From the NCBI GenBank assembly GCA_048013815.1, contig CM106586.1, forward strand, positions 9,548,001-9,612,000: a DNA stretch of 64,000 nucleotides. Reading direction: 5' to 3'. Below the pieces are notes generated by a model that saw only the letters and a program-made list of their open reading frames with translations, searched no databases and was not told where the DNA came from. Positions 1 to 64,000 of this stretch are shown piece by piece. The number at the start of each line of letters is the position of its first letter. The stretch's first letter is position 1. The position numbers were made by a program, and so were the translations under genes. The DNA comes from Setoptus koraiensis (Eukaryota; Animalia; Arthropoda).

Positions 1-1301
1 ACAAGACGAGGATCTTGAGGATATTGGTAGCCATGACCAGTTTGTTGCACTTGAATAGGTGATATATGAGTTTGTTGAGGTGTGGTAAATGGAGCATATC
101 TATTTTGTCTGACTGTTGGTGGTTGTCGTATAGGTCCAGGAGATCCAATGGGTGTCGCACCATAATTGCTGTAATTATCAACAAATTGACTTGGTTGAAT
201 ATTACCACCATATGGTACAGTGTATTGTGACTGAACTCTCAACCCTTGAGGTTGCCCCATGTAATTTTCAAATGGCTGTTGTTGACTATAAAAATCATTA
301 GGTTGATAGAAGTTTTGTTGCATCAATTGTGGTTGGGGTCGTTGTTGCTGGTAAGGTGGTATGAATGTAGAACCTTTGTTACGTTGCTGATTGTGAGTTG
401 CTCTATTATTATGACGGTCATTAGATCCTTGCTGACCCTTGCTATTACTGTTATTATTATTACTATTGTTATTATTGCTCGAGCGAGCCTGGCCAGACTG
501 ATAAATGAGTAAAAATGAGAAGTAGGATTAGAATTTGCAATTCGCAATCGTGCTTGTAGGAACCATTATATACATCGTGCATGTACTTACTACTTTTTGG
601 GCATTATCTGCCGCAAATTTAATCTCCAAAGGATTGTCACCTCCATCTACAGTGGTGCCTTTGAGAGCTTTGAGGGCATCCTCAGCCTCCTTTCTCAGGT
701 TAAATAACACAAAAGCCACCCCTCTACTGTTACCTAACACCCTGCACTGGATTATGTCGCCGAAAGGCTCAAATAGTTTTCTCACATCGTCTTGAGTCCA
801 AGAGTTAGGAACATTTTTTACATAGAGATTCGCCTGTTTGATATCCTGTCCTGCCGGTCTGGCGAAAGCTACTTTGATTTTCTTATTATCTAGCTCATGA
901 CCATTTAGTCCATCGATAGCGCGAAGAGCCTCGGCGTTTGTTTGAAAGTCGACAAAGCCGAAACCATAAGAGTAGCCAGTCACTTTGTGTCTGACAATTT
1001 TGGCCGTTTTAATAGTTCCATATTTTTCGAATAGTTTTGTAAATTCGGCATCAGTCATAGGTTGCGGAAGATAGTTAACAATGAGATTGGTCTTGCCATT
1101 GTTGTAACTATTATCGTTGTTATTATTCATTTTGTTGTTGCATGTCGTCTGGTGATCACTGTCGTATTCTAGATCGCCCTCATGATCGTACATGCCATTA
1201 TTGTTGTTGTTGTTTTTGTTTAGCGATGAGGAAACATTGTTGTTATTGAGCTCATGCCGTATATCTTCACATTTTACCGAGGAACCGTTAGCGGGCGCCA
1301 T
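1..1301 (-). CDS. Sxl: Sex-lethal/ELAV-family RNA-binding protein with 2 RRMs; exons 1301-591 and 497-<1, runs off the window
   Basis: TNLIVNYLPQ...GYSYGFGFVDF...ARPAGQDIKQANLYV...RGVAFVLFN...GGDNPLEIKFA parallels the Sxl RRM1-RRM2 pair. A GTAAGT donor at 590 and a TTTATCAG acceptor at 498 (93-nt intron) join to an open Q/P/N/Y-rich frame reaching position 1. Confidence 0.8.
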
Positions 1302-3150
1302 TTTGTAGCCGATGTTGGAATAGCATAAATGGCTAAAAGTGATTATTTGCGTCTAGGTGAACCACATAATATATGTCGGATTAGATATTTAGTAAAAACT
1401 ATAGCTTATTATTGTTTGAATAAATTTGGTAGTGATCTGCTAAAGGCGCTATGACTAAGACTAAAGGAACGTGCTCAATGGTTCAGAGCTTTCGAAGCAT
1501 CTTCTCATTTCTTCCCAACAGTTTCTCTTGTATTAAAAGCTAGCCGATAACGGGATTGTGATGGTACCAGAATTATTGTTTGGTGTGAGTGAACTGTTAT
1601 TGTGTAACTTTTGGCCCGTCGGAGATGAGAATAGTAACAGCCAGTTTATTAGGGCGAATCAACTCTGATTAAATTATGTATTATCATTTATGACGCTGTG
1701 CTCTATGTTTTGGATGATGCGACCGCGTCGACGAAAATAATAATAATGGCGGTGTTTCTCTTGGGCATGAATTATCTTATCAATAACAACAGCGCTCAAA
1801 TAATATCTCGCCTATATATGAACAGATGTATTTCTCTCTCGCTCTCTCTCTCTCTCAATATCTCCTCCAATGATTCTTTGGAGATCAATAACTGTAAAGC
1901 TACCAAAGCTAGCGATGGCCCGACGTTGGTTTGGCCTGATAAATGTCTCCCAATAAGACAGGCTAAAAATAATAACAACGAAGGAGTGTATCAATAGTGA
2001 TGATAATAATATGAATATTGGTTCGTTTAAAACTACGTGTGCATTACTAATTAAAGCAGTCCTCCTATTGATTTTAGCCCTTCAATTTTACGGACGGGGA
2101 GATCGTGTATAGCTCCCATGTACGGTACATGATGTACCCCTGCAATGGAGACAGCTCTCTTGCATTGTTGATACAGATTGTAAGCGCACTATTTATGCAA
2201 TATCATCCCAGGTTACCTTTTGAGAATTGCCGGCTTATTATATAAGATTTGCATTTAATCATGCGTTATGTGTTTGGTAACATGAGTAACATCGATAATA
2301 AACAATTCTGTGCTGCTGCTGTTGCTTGCCCAGTTCTGGCGCGCCAAATTCAAAGCCAAATTTTCTTTTTTTTCCATACACAACAACATACATTTTTCCA
2401 CACGACAGGGCCCGTAACTTTTGGGTAACGTTTCCCCGAAAGATAATTGGCCGCATTCCACCTCCGTGCCGGACAAGTTCCTCAACGAGATCCCTACGCG
2501 ACTCGCTTTTTCGCATCATTAACTTTCAGCAGTTGTCAGTTTGTCGCAAACGAATATTCCAATTGGGTTCGTTTCAGTTGCGTTCGAGGCTTCTAATCGC
2601 TCGGGTCCAAAGTCTCAATCCAGCGAACGCAGATTCTGCTTACATGCATCCCGTTCGCTGGGTTCCCCAGTTCGCTAAGCAACAGGACAACCCGAAGGTT
2701 GATTGGACGGCCAGTTCAGCTCACCGGCAGAGTTTACTAATCATTTGAAAGGTGAAATTTCTCAGTTGCCTGGCTCACCCATGGCATTCATTCATGTTGA
2801 ATGTCACTCATTTCTTTGTTCGAAACTGCTCTGGAACATACCCAATGGGAATGGAAGAAAGAGCTGACTTCGATCAAAGTATTTGAGTTTCGCAAATTGA
2901 CAATGCCACCGAGCGTTGTGCTATCCGATAGCAGAGTTGGGCCTTCTTTGAGCGAACGCGAATTAATGCGTTCAATGTATAAGTAGTGCGTGCATTTCTG
3001 CACTCGTTTCAACACCTATTGTATTGTGCACGCATACAAAATAATAGCGGTAATAGAGAATTTCGAAAGAGTTATAATTGCTTCCCAGAGCGAAAATCCA
3101 GCGAAGCGACAGTCAAACTGAAAGGATGGATATTGTATCCAAATTTGAGT

Positions 3151-3222
3151 CAACACAACAACAACAACAACAACAACAGCAACAACAACAACAGCAACAA
3201 CAACAACAATAACAGCAGCAAC
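3151..3222. repeat. (CAA/CAG)n microsatellite
   Basis: Run of aac/agc triplets read directly. Confidence 0.9.
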
Positions 3223-4244
3223 TATTCAATTGAGGCATGGCCGATAGTCTGAATCGTTTCAGCATGCCAATGGGGTGTTATTTATTAATTCTAATAAAGC
3301 ATACGAATCGAAATAGAATAGTGGTCAACATTATCTGGCAGCGAAGAAAAAAGAGAAGAAGCTCTCATGATAAATTCGGCAAATCTAGCAACAATCGATG
3401 CTGCTGCTGATGATGATGGGTGACAATAGAAGCATAATGGGTTCGGCTCGCTCAAGCCAATCGCCGTGTTGTTAGTGTGGCCGCGTCGCGTTTTACCAAA
3501 GTGATAAATCTGACACCTTCTTTATTGCGATGTCGATGTCAACATGATTCAGAACCGTGATGGAATGAATCGTTGCCAGTAGCTGTTGCTTCTTTCTTCT
3601 TTCGCACCGCACACAAACACGCACAAGATATTGTTGTTGTCGGCCAAACCGAATCGACCAATTCGAATTCCAGCAATATCCATGGCTTATGGCTGATCGA
3701 CTTGGTTGGCCAATGACGACCAACCTATAGGTGAGCTTCAGATATGGCCGATGTTTGTTAGCTGCCGAATCCTTTGTGCCTTAGTGCGTACCTTTGTGTT
3801 CGCCAGCAACAAGCCAGTGGAGGTGCAACTACACCCTACCTACTGTGTGAGCGGTGATTCTCTGGGCCAAAACATTTTAGCATTATCATCATTATCGGCC
3901 TAAATGAGTGTGAATACAACAATGCTTTCTGACACTTTTCGTTGGTGGTGTCCATTACTGATGATGCGACGGAATTTCAAATGGTCAGTTGCTGAAACTG
4001 ATGAGATTAATGCTGTATAATGGTGCCGCTGCATCGTTGTCGCGCGCGTGGTAAACATCAGCTATGGGGCGATCATGACTGGGTGCGGTGCAGTTTGGTG
4101 TGCTACTTAATGGTTGGGCCGGATAAAAGCAAAAATCCCAGCCAGGGTCCCGAGGAACAGCGAGATGGCGCTGCTGCTGCTGAGCTCTCTCTGAGGCGTT
4201 GTGACCAAATCACACGGGTCTCGATGTCGCGAAACTACGCTCTT

Positions 4245-4304
4245 GCCGGCCTTGAATGTGCCAGTCCCGAATACGCCAGCCCCGAATACGCCAGCCTCGA
4301 ACGA
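4245..4304. repeat. 15-bp minisatellite x4 (GCCAGCCCCGAATAC consensus)
   Basis: Units at 4245, 4260, 4275, 4290. Confidence 0.8.
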
Positions 4305-4901
4305 CGAAACGAGCGTGTCGCCATGAGCCGTGTTTCATGAATCAGCAGCAGAGACTGCTCCAATTTGTTGTTTGTCGCCCGATGTGTTGCAGCTAGATTG
4401 AATTGTCGCCTACAAGACTCTGGTGACACGAGAGTCGCCCATAGTTGGCCAGTTCGCTCAGACTGGCCACATTTGGCAACGTTTGGCCAGTTTCGTCGGC
4501 CACGCCGGCCGGACAGCCAGCGGATTTGGTGTGGTCAAGCAACAGTGTTTTGCATGTTGCTTGTCCGTGTCTGGCGATCGCACGCTATGACGCTGGTCTC
4601 ACAAACGACGGCATCATCACGATGTGATCACTTTAGAAGCTGTTCTTTTGCGCAACGTTGCAAACAACGAACACAAGTTACAACTGTTACCAATTAATGG
4701 ATTCTAGTTCAAATGCCGACAAAGAGCCGACTGGCCAGTCGACTGACGCACAGACAGCGGAGCGACAAGAGTGGACAAAACAAAAACTCTGGCCCTAGTA
4801 ATCGTAATTACAAAATGAAATTTGCATGATTGATGATGGTTCATATCGCCGGACAACGCCGGCAGGGCACTCTTGATTGGCCAACTTGATTTGTTGTTCC
4901 A

Positions 4902-4967
4902 TTGGCCGCTCGTTGGCCGCTCGTTGGCCGCTTGCTGGCCGCTTGCTGGCCGCTTGTCGGCCGCTGA
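4902..4967. repeat. 11-bp minisatellite x6 (YTGGCCGCTYG)
   Basis: Units at 4902, 4913, 4924, 4935, 4946, 4957. Confidence 0.85.
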
Positions 4968-7147
4968 CGAGAGACCCGCATCGAGAGATCGCTTTCATCT
5001 GACAATGATTGCGAGATGCGACCTGTCGATGCGTTAATGCGCCCAGCAAGTGGGCCGCAACAGTTATGCGTTGGCCGCGGCCACATACGCGGACTACGTA
5101 CAATGTTCAGGGAGGCGATTGTAGGTGCAGCAACATCGGGCCGGCTTGTGCAACAGGTGAGCCCATGTTGCAACACCTACAGACTCTGTAGTCTGTAGTA
5201 CACATACAGTCTATGGTATGGATGGGGCCATCGACCAACAAGCAGTCATTGTCGTCATATTATCTCACATCATACTTACGCTTGCTCGTGAGCGTACGGA
5301 TACATGCGTACACTTGCGATGCCGTGGCCGTCGATATCAATCTCGTGTTATTATCGGTGTTAGAATCTTTCACTTTGCAAATCTTATCTCCGCGCCGATC
5401 TAACGCTTTGGGAGTCCTGCGTCAGCTGTAGCTGTGACAGCGAGTTGAGCCGGTCGGAGTCGACCACAACAAGTGCCAACGCGGCTTGTTTTGGTCGACC
5501 GGGCAGCACTTGTTTTGTCTCGTGCAGATATGGATCCACGTCCAATATTATACCTGGCACATGTATATATAATGTAATATCAAATCGCAACGGCGACAAA
5601 CGACACTCGGAACGTGCCCGATTTGGCGCGAGATTGTCGCTCTGATTTAAGTGGACACTCGTCAACGTTGGATGCCCCCGCAAGTTGCAACAGCAACAAC
5701 TTGTGCCGGATCCGGCGAGATGCGCGCCGATAGAGTGGCAATTAGAGTGAATGTTGTTTCAACAGGTAACGTTGGCATTGTGAGCTGACTGGACGGGCAA
5801 CACGGGCGCACAAATAAGTGGATGAAATCAAGAAATGATTTCGGCCAGTGGCTGGCGTTGCCACGAGCAACGGTGCGCACGAACATGACACTGCGCGTCC
5901 CTCAGACACCTCTGAGCAAAACTGACCACTGGTCGTTGTGCGTGCAGCAGCGCCAGTTATGATGTTAACTGTTGCTTGTTGTTGCTGTTGGCTGCTGTTG
6001 TTGTTGCTGTTGGCTGCTGTTGTTGGCCGGCCGGCCCGTCAACCGGCCGTTCGATGGCTTCGATTGGGTACGTGCAAGTAGCAGCAACAATCGATTTTAA
6101 GTGTCGTCCTATTGTCTCGTGCGCGCTGTGTGTTGTGCGTCTGCTGGCAAACTCTCAATTTACCACACCAATCATCATCACGGCTACGTGCAGCCCATGT
6201 GTTTGCGGCCCATCAACAGCAACAGCAACAACAACAACGATCGCCTTTGTTGACCATTCCATCGCGTACGGCAGCCACTGGCCTGCATCGGTTGGCTTTT
6301 GGCCGCAGTTGGGCCGGCCAGCTCATCGGGCCTGTGGAACAATTACCGAAGGGCAGCAACGAAGAATCACACGTCTTTTGTTGCAGGCATCGAGCAGCAG
6401 CAGCCGTAGACGGCCACAAGAATGGGCTACAGCAGCGGCAGCAGCAGCAGCAGCAGTGTATAACAGAATTGAATAAATCTAAATTAATTGTTTTGTTGTA
6501 GGGTTCGCCAGCGGTTCAATTGTTGTACGGCCCATGTGTGCGCCGCTAGCGCACAATGCGCATTTATCCTCCTTCTTTTGCTTCTCTGATTCGTCAAACA
6601 CGACGAGTGTACAATTTGTGTCGCTCGTCGTGTTCTTTTGCATGGCCATCCAGCATCACTTCACGGCCAATAAATTGCATTTGCTGCACTGCTGTTGCTG
6701 CTGCTGTTGCTGTTGTCGTTGTTGCTGTTGTCGTTGTTGCTGCTGTCGTTCTCTTGTTCATGCTGACCACTAGCACCACGAACAGCGCCGCTATGGCCGC
6801 TTCTTCTCGTGGGATGCTGGCCCGTTTCGGCAGCAACATGGTGCACTCAACCAGCATGTTGTGCACCATGTTCAACATGCTGCACAACATGCGAGACAAC
6901 ACACGGACAACATTTACTACGCGCCCGTCTCGCATCCAGCGTCTCAACTTTATACGGGCCCCACTCACAAGTGGCGCTGCGAGCGGGCCCCTCTCGTTTT
7001 ATCTTTTATTCTCATTTTATCCGGCTCGCCAATGAGCGGAATCGAGGCCGATGGCGCCTAGGTGGCGCTTGCACGCGACACTCGCCAACGGTTCCCGCCT
7101 CGACACCTCGCTCGCTGCGCGAGCTACACGAAACTGTGCTCCAAATC

Positions 7148-7262
7148 ACTGGTCACTGTGCTCCGATTCACTGGTCACAGGGCGACTTACTGGTCACTGC
7201 GCGACTTACTGGTCACTGCGCGACTTACTGGTCACTGCGCGACTTACTGGTCACTGTGCGAC
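7148..7262. repeat. 19-bp minisatellite (ACTGGTCACTGCGCGACTT), about 5 copies plus one degenerate copy
   Basis: Three identical units at 7189, 7208, 7227; variants at 7148, 7170, 7246. Confidence 0.9.
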
Positions 7263-8301
7263 GCGACAATAATCGCACCGCCGCTAGGTGGCTGCCACTA
7301 GAGCAATTTGGGCCGCGCTCGCACTGTCCCCTGTCGCGCGCGGTCGACCTGTTGCGTCAGCGTCTCTCGTATCGCACGAGCCGCATGGCAGTGTATATAC
7401 TAACAGTTTCATGTGACTTACTGGGCCAGTTGTGGCCCCAGTGAGCCAGTGGGACGCAAACTGGCGAAAATTGCCCCTCTGGCCCGTGCGCGTCACTTTA
7501 GTCGGTAGCGAGAGTGTAACTGCGCCGCCAAGCGGCCGTCATCCGCGAGGGGCTCTAATTATGCTCTCGACTCAAGAGTTTCGAATCGTGGGCCGAACCG
7601 GGTACACCCAAGACTGAGTCCGGACTCAAGAGTGACTCAACTGGACATTGCGCTCATATAACACTCGCACAGTACAATGATTGTGCAGTGTACACTGCAT
7701 GGTAAACATCGAACACACTACAATCATTGTACTACAATGTGTAATTCGTGTTCTAAACTTTAGAACTTTAGAACTTAAACTGTGTGCGCTGGCCCTAGCG
7801 AAGGTGCGCGGCGAATTATATGTGAATATATGCGAATTATAGAGCGCGCACAATGTCCATGTTCGCTACCACATGAGCCACATGAGGCAACACACAGTGT
7901 TCGAAATTCGAATTCAAGCACTGCACTGCAACAGCCAGTACAAGCAGCGCTTACAAACAGCGCTTACAAACAGCGCCGGGCTGCGGGCTGTTGCTGTACA
8001 ACATCAATCGTGTTTAATGTTCACACCTAAATGACGTGCTGGGGCGCGCAACGGGCCCGAGCGCCTGCTTGCCGCCCCTCCTTGTCGCGTCTAATCCGAG
8101 TCGATGTGGCACACCGATTAGACACGCTCACAGAGAGAGAGAGAGAGAGCGAATGGTACATGCATGGTTTGCATGTTTGCGTCGCCCTGCCAGAGGTGGT
8201 GCGCACACCCGTTCCAGGGTGTTTCTGGGCTCTTTGGCGCACCGTTGCATGCAGGCGAAACCGTTCGCGACCGTGGGCACCCTGTACTTTCTGGTTTGTG
8301 C

Positions 8302-8350
8302 CAACAGTTCGACTGCAACAGTTCGACCGCCACAGTTCGACTGCCACAGT
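8302..8350. repeat. 14-bp minisatellite x3.5 (CMACAGTTCGACYG)
   Basis: Units at 8302, 8316, 8330, partial at 8344. Confidence 0.8.
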
Positions 8351-9220
8351 AAGAGACGAGGCTGCTTGTGAGCCGAGCCCAGGACACGGCTTAACGCTGC
8401 GTGCATGTATTATTGTTCGTCTGGTTGCAGTTGTTTGCGCATGCACACAGGGCCGCTCTCTATCGAATCTGGTATCGTGGTGTACAGCGTGCATAGCGTA
8501 CGGTACATGGCGATTGTGTATTGTACACAGTGTATAGCGACTCGCTATTAGTGAGTGCCCATTGGTGTGTGAGCGAACTGTTGGCTATATGCGCATTGTA
8601 ACAGATATACACGGTACACAGTGTACGCTGTGCGCACTGTGCGTGCCAGTTTCATCATCATGATGATTCGATCATTCGATTTGCGAACTTGTTGGCTGTG
8701 AACCAGCGAACTTGCGCCTTTTGCCACCACCACTGCTGCTGCTGCTAGTGCACAATCGAGTGAGCGACGCACAATAATTGATCAGTACCGGTTTTAGTGG
8801 ACACGACGACAAACCAAGTGGCGCTATTATTATCAGTATATTTACAATTTATGGCCGCCACCACCACAACAACAACAACGACAGCAACAGCAGCAACAAC
8901 AATACAAACAACAACAACTATATAAACAATCGCACGAGTTGCACCGCTGACCATTCGCTCGTCGGCACACATGCGCACCGTCATATGGTATTGCAAGCTC
9001 GAGCCAATCCTTTCACCTTGCACCAGTCCGCCAACCAGAATAATTGTCGACACCTCTATAAGACGCGACCATGTGCAACCAGTGGCTTCACAACCAGTTG
9101 AGACATCGCAGAGGCGACATCGCACCAACAACATTTAACGACACACTTGTGCAACATGTTTGACACAAAGTATATTTATTTCAGCCGAAATGTATCCGAA
9201 GCACGCACAACCATGAAAAT

Positions 9221-9304
9221 CCAGTTTTAATTCGCCAATTTTAATTCGCCAGTTTTAATTCGACACTTTTAATCAGACATTTTCAGTTCGACAGTCTCAA
9301 TTCT
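9221..9304. repeat. 14-bp minisatellite x6 (CCAGTTTTAATTCG), decaying to the right
   Basis: Units at 9221, 9235, 9249, 9263, 9277, 9291; lies just upstream of the 9395 ATG. Confidence 0.8.
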
Positions 9305-9394
9305 GCAAATTCGACCTCCACAATACACGCGAAGCAAATAATGACAAAATCAAAGTCAACGGCCAACCACTAACCAACACAACCAACAAGCAAG

Positions 9395-10360
9395 ATGCTG
9401 TCCAGCAAACTGTCATCGTTTCGCATCGTTATTGTTATTTTGAGCCTGCTCGTTCATCACATCGCCCAAACAACAGTCGCTGCGAATCCACTCGATTCGC
9501 TGTTGCAGGCACAGCAACAACAGTCCACCGAGGACGACACGGCTCCCCCCAGCGATTGCTACAACAGATGCGCCCAGCGACAAGATCATGCGCGCAAATT
9601 GATATCGGAACACAATCAAAAAATGGAACTTATTCCCAAGATCAATAACCGACCACAACAAGACAGAGTTCACAATAACAGGCCCAGAAACGCTAACAGA
9701 GACACACACAGTTATGCAGCAAATCGCGCTGCCGTCACCACCACCACAACTACAACCAGACGACCCAACCTGAGGGCGAATATTAATCAGAAAAGTCCAA
9801 AAAACAAGCCCATAACTAATTACAATCACAATGTTAAAGAAAGAGAGATATGTCATTCAGTCGATGCATTATTGGACTGTCTCAACTCTATTAAACAGGA
9901 TTGCAATGTTGATCTACAATTTCGTTCATCTTTAGCAGTTTGCAGACAATGGTCGTTTAAATTCAATTGTACCACTAGTCTGTTGGGAGTACCTGCTTCA
10001 AAAATAAAACCATTCGAGAATCTCATCAAATCCGCACCACCGTCACGAAACAAACAAAAGCACACTGCCAAACCAATAGATATAGAACCGGACCCGTTAG
10101 ATGATTTCAATCAAAGAATCCCATTCTCTTTGAGCAGGGTGCCAGAGACAAGGAGTTTCCGCACAATACAAAAACAAAAATTGGAATATAACTATACTCC
10201 ACCGAAAACAAGAGTCACGGGGCATCTGACCAAAATTTTGCCATCGCCTTATCAACAACATAAACCCACCACCAGTAACTCTAACCAGATACAAGTTCTT
10301 AATTCTTGCTTGTTCCTAGCTATGGTTCCAATGATAATCTCGCTCATGATATTGTCTTGA
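9395..10360 (+). CDS. Secreted, probably GPI-anchored protein with an RGM N-terminal-like domain (321 aa)
   Basis: N-terminal signal peptide and C-terminal hydrophobic tail. The motif C-x8-C-x7-C-x2-DL-x-FRSS-x11-NC has the spacing of the RGM_N domain. No GDPH or vWD region seen. Confidence 0.65.
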   Translation: MLSSKLSSFRIVIVILSLLVHHIAQTTVAANPLDSLLQAQQQQSTEDDTAPPSDCYNRCAQRQDHARKLISEHNQKMELIPKINNRPQQDRVHNNRPRNANRDTHSYAANRAAVTTTTTTTRRPNLRANINQKSPKNKPITNYNHNVKEREICHSVDALLDCLNSIKQDCNVDLQFRSSLAVCRQWSFKFNCTTSLLGVPASKIKPFENLIKSAPPSRNKQKHTAKPIDIEPDPLDDFNQRIPFSLSRVPETRSFRTIQKQKLEYNYTPPKTRVTGHLTKILPSPYQQHKPTTSNSNQIQVLNSCLFLAMVPMIISLMILS

Positions 10361-10546
10361 TGAGAAGGCAGGTTTGTTTGACACCACCAGACAAAAAGTG
10401 TGATAATATACACAAGAGTCCACAAGATGCTTGCGTATCTCACTGCTATTGATGCAACTATTTTTACTCAATTGTTATTTTTTGAATATTGGTTTTGTAA
10501 TGAAATAATAATATATAAATATATATAAATAAATCAAATATATCAG

Positions 10547-10741
10547 ATAATTGTTGCTGCTGCCATATGTACCGACTGGACTCTTGAATGTGGAGCATTC
10601 GGAATGTTCTGTAGATGCAGTAACGCGATCACACTCCGCATCGCTGATGTAACACTCCGATAGTTTCCTAGCAATCTCTCTATCAGCTACATTTCTTTGG
10701 TAATTCCTATCGTTGCCAGAGGCCGTCAAATGAGTTGCCTC
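10547..10741 (-). pseudogene. Diverged internal nicastrin fragment
   Basis: Translation THLTASGNDRNY...KLSECYISDAECDRVTASTEHS...PVGTYGSS aligns to TYLTAFGKDKNY...KLLECYLIDAECDLVTAATEHS...PVDTYDSS of the intact gene (~15705-15895). Same strand as the intact gene. Confidence 0.9.
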
Positions 10742-10799
10742 GTGAATTAACACATTTGGTTATCAGCCAAATAGTCTAGAGATAAAACTAAGAAAACAG

Positions 10800-11086
10800 T
10801 TTACTATGACATTAATCAACTAGCGGAATAGTACCTAGAGGCATGCATTGTGTGCATAAATTGTGTCAAAGGGATCACAGAACAGTTTGTCACTCGGTGT
10901 TTTATCGGCAGTAGCAATCAAGTTTTCAATCGATTGCAATGACCAACTTGCCTTCAGAATATTTAAATGAGCTTTTCTACAATTAATACATTGTAACAAC
11001 TTCGTTATTAGTTGAATGGTCAAGAAATAAAACTACAAAAATCGCTTTACTATGACATTGATCTACTCGCAGAATAGTACCTAGAG
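10800..11086 (+). repeat. 41-bp direct repeat pair (10800-10840 and 11046-11086) bracketing the Ago 3' relic
   Basis: TTTACTATGACATT(A/G)ATC(A/T)ACT(A/C)GC(G/A)GAATAGTACCTAGAG, 4 mismatches. Confidence 0.85.
10943..10986 (+). pseudogene. Copy of the last 13 codons plus stop of the Argonaute gene
   Basis: 10943-10982 is identical to 14729-14768 (40 bp); one mismatch follows, then the TAA is conserved. Confidence 0.9.
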
Positions 11087-11901
11087 ACAAACTTGGCTGA
11101 AAAAACGGAATTGTCTAGATTTTCTCTCGCTCTTTCTCTCCCCGAGTGATTTCTAGAAAGGTATCAAAAAATCACACTATCCATTCAAATCGCGCCCATT
11201 TCGTGGAGCTCTAGCATCACCATTGCTGGTTTGTCAAACTCTCTCTATGGGAGACGGATTCTGCTAGGCTTACGAAGAGGCACCTAGAGTGAGAATTGCC
11301 GATGTTCCAAATCGTACCTTGGAATATACGTTGCCGAATGACAGATTGCTGCAATATAAATTGTCAGGTCTAGAAGTTTCTGGAAAGATGAAAGAAAACA
11401 TATGCCAAGAGCTGCTCTGCATGTGTCATGTGATGAAAATATTGTCGATGTTAACCCTTCATTTACAGCATGTTAACGAAAGCAAGGCCATGTATCGCGT
11501 CACAATGAAAGAGATGACTCATAGCTACAGTTTATTAACAACAGTGTTACTTTTCAAATTTGGTGATTCATTTTTTTTTTCTGAATGCTAATCCTGGACA
11601 AACTCACTGTCCGATATTTAAAGCTGGCAACATGAATTTTATGAGCTTGTGCTATTCTTATACGTCTGTTGTTGTTGTTGTTGCGTTAGTAGGCGCGCCA
11701 CACATGAGAATCTCGTGACGAAATTCAGTTGATGTATAACACCGTAAGCGTTTCATCTGACGATATATATCCAATCAAGTCCTTAACTAATGCATTCCAA
11801 ACACAGCGAAATTCAGTGATAATCGATTAAACATCAATCAAATTATACTATTTCATAAGGGACATAATTACTGTCTCAATTATAAATAATATTCATTAAA
11901 T

Positions 11902-14772
11902 ATGGACCAAGCAACCTCCTCTTTAGCGCAGCTCTCTCTCAAGCGAACTGCAAAATTTCCAGCAAGGCCAAAGGCGCCTGCCAGGTTAGGTAGAGAAGTC
12001 AAGCTCATAGTGAATCTATTCAAGCTATCCTATAACACTAAGTGCCCCATCAAGAAATATCATGTGTCCGTGTTGCCGCCACCACGTTTGCCAAAACCGG
12101 GCGACAAAGAGAAACCTAGAGCAAGTGGCGACTCTGTCCGACCAACTGACACGCAAATCACAAAGAAAATTCCCCAAAAAATCAGTCGAGCTCTCGTTAG
12201 AAAAGCGCTGATTTGTCTAACCAAAGGTCCTCCGAAAATACAAATGGACGACTCAAAATATGTATACGACGGTATAGCCACAATCTACACGATTGTTGAT
12301 TTATTTGGACCGAGTGCTTCTAAGACAAACAATTGGTTTGAGGCACAAATTCCACACGAAGAGTTGACAATAGTGGACGGACGCATGGTTATGGCGTCTA
12401 AGAATTACACAGTGAAGATAGGCTATCATCAAATCAATGGTACCAACATCGACCTCAGCATGCTTGAGAAATATTGTCGGGGTGAGGCACTCGCAATAGA
12501 AGACGTGCAACCCGCTATTCAGGCCTTGAATGTTATCATCAGTTACAATATGGTTCTGTCGGGCAGATATGTAAGCATTCGCAGCAACATGTTCTGTCCG
12601 GATCCGAGAACAGATTTAGATTTGGGAAATGGAATCAAATTGAACACTGGCTTCTATTTGAGTGCCAGGCCGGCAAAATGTGGTATGCTGTTGAATGTTG
12701 CCAACTCAATCGCCGCGTTCTATGACGAATGCAATCTGGTCGACCTGCTCTGCCAGCGAGTGGCTTCGAAAAGGTTTCGGCGAGAAAATGAACAAGTCGA
12801 CGTCAAAACTGCCTTTATGGAAGCTCAAAAAGATAAAACTATATGGGACCAGTTCGAGGTTGATATTAAACACAAACAAGTAGAGGTTAGACACAAAGCG
12901 TATCCAGGTTCCAATCCTAGCGTCAAACACTATAGGAAAGTACGCGTACTTGGATTAGCCAGAGTTGACTCACAACAGTTGAAGTTTAATGAGGTTAACC
13001 ATGAAACAAAAGCTGTGAGAGAGACATCGGTTGAAGAATATCTCAAACGTGTGCATAACTATACTGTGAAATATCCAAAACTATTCTGTATTAAAGTTGG
13101 AAATCTTGAGCAGTTCTACCATCTGCCTATGGAAGTGGGCTGGTTGATAGAAAAGCAGCATTGCAAGAGAAGGTTTGATCCTAAGGAGACCGCTGAAATA
13201 ATAAGGAAAACCGCCACCAAGCCGGATGTCCACTTTGATAAAATAAATCGCAATGCTGCGGATATCAGGAATAGCGGAAAGAAAATTTACGAAACCTTTG
13301 GAATTAATATCGGTGCTGAGCCATTGCCAGTGAAAGGCAGGGAGCTTGAGCCAACAAGCTTGATGGGCAATAAATTAATCAAACCTTTTGATGGCGCTTA
13401 TAATATTAGAGACGGAATAAAGTTCTTCAATCCAGTTTCGATTACAAAATGGATGCTGGCCCTCTGCGCTCACGATCCCAAACGACCTGATCGCGACATA
13501 AAAGATAAAAATGACAAAGCGTGTGACCAGTTCCTGAAGAATTATTCGAGTGGCGCCAGATCATTAGGCATAGCGATACCTGCGCCGAATACGAGAATAA
13601 TATCTAGTGATAACTGGATGGACGATTCATTCTGGAAAGACAAATTCTTCCCTTTCTTAGAGAACAACGGATGTCAATACGTTCTTATTGTTTTGCCAGA
13701 ACAGGCTCAGCCAAGCCTGTATCAAACTATTAAATTTCTTGAAGCCAGCTCTGCCACCAGGATGAAAGGCAAGTTCATTAAAACGCAGTGTTTGAAGTTT
13801 GCTAACTTTAAAAAAGGCATAGGAATAGGAAGAGCACCCGATCTATCTCTTGTCACAAATTTGTGGTTGAAAGCCAATGAAAAGTTGGGAGGAAACAACT
13901 TCACTCTCAAAGCCAGCACTACACCAGGCATGTTCGATCCGAACAATTTATATCTGGGTATTGACGTGAGCCATCCAGCTCCCGCTGATAAGCTGTGCCG
14001 TTCGGTCGTGGCGGCGGTTGGCATGTGGGACATCACAGGTAAAGTGGGATACCACACTGTATTAAAAGTCCAAGAGACAAGAAATGAATCATCCGCTCAG
14101 AAAATCACCATTGAGCATGTGGATAAAGCAGCTGAGATGCTGGCCCTCATTGTGGAATCTTACAAGGCATCTAAGAAGTCTTACCCAAAGCATATCCTAA
14201 TTTTGAGAGACGGAGTATCAGAGGGTCAATTCAATATTGTGCATGACATCGAGCTTAATAAGATATTGACTTATGTGGGCAAATTGCCGGGAGCCGCCAA
14301 ACCTAAAGTGACCTATGTTGTTGTGCAGAAGCGTCACAAGATTCGCTTCAGGCTTGCACAACGCTCACAAAGGGATAAAGATGACAATATCCATCCAGGG
14401 ACCGTTGTCGACCAGGATATCATTCATCCGACCGATCATGATTTCTACCTGGCACCCCACAAAGCTATCCAAGGAACAAGTAGACCGGCCCACTACTACG
14501 CTTTGCACGATGAAAAAAATTACTCCCAGGATGATCTGCAGGAGATTAGTCACGCATTATGCTACATGTCTCCACGTTGCAATCGAGCCATATCTATCCC
14601 TGCTCCGGTATATCTGGCTGACTTGGCGGCTGAGAGAGGCCGTAATCTAGTGATCGCATGGGCAGCACGTTTCACAAGCAAAAGCCAGGGATCGAGCGAG
14701 AACATCAATGATCTCAACAAATTCTTCTCCAACTTGCCTTCAGAATATTTAAATGAGCTTTTCTACAACTAA
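11902..14772 (+). CDS. AGO: Argonaute, divergent AGO-clade (siRNA-type), intronless, 956 aa
   Basis: N-terminal FPARP..GREV.L.VN.F; PAZ domain; MID residues Y..K, TQC, LK.N.KLGG; PIWI motifs GIDVSHP, RDGVSEGQF, QKRH, GTSRPAHY, SIPAPVYLADLAAERGR. Confidence 0.97.
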   Translation: MDQATSSLAQLSLKRTAKFPARPKAPARLGREVKLIVNLFKLSYNTKCPIKKYHVSVLPPPRLPKPGDKEKPRASGDSVRPTDTQITKKIPQKISRALVRKALICLTKGPPKIQMDDSKYVYDGIATIYTIVDLFGPSASKTNNWFEAQIPHEELTIVDGRMVMASKNYTVKIGYHQINGTNIDLSMLEKYCRGEALAIEDVQPAIQALNVIISYNMVLSGRYVSIRSNMFCPDPRTDLDLGNGIKLNTGFYLSARPAKCGMLLNVANSIAAFYDECNLVDLLCQRVASKRFRRENEQVDVKTAFMEAQKDKTIWDQFEVDIKHKQVEVRHKAYPGSNPSVKHYRKVRVLGLARVDSQQLKFNEVNHETKAVRETSVEEYLKRVHNYTVKYPKLFCIKVGNLEQFYHLPMEVGWLIEKQHCKRRFDPKETAEIIRKTATKPDVHFDKINRNAADIRNSGKKIYETFGINIGAEPLPVKGRELEPTSLMGNKLIKPFDGAYNIRDGIKFFNPVSITKWMLALCAHDPKRPDRDIKDKNDKACDQFLKNYSSGARSLGIAIPAPNTRIISSDNWMDDSFWKDKFFPFLENNGCQYVLIVLPEQAQPSLYQTIKFLEASSATRMKGKFIKTQCLKFANFKKGIGIGRAPDLSLVTNLWLKANEKLGGNNFTLKASTTPGMFDPNNLYLGIDVSHPAPADKLCRSVVAAVGMWDITGKVGYHTVLKVQETRNESSAQKITIEHVDKAAEMLALIVESYKASKKSYPKHILILRDGVSEGQFNIVHDIELNKILTYVGKLPGAAKPKVTYVVVQKRHKIRFRLAQRSQRDKDDNIHPGTVVDQDIIHPTDHDFYLAPHKAIQGTSRPAHYYALHDEKNYSQDDLQEISHALCYMSPRCNRAISIPAPVYLADLAAERGRNLVIAWAARFTSKSQGSSENINDLNKFFSNLPSEYLNELFYN

Positions 14773-15277
14773 CATAGAATTATCCGCATCATTATGTAAG
14801 ATCATCCATGTGCTTCCTTTCGAAGGGAATATTGATAAAGAAATTGACCTGGTAAATATATATAGTGACTCGTTCTAGAGGAGGGCACAAAGTCTTGGGA
14901 CCAGTGAGTATCGTTGATAATTTATTGAGACGACTGATTGAGCGAGTAGAATTGATATGATATCTTTAATAAACAGACGCCTGCTGGAAGAGGAGGTAAA
15001 ACACACATGAAGTTCTACGTTCACCGTATTGTCGAGAATTGTTGAGAAACTAGATTCCATGCTGGATCTAGTCGAATTACAGAATATTCTATCGTTCTCT
15101 AGATTGATCCATCTACATAGATACTCTCATAGAATTGAAATAGTGTGACGAAATGATTCTGATTAATAGATGCTTCCAGTTTGAATGAGATCGTTTCTTG
15201 AATCCTGCCTCTCGCCACCAATCAGATTATCTTGATGGTGCTGATTGTCATTGAATATCACAGATAGTTATAATTGA

Positions 15278-17519
15278 TTATGTTGAGGAGGTTTGAGTCT
15301 GCTTGAGGATCGATTTTTGTGCAAAGTTCACGACAAAAAATGAGCATATAGTTAGAGTAAGTCCAGATATAAAAGTGGTCCACTCCAACATAGGACTGGG
15401 CTTGAAAAATAATCTTACTGGATTTCGAATGCTTCTATCACTTTCTGTCCATGTAGAAAATTCTCTGGCCATTGTTTCATTTTGTTCTACCTCTTCGTAT
15501 TGGAATGTTGGACTCAACGAAGGAGTCCTTAACACCTGGAACTTGATGCAAACACCATTCTCTGTTTTATCGTCTCCATTCACATAAATGTATCGATGGG
15601 TCAAACTTTTGGCGGACATATCCTCGCATTCTTTTGGTGTAATCTGTGGCTGTTTGTCGGCCAGAAAGTACGACAATAACAGCTGTGTTACAATTGAATT
15701 ATAGCTGCTATCATACGTGTCAACGGGACCCTTGAATATGGAACCCTTGGAATGTTCTGTAGCTGCAGTAACGAGATCACATTCCGCATCAATCAGGTAA
15801 CACTCCAATAGTTTCTTAACAATCTCTTTATCAGCAGCAATATTATCATAATTCTTATCCTTGCCAAATGCCGTCAAATAAGTTACTCTCGCAACAGCAG
15901 TAGTTATATTTGTTAAATGATCAACGAGCTTGTAATTTTCTGTTCTGTTGATATTGTTTCTGTCGTCATATATACTGTGGTAAAGCAAATTTGAATATTC
16001 TTTCTGGTGATTTGTCAATACTAGACCAGCAATCTCCTGATCTAATCTAAGAAACGATTGTATAGATGATGGTGGCAATGGCATCGCAGTGTCGGGTTTA
16101 ACAAAATTAACTAGTTGTGAGGTGTTAAAAGCGGATACAATATCGTTCAATTTGTTAGCAGTTCGATTGTAATTTAGAGGATCTGTGTGCATGAAAACGG
16201 ATCCTGCCGTGCCGGGGTATAAAGCGAGTTGGTTCAGCTCTATGATTGAGTCGACGCCTTTGAGATTGGTATTCTGTATAGATTCTTTGTCAACATTAAT
16301 CTTATAGTATCTGAATAACCTATCGGTCTTCATATCGTAGGCCATTCTTCCCGATCCGGTGTAGTCCAAGGACTCAGCATCAAATATAGCGAACGCTATA
16401 TTGCGGCCACTTTTTAAAACAGTGTCTGAATTTTTAAATTTGGCCAAGGTATCTGATACTGCAAGCAGAACCACCAAACCAGTAATCGCAGAGTCAGCTC
16501 CAGGCGATAGGTGATTGAAGAAACTCATGGAATCCATTCTGGTTGTGACCATCACAATAGATCGCTCACTCACAAGAGGTGTGCTATTTGCCGGTTTAAT
16601 ACCAACGGCATCTTTATAATATCCGAAAATGTTATTCTTATTTATTGGCCTACATCTTGAACTTTGTAATTGAAATATGTCATCTATGGTAGCTCGTCCA
16701 TATAGACAATAATCAGAATTACTTGCCGCTGACATGAAACTATCCAATTGAGCACTACACAGAGGGTAGTCCGATTGCTTGTTTGCTCCTCCTTGATTGT
16801 AATTGTGAGTTTCAAAACAATTCATGATTTCATCAACTGACTCTTTTTTAGTAATTAAGAAAATGGGAAATGGTATATCCTGGAAAAACAGGTCTGACGT
16901 GTCCGATTTGATTTGCCATGATTGTTTTTTGCAATTTCCGTAGTCACTGTCATTTGAATACAGTCCGGTGTGTTTATTAGGACAAGTTGAATCAGTGGAG
17001 AAAGGTTTGATTTCGTAGCCTTTGTCCTCTGTCATGTTCTGTTTGATTAGAATTACTCCGCTCACTCTAGCTGGATATGCCTGTTTGAACTTAAGTATGT
17101 TTGCAGAGGTGAATTGGCCACGGTTAAGAACCACTATGTAGGGAGGCGTGGGACCATTCGTAAGAACATGTTGGATGTCTTCTTCGCCATTGACAGTCCA
17201 AACTACTCCTACGTTTCCTCCAGGGTCTGAAGTACATCCAATCTGATGAGTTAAATTCAATCTTCTTGTGCAGTAGTAATCACTCTGTAAATTGATGTAT
17301 ATCTTTTCGTCCACCTTCTCGCTGGTTATCAGATTTGGGTCTGTAGGTGGAGAAAGTACAAAAAGGAAAAATTGTTAGTGATTGATGTGTATGATATTTG
17401 TTGCAACGGAGACTCCCACTGGTTACTAGATTCTACTAACCTAATAATAATATTAGAGTAACCAGAGACAGCAAAAGCATTGTGACAGTCGGTTGTTTTC
17501 TAATGAAGATGCCTGTCAT
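15278..17519 (-). CDS. nct: Nicastrin (gamma-secretase subunit); exon 1 17519-17441 (signal peptide), intron 17440-17341, exon 2 17340-15278
   Basis: KIYI...C.R.LN.THQIGC, PGADSAITG, FD.ESLDY.GS.RM.YDM, PLPPSS.Q.FL motifs and a C-terminal TM helix. GTTAGT donor and pyrimidine-CAG acceptor give a matching phase 1 junction. An alternative in-frame ATG lies at 17552. Confidence 0.95.
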
Positions 17520-18055
17520 TGGAATTGATCGGGGAGCAAGTATTCTAATCATGAAGGCAAACGTTGAGATTGAATAAGCTACTTGTCTAGTGTGATCTAT
17601 TGGGTGATGCATTAATTAAATATTTACTGTTTCATTAAATATTTTATTTTTTGGACTGCTCGCTCAGGCGTCTTCAAAAACCGACGAGCGTACGCGGATT
17701 TCGACGCAAGGGGGCGCCTTACCTATATTTACCGATTCGCAGATAACTACTCCTCATGATCGACTGCTATTCGTTTACACACATGCGAATGGCCACAAGC
17801 AACTAAGTGGCGCAATCTCGAAGGTGCATTGACGATGTGATGATCTCGCACCAGGGGTCGTCAAAAGCAATGCAGAACAGAGTCTGTTCAACAGACAGAT
17901 GATCACGTCGTCTTCAACATGTGATGTCGGTGAATGTTGTGAATGTTTAGATCTGTAAGGGCGCATTGGAAATTCGCGACCATTACATTCTGACTTAAGT
18001 ACCATATACCTTTATTTTTGACTTTTCAATTCTCTCTGAAGTTATCATTTACATC

Positions 18056-18550
18056 ATGAATATGGATTCAATGATCAAGCAACTCAAGGAAGCTGAGCAA
18101 ATAGCGGTAAGTCGATTAACGACACAATAATATACTTGATATCTAATAACAAAGTGATATTTAGAAAATAACTTTCCAATTTTCATACAGTCAACCGCTT
18201 TATTTCAGGCAAAACAAAAAATAGAGTTGATTAAAAAGGCCGATAACAGGCCAGTTTTTTCGGAGGAATTAATTAAATATGCGCACAATATTAGCTCCCA
18301 ACATAGTGTCGCTAGCCCCTATAATTGGGATGTTGGTGACCCTCGTCGACCATACCCCACTGATCTCCAAATGCGACAAAGCCTACTAAGTGGGCACAAC
18401 CCAACATCATTCGACTCATCACCTTTCCGCTTTATACCCACGGGTTTACCAGGGTCTGGGTCCACAAAGAAGGCAGCAAATATAGACGAGAAAGATGTTG
18501 ATCTCATGTCCACAGATTCATCTTCAAGCTCCTCCAGTGATAGTCAATAA
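18056..18550 (+). CDS. MED4: Mediator subunit 4 homologue; N-terminal ~100 aa not located; exons 18056-18106 and 18191-18550
   Basis: KQLKEAEQI | STALFQAKQK...SEELIKYAH.IS...W..GDPRRPYPTDL.MR matches MED4. 84-nt GTAAGT...CAG intron in phase 0. In-frame stop at 17996-17998 upstream. Confidence 0.8.
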
Positions 18551-18602
18551 TGAGATTGCCGTAGACCATCTAATACTAGCTTGGCGACTTCATACCACCA
18601 GG

Positions 18603-19275
18603 GCCATTGCCACCATCATCTATACAATCGTTTCTTAGATTAGATCAGGAGATTGCTGGTCTAGTATTGACAAATCACCAGAAAGAATATTCAAATTTGC
18701 TTTACCACAGTATATATGACGACAGAAACAATATCAACAGAACAGAAAATTACAAGCTCGTTGATCATTTAACAAATATAACTACTGCTGTTGCGAGAGT
18801 AACTTATTTGACGGCATTTGGCAAGGATAAGAATTATGATAATATTGCTGCTGATAAAGAGATTGTTAAGAAACTATTGGAGTGTTACCTGATTGATGCG
18901 GAATGTGATCTCGTTACTGCAGCTACAGAACATTCCAAGGGTTCCATATTCAAGGGTCCCGTTGACACGTATGATAGCAGCTATAATTCAATTGTAACAC
19001 AGCTGTTATTGTCGTACTTTCTGGCCGACAAACAGCCACAGATTACACCAAAAGAATGCGAGGATATGTCCGCCAAAAGTTTGACCCATCGATACATTTA
19101 TGTGAATGGAGACGATAAAACAGAGAATGGTGTTTGCATCAAGTTCCAGGTGTTAAGGACTCCTTCGTTGAGTCCAACATTCCAATACGAAGAGGTAGAA
19201 CAAAATGAAACAATGGCCAGAGAATTTTCTACATGGACAGAAAGTGATAGAAGCGTTCGAAATCCAGTGAGGTAG
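18603..19275 (+). pseudogene. Near-identical inverted partial copy of nicastrin CDS (666 bp), lacking start, signal peptide and TM helix
   Basis: 18603-19268 is the reverse complement of 15417-16082. The translations differ at one residue (I>V) and spot-checked stretches are identical. The frame ends at TAG 19273-19275. Confidence 0.95.
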
Positions 19276-19282
19276 AGTCAAT

Positions 19283-19705
19283 ATAATCTGATTGGTGGCG
19301 AGGGGCAGAATTCAAAAAACGATCTAATTCAGTAGGAAGTATCTATCTATCGAGATCATTTCGTCGCAAAATTTCAATCTCATGGGAGTATCTAGCTGGA
19401 TCAGTCTAAAGAACAATCGAACATTCTGTTCTTCGACTAGAGCCAGCTTGGAATCTAGTTTCTCAACGATTCTCGACAATACGGTGAACGGAGAACAATA
19501 CGGTGTGTTTTGCCTCCTCTTCCAGCTGGCGTCTGTTTATTAAAGATATCATGTCAATTCAACTCGATCAATCATTAGTGTCAATACAGTATAAGCGATG
19601 CTCACTGGTTTCAAGAATTCGTGCAATCTTTCAGAACGATTTGCTAAATAGCAGATCCAATCAATTTACATAGATGATCCTACTTAATGTTACAGATCAT
19701 TCTAT
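19283..19705. repeat. Older inverted copy of the Ago-nicastrin intergenic/3' UTR region (14774-15230)
   Basis: Colinear reverse-complement match, e.g. GGAATCTAGTTTCTCAAC.ATTCTCGACAATACGGTGAACG and CCTCCTCTTCCAGC.GGCGTCTGTTTATTAAAGATATCAT. Roughly 80-85% identity by eye. Confidence 0.9.
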
Positions 19706-20430
19706 TGGATTAGCGAAGCATAGTTGAGCATATCGTTTCGTCAGACTAAGCCCTGTGTTTTTATTCGATAGACGTTGAATGGTTGAGTTGTGATTTCATT
19801 ACGAATTTTGTCCCACCAACTAAACTGTTGTCCACATACCGGATAAGTTTTATTCCTCTACTACAGGAGGTGATGATATTATCAGAATCAACTAAAGACG
19901 ATTCTATATTCTATTCATAAGGTGGATTCAAGGTTAAAGGCTCTCTCAGCTTAAATAAATCACAGCACTTTATATCCGGCATGAAGCTTTCGGCTGTAGA
20001 TCGTTTTCGAGGTATTTTTGATTGTTGACGATAGTGATGATAGAAAAAACATAAGGGAAAACATTTCAGCGGAGGAAATTCATTAAATACTAACTTTGGT
20101 CATAAACTGGTCACACGATTCTGTTAAGTTTCACCATGATAAGTTAATCCAGATATTTGTCAGTTGCCTGTTTATTGAGTTGATTTCAAAGATTATCCGA
20201 GAATAAATAGTGAGAAAGATATCGCACTATCATTGGCTTTTTAAATGCAACAGCAAGTTGAAACATACGAATCTCAACATAGGTTTTGATCAGTATAAAA
20301 AGTGTTGTGAACTCACCATTCTCTTATTCACTACCAACTTCATTCTGTTGGAAAATAGCTAAAGTTGATTGCCAAGCTAACGTAATAATATTTCAGTCGA
20401 GCAAAGGATTTTCAGTGTCAATTGATTAAG

Positions 20431-20829
20431 ATGCGAGCCTCATATTTGTTACTGTTTTCCGCCACTATTGGATTGGTGAGTATAACACAATATTTCTATA
20501 TTGATCATTCGATCTTTGAATTCACCCATTAATATCCCTCGAAACTATATCAACTAATTAACTCAGGTTTTTATTTGAGTTCCCGCTCAAAGCAACGACC
20601 AGCCAGAAGTTTGCGAGGATCGCACAGATTGTCCAATTGGCCAATATTGCTCGAAAGGTCAGTTATGGCCCGTAACTTAAGGCTGTGGTTTAAGAGATGA
20701 TTGAAACGATTGAATGACTTTTTACTGACTTACACAACTTTATTCTTTTCTGTCAATCGCACCAGAGAATGTAACGGGATCCGGTGTGTACACGGGTGTG
20801 ACAAACGCGGCATTGGGAAGATTAATTGA
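20431..20829 (+). pseudogene. 3-exon small secreted Cys-rich peptide gene with an in-frame TGA at 20576-20578
   Basis: Exons 20431-20475, 20567-20657 and ~20768-20829 give MRASYLLLFSATIGL|VFI*VPAQSNDQPEVCEDRTDCPIGQYCSK|ECNGIRCVHGCDKRGIGKIN. Donors GTGAGT and GTCAGT. The exon 3 acceptor is ambiguous (CAG-AG). Confidence 0.65.
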
Positions 20830-21303
20830 TCTCAATGTACTAAATGGGTTACCATTACTCTAGGGTCAACTTGCATTGACGCTCATTATGAAAGTCCCAT
20901 GCAGTTGCAACCCTTTCCATCAGTGTTTGAAAGGCCTGATAAAACAGGATATTCAACCCGCAATAAAGTTTTGTAGTCAAGATATGGATGCTAAAACACA
21001 TGAAACTGTGCGCCATTTACCAATTGGAAGCCCTTGAACCGCTCAAGCTGAGCGCTAATGTTATGATCTTAAATAAAACGTTTCTCACTTCTACAACATC
21101 GACAGAGAGATTAGATCTATCACAGTTTTTATCAACGAGTGCTGGTAATTTGAACGGATATAGTCCAATTTAAAATATGACGACAAAAAAAATATGCGCA
21201 TCAAAAGAAATTGATATCAAAATTTTGTTTGCATTGAATAAAGCTTTAGCTTAGCGAAGAATCGACGCTTTTATAAGAGTTCTCTAATACTCTTCGAATA
21301 GCA

Positions 21304-23096
21304 CTACATAAATTCTGATTGGTGAATCAATTGCCGCTCCAAATAAATTATTAGGGATAGTGGGAGTGAATTTTTAGGAATTCGATTGAATAGTGTCTTG
21401 TTTCTGGTAATCGTGAGTCGGGCTAGATGTTTGAGATCGGGAGCCCTCTTGAAATGCTCCACATGAGTATCTATGGCATTTCTGTTTCGATTTGAAGTAT
21501 TTTCACCCATATTGATGCTTATATCACGAGGATTCCTAGAAGATCTGATCCATTCGCAGCATCTCAGAAACCGCTCATCGGTGGATAGAGCCAATCCAAG
21601 ATCATCGCAGCCGTTTGTCAACAGGATTCGCATAGAGGTAAGCTTGTATGATATATCAGTGATATCTGTTCTCTTCATCAAACAGTAGAATGGCGTCCTC
21701 ATTTTAGCATCGGTGGCATCGGGATCAGCCCCATTGTCCAACAACAGTTCTATGAAATGAGTCAAGTCTTTTTCGCTTATGGACAAGACACAATAATGCA
21801 GGGCAGTGCGTCCGAAAGCGTTTTTTGTATTGATTAGAGAAGTGCTGTAATCTGGTTGCATGAGCATTTTCACTTTGCCTGAACTATTTATATGACTCAT
21901 TTTTTTTGCTATTGCCTTAGCTTCGGGAGATATCCTTGCCATATCATTGCTATCGTTCGTATCTGATGGAGACTGACTAGTTTTTACTGCTTCCTGGCAA
22001 GATTTCAAACTATCAGGCATGATGAGAGGATCCAAAATGTCTTCATGACGATCTACTTGATATAAAAGTTTATCAGAGATGCTCAGAGACTTTTCGGTGA
22101 GATTTTCATCATTTATATTGTTATTAGCATCCTTGTTCACGATTGACGTAGATTTGGGAAAAAATTGCTTCAGGTTAGCTTTATCCGCATCCAGGAGTAA
22201 TCGGATAATACTTGAGAGATTCTTCTTTACCATGAGACCTGACTCTGGTGGTAGAGCGCCGTTCCTATACGATTGTATGGCGATATGCAAAGCAGTGTTT
22301 CCAGCGTAATCTCGAAGTCTAACGCCAACATTGTTTATTGTTAATACTTTAACCAACTCAACATCTAAGTAGTATGCAGACATGTGCAATAATGTACGGC
22401 CATAACTATCAAGTCTAACGTCAATGTCAATGAGTTTGTTTTCTATTAGCTTGAATAAGAGTTGACGTCGAGAAGTTCGGAGATAACATTGTTCAATGAG
22501 CAGTTTGGCAACTTGCTGTTTATGATCCCATATATCGTTTTGGTATAGATTCTATAGGAAGAAAAAGATTTACAGGTTAAATTCGATGTTAGTGCGCCAT
22601 TCAAGGCTCAGATAAGTATGCGAGGAATTCAATGCAACACTTACGGCTATATGATTGACAAGTTGGTCGTATCTCTGCTCAACAACTAATTCGATAATTT
22701 CCTGTTTTTGATAAACTCCAATATGCCTACTAAAGCTTTGGCAGTAGAATTGTAGCTGTGATATAAAATCAAAACTACCGTCAATAAAGTTCGTTATCAA
22801 CATGATGGCTTACAGACGTTCAGAACAGTGTTTAATTCAATGTGACGTCCAATGTTGTCGAAAATCTCCGATTCATCAACTCTTTTGTACCTTGAGTTGG
22901 AAAAGAATGTTGAGTTAGTAGGTAGTATGAATTGTGAATGATTTCTGAATGATATTGTTTTAGAAATACCGAGGATCCCCAGAATGTTTTTCAAACCGCT
23001 TGCGAGAGACCGGTAACTTGGTGTACTTACTTTGGTGTTTTTTACGTCGGAGTAATTAATGAGTGGAAACCATTTTTTGCTTCCTATAATGTCCAA
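21304..23096 (-). CDS. Ankyrin-repeat and SOCS-box protein (ASB-like); main exon 22551-21304, probable upstream exons 22755-22645 and 23096-22818
   Basis: Ankyrin motifs GRTLLH, GNTALHIA, GRTALH, GADPDA, RTPF; C-terminal PDLKHLARL.I...LP..L..YL SOCS box. Intron 22644-22552 has GTAAGT, a CTAAC branch point and TAG. The 5'-most exon junction is uncertain. Confidence 0.8.
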
Positions 23097-26000
23097 TATG
23101 CAGTTTTGATAAATTCAGTATAAGTATTGTTTATTTCCGATATATTCGATTGCTGAAATTATTCAGAGGGTCTATTGCATTTGGTCGCTGTAATTAATAT
23201 CTATTAGAGTTGATTAATCAATTGTAATAATGGTTGAAGAATGGCGATTCATGAGAGTCATGTGCTATCAAATGAATTGCGTCATCCATTTAAGTTGACC
23301 TCTCATGATCTCTTGAGACAGTCTCGAGGATATGCAGACGTAGACTGTAGTATCCGTTAGTCTCACTAGGCACATCTATGAAGTTCATTTGTGGTAATTT
23401 ATAACGGTGAACTAATTTAGTGACTCACGTAGTATCCTATGACTTAACCTGTAAGTATATGCTTGTTACTTTAAATCGCCGACTCAGGTATATTTCAGGT
23501 TTTCTAATAGGCAAGCCAGTAGTCGCGGCAATGCTTGTTTGTGACTAGTGAACACAAAGCAGGTAACTCGGCAACTAGTAAGACGGCTTGTTGTGTTCCT
23601 ATCCAATTCGTTTCTATTGCTTATTATTCTGTTTTACATAACATTGAGGCAATTGCAATTAAATTTTTGCTTTTGTTTGTTCATTTGTCGTAGACCTGGG
23701 ACTGTAAGATCTATTTGAGAGCAAACTTTCAACCGTGACTATTCAAAACAATATTGCTAATTGGGACATCTAGTTGTTTACTTGAATGATGCATGATTTT
23801 GTTCAGATTGTGTGTTATTAAGTAATTTCAAATCGTAACTTTTGAATCACAAGGACATACAATATTATGAGAATGAATAGAATATTTTCATATTATCAAC
23901 ACATTAGTTGGCTTATAATGGATGGTTGAGAAAGTTGTCAGTTTGGCACGTTGGCATGTTAGTCTCTATAGATTATACATGTGAGAATTCATTTGTGCTG
24001 TTTGGAAATGAAAAGTGCACGCAACGGTTATCTCCGTGTCTTTAATATATTTGTTGCTGTTGCAAGATTTGTTGCGTTCTTTTAATTTCCCCATTAGATA
24101 GCTAATGAGCTTCTGTTCGCTGCAGTCTTAATACATAATTATTGGCAGCAATAATAATAATAACAGACTACAATGATACTGAACATAAGAAGAGAAATAA
24201 ATTTGATTACTTACTTGTTTATCGGAGAGACACGATGTAGAGGTTGTCAGGTATATGTTGGTTATTGCAAGTATCTGTTTGATTTAGATTGTTGAGACCG
24301 TTGAGCAGTGTAGAGCAAGAGTTACTTTAGTAATTGTTATAATTAGTGATTGTTAGATCTTGTTAGGATTTTTTGACAGACAATATGTGATTGGTGCTGT
24401 GATTTGTTTTGTATTCTAGGACATCGCTCGGTAGTTGCAAGTGGGGATCTGGTGAGTCATGGCTAGCAAATGCCTATCGCATTGCATCGTTGAGTCACGT
24501 TTTAGCTTGTCGGTGCAATGTGAATATTGGCATATATGAAGAAAAGTCACTGTTATAGTGAGGTTTTCAGTGAACAATGTAGTTGTCAGTGGTGTTCATT
24601 ACGTGAATGTGAGGCTCCGGTGTAGCAAGTTCACGTTAATAGTAACGCTAGTTATTGTTGTAAGTAACAGCTGATACGATGTGGCCGATGGAAATAGGTT
24701 GGAGGGAATATGTTGAATTGGTTCAAACTGTAATGTATAATGAGAATGAACGAAATACACGATAAATGGTGGTCGTTGTTATAACGATGTTCTTGTTGCT
24801 GCCAAATCCGATGCCTGACAACAAACGTATCAGATTAAAGTTGGTTATCTTTGTTGCTATTATTATTACGTATTCTGCCTTTTTCTCTCTCTCTCCCTCC
24901 GCTAATATCAATATGTGTGTTTGTGTGTGTGTCTTAGAATGCTGCTGTCTAGCACATTTCCTGGTTCCGATATAACTAAGGCCACTCACTTCATTCAGGA
25001 TGGATCGACAATTATGTCAATATTGATTATTATTATTTTTGTAATAATCTTTGCCAATAATAATGGTGTGCAATAATGGTAATATTTGTGGTATTGCCAG
25101 ACGCTGGTCGTTTAAATCTTGCTCGTGTGTCAACAATCACAAGCGACCATTATTCGTCACGTTTATTTCGTCATTAGTATGCGATTGCTATTATCGTCGT
25201 GTTTACCATTTTAATAATAATACTTCGATAAACACATCGGATTTGTTCGTCTCGAGCTGTTGCCAATTTTTAATCTAAACAGTGTAGCGTAGTTGACAAC
25301 AATATTCTACATCTAGAATAAGCTAGACGGAACTGGTTAGCACAATCTTATCACTGAAGGTTTAATGTCGCCAATGCAAATGCTATTTGTATATTTTATC
25401 GCTAATATTGATATTGTTATTTTATTCGGTCGAGTGATGCGAATCGCAAATAATAGTAGTAAACAAAGAAAACTTGTAACGCTCGCAGGGCTGCGAGAGC
25501 GAAGGAATTCTCTCAGCTGGACTCGGGAGCACTGAACTGGCGAGTTTAAGGCTCGTTGTTGCGCGCACACTGGCAAAAGAAATTCGATTCGAATGTCGAA
25601 CACATCACACATTGCTCGTGTTCGCTGTTTCGCCAAGCGCGAAAATCTTGCATTTCTCACAACCAACCAAACATTGTCAGATACTTGCAGTAGACAGAAA
25701 ATTCTTTGTTGTTATCATGCCTGCATTCTAAATTCATAATTGGTTTGCAATGTCATACCTGAAATTGTGTTAATTGCATGAACAACATTTGGTAGGATTG
25801 TGTTTGTTCATAGAAATCTACAAGATTTGCTATCGGTCACAATCTGTTGGTTGGGCGATAAATACAGGGTGCCTCACAAACTCAGCGACGAGATAATGTG
25901 TGTAATGTAGGGTCTTGTGTCAATTCTATTGGTCACCTTGGCACAGCAGCGAGAGTTCTCATCATCTCAATAGAAAATTGAGAGGAACGGCAGTCGCCTA

Positions 26001-26771
26001 AGACATTCAGCAGAAAATGCAACATGCAGACTTCATGTCAGGAAGCTTATTTTATTTTGATAGAAAAGCATGATATCTTCAACTAATGTGATGAACTTGC
26101 TAATGGCAATCAACGACACAAGCTTATCCTTTCCGGTAGTCAGCTTAGTGTGTGTGTATGTGTTGTTAGAACGTTGCTATTGCGTTAAGGGTGTTCTTAT
26201 CGAAACGAAGCACTATTTTCTACAAAAACCTACGTTCGAGTAAATAAAGCATTGTGGATTTCCCAGTGTGGAAGACAGCGTATCCTCGGTAGTTTTCGTT
26301 GTGTTACGACTGAGGCACTCCTCAGCCACCAATCAAGCTGAAAGCATCCATCAATAGTCGGCAAGAGAACGAGCCTATCTCTGTCTTGACTTAAGACTCT
26401 TGAGAGCTGATGACATCTACCGACTAACTAACTGCTGAAGGTTGCTGAGGATGAAGTCTCAACTCTGGACAAGTTTATCGACTAATTCAATTCAGTCCAG
26501 TTGTTATTATTGCCTTGCATGGACGAAACTGATAGTCGCGTCACTAGCGTGCTCCAGTAATGTGATGGATACAAACTGGCGATATGAGCAAATTGAAAAT
26601 TTACTGCAATTTGAGTTGCTCGCGAGTGTGACGTATAGTTGGAGTGATGTTTACATTTTGTATCTCTCTGCTATCAATCTAGTGCTGACTCTTCTGATAC
26701 AGTGAAGAGGCAGCTGTACTGTAGTGAGCTTGGGCTAGATAATATAGAACAGCTCGAGAGTAGTAGCCAGC

Positions 26772-27194
26772 TTAAGATGGGCTCGTGATTGAGTAGTAAG
26801 TATAGGATGCCGGATCATATCTTTCTCCACCAACAAAATTAACATTGGTTTGCTGGTTACATAAGGGGCAGGGCGGCAATTGTCTTGCTAATTCGGTGAA
26901 GTGATGCTGGCATTGTCGACACCTATACCAGTGATAACCGGTGGGTAGGGGGATAACATTTTCACAAACTCGACACCGTTTGGCACCGTGCTTGGGCCGT
27001 CCAATTGTGGGCTTGCAGCCATCTCTACGACACGTAGAGATGACAACAATTTTCGTTGACTTGGATCCTGTTATTGTTTCTTGACATTCTGTTTGTGCTT
27101 GGTCGTGTTCGTTTTGTGCAGGTACACAGATGATTGTGTCATCAGTTTCAAGTGTTCGGCCGCTGCTGTTGCTATTCTTGGCGTGGATTTCCAT
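26772..27194 (-). CDS. Small Cys-rich zinc-finger/zinc-ribbon protein (140 aa)
   Basis: ATG-started ORF with C-x4-C followed by three CxxC pairs (CRVC, CRQC, CPLC). Confidence 0.55.
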   Translation of the reverse strand: MEIHAKNSNSSGRTLETDDTIICVPAQNEHDQAQTECQETITGSKSTKIVVISTCRRDGCKPTIGRPKHGAKRCRVCENVIPLPTGYHWYRCRQCQHHFTELARQLPPCPLCNQQTNVNFVGGERYDPASYTYYSITSPS

Positions 27195-27748
27195 TGTGTT
27201 GCTTCGAATCCTTCTGCTCGAATAAGATGTCTTCGATAAAACAAGGCGTGTTCACTGTTTCATTCTTAGCTACTATTGTACCACCTACTATAATTAAAAC
27301 TAACTGCTAATTGTAAACTGGAAATATCGAACACTCAAAAAATCAAAAAAGAACAAGTCCCGTTTTGAGAAAAATCAAAATCGAATACTGCGTCACCTCA
27401 GGCTGTCAGAAGAGAGGATTCTATGAGCAGCCGCCTGGCGGCGAAAATATTCGCGGACATGCGCGCTACACAGTGCAGCGGAACGGGCCCTACCGGTCAG
27501 TGAGCGAATCAGTAAAAAACTCTCAAAGAAAATGTCGCAAATGTCACACAATTAACGGCCCTTGAATGTCAAACTTTGCATTCGTAACAAGGCGAAATCT
27601 CCTAACCTAACTACAGTTTATTGAGTGTTCAAGGACATATAGATGGTCATAATTGTATAACATTACCACCGAATGCACAACATTCTGAACGACTTTCAAA
27701 AATTTAACAACTTTTGTTGCTTGGACCACACTGATTGGTGAATTAGTT

Positions 27749-29704
27749 CTAAAACAATCCTTGGATTTTGCCAGTTTTAGTGTCAATACTAATATCGAAA
27801 AATGCTGGTCGTGTTGGCAAGCCAGGCATAGTAGATATCTCACCTGCTAAGGCGTAAATAAAACCAGCGCCAGCAGAAACATTTATGTCTACGATGGGGA
27901 AGGTGTAATTGCTTGGTGCTCCCTTCATTTTAGGATCATGCGATATAGATAAATGTGTTTTAGCAATACACAAAGGCAGCGATCCAAAACCGTTCGATTC
28001 TAGCAATTCTATCTTCTTTAGCACTTCGTCTGACATCTTTACGGCGAGGGCACCGTAAACCTTACTGGTTATAGTATTGATCTTGTACAAAATTGGGCCT
28101 TCAACATCGTACAGAAAGTTTCCTTTGACGCCGGACTCTCGTTGTTTCTTGCAAACCTCGATTACACCATTGGCCAATTCTATCGCACCTTTGCCACCTT
28201 GAGCCCAATTGTCCGCAATACGACAATCGCTAGCGCCTGCCTCTATTGCCTTCTGTTTGACATAATCCAACTCTTCTTGTGTGTCATCCTTGAATTTGTT
28301 CAAAGCCACAACGACTGGCACATGGAAATTTTCAGTTATGTTTTTTATATGGGCATTCATATTGATAAGACCGTTATCTATAGCAACTTTGTCATCGGCG
28401 TCCTTGTTCTGCAGTAAATCACGACCGTGCATCTTGAGCGCTCTGATTGTGCTAACTAAAACCGCGCAATTAGGCATCAAATTAGAATATCTACACTTAA
28501 TGTCGATGAATTTCTCAAATCCAACATCCGAAGCAAAACCTGCCTCAGTCACAACGAAACCATCGGGTCCTACTAGTTCTAATGCGAGCTTGTCGGCAAT
28601 AATAGAAGAATTACCGTGAGCAATATTTGCAAATGGTCCGCAATGAACCAAAAGAGGTGTACCCTCGATAGTTTGCATGATAGTAGGATGAATTGAGTCT
28701 TTGAGAAGAGCGCATACTGCACCATCGACACAAAGATCTTCGCAAGTGACCGGTCTGCGCCTCTTGTTTTCGTCCTCTTTTGAGAATCCAACAACAATTT
28801 TCGCCACTCGCTTACAAACATCTTCAAAATCTGATGCTAATGCCAGTATCGCCATAATCTCACTGACCACTGAAATGGCGAATTTAGTTTCTCTCGTTTT
28901 GCCCTTCTCAGTTGGCGATTGTCCAACGGTGATCTTTCTGAGATACCTGTCGTTTGTGTCTATAACTCTGGTCCATGTTATGGTATCAGGATCTAGATCT
29001 AGTCGGGCAAATTTTCTCTTTTGTTCTTCGGACAACTCTGTGGGCTTCAGTGCGCTTGAAATACCTAAGCGCTCTAGACGATTTTTTTGAGCCTCCGTAA
29101 AAGTCGGCAAACCTTTCGAGCCTGGCTTATCAACGAGCCGCCTGAATAGATCGAAGTCATTTTGAGTGGACTCATGGAACATTCTGGCATCTATGGCCGC
29201 CGCTACAAGATTGTTAGCCGCTGTAACTGCATGAATGTCACCAGTTAAGTGCATGTTGAATTCGTCCATGGGCCAAACTTGACTGTATCCACCACCAGCC
29301 GCTCCACCTTTCATACCGAAAGTGGGCCCTTGTGACGGCTGACGAATACAGGCGAAAGAGTTTTTGCCGAGGTGAGCAGTGAGACCCTGAACCAAACCAA
29401 TGGTAGTGGTAGATTTGCCCTCACCGAATGATGTAGGCGTGATACCTGTTACAACTACATAATATCCGAGAGCGTCATCACTTTTGGTGACCTTCTGAGT
29501 CACTTTTGCCTTGTACTTTCCATATTGATCAAAGTCTTTGATATTTATTTCTTCGCACAATTGACTGATTTCCTTTCCGACAATTGAGTCTGCTATATCT
29601 ATATCGCTGGGAACTGGTTGTTGGGGTTTAATGGGAGTCGGCTTCAGCGACCAGAGACCTCTTTGCTTTTGAGGCAGCTTACAGCAGGCTGAGATGGCGG
29701 CCAT
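27749..29704 (-). CDS. MTHFD1L: Formate-tetrahydrofolate ligase (synthetase domain of the MTHFD1/MTHFD1L family), intronless
   Basis: GITPT.FGEGKSTTTIGL, RQPSQGPTFG.KGGAAGGGYSQ, HLTGDIHA, GPFANIAHG.SS, TEAGF, TMPGLPTRP. Eukaryote-type insert FHESTQ...LFRRLV. Confidence 0.93.
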   Translation of the reverse strand: MAAISACCKLPQKQRGLWSLKPTPIKPQQPVPSDIDIADSIVGKEISQLCEEINIKDFDQYGKYKAKVTQKVTKSDDALGYYVVVTGITPTSFGEGKSTTTIGLVQGLTAHLGKNSFACIRQPSQGPTFGMKGGAAGGGYSQVWPMDEFNMHLTGDIHAVTAANNLVAAAIDARMFHESTQNDFDLFRRLVDKPGSKGLPTFTEAQKNRLERLGISSALKPTELSEEQKRKFARLDLDPDTITWTRVIDTNDRYLRKITVGQSPTEKGKTRETKFAISVVSEIMAILALASDFEDVCKRVAKIVVGFSKEDENKRRRPVTCEDLCVDGAVCALLKDSIHPTIMQTIEGTPLLVHCGPFANIAHGNSSIIADKLALELVGPDGFVVTEAGFASDVGFEKFIDIKCRYSNLMPNCAVLVSTIRALKMHGRDLLQNKDADDKVAIDNGLINMNAHIKNITENFHVPVVVALNKFKDDTQEELDYVKQKAIEAGASDCRIADNWAQGGKGAIELANGVIEVCKKQRESGVKGNFLYDVEGPILYKINTITSKVYGALAVKMSDEVLKKIELLESNGFGSLPLCIAKTHLSISHDPKMKGAPSNYTFPIVDINVSAGAGFIYALAGEISTMPGLPTRPAFFDISIDTKTGKIQGLF

Positions 29705-31258
29705 TTTGGATTAACTAAGATTCTCGGTGAAAAACTATTTTTTTCTACGACAGGTCAAGTTTTGAGATGAATTAACGTGTGTGGCGTGTCGAAATTATTG
29801 CAACAGTAACGCGATAGCTATAACTGTGTGTGTTCTATCAAACTTGCCTTTATTAATTGATTATTTATCACTAACATTCAATTTCACTCTTTTTTGTCTT
29901 TTTGTTGATCAAGTTTGTATTTCAATGCCCTAGACGCCTGCAATAAGCCAGTGAGACCAACAAAAACATTCACGCTAAATAGACTCCAATTTTTTGGCAC
30001 AATAACTAGCGAGTATCTGGACCAGATTATGCCTGTGGCAGCTAATGAAGATGATTGCGAAAGACTAATAGAGTCGGCTGGCCTTGATATGTCGCTTATA
30101 CCTGCCAGAACGAGGCACTAGAGATGATGTTAAATTGATAAGAGAATGGTACGATTGACGATAAGTGAGATGTGGGTGTAAGACAACATGGTTGACAAAC
30201 AACAACGACGACGGCGACGACAACAACAACAACAACAACGGCGCTTGATTTATTCAAATGCTGCTGCCATTGCTGCTGATCAAGCGGCACACTTGCTTCA
30301 CTCGACTCATGCGCTCAGGGCAAACACCTACCCATTTCCAGGCTGGAGCCCAGAAAAAAACTGTTTTCGGGCCGGCTGGATGATTCCAGAGATTTTTTGA
30401 GTAGTTCGCTATGGTCGACATGGTCTCTGGATGGAATATAGATTGTTGCTTTGATGTGAATAATAAATTGAATTGAAGCAGAGCCTCTTTCCCTTTGATT
30501 CTGTCTGTCTGTCTATCTATCTATCTGGGCATATCTGCTGCTGCTGCGGCTGCGACGTACTCCGTGTACCAATAATACGAGTATAGCTGAGTGTTAGTTA
30601 GTAGATGGCTAAGATAGCAGTGGTAATAATAGTTGTAATAATAATAGTAGTTATAATAGCAGTGAAAATCTTGTTACGCCACCGACTAATGATGATGATT
30701 ACGTCAATGAATATCGCCAGGCGAAAGGAGTCACATTTGTCAGCACTCTAACATCTGACCTTGAAGGGTTGTTGTGTGACGCGCGCCAATTTTAAACGAG
30801 CCGAAAAGCAATTTTTTCGCGCATCAACATTCCCCCATTTGGCTGGCTATCTCAATAAGAAAATTGGCCCCAATCGAAAACTTGACAGCTAACCCATATC
30901 AAGTAATCCACATTGAGTAACCGACATCGAGCTCACGTCGTGCCCCGATGGCCAAGTCGCAACACTTGACCGTATGCGATAGCTGATTGGCTATCGCAAC
31001 TGCCAATTGCATCACACACAGAGGAAGCCTCGATCAAACTAATCAGGTGTCAACAGACGGCAGTGACAAGGACTGTAATAAGTTATATTGTAGATTATAT
31101 TGCCTAAAACAAATACAGAAAATGTTAACAATGACTATATAATTTAATCGCGAGCCGTGAAACAATTTCTCGGGGCCGAGCCGCGTTGTCGCATTAGAGA
31201 TGACAACTTGGCGCGCTCTTCATTGACACACCAGCAGCATCGGGTACCCCATCCCAAT

Positions 31259-34200
31259 CTATCTTTTCCTCCTTTTACCTGCTGCAGGTTGATGGTCCGT
31301 TGTATAGACAGTGGTCCTAGTGGCTGGAGTGAATTGAGTTGTGTGCATGATTGTCGTGTGCGTTGGCACGGCTTGAGTCTCCGTCAGGTAGGTGGTTGTT
31401 TTCTTGGGCATTGGCGGCACAACAAAACTACCTGTCTGACGAGTTATGCCACTGAAACCGGGTGGCGAGGGCACCGATGGTACAACGCCGCGAATCGTTG
31501 GCATAGGTATGGTGATCCTTATGTTGGGTATGCCTTGTTTGATTGTTGCGCCCAAATTGCGTATAAAACTGACGGGATTACTTCCGTCGTCCACGGTTTG
31601 CACTTGTTGTTGCTGTCGAATTGTTACCGATCTACTTCCAGTGCTGGAGCCGTACTGGCCAGTTGATTGGGGATCTGCAAGATCCCTTTGAACTATCGGG
31701 GGTGCTGGTATTGCTGGCACCATGATGGTGCGAGTCACCGGAATCACCATCGGAGATATAGGGGCCATTTGAACTGGCACTGGTACCTCTTTGATGATTT
31801 CTCGGATTATTTGCCGAGGCGCCGGCGCGGCAGTAGGTGCCGGTGCGGGCGACGGGGCGGCATTAGCTGTTATAAATAAGGGTTGAATTTCCCTCACTAT
31901 AGTGGTTGGCGGCGGAGATTGCTGGGGAACTGGTGCCGATTGCCTGGTCTGAGTGATTTGACGCTGGCCATTACTGTTGCCGTCGGCATTGTTGTTATTG
32001 TTGCTGTTGCCGTTGCTGTTGTAGTAATGATAATGATGTTCTTGACGAATCAAGTTCGGCTGAGGTGTCGGCGATGGCGGGGTCACCACCCTGGCAAGGG
32101 GCTGAGGTTCGGCAGGCACAACATTGAGCATGGCGCGAGAAGAATAGTCCGAATGCTGATAACTGCCATAAGAATTATCTACATTATTTGGCAGACTAGA
32201 CGGATCTCTCTGAGGGGTCGGATTTGCTGCAACACTCATTTGACCGTAGTTACCTCCATACGGATTATTGCTAGTGCTGCTGATACTGCTGGTGCTACCG
32301 TAAGACGAATATTGGGGCTGAGATTGAGGTAGCGCGGCAACAGGTGCCACTGGTTCCCTGTTGAGTTCATTGAGTGGTATCATTTCCGGTTGTTGGCCGC
32401 TTGTTGTGTCGACAATTGCAGTTGGAGGTGCTTGTGTTGGCTGTTGTTGCGGTTGTGCTTGTTGTACAACGTTGCTGTAGCTGTCCGATACAGTCCCGTA
32501 GCTTGTTCCGTAACTTGTGCCGTAATTACCATAATAACTACTGCTGATTGGTTGATTACTTGGGCTCGGGTCAGCGTTCGCTGGTGCCGATTGCACCTGA
32601 ATTGTGGTTGGTCGAGACAGCGAAACCCAAGTGTTGTCCATTGAAGTTTGTGGTTGCGATGAATAAATATAGTTGACATCAGAGGCTGATTTTTGTGCAC
32701 TCTCAACAACATTTGATTGATTGTTTGATTGATTGTCCACACCGGAATGATGGGCACTCGTTTGCGACGCGCCTGATGTCTTAACGACTGGTTGCCATTT
32801 GTTACCGTATATTATCTCGCTAGTGTTAGTAGATTTGATTGGCTTGGTATCGTCTTCTGACTCCCTCGCATCATCAGTGACTTCTTTTGTGCCTTTTGAG
32901 TTCGATGATTTGGATTCTACTGCGTAGGATACTAAATCTGAGACAGATTTTCTCCCCTGATTTCGTGCTGGCAACTCAATCACTTCCAAAGATCTGGAGT
33001 CGAATTGATCTGAACGCGATCTGCTGGGATTCGTATGGTCACCGGTGGTATCAAGTCGACCATTCTCATTCGAATTGTCATCGCTCTCAGCTTTTCTAGC
33101 TTGTCCTGAGCTCACGGCATCAAGTGGAAGAAATTTCGTCATTCTTCTACTCCCGTTGATACCTCTATTCTCGGATGCAGATTGCGACAAGAAAAACTCT
33201 CTATTGTTGTACAATTCATACTTATCATCTTGACGGTTTGATCCTCTATCAGCTAAGTCCTGTCTGGATTTATCGTTGTCTTGCTGGTTGTGCCAGCCAG
33301 AAAATCTTTCCAGAATTTCACCGTGCTTACTGAAATCTTTTTTTGTTTCATCAGAAGATAGGCGCATCGAAGAACCCACTACAACCGACTCATACAGATT
33401 TTTCTTTTTTGCCACTTTGTTGTCGCTATTTGTCGGATTTCTTGATTCTGTCTGTGCCACTTTCCTCTCAATTGGCTTCCATTTAGTTGGATTGGTAACC
33501 CTAATCTCGGCGTCAGTTTGTTCATCTTTAACTTCGCTCCCTCGAGTATGTTGGTGATTTTCATCTTTCTCTGCGACGAATGGTGCCCATTTATAGTCAG
33601 TGGAGGAGGATTTTGCATTCTCTGTAGGCTTGCTAGGAGTCTGTTCTCCCTCCTCTATATCAAATGCCTGCATGTAACGATTGTTTATTATGGATCTTTG
33701 AGCTGTTGATGATGATTCATCCTCCGCCCCAAACGAATCATCTCTTCTATCAATCGTCAGAACTTTTTGGTCTTGTTCAACGTTGGTTAGTTGCCGACGT
33801 CGGGAAAGTGATTGCGCATTTAGATTTGTCTTCTTGTTTTTAGTTGCGGGATCACCTTGCTTTCTAATCGAGTGATTGTCATGATCTGAAGGGCCGAAAA
33901 ATTTGCTCATTGTTGACATTACTTGATTATCACCATAAGCGTGGTTTAATTTGATTCTGTTGATTTTTTGTGTAAAAGTCTCTTTGGGCCGCTCGTAGTT
34001 GTCGTTGTTCTTTGATTGCTGATAATTTATACCTCTAATGATTTGAACCGGATCATGGGTATCAATATCTATCTTCAGACCATTGGCAATATATTTGACT
34101 GAATTGTTGGCCCCAATGTTGCCGTGATATATCAAATATCCTTTTGATGCTGATTGATCGCTCTGGGACCTTTCACCAGAATTATTTTGGTCATCATAGT

Positions 34201-34462
34201 GTGAATTGACCGTCTTGAGTTGATGATTAGAGAAGATTCTTCTATTAGGTGGTGGTAAATTCTTTGTGAAACTAATCAATTTCACTGGTTGATAGGAACC
34301 AGTATTGGATGAGGCCGATATGGTGTTTTCATCGTCGTCCCAATCGACTAGTTTAGCTGGGTTTGCATTTGAATCGCCTGAGTCACTTTCACTTTGCACT
34401 AATACAATAATTTGCAATACGATGAACACAAGAATGGGAAGAATTTTTGATAAGTTCTTCAT
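31259..34462 (-). CDS. Orphan secreted low-complexity protein (1067 aa)
   Basis: 3.2-kb uninterrupted ORF with a clear signal peptide; S/N/Q/D-rich body and a P/T/V/I-rich C-terminal third. Confidence 0.8.
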   Translation of the reverse strand: MKNLSKILPILVFIVLQIIVLVQSESDSGDSNANPAKLVDWDDDENTISASSNTGSYQPVKLISFTKNLPPPNRRIFSNHQLKTVNSHYDDQNNSGERSQSDQSASKGYLIYHGNIGANNSVKYIANGLKIDIDTHDPVQIIRGINYQQSKNNDNYERPKETFTQKINRIKLNHAYGDNQVMSTMSKFFGPSDHDNHSIRKQGDPATKNKKTNLNAQSLSRRRQLTNVEQDQKVLTIDRRDDSFGAEDESSSTAQRSIINNRYMQAFDIEEGEQTPSKPTENAKSSSTDYKWAPFVAEKDENHQHTRGSEVKDEQTDAEIRVTNPTKWKPIERKVAQTESRNPTNSDNKVAKKKNLYESVVVGSSMRLSSDETKKDFSKHGEILERFSGWHNQQDNDKSRQDLADRGSNRQDDKYELYNNREFFLSQSASENRGINGSRRMTKFLPLDAVSSGQARKAESDDNSNENGRLDTTGDHTNPSRSRSDQFDSRSLEVIELPARNQGRKSVSDLVSYAVESKSSNSKGTKEVTDDARESEDDTKPIKSTNTSEIIYGNKWQPVVKTSGASQTSAHHSGVDNQSNNQSNVVESAQKSASDVNYIYSSQPQTSMDNTWVSLSRPTTIQVQSAPANADPSPSNQPISSSYYGNYGTSYGTSYGTVSDSYSNVVQQAQPQQQPTQAPPTAIVDTTSGQQPEMIPLNELNREPVAPVAALPQSQPQYSSYGSTSSISSTSNNPYGGNYGQMSVAANPTPQRDPSSLPNNVDNSYGSYQHSDYSSRAMLNVVPAEPQPLARVVTPPSPTPQPNLIRQEHHYHYYNSNGNSNNNNNADGNSNGQRQITQTRQSAPVPQQSPPPTTIVREIQPLFITANAAPSPAPAPTAAPAPRQIIREIIKEVPVPVQMAPISPMVIPVTRTIMVPAIPAPPIVQRDLADPQSTGQYGSSTGSRSVTIRQQQQVQTVDDGSNPVSFIRNLGATIKQGIPNIRITIPMPTIRGVVPSVPSPPGFSGITRQTGSFVVPPMPKKTTTYLTETQAVPTHTTIMHTTQFTPATRTTVYTTDHQPAAGKRRKR

Positions 34463-35703
34463 TGTTATAATTATTTGTAGTATTATATAATATCTAACGA
34501 TGATAGTTGCAATTCCCTTTTTTTGATTTAAATTTTATGCTAGCAGTTTATTACATTTATATACCAGAAGAAGTGACGAACGTTCGTTGATTGTTGTGTC
34601 GTTGATGGAGATTTTTGCGAAATGAAACTTACTAGATGATAATCAACTTGAGTTGGCCAACTGTAGGTCAAAATGCCAACACGTGAACTTATAATATCAA
34701 AACCAATAAATTAACTGACTATGTTGATTCGGTGGTAGGCATTAACCTGAAGATGCTTCTCTTCTTCTGTTATGAAATCTCGATGTTTACAATTATTCGT
34801 TTGTTTCTATCAAAGCCAATCAGAAATACTTATCTATCATGCTTTGTTTGTTCAGTTATTTCTTTACTTTTAATTACTTTTATCCGGTAATGATGATGAT
34901 TATGCATAATATATCAAAACCAAAATGATCTGTTATCAAACACGAGTTGAATGCCTATCGGCTTGCTTGTCTAAAGGCTTTATCGTATTTCCTGAGTTTT
35001 GTCTTAGGTTACAATCAAGAGTTATGGGGATTTTTTTCGCCATTATCATAATGGTCGAATTGTTACACAGCAAATCAGCGATGGAAAGAAACACGCCAAT
35101 GTGCTTGTTGTATATTTGTCATTGACCGAGAGAAAGTCTTAAAACTTTGAGCTCTAGATAAGCCTAATCTCTTGAGCTCTGATCAACAACAAAATTATTA
35201 ATCCTGATGAAAATAAACGAAATGGAATTTCACTTGAGCTCTCATGTATCTCATGAGCTGTTGATCTTTATGTACAATGACCCATAGCTGAGGGCATCGA
35301 ATTAGATTAAGCTATACTTTTTCCACCACCATCATCATCATCAGATTTTCAATCATTTGTTAATTCAATAATAGACAATATTGTACACAAGTGAAAACAA
35401 GTTGTTAATCGGTGTAACGGGATAAATACAAACATCAGAGCATCTCCTCCAGTTTAACGCTGAATGAACTTTGAAAAGCATCAATGATGTAATCACGACC
35501 TGTTCATCGTTATGTCAGAATAGTATCCCTTATCTGAGATAATCTGCTCAACGACAAAGACGATGACGTAAGTATGTAAGTGGAGCTGAAAATTAGATGC
35601 TGAAGTGTGGCGTTAATAACAAGCTTTCCGTTCAATCTTTATTATCAATAATTATCACGACGATGATAAAAAAGAACAGCAGAATCTAAAGAAAGATTAT
35701 TTA

Positions 35704-38700
35704 TTATTTCGAGTTATCATTATTAGGAGTGCTGGTAAAGGAGGTGGTCATCACAGACGAGAGAGTGGCTTCTATTTGGCGCAATCTATCCTCTTTGTAG
35801 TCTAGACGAGCTTGTAAACAAGATATTATCGCTTGTAGTAAAGTGATAGTGAGACGTGGGTCCTTCATTATAAGAAGATGCGAAGATGTGTTAGAAGTGA
35901 GACTGTTTGCTGATGATGCGCTCTTGTTAACTGGGCTGGAATTAACATTGTCGACCATTTGAGGTCCCAGCTTTAGCTCATTGATGGCCTGAGAATCAAA
36001 ATTTCGTTTGCCGTTGCCGCTGGGGTTACCTCCATTCGATGCTTTACTTTTGCTGATTTCAACTGTGGATAAATCATGATCATCTGATTTATTGTTGGCT
36101 GTTCCAATATTTTGTAAACTGACCAATGCATTACAACAAGCTACATCTTGTTTCGCTGTAAACAAATTCATTTGTTGTTGCTGATCATTATAATGTTGTT
36201 GCAAATTATAGCACTGAATTCTTGATTCTAAGCAAGATTTTTGCTGCCTTATGAGGTGAATCTCCTTCTTACATTCGTTCAACATAAATTCCTTTATAGA
36301 CAACTCCTTCACTAAATCCATAACCTGCTTATGAAGATGATCCATATGTCCGAGATAAATCTGTTCGCTAACACAAACGTTATTCTCTATACGTACTATA
36401 CATTGCAACAATTGGCCCGAGATTTTTGTAAGTCGGCTACAATTGGAACATTTGTACATCTTCCTTTGCTGCTGATCACAAGCCAAATCAATAGTCTGTT
36501 GTTGCTGCTCGTTGGATTGTCCATTCGTAATACCGAGCAACGACTCCTTTCGAACACTACTTTCCTCCTGTTCCGTCTGGCAAGCTTTTGAGCTAGTTTG
36601 TTTAGTATTTGTTGGGTTTATGAGACTCGGTGTCAAAAGGGAACCACTTTCGGGATTATTATTACTATGGCCCACAGAGATTGACCTCGACGATGTCTTG
36701 ATTTTACTTTTTGTTTGTCGTGCTCTAGGAACAGGTCTCCTGGGTTGCACATTTTCTAGGCATTGTACATCATTATCACTACTATGACTTGTAGTTGAGT
36801 AGGAACTGCTGTCACTGCCACTAGTATTTCCCGTTGAACCACTCTTGACCAATGCTTTGTTTGATTGAACATCAGGCCCCACTATTGCTGATCCGCTAAT
36901 ATTGGCAGATATACAACATTTGTCAACCAAATACAAATTGTCAGCATGCAATAGTTTGATTTGCTTCCGCAACTGGTCGTTTTGGCCACGAATTAAGTCT
37001 AGCTCAGCTTTCAGAGTTATCATCTGAAACAGATCGCTACTAGACGATTGATAACTGCTAGACGTGGATGTTTTGCCCATGTTATTTAAATAACGCGATT
37101 CGATAATCTGACATAATCTCTCTAAACTTGGGCAATTTATCATTATTGTATTGCATGATGAGTCAGAAGTTTTAATTGACAATAATATCTCTTTCATGGC
37201 CAATTCAAGAAGACTATTCTCTTGTTCAAGCTGATGTAAACGAGCTACATTACTAAACTGACGATTAACTTGCTTGGGCTCGGCAGTCTTTATTGCTATC
37301 TTATCAATTTCAGTAGGAGATTTTTCGCCGCTAATCGCTGAATTGTTATCGATGGCTGTTGACATTGTGCTACACTCTTCGTTTGTAGTCTGAGGCTCAA
37401 TTCGTTGATAATCTCTCAATTTTTGTCGAAGAATTACATTCTCTTCCTCAAGGGTGAGGATTCGTTTTTTCAAGTTGAATATTAGCTTCTTTTGCGTTAT
37501 CGAGGCGTTAGAGGTGGACGGAATAGACGCTTGTCGATTTACTTCAGCCTCCAATGGCTTCGACAATTGTTGTCGACTATCCTGTTTGGATCGCTGCTCT
37601 TCAACAGTGTGCAACTCTTTATCGCAACTGTCATCTTTCTCGATTGTACGATATGAGCGAGGACTGTTCGAAGGTTCCTTTAACGAAGAAGTCCGATTGT
37701 GTACTAGATCATCTGGATTAGAAGACGAATTGATCAACAATGATTCGTATTGACTTTGGACCATGTTGAACTTGATGTCTAACTGATTCAAGTCGGACAC
37801 TAATTCTTGAATTCTAGACTCTTTCAGGCCTAACTCTGATTCCAATTGCTCACAGAGATCCGAGAGCGATTTCGTTTTATTCAAATCGCTCAACAGTGAC
37901 TCTATTCCGTCTTTCAAATTCGTTCCTACTGATTGATCATTGCCTGAATCTTGGATGACTGCTACGATATTGGAAGGCAAAACAATTTCATAAAAATAAA
38001 CTCTACGCTGATATTGAGCTATAGTATTGTCCTTCTCTCCTAGCTCCTCTTCCAGTTGATCTAGCCTTTGACTGAGTTCATCACTTCTACTTGTGACAAC
38101 TCCACTAGTCAGAGGAAATGAATCATTCGCAGAATCTTTTTCCTGAAGTTTTGAGTTTAAATTGGATATAAATTCTGCTTGTTTCTCTATATCTGATGTG
38201 GCCTGTATAAGTTGTGTCTTGAGCAATTCAATTTGCGCATCTTTCTCTCGAAATGAATTGGCAATATCGATTAGTTTCTGTTTACTTTCGGCGTCAATTA
38301 TAGCTTGAAACGATATGCCTTTCTCGACGGAACTATCTGAATCTTTTGTCTTGTCATCCGACATTCCAAATAAATTCAATGCGAATAGATTGTCTGAACG
38401 CAATTTGTCAATTTCGGCATCTTTATCGTTGATGATTTTTTTCATGGAATCCAATTTACTTTCACACAATTCAATCAAATATTTATCTTCTTCCTGCAGC
38501 CTATCAAGAGATTTCTGCTGTATTCTCAGCTCAGTTTCGAGTTGATTGCTACGATTTTTTAATTGCTCATTCTCTTGCTCTAGAGTATCATTAGTAGATT
38601 TGATCTCTTTCATTTCCTCTCCCACCTGATTAATCAAATTGGTTGCTTGTTTCAATTCAGATTTCAATGTTTTGACATGCTCAAGTAGATCAGAGTTGAC

Positions 38701-38982
38701 AGTCTCTAAGTAAGATACATCATCCAAGAGTTGGTGAATTTGTTGGTTCTTTGTGATTAGTTGCTCAACGTGTTCATCGTCGTTGAAACTGAACAGATTT
38801 TTAGGTATTTCAATGTTGGCTCCAACATCTAGCACTTGTTCTTCTTCGTTGACTATTTTCTTCTTATGAGCCAGCTTCTCATCGAGCTCTATGATTTCTC
38901 GTTTTTTCAACTGTATAACATTATCCATATCTTCAATGATCTTTTTGAAATTAGTATTGAACTCCGTGTTGCTGGACTCCAT
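35704..38982 (-). CDS. CEP290: CEP290-like coiled-coil protein, shortened (1092 aa)
   Basis: LEQEN..LE..MKEIL..IK, PSLERL...IES and LKAELD...G.N.QLR resemble the conserved CEP290 mid-region. Extensive heptad coiled coil. Confidence 0.75.
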   Translation of the reverse strand: MESSNTEFNTNFKKIIEDMDNVIQLKKREIIELDEKLAHKKKIVNEEEQVLDVGANIEIPKNLFSFNDDEHVEQLITKNQQIHQLLDDVSYLETVNSDLLEHVKTLKSELKQATNLINQVGEEMKEIKSTNDTLEQENEQLKNRSNQLETELRIQQKSLDRLQEEDKYLIELCESKLDSMKKIINDKDAEIDKLRSDNLFALNLFGMSDDKTKDSDSSVEKGISFQAIIDAESKQKLIDIANSFREKDAQIELLKTQLIQATSDIEKQAEFISNLNSKLQEKDSANDSFPLTSGVVTSRSDELSQRLDQLEEELGEKDNTIAQYQRRVYFYEIVLPSNIVAVIQDSGNDQSVGTNLKDGIESLLSDLNKTKSLSDLCEQLESELGLKESRIQELVSDLNQLDIKFNMVQSQYESLLINSSSNPDDLVHNRTSSLKEPSNSPRSYRTIEKDDSCDKELHTVEEQRSKQDSRQQLSKPLEAEVNRQASIPSTSNASITQKKLIFNLKKRILTLEEENVILRQKLRDYQRIEPQTTNEECSTMSTAIDNNSAISGEKSPTEIDKIAIKTAEPKQVNRQFSNVARLHQLEQENSLLELAMKEILLSIKTSDSSCNTIMINCPSLERLCQIIESRYLNNMGKTSTSSSYQSSSSDLFQMITLKAELDLIRGQNDQLRKQIKLLHADNLYLVDKCCISANISGSAIVGPDVQSNKALVKSGSTGNTSGSDSSSYSTTSHSSDNDVQCLENVQPRRPVPRARQTKSKIKTSSRSISVGHSNNNPESGSLLTPSLINPTNTKQTSSKACQTEQEESSVRKESLLGITNGQSNEQQQQTIDLACDQQQRKMYKCSNCSRLTKISGQLLQCIVRIENNVCVSEQIYLGHMDHLHKQVMDLVKELSIKEFMLNECKKEIHLIRQQKSCLESRIQCYNLQQHYNDQQQQMNLFTAKQDVACCNALVSLQNIGTANNKSDDHDLSTVEISKSKASNGGNPSGNGKRNFDSQAINELKLGPQMVDNVNSSPVNKSASSANSLTSNTSSHLLIMKDPRLTITLLQAIISCLQARLDYKEDRLRQIEATLSSVMTTSFTSTPNNDNSK

Positions 38983-39345
38983 TGCGCTTCAAAGTTGTAA
39001 ACAACGGCCAACTGGCACTGAACAAAATTGATTGATGAGGTCACCTATAGCACATTACGTAAGATTGTAAAAAATAGATGAAAACTCGAAACTTGCGGTA
39101 AAATAAATAAATTTATTTATTGATGATACTCTAAAAGAGAAAAGTCTATTATCAACACTATAGTGTTGCGAATTTGAAAGAGAACAAATTGATTGACATT
39201 CAAGTTGTGCGCTGAATAATTCGCGTTGCCAGGGGCAGCAGCCTAACGATAATTGATGCTGCCCGTGCTCAACCACAGATATTCCTATTTGCTATTCAGC
39301 ATATTATTGGACAATACAAGCTACCATGTGGTGCAATTATCAGCA

Positions 39346-40305
39346 TCATTCTTGCATTGTTTTGACACTGTCGGAATTGGTTGATGAGGCCTGTTTCTTC
39401 CGAACGGCAGAGGGTACGAATTTGGTCACTTTAGGCCTAAATATTATTGGTTTTGACTCGATTATAGCAGCGCCCGGCGGTTTGAGATCAGTCGGTGTGG
39501 GCAACAAGGCAGCTTTTGGCTTCACAGGAGGAACATTGTTCAGTTTAGGTACACTAGTCGATTTATCTGAATTGTAATTCCTGTTATGCTGATTGTTTAA
39601 GTTTGTTGGTGGCCTAGGAAGTATACTGGTGGATTTGCGCGAAAGGCCCATGGCACCAGAGCTAGAGAGTCCCAGATTAGATAGCGTGTTGGGCATACCT
39701 AACAGAGGTGTTATTTGCTGAGATGTGGCGATCAGTGATTGTGCTGACTTGAGACTGGAAACGACATCCTTCAATCTTGGTGGCACGCCGGGCGGACATC
39801 CAGGCCAACCATCTCTGTTGCTGGTGTAAACAAGGTAGTCGGGTAGTGGTGTTCCATCGTCTTCATCTTCGTCGTCTTGCAGGTCACCGTTAGGATCAGG
39901 AGGCAGGGGAATATCTTCAAGTTTGACATCCTGGGCCGCTTTGATGGCCTCATATTGACGAAGCTTCTTACAATGAGAGGCCTCATAATCTGACTCCAAC
40001 TTCTTGAGTTCCTGGTGCTTATCGGGATCCTCTCTGGAGTAGTGTTTCAGCACTCGCTCCCACGTGTCTTTTAGTTTCTTTCTTTTGTCTTTATAGAGGC
40101 TATCGCTGATGGCTGAACCCACCAGGGCATCGTACTCTAGCTGGTCTAATTTTTCCAAATCCGTTATTATTTGTGCGGGATCTTTTTTCTCTATGACAGC
40201 TGATCGGACAAGTTGTCGTTGTTTCTTGTTCTTTTTCAGCTCCTTTTTTCTCGCCTCCTTTCTGGCCTTGTCGGTGGGATTCACCGTTCTCTTACTTTTT
40301 CCCAT
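39346..40305 (-). CDS. WBP11: WW domain-binding protein 11 (splicing factor)
   Basis: NPTDKARKEARKKELKKNKKQRQLVR.AV, IPLP, PGCPPG.PP, C-terminal TKFVPSAVR.K. Confidence 0.92.
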   Translation of the reverse strand: MGKSKRTVNPTDKARKEARKKELKKNKKQRQLVRSAVIEKKDPAQIITDLEKLDQLEYDALVGSAISDSLYKDKRKKLKDTWERVLKHYSREDPDKHQELKKLESDYEASHCKKLRQYEAIKAAQDVKLEDIPLPPDPNGDLQDDEDEDDGTPLPDYLVYTSNRDGWPGCPPGVPPRLKDVVSSLKSAQSLIATSQQITPLLGMPNTLSNLGLSSSGAMGLSRKSTSILPRPPTNLNNQHNRNYNSDKSTSVPKLNNVPPVKPKAALLPTPTDLKPPGAAIIESKPIIFRPKVTKFVPSAVRKKQASSTNSDSVKTMQE

Positions 40306-41771
40306 CTTGAGGATTCTATGGCATCATCTTGCTAATAACAAACCGACACAAAACAAAGAGCACGGTCCTGTAGCTGGCAATCAGTAATTCAATTCCGCTA
40401 TTGAATCGGCGATAATTGTGTTTGCAAACAATACACACGCATGTGTTTCCGATGCAAGCGATGTACGAATGGTTCCCCCGAGCTTGTCCCTTGTTCTGGT
40501 GTAAACGCAAATAATCCTGGTAACAATATTCTAGCGGGGTCCGTCGTCAGGTTTTATTGATGACCTCCGTTGCTGTCGAGTCTCTCAGCATTTCAATGAA
40601 TGTATTTTGTATCAGCATTCCTGAAGACTATCCCATCAATTTTGCTTCTGAAATGCCGCTGTTGCATTGCGTTAAAATGCTGGACTAACGCATCATGCGC
40701 ATTGGTTTTGATTTTGATTTGTACGAGAACAAGTGAACAGCTTGCGCCGCCTACTGGTGAGTGATGCCATTAAGAAGATATAATCCAAAAAAAGAAAAAG
40801 AGGTAATATCACAAGTTGTGTGTGATTCACAACTGATGATGATGCGATGGATCGAAAATGAACGTTATATCACATAAACAACATACACAATTCGTGGCAC
40901 AAATAACACAGTCTCTTGTTGTTGTGCTGCAACTTGCAATGATGAATTACATGTAATACATACTATACAAATATGTATCATTATGTGTTACATGTATAGA
41001 TAATTATTATTATTTATAATTACTAATATAGAAGCATTAGTAATAGTATCAATATTGGCACTAGCATACATATACGCAGGATACAGTATGAACAGGATAC
41101 TCTATTAGACAAATAACTATATCTTCGATGTTACTTCATTGCTTTATTACGTTTCAGATCAATCAGCTATCAACAAAGACAATACACAATTGTAGACTGA
41201 TTTAATTCAACTCTTTTGCGGTGGCGGTGGTGGTTATCTGGGTGATGGTTCCTCATATTTCTGCCAAATGGGATTTATAATTATCGTTATATAATTTATT
41301 ACAGCACGCACTCTAGTTATTACTCATAGCTAATATTATTATTACTCTTTTGCAGACAAAATATATCTATCCCTAAGTAGTATACAGCTATCAAAATCCA
41401 ATTGTCTACTGTAATAGCCTAAATTATTATTTACAAAAAAGTGATTGATTAATCAAGGAGCTGAATAAGCTATAGCTAGGCCATATACTCTATTATCTCT
41501 CATCTATCATCACATTACATACCGACGTAGATAGAATGAAGAGAATATTTGTTTATGACAGTAATGACATAGAAACTCAAATACAGCATCTATCTGTGAA
41601 TATATTATTGTTACTACTACACAGTTAAAATCTGCATAACTTAAAACGAATCTAACCCTCATTCAATAGTACCAAATTATTTCAACAATATATAGTGAAA
41701 CTGTGACATATTAGAAACTTGAAATAGCGTTACAGAGTATTTCTAAAGCCTCCTGATATTACTATTCAGCA

Positions 41772-43346
<1,575 letters not shown>

Positions 43347-43443
43347 TGATCTCAAGTACGACTAGGATCTATAGTAAAGCACATTTTAGTGATATTGCCA
43401 AAATAGATATCTATGTGAATATGATTTGTAATCAAATCGATGT

Positions 43444-43767
43444 TTAGTGGTTTTGTACTTGCTGATTAACATTAACAACTGGTTCTAGGTGTTTCTCTAA
43501 CAGAAGCAGTCGTTCTTTTTGTTTTTTACTTTCCAATTCTTCTTTTACCTTATCCTCCAGTATCTTGGCAGCTCGTTGTCTAAGTTTTTTTGATTTTTCC
43601 CTAATGATCATCATATCTCTCTTCATCCTGGCTAATTTGTCTTTGTAATCTTTGGCCTGGTCAATCATGCAATCGAGACTGTGCTTGGACATGAGATCCT
43701 CTAATTTCTCGTTCTCTTGCTGCAACGACTCACTGATGGAATTTTGATATCTATTTACTTCATCCAT
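43444..43767 (-). CDS. BLOC1S6: Pallidin / BLOC-1 subunit 6 homologue (short)
   Basis: AKDYKDKLARMKRDM..IREKSKKLRQRA.KI...K.KEELE matches the pallidin C-terminal coiled coil. Confidence 0.75.
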   Translation of the reverse strand: MDEVNRYQNSISESLQQENEKLEDLMSKHSLDCMIDQAKDYKDKLARMKRDMMIIREKSKKLRQRAAKILEDKVKEELESKKQKERLLLLEKHLEPVVNVNQQVQNH

Positions 43768-43931
43768 GTTGAGTTAATGATACAGATGTGGAGTTTCCGA
43801 TGAATTTTCTATAGATTGAGAATGTCATGAAGTGATTTGTTGAGTAAGAAAGAAGATTTGCGCTAATAAGGAGCTGTAACAGCACATGGGCTTGTTTTAT
43901 AGTGGACCTACATGAATGTGGTATGAAATGG

Positions 43932-44079
43932 ATGCAATATTGCATCGTGTTTGCATTGTTTACAAAACGAATATGCAATCACCTGACCTACAGTTTACTA
44001 TATAGCGCGCCTAATTCGAACTCAACAAATTAGACCAATTTATTTGGTAACCTGCTGTTGTAGACAATTTAGAAAGAAA
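43932..44079 (+). repeat. Deleted duplicate of the MKK3/6 upstream region: 43932-44048 = 46096-46212 (117 bp, 2 mismatches), then 44054-44079 = 46537-46562
   Basis: Direct alignment; the second piece includes the MKK intron-1 acceptor. Confidence 0.92.
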
Positions 44080-44399
44080 TAACTTTATTCAATTATTGCA
44101 GTTATCACCAGTTCTTGATATATATTTATATTTTTACCCCGGATGAACTAATCGAGCATAAGTTTTCTTCTCTTATATACTAGTTAATATATATTACTTT
44201 TGACTCATTCCTAACGGATCAGCGAACGCCGAGGCCATATTCGGTGGAGCTGTTTGAGATGATAGAGAGTAGAGTGAAAGAATTGATTTCTTTGTCAATA
44301 CTTTCTTGGTTGCGTTACTACCAGCTCCGCCTAGTTGTCCAGTTTTATTAAACTTTGGTTCCAAATTTTTGTAACCAAAGTTTGAATATCATAAATCGT

Positions 44400-45377
44400 T
44401 AAGATCGGCCGATGTAGATGGCGACAGTAAAGGTGACTGCGAGTTATACAAAGTTTGGTCATTACAGAATGCACCAAATAGATCTTCACTCGGACTAACT
44501 GTTGTCGCGATCGCGGTAGCTACCACCGGATTGTTGTTACTTGGCTGGCTTACGGAAGCGTTTTAATTTTAAAATTTTCAAAAAGATCTACTGCTTCGTT
44601 TGCTGGTCTTGTTGCTGCCGCTGAAACACTATTACTGCCAGTGTGAAGATTAAATAAGTCCAACAATGGATTATTGGTGTCAACCTTGTTTCTTTTACTA
44701 TTGTTGGTATTATCGTTATTCGTATAATTGTTGGCCACAACAGTTGCCGCAACAGTGCTGAATCTTATCTGATTTGGTGCAGCAGTGATTTGCCCAAGTT
44801 AAATTCTATCTTTGGATGCTGTTCCTGATGGTGATTGTTGTTGTTCGGTAGGGCGAGGCTGAGATATTTTGCTAGATGGCAACTCTTAGATCAATGAGGC
44901 TCCTACGCTGCCGCTGCTCTTCGTAGTTCGTCTTCCACGTCGAAGGCGGGCTCTGGTGGTCCTAGATCCATCCAGCCCTGGGCAATGTATTTTTTTAATT
45001 CGTATTTAGCTCGTACAAAAGTTTCTAAGCTTGTGTCTGGTTGTGGTCTGCGGAAATCATCGGGTAGATTGGCCTCATAGATTGCCCTGGCCCTGCTATT
45101 GCCCATACTTTATAATGTAAGCGACGTGTTCCGGTCTCCATGAGTCCACATGGACGAATTTCACTTTTGAGATGTGAACGCCCACATTTCTGTGAATGCC
45201 CGCGCTAGAATGAACAAAAATATGCCCGAATTTCCAGAGGCCCAACGGGGTCCTTTGGCGTCACAATCAACACAATATTTGTTGTCTTCATCTTTTAGTA
45301 GTACCTCAATAAGAGATTGTCACTTATCGTTGATGATCTTTTGTCTTTCCTTGTCCGATTTTGATTGAACCGTTTTC
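44400..45377 (-). pseudogene. SMAP: SMAP1/2-type ArfGAP pseudogene
   Basis: LLKDEDNKYCVDCDAKGPRWAS, GIHRNVGVHISKVK, MGNSRARAIYEANLPDDFRRP..D.SLE.FVRAKYE.KKY. In-frame TGA at 45320-45322, frameshifts near 45190 and 45107, and further stops downstream. The 3' boundary is approximate. Confidence 0.88.
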
Positions 45378-45494
45378 CTAAATGTATAACAATTACCTGT
45401 CAATATGTATTGAATGGGGCTATAGTGGATCTGCAACAATAAATACAAGCTATACTGGTTCTACTAGTATAAGAGCGCTTAATTTTAATTATCT

Positions 45495-45958
45495 AGGCAT
45501 CTAGTAGGTTTCATCGTCCTAAATTCATTTAAGTAAAAAGTCTAGACCAACATCCAGCGCCTTCAAAGATACCATTGAACCTTTGGTTGAACTCAGGAAG
45601 CAAAGTGGAAGAGCGCCACAAGTGACCAATTACATTCGATTGAGTCCTCTTTCCTGGACGCCTTCACATATCAAATGAAAATCATGTTGGAGCATTACTA
45701 CAGACACAAAAGGAGTCATCACCGCAGATAATGGGTCTTTCGAACTAGCTTTGTGACGGACGAAACAACATTGTCCGTCCCCATAGAGGATGAATCCACT
45801 CGTGTCTATAGTGATGCTCTGACATGATTTTCATCTGATATGTTCCACTTTGCTTCCTGGTTTTAACCACAGGTTCAACGGTATCTTTGGAGGCGCTGGA
45901 TGTTGGTCTAGACTTTTTACTTAGATGAATTTGGAACGATGAAACCTACTAGATGCCT
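45495..45958. repeat. 464-nt foldback: left arm 45495-45610 plus 45667-45707 pairs with right arm 45802-45958
   Basis: Hand alignment gives 157 bp of arm with 14 substitutions, a 56-nt unpaired insert in the left arm and a 94-nt loop. Confidence 0.92.
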
Positions 45959-46445
45959 CGCGACTCCTCCACTGTGCTAATTTTTCCTAGAAAAAAATAG
46001 CACTGATTTGTTCTGTCACGAGAATAAACGTAGTCAATAATCACCAACCAATTGAGCGCTAATAATTAAAATTAAGCGCTAATAATAACAGTCTTATGCA
46101 ATATTGCATCGTGTTTGCATCGTTTACAAAACGAATATGCAATCACCTGACCTACAGTTTACGATATAGCGCGCCTAATTCGAACTCAACAAATTAGACC
46201 AATTTATTTGGTGTGCACTCATGATGCAACAGATTATGCTAATTAGAGGAAAATATCCATCACCGAGCTGCATAATGCGGTTTTTGATGTCCAGACCAAG
46301 AAACGGGAAGACAAAAAAAACGTCGATATCAATATACAATAGATGTCTAGTCAGATAAATGTTGTTTTGTCCACGTTAGTGAATAATCAAGACAGCACCA
46401 CTTACAATAGTTTGTTTGCATCACGCAAGCGATTTATAGTTCGCC

Positions 46446-47658
46446 ATGTCAGGTAGGTTGACCCCAGATAGTCTTTATGCAATTGAAACGAATCATTATT
46501 CACAATACAGGGCAATATTAATCTCTCCGTTCAACCGCTGTTGTAGACAATTTAGAAAGAAAGAAACGACCTCCCAAGCTCAAACCATTAGAGGTTACAC
46601 AACCGGACCAACAAAATGATAACGAATCTCTCAGGACGATAATTGCTGATGCCAATGACGGAATCAACACGTCAGCGTGTAATCTAGACAGTACGACCAC
46701 ATTGTTTCTAGAAGATGGCAGGCAGATTTTCACTAGGACCGATGATATCGAGGCCATAGAGCAACTGGGCCGTGGACAGTATGGTATAGTGGAGAAGGTT
46801 CGCCACAAACCTAGTGGCGCCACAATGGCAGTCAAACGAGTTGCTGCCGTACCCACAAATGATCAAGAGAAGAGAAGACTATTGATGGATGTGGAGATAC
46901 TACTCAAAGGAAATAATTGCCAAAATATTGTCAAATTCTATGGAGCACTTATATGGGAGGGTGATCTTTGGATCTTCATGGAATTGATGGATTGTTCTTT
47001 GGATAGATTTTATAAATTAGCACAAAATTATAATAGAGCCCATAGTGGTGACAGTAATACCATGACCACAACCTCAAACGAACCAGACGGCCCAAATGTA
47101 CCTGAATACGTGCTGGGGAGAATGGCTGCCGACGTCATAAGCGCCCTAAGCTTCTTATACAGTATTAAAGTCATTCACAGGGATATCAAGCCATCTAATA
47201 TACTCATATCTAGCAAAGGGATTATAAAATTGTGCGATTTTGGAATATCGGGCTACCTGGTCAACTCTATAGCTAAAACATATGAAGCAGGATGTAGACC
47301 CTATATGGCTCCGGAGCGTATAGATCCACCTAGAGATCGTACGGGTTACGACATAAAATCGGACGTTTGGAGCTTAGGCATAACAATGGTAGAGATAGCA
47401 ACAGGCAGGTATCCCTATCAGCAAGCGCGAGATTTTTTCGAACAATTGAAGATGATTTGCGCCAAGGAACCACCAAAACTGCCCGCTGGACAATTCAGTG
47501 TAGAGTTCAATAAATTTATCGATAGTTGCCTTGAGAAAGATTATCAATTGAGGCCTAATTATAGCATGTTAAAAGAGGATCCATTTATAGTTAGCAATAG
47601 GGATCGAGATATAACAGAATATATTAGTAATGTTTTTATGGCTTCAATGCCTGACTAA
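46446..47658 (+). CDS. lic: MAP kinase kinase MKK3/6 (licorne-like); exon 1 46446-46452, intron 46453-46546, exon 2 46547-47658
   Basis: D-site KKRPPKLKPL; GRGQYGIV, AVKR, HRDIKPSN, DFGISGYLVNSIAKTYEAGCRPYMAPERI, DVWSLG. Confidence 0.93.
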
Positions 47659-47759
47659 TGAGGGGAGAGTAAGCTAGATTAAGTTATACATTATTGTTGA
47701 CTAAATTAAACTACACAAATACAATCTCCACATGCATATCATTGATACACATTACTATT

Positions 47760-50369
47760 TCAGGCCAAATGTAGTTGTGCTGCCGAGTTGATTAGATGCG
47801 ACATTAACGTCGAGCCGGTCAATTGATTGCTGTCGATACCTTGGAGTTTGCTCCGTTCATAATCCTCACAGTAGCATATGAACAGGGCGTCGATAACCAT
47901 CTCATACACCGATAAAAACCAGTGAGCAACAATATATGCGTAAAGTCCCGATATTATTATTGGCGACCAAGAATAATTTAGATGTTCGGTCTTGTCCTCT
48001 AGTAGAAGGAAGGCCAATGCGACAGTGGACACTACCACACATATTTTTGCTATAACCAAGAGAACGCTTCCAAATGATTTGATTGCCAGCAGTTTCAGCG
48101 GATTTGAGGCCAGTATCTTGAATGCTTGTTTGGCTCCCGTCATAAAAGAGTGGCCATGAATGGCTATCTCAACGTAGGCGTCTCTATTGATAATCATGAC
48201 AATGTTGTCAAAGAACCAAATAAAACATTTCCAAAGGTAAGAGCATGATCCACAGCAAGACGTGGATGCCGTATTACGTAGTAGCCCGCCACTAGTGTCT
48301 GGTTCTGCTGGTGATGACGTAACATCGCGACTTTGGAGACAATTGTGTTGGACAAGTAGCTGTATTTGTTTTGCCACAACACGAACCACTTTGAATACTG
48401 CCACCAAAAATGAGCCCAACGCCACAGAGCCCAAATAGTAGAGTATTAGATCGGCTATGGACGAGCCAATAGGTGAGCTAAGATGATATTTTTGTGGCGA
48501 AAAGTACCACTTGCTCACAGCGGATCCAATGACAAAATGTTGACAGGCCAATGCAAAGTGTGACACCCAAAGATAAGCGAATACGTGATACCATTTCATT
48601 AGTTTGTACATGGGTTCCGACTTGAACAGAACGAATCCGGTCCTTGAGTCCAACACTGGCTGTCTTACTGATTGCAAACAAACAAAGCCCATAAACCAGA
48701 TCACCGCGGCGCCCATCAACAACGTATAAGTAAACAATGGCTGAATCAGTAGCAACGGCATATCCGCTAACGCCTTGCCAGACTCTCTAAACAGCATTGT
48801 GACCATCAATATTCGTTTCCTCATGACAAGTATAATCGTTATCGCTATGACGGAGAGAAATGTCAAAAATATAGCACCCAATAGCCATCTGTCTGACGAG
48901 GCCAGCCTGTCTGGCGAGTATCTCAGCGTGCTCGTTGTTGATAATGTCTGCTGATTTGAATAATGTTGCAACTCTGATTGGTTGTTGAGGTCCATTATGA
49001 GCTGATAATAATTCGACCACGAATATGATGTTGTCGCAATCAATAATGATACCACTGTTAGTAGACAGGACCAAATGATGAGACTGGCCAAAAATCTGAG
49101 CAATATCAGCAATAGTAGCGACATTATTAGGCCCAGGCTGAATATGTAAATGAGCTCTTTGTAACATTCGCCAATGTCTGACATAATATCATCAATGAAG
49201 GTGCGAGTGACATTGATGGCATTGGGAAACAGAGCAAAACGCCAATTCTTCGGCATACACCTGTAGAATATCAACTCTATATAATCTGATGGACATTGAT
49301 CTACGCATTCTGTTTTGTATATCAGCTCTTGGTGTCGGAATTCGGGCTCAGAATTCCATGCCATAGACGAATCGTCTGGATCAAATGGATACTGGCGAGG
49401 TTTTCCGGCGTTAGATCTCGACCGATTGTGTTTATGATGTTGATTGATTGTCGTTGCTGAATGGTTCGGTTGTTGGCTCACCAGCAGTTGATTGTTATTA
49501 TCTTGTTCGCTTTGACTGTGACCTTGACTATTGTCCGACTGATGTTCGTTGTAGAGTGCAACCAAACTCTTAGGGTACTGATAGAGTATGCGCGATTCCA
49601 ATTGAGGAGCTGGTGACGAGTTCAGCGACGAAGTGGAATTGTTCGTGGTCGTTTGTTTGTTTGCTTGGTAGGCGTCTCGAGTGTCGTTGATTGAATTTAT
49701 CATCATTAATCTGTCCGATTGATTATATAACAGATTGACAAGAGTGTACTTAGTGTAGGGCTGGCCAGTGTAGTTTTTGCCCGATTGATCTATGCCCTCT
49801 ATCGGCCTGATTGAGTTGTCTCTGCCACAAATGTTACCGTAGCTGTCGTGACCGTGCACAATAATATTCATGTCCACTTGCTTGATGAAAATCGCCTCCC
49901 AGATGATGTAGGCCAAGAAACTCAAGAAGGCAATCATGACGAGCAAAGAGCCCGAATCGCGCACCTTCCTGTGACTGACAGGATAATTCAGTTGCACAAC
50001 GCTGGCCAACGGTAGCAATTGTGCCAAATTTGTCAGTAATTGACCACCAGCGGCCCCATTGTCGCCGGCGCATCTTGCCAAACTCAACGGACTGACATAG
50101 TCCGGTAGTGATGGCCGTGATGCCACTTTGCTGAAATACGATCCAATTGGCCCCAGCGATAAGTTGTTGGTGCTGTCAACTGACAACTTTGTTGTTGGAC
50201 TCGATGTCGACGCTTGTCTACTATTGTTTTGTTCCTGTTCTTCTGCTGCAACTGCCTCTCCGCTGGCCTGCTGTTCTGGCTTGCTATGGATTTGTTTTAT
50301 TATTTGTTCACTGATTGTGGGCAAACTCTGGCCCACTCTGTTGGACACGTGATGCTTCATTTTGCTCAA
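47760..50369 (-). CDS. SLC44A1: Choline transporter-like protein (SLC44/CTL1 family), intronless
   Basis: G.DSYGNICG, multiple TM helices, LGSVALGSFL, AY.EIAIHG..F..GAK.AF, F.SVYEMVIDALFIC.CED. Confidence 0.92.
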   Translation of the reverse strand: MSKMKHHVSNRVGQSLPTISEQIIKQIHSKPEQQASGEAVAAEEQEQNNSRQASTSSPTTKLSVDSTNNLSLGPIGSYFSKVASRPSLPDYVSPLSLARCAGDNGAAGGQLLTNLAQLLPLASVVQLNYPVSHRKVRDSGSLLVMIAFLSFLAYIIWEAIFIKQVDMNIIVHGHDSYGNICGRDNSIRPIEGIDQSGKNYTGQPYTKYTLVNLLYNQSDRLMMINSINDTRDAYQANKQTTTNNSTSSLNSSPAPQLESRILYQYPKSLVALYNEHQSDNSQGHSQSEQDNNNQLLVSQQPNHSATTINQHHKHNRSRSNAGKPRQYPFDPDDSSMAWNSEPEFRHQELIYKTECVDQCPSDYIELIFYRCMPKNWRFALFPNAINVTRTFIDDIMSDIGECYKELIYIFSLGLIMSLLLLILLRFLASLIIWSCLLTVVSLLIATTSYSWSNYYQLIMDLNNQSELQHYSNQQTLSTTSTLRYSPDRLASSDRWLLGAIFLTFLSVIAITIILVMRKRILMVTMLFRESGKALADMPLLLIQPLFTYTLLMGAAVIWFMGFVCLQSVRQPVLDSRTGFVLFKSEPMYKLMKWYHVFAYLWVSHFALACQHFVIGSAVSKWYFSPQKYHLSSPIGSSIADLILYYLGSVALGSFLVAVFKVVRVVAKQIQLLVQHNCLQSRDVTSSPAEPDTSGGLLRNTASTSCCGSCSYLWKCFIWFFDNIVMIINRDAYVEIAIHGHSFMTGAKQAFKILASNPLKLLAIKSFGSVLLVIAKICVVVSTVALAFLLLEDKTEHLNYSWSPIIISGLYAYIVAHWFLSVYEMVIDALFICYCEDYERSKLQGIDSNQLTGSTLMSHLINSAAQLHLA

Positions 50370-51686
50370 ACTACTGTGCTAATTAGACAACTATCTTGAT
50401 AACTTAGACTTGTTACTTGCGTTTGTGTGAGTGTCACCGCGATAAGATTCGCACCTCTTTGTTCAGCGATCTGCTACCGACTGAGTCGATATTGGCCCAC
50501 CAGGTACCCATTATATAGGCCTAATGGTTGTTTTGTGAGGCTGAGGCCGAGACTGAGTGTATTATTAGCGCAAGCAAACAAATTCAAGTTCATCAACCTC
50601 TGGCCTCAAGACCCAGCCTGATTGCTGGGCACGTCCCAACAAACATGGCCGTCTAGTGGCGCAAGTCTGGAGTCAAAGCACTGAAGGGACTGGCCACTAT
50701 AAGTTCATGACAAATGACTGGCGGTGTCATTGACTCGACCACAACTTGAACCATGACTGCCAGTGCGCCATGCAACCACGTTGTTTTGCACGAGCTATCA
50801 TTGTTGCTCGTGCAATTCAATTGTATATTACTGCCTCTATGTAATTTCTTATTGTTATTCATGCATACATACATAATGACAGTTGTTAGCTACTAGCAGC
50901 ACGTGAACACTGACGCACATTGTACCAATCACCATGGCTACCTGTGGTAGCTATTTTTTGTTCAGGTAGAGCTGCCTGACGTAATTGCTCAAGTTCAATG
51001 AATTGAGTGAGTATACCTTCATGGTCACAATGGGACCTCAGTAGCACTATACAGTAGTACTGTAACGAAAGAAAGCTTTCGCACGTGCGCCTGCCTAAAA
51101 CCAACCATATCATGCCGCCAGACTTTACAACTAATCGGTACCTGTCATTACATAATATTGGAATATAACACCATAGTGGCCGATGTGGCATGTGTTCTGC
51201 ATGGACAATCGAAGACTAATAGCTCTAATTGAATACGTACAATAACACTGGTGGGGCTCATGAACTTCCATGTTGAACTCAAAGTTTGCCACTTATTTAG
51301 CAGGCGCTGATGGCTTGTGATATATGCCCGATGTTCTCTCAACTGCCTTTCTACACAATTTTTCGGCCACATCGCTCCACAAAATTTGTCCTACTACATA
51401 GGTGACTGATTTCTGATCAGTCAATAAATACAATGGTGTCTCTACATGACTGTGGGCGCTCATCGTTGTCTTTTCGCTGATGATTCTCATGAAAGTTGGC
51501 GTAGCCATGGCGACCAACGCAACACTCACTTATTGTTGCAAAGTGACAGTTTGTTGTTAATAATGTCACATGTGCTTCCAATGCCCTGTCTTTTTGACTG
51601 GTCTGCTGCAACCGCTCTCCCTCTGTCCTATTCCCACATTGATAATTATTGGTATTTTCCCTACAATTAAAACAATTATAATCATC

Positions 51687-53858
51687 ATGACTTATCAGTT
51701 CGATGACGATAGCGTCCTCGAAGATCTCCTCAATGAACAACTCATAAAAAGGAAATCCTCCTCGTCAGACTCAGTGTCTGCGCGACCAAAACAACTCCCT
51801 GATTCAACCGATCAAATCTCTGGAATGAGATCTCTCAAAAATGTTGCCACGGAAAACAGCACTTCCTCTACAAAATCAGTTAGATTTGAAGAAAGGCGTA
51901 TGTTTAATCAGGGCAAAGGCAGCAAATATCAGGAAAGCTCTGAAAGTGGAAGCGATGGACGTAGTGTTGCCACGAATTCTTTGATACCACGCAGCTCGCC
52001 TTCATCTCTACAAGAAACCTCGCCGAGACTGGATTCAGCAGCGAAAAAATCTAATCAATCTTGGTCCGACATGAAGTCAAATATAGCGGCCCGATCTAGC
52101 AACTCTCAATTGAACGGACAAAGAACTGGTGCATCCTCTTCGGCAGTAACATCCTATATGGATGGCAGAAATGAACTGTCCTCCGATACCCAATCTGATC
52201 AGCGCGCATTCGGCATGTCGGATCAGAGAAATCAAGCTCTGAGCCCGCTGGGTGACATTCAATCTATGACGAAACAAGAATTGATTAGCTTAGTTAAACA
52301 GCAGAGGGAACATCTAAATGTGATGGACATGGAACAGCAACAGTGCAATCAGATCATGAAGAGAATGAGTGAGAAGCGCGAAAGTGAAATGGTTTATTTC
52401 AGAGAGTTATTCGAAACAAAACAGAAACTGTTTGAGGAAACGCAAGGAGACAACTTGAAAAGAATGGAATCAAAGTATCTGCTAGAAATAAAACAATTGG
52501 AGTTGAAATGTGACAATTTAGAATCTATTCGGGCAAGATTGCAAGAGGAATGCTCACAACAAAAAGAATTTTTGGAGACTCAGTATCGAGATCACTTGTC
52601 CAAGATTGAGGCAAATCATGATCGGCAATTGGAGATTTTAGCAGATCAGCACAAAAACGATTTAGCCAGATTGAACAAATTGAAACAGCAAGAGCTTCAG
52701 AGTGTCATTGCCATTCGCGACAACGGAGCCAACTTGGACCGACTACTGCAAGAATGGACAGAGAAGATTCAGCAAGTGTCCGCCGTTTACGACAAAGAAT
52801 TAGACAAACGACAGTGTATATTGGATAAGCAAGCGCAAACGCTAGATGAAAGCAATGAGCAAATTGCTGTTATTACACGAAATCTACACGAATCAAATGT
52901 AGACAATCGCAAACATTATGAAGAATATTCAAATTTGGTCCGAGAGCACGAAACACTATTTGTAGAATTGTCAAAACTGTCCAAGAATATGGTCACTCAA
53001 ATGGAGACATTCAATCAAGAGAGAAAGCAAATTCAATCGGTCAGTGTGCAACAACAGGAGGATATTGCCAAAGAAAGGTCTCAAATTGTAACACATATAG
53101 CCTTGTTTAGCGAAAAGATGCTCTCTATAGAGGAGCAAACTAGAGCTCTGTTACAAAAAGAAAGTGAATTGAATGACAAGGAAAGAAAATTGAAATACGA
53201 TATGGAGATTTTCCAACAAGAACAGCACCTCGAGAGGATCAATAGAAAGGACAATGAAAACAAAATATTGACGTCGCATCTTGATTGTAAGAATAAACAA
53301 CAAGAAATGACACAAGAGGAGGCCAATTTGAAGCGATGGAAGGACGAGCTCAATCAAAAAAATTCAGATCTAGAAAAAGCTAGGGCGGACCTTGAAATCA
53401 AAGGCCAGGAGCTGCGCCATCAAAATTCAGAAGCCATGAGGTTGCGTGACGAGGCCAACAACACCCGAGACGAGGTTGAGAAAGTAAGAAAGGATATATT
53501 AATTAAGGAGAAACTACTGACTAAAATGACGAGGGATTTGGAGGAGAACAAGATGAAGTACTCATTATTATATAAGACGTGTCACGCCGAAATGCGACAA
53601 CTACAACGCTTCAAACAGTCGCTTGTGTGCTCGCTATGCTCCTCGAGATTGTTCTCTGATGGTGCCATGGGAGCAAAAATATCATCAACGCCCAGACCCG
53701 ATATTATAGACAGGCCAAACGATCTATATCGTCATGATTTTCGTTATGAGGCCAAAGAACCTAGCCATGTACTTATTGAAAAGTGGAAAGAGGCAGCTAT
53801 CAAAGATGAGAGGATGCTACGAGAGGAAACAGCGTTTGTTAAAACTATGCTGAGCTGA
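51687..53858 (+). CDS. FBF1: Coiled-coil protein resembling Fas-binding factor 1 (ciliary transition fibre)
   Basis: Acidic DDD..LEDLL N-terminus, long coiled coil, and a C-terminal WK..A.KDE..L.EE..FVKT motif like the FBF1 tail. The first ATG is at 51687. Confidence 0.55.
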   Translation: MTYQFDDDSVLEDLLNEQLIKRKSSSSDSVSARPKQLPDSTDQISGMRSLKNVATENSTSSTKSVRFEERRMFNQGKGSKYQESSESGSDGRSVATNSLIPRSSPSSLQETSPRLDSAAKKSNQSWSDMKSNIAARSSNSQLNGQRTGASSSAVTSYMDGRNELSSDTQSDQRAFGMSDQRNQALSPLGDIQSMTKQELISLVKQQREHLNVMDMEQQQCNQIMKRMSEKRESEMVYFRELFETKQKLFEETQGDNLKRMESKYLLEIKQLELKCDNLESIRARLQEECSQQKEFLETQYRDHLSKIEANHDRQLEILADQHKNDLARLNKLKQQELQSVIAIRDNGANLDRLLQEWTEKIQQVSAVYDKELDKRQCILDKQAQTLDESNEQIAVITRNLHESNVDNRKHYEEYSNLVREHETLFVELSKLSKNMVTQMETFNQERKQIQSVSVQQQEDIAKERSQIVTHIALFSEKMLSIEEQTRALLQKESELNDKERKLKYDMEIFQQEQHLERINRKDNENKILTSHLDCKNKQQEMTQEEANLKRWKDELNQKNSDLEKARADLEIKGQELRHQNSEAMRLRDEANNTRDEVEKVRKDILIKEKLLTKMTRDLEENKMKYSLLYKTCHAEMRQLQRFKQSLVCSLCSSRLFSDGAMGAKISSTPRPDIIDRPNDLYRHDFRYEAKEPSHVLIEKWKEAAIKDERMLREETAFVKTMLS

Positions 53859-54022
53859 TGAAGTAGGATCTCAGCTAACTTTTTTCGAACTCTATGTTTG
53901 TATATTCGTTATCTATAACTTTTTCATTGTTTGATTGAGTGTTGATCCGAGTCTATATTTACCGTACATCATAATGATTCATTCAACATTAATAATAATG
54001 ACATACACTTAGAATGACTTTT

Positions 54023-55810
54023 TTAAGCTCCCAAAGCTGTGAGGGCTTCTTTTGCGAAGAACTTTACATCCTTGTCCACATCTAGATAAAGATCATTCAG
54101 ACACGGTTTCACTTGCTGATTGACCACATTTGATTCTAGGATGGGCCCGATCTTTTGGAGAGTTTTGGCGACATTAAATCTAACATTAGCGACAAAGTCA
54201 TGAGATAGCTTAAGAATTGTGGGCAATAGAAGTTGTTCGGTGATCCTTGGTCCACAAGCCTCCGCTAAAACACTGATACTAAATAAGCAAGTCATACGAT
54301 GAAGGTAATTGCCTTCCTCGGACAATGCCGCTACTCTTGGTAGAACAGTACTTTGAGCCCAATCTTGACCGAATTTCATAACAAGCTGTTTAAGATTCTG
54401 TGTGGCTGCTTCGCGAATGGCGAACACTTGATCTACCAGCCACGTCATGCATAGAGTATTGAGCTTATCATCGAAAAATTCAACTCCTAGCTGGCCGGCC
54501 AATAATGGCATATATTGTATGATAGCCAATCTAACGCGCCACTTTGGATCCTCAGCCAATTCTACGATGGCGGGTAGCAAAGACTGACTAAGTTGTTGTA
54601 TACCAATGACCTCGTTAACACAATCTAGGTTTGATATAATATTCAGCCTGACCTCTGGACAGTCATCTTTCAATTGTGTTAAAAATAAGGGTAATAAATG
54701 ATCAACAGTCAGATCTTTGCCTAATATTGGTGCCAAGCCCATTATGACAGAGGCTAATGCTGATTTAACGTGCTGATTTGCATCGGTCACTAACTCTTTC
54801 ACTGATGGTAATATATCTCTCATAATAGTCTGTTCTTGGTTCGCTTGGGGTAAATTTTGACAAAAATCTCGAACCTTTTGTGCGGCGGCAGCCCTAACTT
54901 CGGCCTCGGCGTCCTTTAGTAGTGCTTGAAACGAGGGCACAAGCCAGGTGATCGTTGCATGTGGTCCAACGGCATTTTGTAAGTCTGTGAATTTTTCCGC
55001 AACCATATAGCGAACACGCCATGATTTATCATCAGCGGCTGACCTCAATAGTGGTACAACGCACCTTTCGATGTCCTCTTGTGATAAAAGATTGGCCACA
55101 ACACAGCATGCCTCAACTGCTAATAATCGTACAGAATCTTGTTCGTCCCAGGCCAATTGGGTCCATAATTTGACCATATCAGTTTTAACATAATCGCGCT
55201 CAAGTACTTTGGCAAATTCGCCCAATTTTGATGCTGCCGATCTTCTAACCATGGGTGTGTCATCCTCGCACAAACGATTGAACGCTTGACGCAATTCCTC
55301 TTTACATTCAGTAGATACTCTACTATAGGCTATACTGAATAGACCACAAGCCGATGTTCGGGACGTGAACCAATCGCCTTGTGCCAATCTTAGCACCAAA
55401 GGAACAAAATGTTCTTCCAAATGTTTGGGTGAATGCTGTTGGGCGATATTTCGCAATGATTCAACTGCCTTATCCCTGACAACCGTCTCCTCTAATGTTG
55501 CCAATGATTCTAATGGTGGTAATAAACAATTAACATATTCGGGTCCTCCAACTAATGGCGTAAACTGGCCTAATTGTTCGGCTAAAGCTAATAATACCTC
55601 ATCCTCATCATAGACAGTATCGGTGAGAAATGGTATTAATTCTGATCGTGTTCGTTCTGTTCCTAATGCCAATGCAATTGTTGATAATTTTTTTATACTA
55701 TTCAATCTTAGTTGTATATCGTCGTTCCTCAATTCATCAATCAACACGGCAATTGGATACAATGAGTCATCTCCTCCAGCAAGGGCACTAGGCATTGCTG
55801 TATCAGTCAT
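54023..55810 (-). CDS. PPP2R1A: PP2A scaffold (A) subunit, intronless
   Basis: [48 protein letters not shown] and a HEAT-repeat series through DKDVKFFA. Confidence 0.98.
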
Positions 55811-58800
55811 GATTGTTGTAATTGTTGTTGCTGTGATGTTGCTGGTATAACTGTTGTGTGTATTTGTGATTATTATTGATAATTGTAACTGTTAGCTTGT
55901 TGTTGTTAGACCGAATGGATACCTGGAAATAAGTGTGTGTATATATATATATTTATATAATTATAATTTACAAGTGTGCGTGCATGGTATACAGCAGAAT
56001 ATATCATCGAAGGTATAATATGATAATAATATAATACAGCATATAATAATAATAATAATTAACAATCGACCATTTGCCAAATACATCGTTGACCGCCGTG
56101 CGCCTGTGCAGTACAATGCGCGCACAATTCAAATGAATGAAAAAACGAGCGAAAGTTGACAGACGGTTCGAGTAGCATTTTGCATTGGCATTTTGTTTCT
56201 AGTTGCAATTGAGATTGCAAATTGTGAACAGGTTGCCCGGCAATCGTCGAAATGGATGGACATGCTCCAAGTAGGATAAGTTTTGTTAGTGGTGACTGAT
56301 TAGCCTGCCTCCGGAGCGATCGAACAAGACGAATGTGGCTTGTGAGGCCCCATCAGGGCAACAGTGAGCATCGTCGCCGGACATTGCCGCCTTGAAAATG
56401 TGCCCGGTGCTTTGTTCGTTGTTTTGCTATTAGTTGTCACTCTTAGTGGTGGCCCGGTTTGGGGGCCAGGCCAGAGTTGTGTCACTGGAGAAATCGGTTC
56501 GAGAAAGAAGCAAGATTAACCATTACGACAATCATCATTTGAGCCGTGCCTCGGCTACACCGCCCTACTGGCACCCAGCAACAACAACAACAACAAACTG
56601 TCTTGGCGGCGAAATTCCATTCCACCTTGCTGGCTCACCTCTCTCCGGCTCTAATTGAATATATGCAGGCTGTGTAGTGCAGTGGCGATCAGGCACGTTT
56701 GGTGCCTACTCGGCAAGTTGCAACTGTGTTTGAATGTTTGTCCCTTTGACTCATTGGCGGCGGTTGTTGTTCGGTTGGTCGAGAGGAGGAGGAGGTGCTC
56801 ATAAAGAGCGGTCAAATGAAGATTATATAAGATTACGATCATCATTATTTGCTAGCTCACTAAGTCTGACTTGGCCGGCTCGAATTGGACCGCGGCTGGG
56901 ATTATCATTTTGATTATGATTGAGGCCCCTCTCTCGGTTTGTCCATTAAGAGAAAGACTGACTGACTGGCTGGCTGACTGGCTGGCTGGCTGGCGTCGTG
57001 TTCGCTATAGGACATGTCCGCAACAGCAACACGAGCCGGCAGTGATATTGGCACTGGTGGCCATTTTGGTTTATCACGTAACGTATTAGCAACACGAGCA
57101 AAGCCGCCCCGAGGAAGCCAAAGCAACGATGACGACTTTGCTGCCACTGGACAAATCTGAGCAATCTACATTGCGCTGGCACGACATGTATCTCGGCCAA
57201 GTTGCAGTTCATCTCACAGCAGCAGCAGCCAGCCAGCCAGCCAGCACCGACTGAGATTGGACTGGTGAGATAATATTGGCACCGCTGGCAAATCACATAC
57301 ATGTAGACGACGCGATTACTCGCATAGCTGGCGCTGCCGCGCCGGGCAGTAGCCAATTGGAGTGGGCTGCACTTTTCAATTTGATCCAAATCCAATGTGA
57401 TGTGCATGACGTGAGCACCGTTGTCGTTGTTGTTGCTGTTGCCGTCGGCACCGATGAGAGAAAGCTGAAAATGGCCAATATAATAGTAAGATGAGTGGCG
57501 CACGCTGTTTTTCACGTGCTGTCACGTGCTGCACGAGCCGCGGCCAGACAACAAGAGGGCTCCTTGGCCTCATTTAGTGCGTGGTGTGTTTGTTGAATTT
57601 GTTGGCCCGTCATCCGGCCCGTCGTCTCACTCGGCGAATCATCGATCATCTTCAGTTTGGGCGCCACGAGGCCCGCACAGTGAAGATTTTTGTTCTTCGC
57701 TCTGCCCGTCGAAGGGTCTGTGTTCTGTCTGTGTCTGAAGAGAGACTCGGGCATTATCATATTATCATATTGAGCGTGGCCAGTTCATTCGCAAATCACA
57801 CATCATCATCATTGTTGTTGTTGCAATTGAGCGTCTCTTCGTGTTACTGCCAACTTGCCAGTGCCAAGGATAAATGAACGAACGGCGCGCGTCATTACCA
57901 CGGCAAATCATTAATGGCTCCGATTGTCATGACATCGACACGGTTCGCAACGAGCCAATGGGGCCCGCTCGCGACTCCACTGTGCCCACCATGCCGACCG
58001 TGCCGACTGTGGGAACGGCCACTTGTGTGTCAGCGTCTGCAAGGTGCAATTAATGCCGATGGCCGGCCCGGCCCCGGCAGCAATCAGATTGCGCACGAAG
58101 CCGAACGAGAGGAAATAGGAGAGAGAGAGAGAGAGAGAGAGAGCGGCACGAACGAGCAGCGTCTTGGTCATCCATCCTAATTTAACTAGCTTCACTGGCC
58201 AGCGACAGCGATCATGTGATCAATCATGGCCGATAGTGGCCGCTCGGGCCCGTCTGGCGCTGTTGGGGCCCGCCTGGCGCGGCCGTGCGGAGTAAATGGG
58301 GGCGTCAGTCAATCGACATAACAGTAATTTGTGGTAGTTTATTTGGTGTTGTTACAAACAGTTGGATTGGATGTGCCACTGCACAGTGCATTACATACAG
58401 TGATACAGTGGGCCGTAGTTGATAATATACATGATCAAGCGGATGCGGATATCACACACTCACTGTTGCTGATTGTGATAGACATGATGAAAAGACAACC
58501 ATGCTGACTGAATGATTTATAACAATTAATTGGTGTGTATCGCTGGCTGGTTAGTCGTTGTTGTTGTTTGGGCCAAATTGATGACGCAAGCGACACAGGT
58601 AACAGCAACACAGTAAAACAACAATACTGTGGCAAATAGCGGTTGTTGGCACTGAATAAGACAGACGAGGGGCCGACGAGGACGAATGATAAGCGGATTC
58701 CAGTTGCTTGGGTTGATCGTTGCGATGCGCCGGCTGCTTGCCGGGCGCACCTCCCGCTCCCGTGCCTCGCTGGGGGTACCTGGTGGCGGGGCCATTGGGC

Positions 58801-64000: not shown

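What the first reader, a model, noticed from the sequence alone, without database searches (positions are those of the whole stretch)
11902..19705. Argonaute sits inside a nested set of inverted duplications that could feed it dsRNA
Seen: Ago (+) and nicastrin (-) are convergent. A 666-bp nicastrin CDS segment (15417-16082) recurs inverted and near-identical at 18603-19268. It is followed by an inverted copy of the Ago 3' flank (14774-15230 at 19283-19705). The copy begins 53 nt after the MED4 stop with no AATAAA in between. Known: long near-perfect inverted repeats are Dicer substrates and a source of endo-siRNA/hpRNA in arthropods. Inference: (i) a transcript crossing both arms folds into a ~0.67-kb duplex targeting nicastrin (gamma-secretase/Notch); (ii) MED4 read-through would carry sequence antisense to the Ago 3' UTR. 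Together this could be a cis-encoded RNAi circuit acting on nicastrin and on Ago itself. I cannot tell from sequence whether any transcript spans both arms.
Basis: partly seen in the sequence, partly recalled or inferred. Interest (0 to 1): 0.8.

Follow-up and report, generated by a model that had tools for sequence, protein, structure and literature searches.

The report
Rearrangement scar: inverted nicastrin copy in MED4 3'UTR
The inverted, near-identical copy of part of the nicastrin gene is real, but it is best read as a scar of a local chromosome rearrangement kept identical by gene conversion and now transcribed as the tail of the neighbouring MED4 message in the sense orientation, so nothing yet shows that it feeds an RNA-interference circuit.

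Summary
Observation confirmed. Arms 15414-16082 and 18603-19271 are inverted copies (669 nt, 2 mismatches at the outer edge, 652 nt exact). They are followed by a flank copy about 82% identical, and 178 nt (TM helix, stop) are missing from the copy. It is not an assembly artefact: unitigs of an independent run give all four junctions and double depth on the shared tract.

The organism is an eriophyoid mite. A sister species has one nicastrin and no copy within its contig. There MED4 is convergent with a gene whose window orthologue is at 9395-10360. In the window that junction is split, and each side now abuts a nicastrin fragment (10549-10747 and 18603-19271), mutually inverted. This is the signature of a breakpoint-associated duplication. 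The jump from 100% to 82% identity fits arm-to-arm gene conversion. The scan noted similar palindromes elsewhere in this genome.

An RNA-type run (spliced contigs) has one contig running from the MED4 coding end through the whole copy to 19503. The only poly(A) hexamer downstream is at 19539. On that strand the copy is nicastrin sense, so it cannot pair with nicastrin mRNA. No RNA bridging both arms and no small-RNA data were available. The RNAi circuit is unsupported, not refuted.

The parts
9395..10360 (+). Gene X (321-aa ORF, no clear family). Its 3' flank runs to 10544. It is the ancestral convergent neighbour of MED4.
   Evidence: sister-species contig L022 759-1828 matches window 10544-9482 (72.8%, inverted), directly after MED4 (L022 222-730); a 328-aa convergent gene is called there.
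10549..10747 (-). Old nicastrin fragment (aa 474-539). It has the same orientation as the gene, is inverted relative to the copy at 18603-19271, and abuts the end of gene X homology.
   Evidence: 79% nt to both arms; inverted pair I2. (tblastn, 59% aa, E 4e-19).
10943..10986 (+). 44-nt copy of the last 14 Ago codons plus the stop (98%). Homology ends exactly at the stop codon.
11902..14772 (+). Argonaute gene: AGO clade, single ORF of 956 aa.
   Evidence: Piwi 2e-65, PAZ, ArgoN, ArgoL1. (human Ago2 5e-79; PIWI proteins only about 1e-19). (paralogue at C2:17.63 Mb, 65% aa).
14773..15235 (.). Left flank: shared Ago / nicastrin 3'UTR region. Ago AATAAA is at 14968 (+). Nicastrin signals are ATTAAA at 14970 and AATAAA at 14926 (-).
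   Evidence: RNA-type contigs begin at 14893 (X7) and 14898 (X11), as expected for a nicastrin poly(A) end.
15236..15413 (-). Nicastrin TM helix, stop codon and first 42 nt of the 3'UTR. Present only in the gene and deleted from the copy.
15414..16082 (-). Left arm: nicastrin codons for about aa 411-633, within the functional gene (15278-17340, plus a first exon to the right of 17441).
   Evidence: The intron 17341-17440 is seen as a CT..AC joint in X7.
18056..18550 (+). MED4: exon 1 18056-18106, intron 18107-18190, exon 2 18191-18550.
   Evidence: Med4 1.3e-12. (GT..AG joint 18105/18190, cut +1). (94% to the sister-species MED4).
18551..18602 (.). 52-nt junction between the MED4 stop and the copy. 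Homology with the sister species ends at 18551, so this is a rearrangement breakpoint.
   Evidence: unique in the genome.
18603..19271 (+). Right arm: inverted nicastrin copy, which is nicastrin sense on the + strand. It is transcribed contiguously with the MED4 coding end.
   Evidence: (X7 contig 18522-19503; X2 repeat unitig at depth 204 against 100-121 in the flanks).
19278..19705 (+). Right flank: diverged copy (about 82%) of the nicastrin 3'UTR / Ago 3' flank.
19539..19544 (+). ATTAAA, the only poly(A) hexamer within 1.35 kb downstream of the MED4 stop. It lies in the 25-nt longest exact block shared by the two flanks.
   Evidence: X7 coverage stops in bin 19368-19551.
21311..21383 (+). 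Fourth piece homologous to the poly(A) region of the nicastrin 3'UTR, now the last codons of the ankyrin-repeat ORF (21304-22389, -). It shares indels with the sister species rather than with the two flanks.

Best explanation
The inverted repeat is a genuine two-copy structure left by a local rearrangement in this mite lineage. SHOWN: the ancestral junction 'gene X -> <- MED4', kept in a sister species, is broken in the window. INFERRED: the break most simply reflects an inversion of about 8 kb (10.55-18.60 kb) made by staggered breaks, or a replication template-switch event. Either would copy the 3' part of nicastrin plus its 3'UTR to the breakpoints. More than one event is likely. SHOWN: the copy lost 178 nt (TM helix and stop), and its flank is about 18% diverged. 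INFERRED from the identity pattern: the 652-nt coding tract has been re-homogenised by gene conversion between the two arms, with the functional gene as the selected template. SHOWN by an RNA contig: the break cut MED4 off 52 nt after its stop codon, and transcription now runs on through the copy. INFERRED: MED4 is polyadenylated at the inherited nicastrin signal (ATTAAA at 19539), giving a 3'UTR of about 1 kb made of nicastrin sense sequence. No RNAi function is needed to explain any feature.
For: The repeat is real; in run X2 (a different study from the probable source sample) the k-mer contigs are 14739-15460, the shared tract 15431-16082, 16053-18632, 19225-19505 and 19476 onward. The shared tract has depth 204 against 81-121 for its neighbours. 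X4 gives the same pieces.

The duplication is derived and younger than the species split; the closest relative (nicastrin 84% aa, contig L020) has one nicastrin and no second copy within 1.86 kb upstream or 7.4 kb downstream; the two flanks are 81.7% alike, but only 65% and 62% like the relative's flank.

There is a breakpoint; in L022/L023, MED4 (= window 18063-18551) is followed after 28 nt by gene X (= window 10544-9482, inverted). In the window, nicastrin fragments start 4 nt beyond the gene X homology (10549) and 52 nt beyond the MED4 homology (18603), and they are mutually inverted (I2). PMC1885836 reports inverted duplications of single-copy sequence at 17 of 29 Drosophila inversions and proposes staggered breaks. 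No repeated element sits at the junctions.

Gene conversion. There are 0 mismatches in 652 nt, where about 120-135 would be expected at the 18-21% divergence of the flank and of the third fragment. The two mismatches lie in the last 17 nt next to the 178-nt heterology. Two other palindromes with homogenised tracts were noted in this genome.

MED4 3'UTR. X7 has contigs spliced at the MED4 and nicastrin introns, zero depth over 17712-17895 and 19552-19900, and one contig spanning 18522-19503. ATTAAA at 19539 is the only signal downstream.
Against: Polarity rests on one sister species. More distant eriophyoids have other neighbours for both MED4 and nicastrin, so there is no outgroup.

A single inversion does not explain everything. 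Homology with the relative also ends between 17609 and 18062. The duplication boundary coincides with the Ago stop codon. A 44-nt Ago tail copy and a fourth 3'UTR piece also exist.

Gene conversion is inferred from the identity pattern only. Co-variation of the two arms between strains could not be checked, because X7 has no contig on the native arm.

X7 is 'RNA' by its spliced contigs, not by its record. Contigs give neither strand nor transcript ends. Short-read contigs cannot phase the orientation of the 2.5-kb spacer.
Confidence: 0.66

Rival explanations
1. One reading: the inverted repeat is a cis-encoded RNAi device. One RNA crossing both arms folds into a duplex of about 0.65 kb that Dicer cuts into siRNAs against nicastrin. 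MED4 read-through supplies antisense to the Ago 3'UTR.
For: The arms would pair completely if they were on one RNA (669/669 pairs in register, MFE -1944 kcal/mol). The genome encodes about 10 Piwi-domain proteins and at least 3 Dicer-sized RNase III ORFs. The copy is transcribed. hpRNAs in Drosophila arise from inverted fragments of their targets, sometimes one gene away (PMC10317233).
Against: The transcribed strand that is linked to MED4 carries nicastrin sense. No RNA contig bridges the arms, and X7 has no depth at 17712-17895. The 2.5-kb 'loop' contains the nicastrin 5' half, a bidirectional promoter and MED4. A + strand RNA must ignore AATAAA at 14968 and four ATTAAA hexamers. A - strand RNA must pass eight such hexamers. 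Complementarity to the Ago 3'UTR is limited to about 25-45 nt. The structure is explained by a rearrangement, and similar palindromes occur elsewhere in the genome. The 25-nt exact block in the flanks is not longer than chance allows (about p 0.3 by my estimate).
Confidence: 0.06
2. Two separate duplications rather than gene conversion. An old inverted copy (flank, 82%) was later overwritten or joined by a very recent second copy of the 669-nt coding segment.
For: This would produce the same two-tier identity pattern. The locus clearly has a history of repeated events.
Against: It needs a new copy to land precisely in register with the old one. The inner boundary of the identical tract coincides with the old breakpoint. 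The outer boundary stops 17 nt short of the old 178-nt deletion, which is what a conversion tract bounded by heterology would do.
Confidence: 0.12
3. Assembly artefact: a chimeric or fold-back read created a false inverted copy.
For: Near-perfect inverted copies a few kb apart are a typical artefact class. All laid runs are contigs, not raw reads.
Against: Independent studies reproduce all four junction contigs, with double depth on the shared tract. The adjoining flank is 18% diverged and carries a 178-nt deletion, which an artefact would not produce. A transcript contig from another strain crosses both copy-specific junctions, with its own SNPs and a 19-nt indel.
Confidence: 0.02
4. The copy has a sense-strand function. 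One option is a shared 3'UTR that puts MED4 and nicastrin under the same post-transcriptional regulators. The other is a translated TM-less nicastrin fragment (open 222-codon frame 18607-19275).
For: The copy is transcribed with MED4. The frame is open. The poly(A) block is the best conserved part of the flank.
Against: The open frame is uninformative because the tract is identical to the gene. It is out of frame with MED4 and has no evident start. No protein of that size class exists in the protein collection. Conservation of the poly(A) block is within chance.
Confidence: 0.08

Closest known systems
Inverted duplications at inversion breakpoints (staggered-break model; Ranz et al. 2007, PMC1885836)
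   Same: Ancestrally single-copy genic sequence is present in inverted orientation at both sides of a broken ancestral gene junction. The duplicates are partly decayed (about 79-82% here, about 88% on average in Drosophila). There is no transposable element at the junctions. Breakpoints appear to be reused.
   Different: The scale is only about 8 kb, in a 49-Mb mite genome. One duplicate overlaps the still-functional parent gene and has been re-homogenised. Extra fragments (Ago tail, fourth 3'UTR piece) suggest a more complex or multi-step event. Polarity rests on one sister species.
Gene-conversion-maintained palindromes (for example sex-chromosome palindromes and organelle inverted repeats; from general knowledge)
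   Same: Arm-to-arm identity is far above that of adjacent sequence from the same duplication. Identity drops sharply where the homology is interrupted.
   Different: The arms are very short (0.65 kb) with a 2.5-kb spacer containing two promoters. One arm is an exon of an essential gene, so selection on that arm probably sets the direction of conversion. Concerted evolution was not shown directly.
Drosophila hairpin-RNA (hpRNA) loci (PMC10317233)
   Same: A long near-perfect inverted repeat derived from a protein-coding gene and located next to it. The organism has an Argonaute and Dicer repertoire.
   Different: hpRNA loci are discrete transcription units holding both arms, and they are defined by Dicer-2-dependent siRNAs. 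Here one arm is the target gene's own exon and the other is the neighbour's 3'UTR in sense orientation. No spanning transcript or small RNA is known.
Convergent overlapping 3'UTRs (cis-natural antisense pairs)
   Same: Ago (+) and nicastrin (-) end within the same 505-nt spacer. Their poly(A) signals imply an overlap of about 90 nt (14895-14990).
   Different: This concerns the native pair only and is independent of the duplication. The overlap is inferred from hexamers and contig ends, not from stranded RNA.

Membership tests
hpRNA / endo-siRNA hairpin locus | Long, near-perfect inverted repeat | tested here: met
   669 nt at 99.7%, with 652 nt exact.
hpRNA / endo-siRNA hairpin locus | Both arms lie in one transcription unit (a single primary transcript) | tested here: inconclusive
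   RNA-type contigs join the right arm to MED4 only. None bridges 16083-18602, and depth is 0 at 17712-17895. Contigs drop rare molecules and cannot show absence.
hpRNA / endo-siRNA hairpin locus | Dicer-dependent 20-23-nt small RNAs of both polarities from the arms | not testable with these tools
   no small-RNA or raw-read run was offered.
hpRNA / endo-siRNA hairpin locus | The transcribed arm is antisense to the target mRNA | tested here: not met
   the copy reads nicastrin sense on the + strand, the strand of MED4 with which it is contiguous in RNA contigs. The strand itself is inferred from the MED4 linkage and the GT..AG intron.
Breakpoint-associated inverted duplication (staggered-break inversion) | Gene order differs from a close relative exactly at the duplicate's boundary | tested here: met
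   L022 has MED4 -> <- gene X. Window homology ends at 18551 and at 10544.
Breakpoint-associated inverted duplication (staggered-break inversion) | Inverted duplicates of the same sequence at both co-occurring breakpoints | tested here: met
   (I2): 10549-10736 against 18801-18988, 79% complementary.
Breakpoint-associated inverted duplication (staggered-break inversion) | The sequence is single-copy in the non-rearranged relative | tested here: inconclusive
   there is no second nicastrin piece in the 11.8-kb contig L020 or in L022/L023. The relative's whole genome could not be searched.
Breakpoint-associated inverted duplication (staggered-break inversion) | Not caused by dispersed repeats at the breakpoints | tested here: met
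   the junction sequences and the duplicates have no other copies in the 48.8-Mb genome.
Gene-conversion-maintained palindrome | Arm identity far above that of flanking sequence of the same duplication, with a sharp edge at a heterology | tested here: met
   100% over 652 nt against 81.7% in the flank. The mismatches lie in the last 17 nt before the 178-nt deletion.
Gene-conversion-maintained palindrome | Concerted evolution: the same substitutions in both arms across strains or species | not testable with these tools
   strain X7 shows two substitutions in the right arm (18848, 19156) but has no contig on the native arm.

The most novel reading that the evidence does not exclude
The palindrome is a nascent hairpin-RNA locus in a mite, in which an essential gene's own exon is one arm. 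Occasional read-through (Ago sense, or antisense from the right) would yield a 0.65-kb dsRNA. Its siRNAs would hit both nicastrin and the MED4 3'UTR, coupling gamma-secretase and Mediator dosage to the activity of the adjacent Argonaute.
Probability: 0.05. Interest if true: 0.7.

Novelty: new member of a known kind. Interest (0 to 1): 0.3.

Why it matters
This is a well-resolved small example of how a micro-rearrangement in a streamlined arthropod genome duplicates gene fragments at its breakpoints. It shows how gene conversion can then keep a fragment identical to its parent exon. It also shows how a gene cut off from its own 3' end (MED4) can take over the 3'UTR and poly(A) signal of another gene. 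It gives a caution as well: a striking inverted repeat beside an Argonaute gene is not evidence for an RNAi circuit. The 652-bp identical inverted arms could also mediate flip-flop inversion of the spacer. That would yield a nicastrin lacking its TM helix, so the locus may be a site of structural instability that long reads could check.

Tried and rejected
Transposon or gene-capture origin: rejected. Own-genome searches found no further copies of the repeat, of the junctions, or of 10748-11901.

Loose ends at 18558/18589 in X2 and X4 looked like a repeat at the junction. The genome has no second copy, so they come from other DNA in those runs.

First synteny idea: that the copy is the in-situ remnant of nicastrin next to the ankyrin gene, based on a 73-nt match to the relative. 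This was weakened, which shows that piece is a fourth paralogous fragment of the 3'UTR poly(A) region.

Selection on the 25-nt exact block around the poly(A) signal: not claimed. A run of that length in about 460 columns at 80% identity is expected by chance about one time in three (my estimate).

Search for proteins the size of the 222-aa fragment: none found.

RdRP search in the genome: no hit, but the control was uninformative.

Distant eriophyoid contigs (L021, L024, L025) share no neighbours with the window, so they cannot polarise the rearrangement.

The joined MED4 exon 1 + exon 2 protein was not built or searched. Only exon 2 was searched, by reference.
Full report
OBSERVATION

- Arms 15414-16082 and 18603-19271 are reverse complements over 669 nt with two mismatches.
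- The mismatches sit at 15416 and 15430, so 652 nt (15431-16082) are exactly identical.
- Outside the arm the copy lacks native 15236-15413, which holds the nicastrin transmembrane helix, the stop codon and the first 42 nt of the 3'UTR.
- The copy then continues as a diverged copy of the Ago-nicastrin spacer. 14859-15235 matches 19650-19278 at 81.7%. MAFFT extends this to 14774 / 19705 across a roughly 29-nt indel.
- Pfam identifies 11902-14772(+) as an Argonaute, 15278-17314(-) as nicastrin and 18227-18550(+) as Med4.
- The Argonaute belongs to the AGO clade: human Ago2 scores 5e-79, PIWI proteins only about 1e-19.

- A third nicastrin fragment lies at 10549-10747. It is 79% identical in nucleotides and 59% in amino acids, and has the same orientation as the gene.
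- A 44-nt copy of the Ago CDS end including the stop lies at 10943-10986 (98%).
- A 73-nt piece at 21311-21383 is homologous to the poly(A) region of the nicastrin 3'UTR.

None of these sequences occurs elsewhere in the 48.76-Mb, two-contig genome.

IS IT AN ARTEFACT?

No. The stretch 14400-19900 is held by runs of six studies. I laid four runs on it.

In X2, from a different study than the probable source sample, the contigs are those a k=31 graph gives for a true two-copy inverted repeat.

- 14739-15460 is the outer left piece.
- 15431-16082 is the shared tract, at depth 204.
- 16053-18632 is the whole spacer, entering both arms by 30 nt, at depth 121.
- 19225-19505 and 19476 onward are the outer right pieces, at depths 81-101.

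X4 gives the same pieces. The 18% diverged flank and the 178-nt deletion are also not what a chimeric read would produce.

One caveat applies. Short-read contigs cannot phase the orientation of the 2.5-kb spacer. The assembled orientation is the one that keeps nicastrin full-length.

ORGANISM AND RELATIVES

Nicastrin is 42% identical to Aceria tosichella nicastrin, and the other hits are unnamed Logan or ENA proteins at similar distance. The genome is therefore that of an eriophyoid mite.

The closest relative has 84% amino-acid identity and sits on an 11.8-kb Logan contig, L020.

- That contig has one nicastrin gene.
- It has no second nicastrin piece within 1.86 kb upstream or 7.4 kb downstream.
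- It has neither Ago nor MED4.

In a three-way alignment the two window flanks are 81.7% alike. They are only 65% and 62% like the relative's flank. The duplication is therefore younger than the species split.

A SYNTENY BREAK AT THE REPEAT

MED4 exon 2, searched by reference, has a 94% identical homologue in the same sister species. Its genomic contigs L022 and L023 retain the intron.

In L022, MED4 (222-730) corresponds to window 18063-18551. After 28 nt it is followed by a convergent 328-aa gene (759-1828). That gene corresponds to window 10544-9482 in inverted orientation, which is the ORF 9395-10360(+) and its 3' flank.

In the window this junction is split.

- Gene X homology ends at 10544, and the old nicastrin fragment starts at 10549.
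- MED4 homology ends at 18551, and the nicastrin copy starts at 18603.
- The two nicastrin pieces are inverted relative to each other (pair I2).

Inverted duplications of ancestrally single-copy sequence at both ends of a rearranged segment, with no dispersed repeat at the junctions, are the pattern Ranz et al. described for 17 of 29 Drosophila inversions. They attributed it to staggered breaks (PMC1885836).

The simplest reading is an inversion of about 8 kb (10.55-18.60 kb). This polarity and mechanism are inferred. The more distant eriophyoid contigs have different neighbours, so there is no outgroup.

More than one event is needed.

- Homology with the relative also ends between 17609 and 18062.
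- The duplication boundary coincides with the Ago stop codon.
- The Ago tail copy and the fourth 3'UTR piece remain unexplained.

A replication-based template-switching event would fit equally well.

WHY 100% NEXT TO 82%?

At the divergence of the flank (18%) or of the third fragment (21%), about 120-135 differences would be expected in 652 nt. None is seen.

- The inner edge of the identical tract is the old breakpoint.
- The outer edge stops 17 nt before the 178-nt heterology.
- Those 17 nt carry the only two mismatches.

This is the footprint of a gene-conversion tract bounded by non-homology. Purifying selection on the functional exon probably makes it the effective donor.

Concerted evolution could not be tested directly. 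Strain X7 differs from the reference at 18848 and 19156 in the right arm, but it has no contig on the native arm. Earlier notes of this scan describe two other palindromes in this genome with near-identical tracts and decayed parts. Conversion between inverted copies therefore seems a general property of this genome.

TRANSCRIPTION

X7 behaves as an RNA run.

- Its contigs skip 18106-18189, the GT..AG MED4 intron.
- They also skip 17341-17440, a CT..AC joint that is a minus-strand intron of nicastrin.
- Depth is zero over 17712-17895 and 19552-19900.

One 1001-nt contig runs from 18522, which is 26 nt before the MED4 stop codon (18548), through the whole copy and on to 19503. It carries five substitutions and a 19-nt tandem insertion relative to the reference.

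The only AATAAA or ATTAAA within 1.35 kb downstream of the MED4 stop is ATTAAA at 19539. It is the inherited counterpart of the nicastrin signal at 14970.

I infer that MED4 lost its own 3' end at the breakpoint and now uses a 3'UTR of about 1 kb built from nicastrin sequence. Strand and ends are inferred, because contigs show neither.

CONSEQUENCES FOR THE RNAi IDEA

Orientation matters. The copy is nicastrin sense on the + strand, so the MED4 transcript cannot pair with nicastrin mRNA.

Complementarity to the Ago 3'UTR is small.

- Ago has AATAAA at 14968, so its 3'UTR probably ends near 14990.
- The complementary stretch begins at about 19528.
- It would cover only about 25-45 nt before the MED4 poly(A) site.
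- The rest of the flank is 82% identical, with a longest exact run of 25 nt.

A single RNA holding both arms would fold as predicted, with 669/669 pairs. Making such an RNA is difficult on either strand.

- A + strand RNA must read through the Ago poly(A) signal and four further hexamers.
- A - strand RNA must run antisense through MED4 and the promoter region, past eight hexamers.

No contig supports either route.

The machinery is present: about 10 Piwi-domain genes and at least three Dicer-sized RNase III ORFs. No small-RNA or raw-read run was available. The circuit is therefore unsupported rather than refuted. I give it about 5-6%.

One point is independent of the duplication. The native Ago and nicastrin 3'UTRs probably overlap by about 90 nt. 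Contigs in X7 and X11 begin at 14893 and 14898, and the Ago signal is at 14968. This makes an ordinary convergent antisense pair.

COMPARISON AND VERDICT

The locus works like, and meets the tested criteria of, a breakpoint-associated inverted duplication whose coding tract is homogenised by gene conversion. It fails one defining feature of an hpRNA locus, because the transcribed arm is sense. Two other hpRNA features are untested.

It is a new instance of known processes. It has modest interest as a clean case of 3'UTR capture and as a potentially unstable palindrome around an essential gene.

Procedural notes: the joined MED4 exon model was not built or searched.

Noticed in passing
window 14893-14990: The Ago (+) and nicastrin (-) 3'UTRs probably overlap by about 90 nt. 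Ago AATAAA is at 14968. Nicastrin AATAAA is at 14926 on the minus strand. RNA-type contigs begin at 14893 and 14898. This is a native convergent antisense pair, independent of the duplication.
   Followed up: partly
window 21304-21383: The last 25 or so codons of the ankyrin-repeat ORF (21304-22389, -) are homologous to the poly(A) region of the nicastrin 3'UTR. They resemble the sister species' version, sharing its indels, more than the two window flanks do. This is either an ancient overlap of convergent genes or a coding end recruited from UTR sequence.
   Followed up: partly
window 10748-11089: Two direct 96-nt repeats (10748-10843 and 10994-11089, 79%) bracket the 44-nt Ago tail copy. Homology of that tail copy and of the flank duplication both end exactly at the Ago stop codon (14772/14773), which suggests a further breakpoint there.
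   Followed up: partly
window 17626-17740: Several contigs of X2 and X4 branch off here, with loose ends at 17626-17664 and a 78-nt skip from 17660 to 17739. The genome has a 74% match at C2:1394116-1394216. This looks like a short dispersed element in the nicastrin-MED4 promoter region, where homology with the sister species also ends.
   Followed up: partly
window 19475: Strain X7 carries a 19-nt tandem duplication (unit acaatacggtgaacggaga) in the MED4 3'UTR / right flank, relative to the reference.
   Followed up: no
window 45495-45958 and 43932-46212: A foldback with 116-nt arms (92%, 232-nt loop) lies between two 117-nt direct repeats (43932-44048 and 46096-46212, 98%). It is possibly a small mobile element.
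   Followed up: no
window 61867-63660: A tandem duplication with a spacing of about 1.37 kb (61867-62286 against 63244-63660, 81-93%).
   Followed up: no
G000:C2:17635786-17636658 (L016): The window's Argonaute has one close paralogue (65% aa, 1146-aa ORF), 8 Mb away. Both are far from the other roughly 8 Piwi-domain genes (about 28-33% aa).
   Followed up: partly
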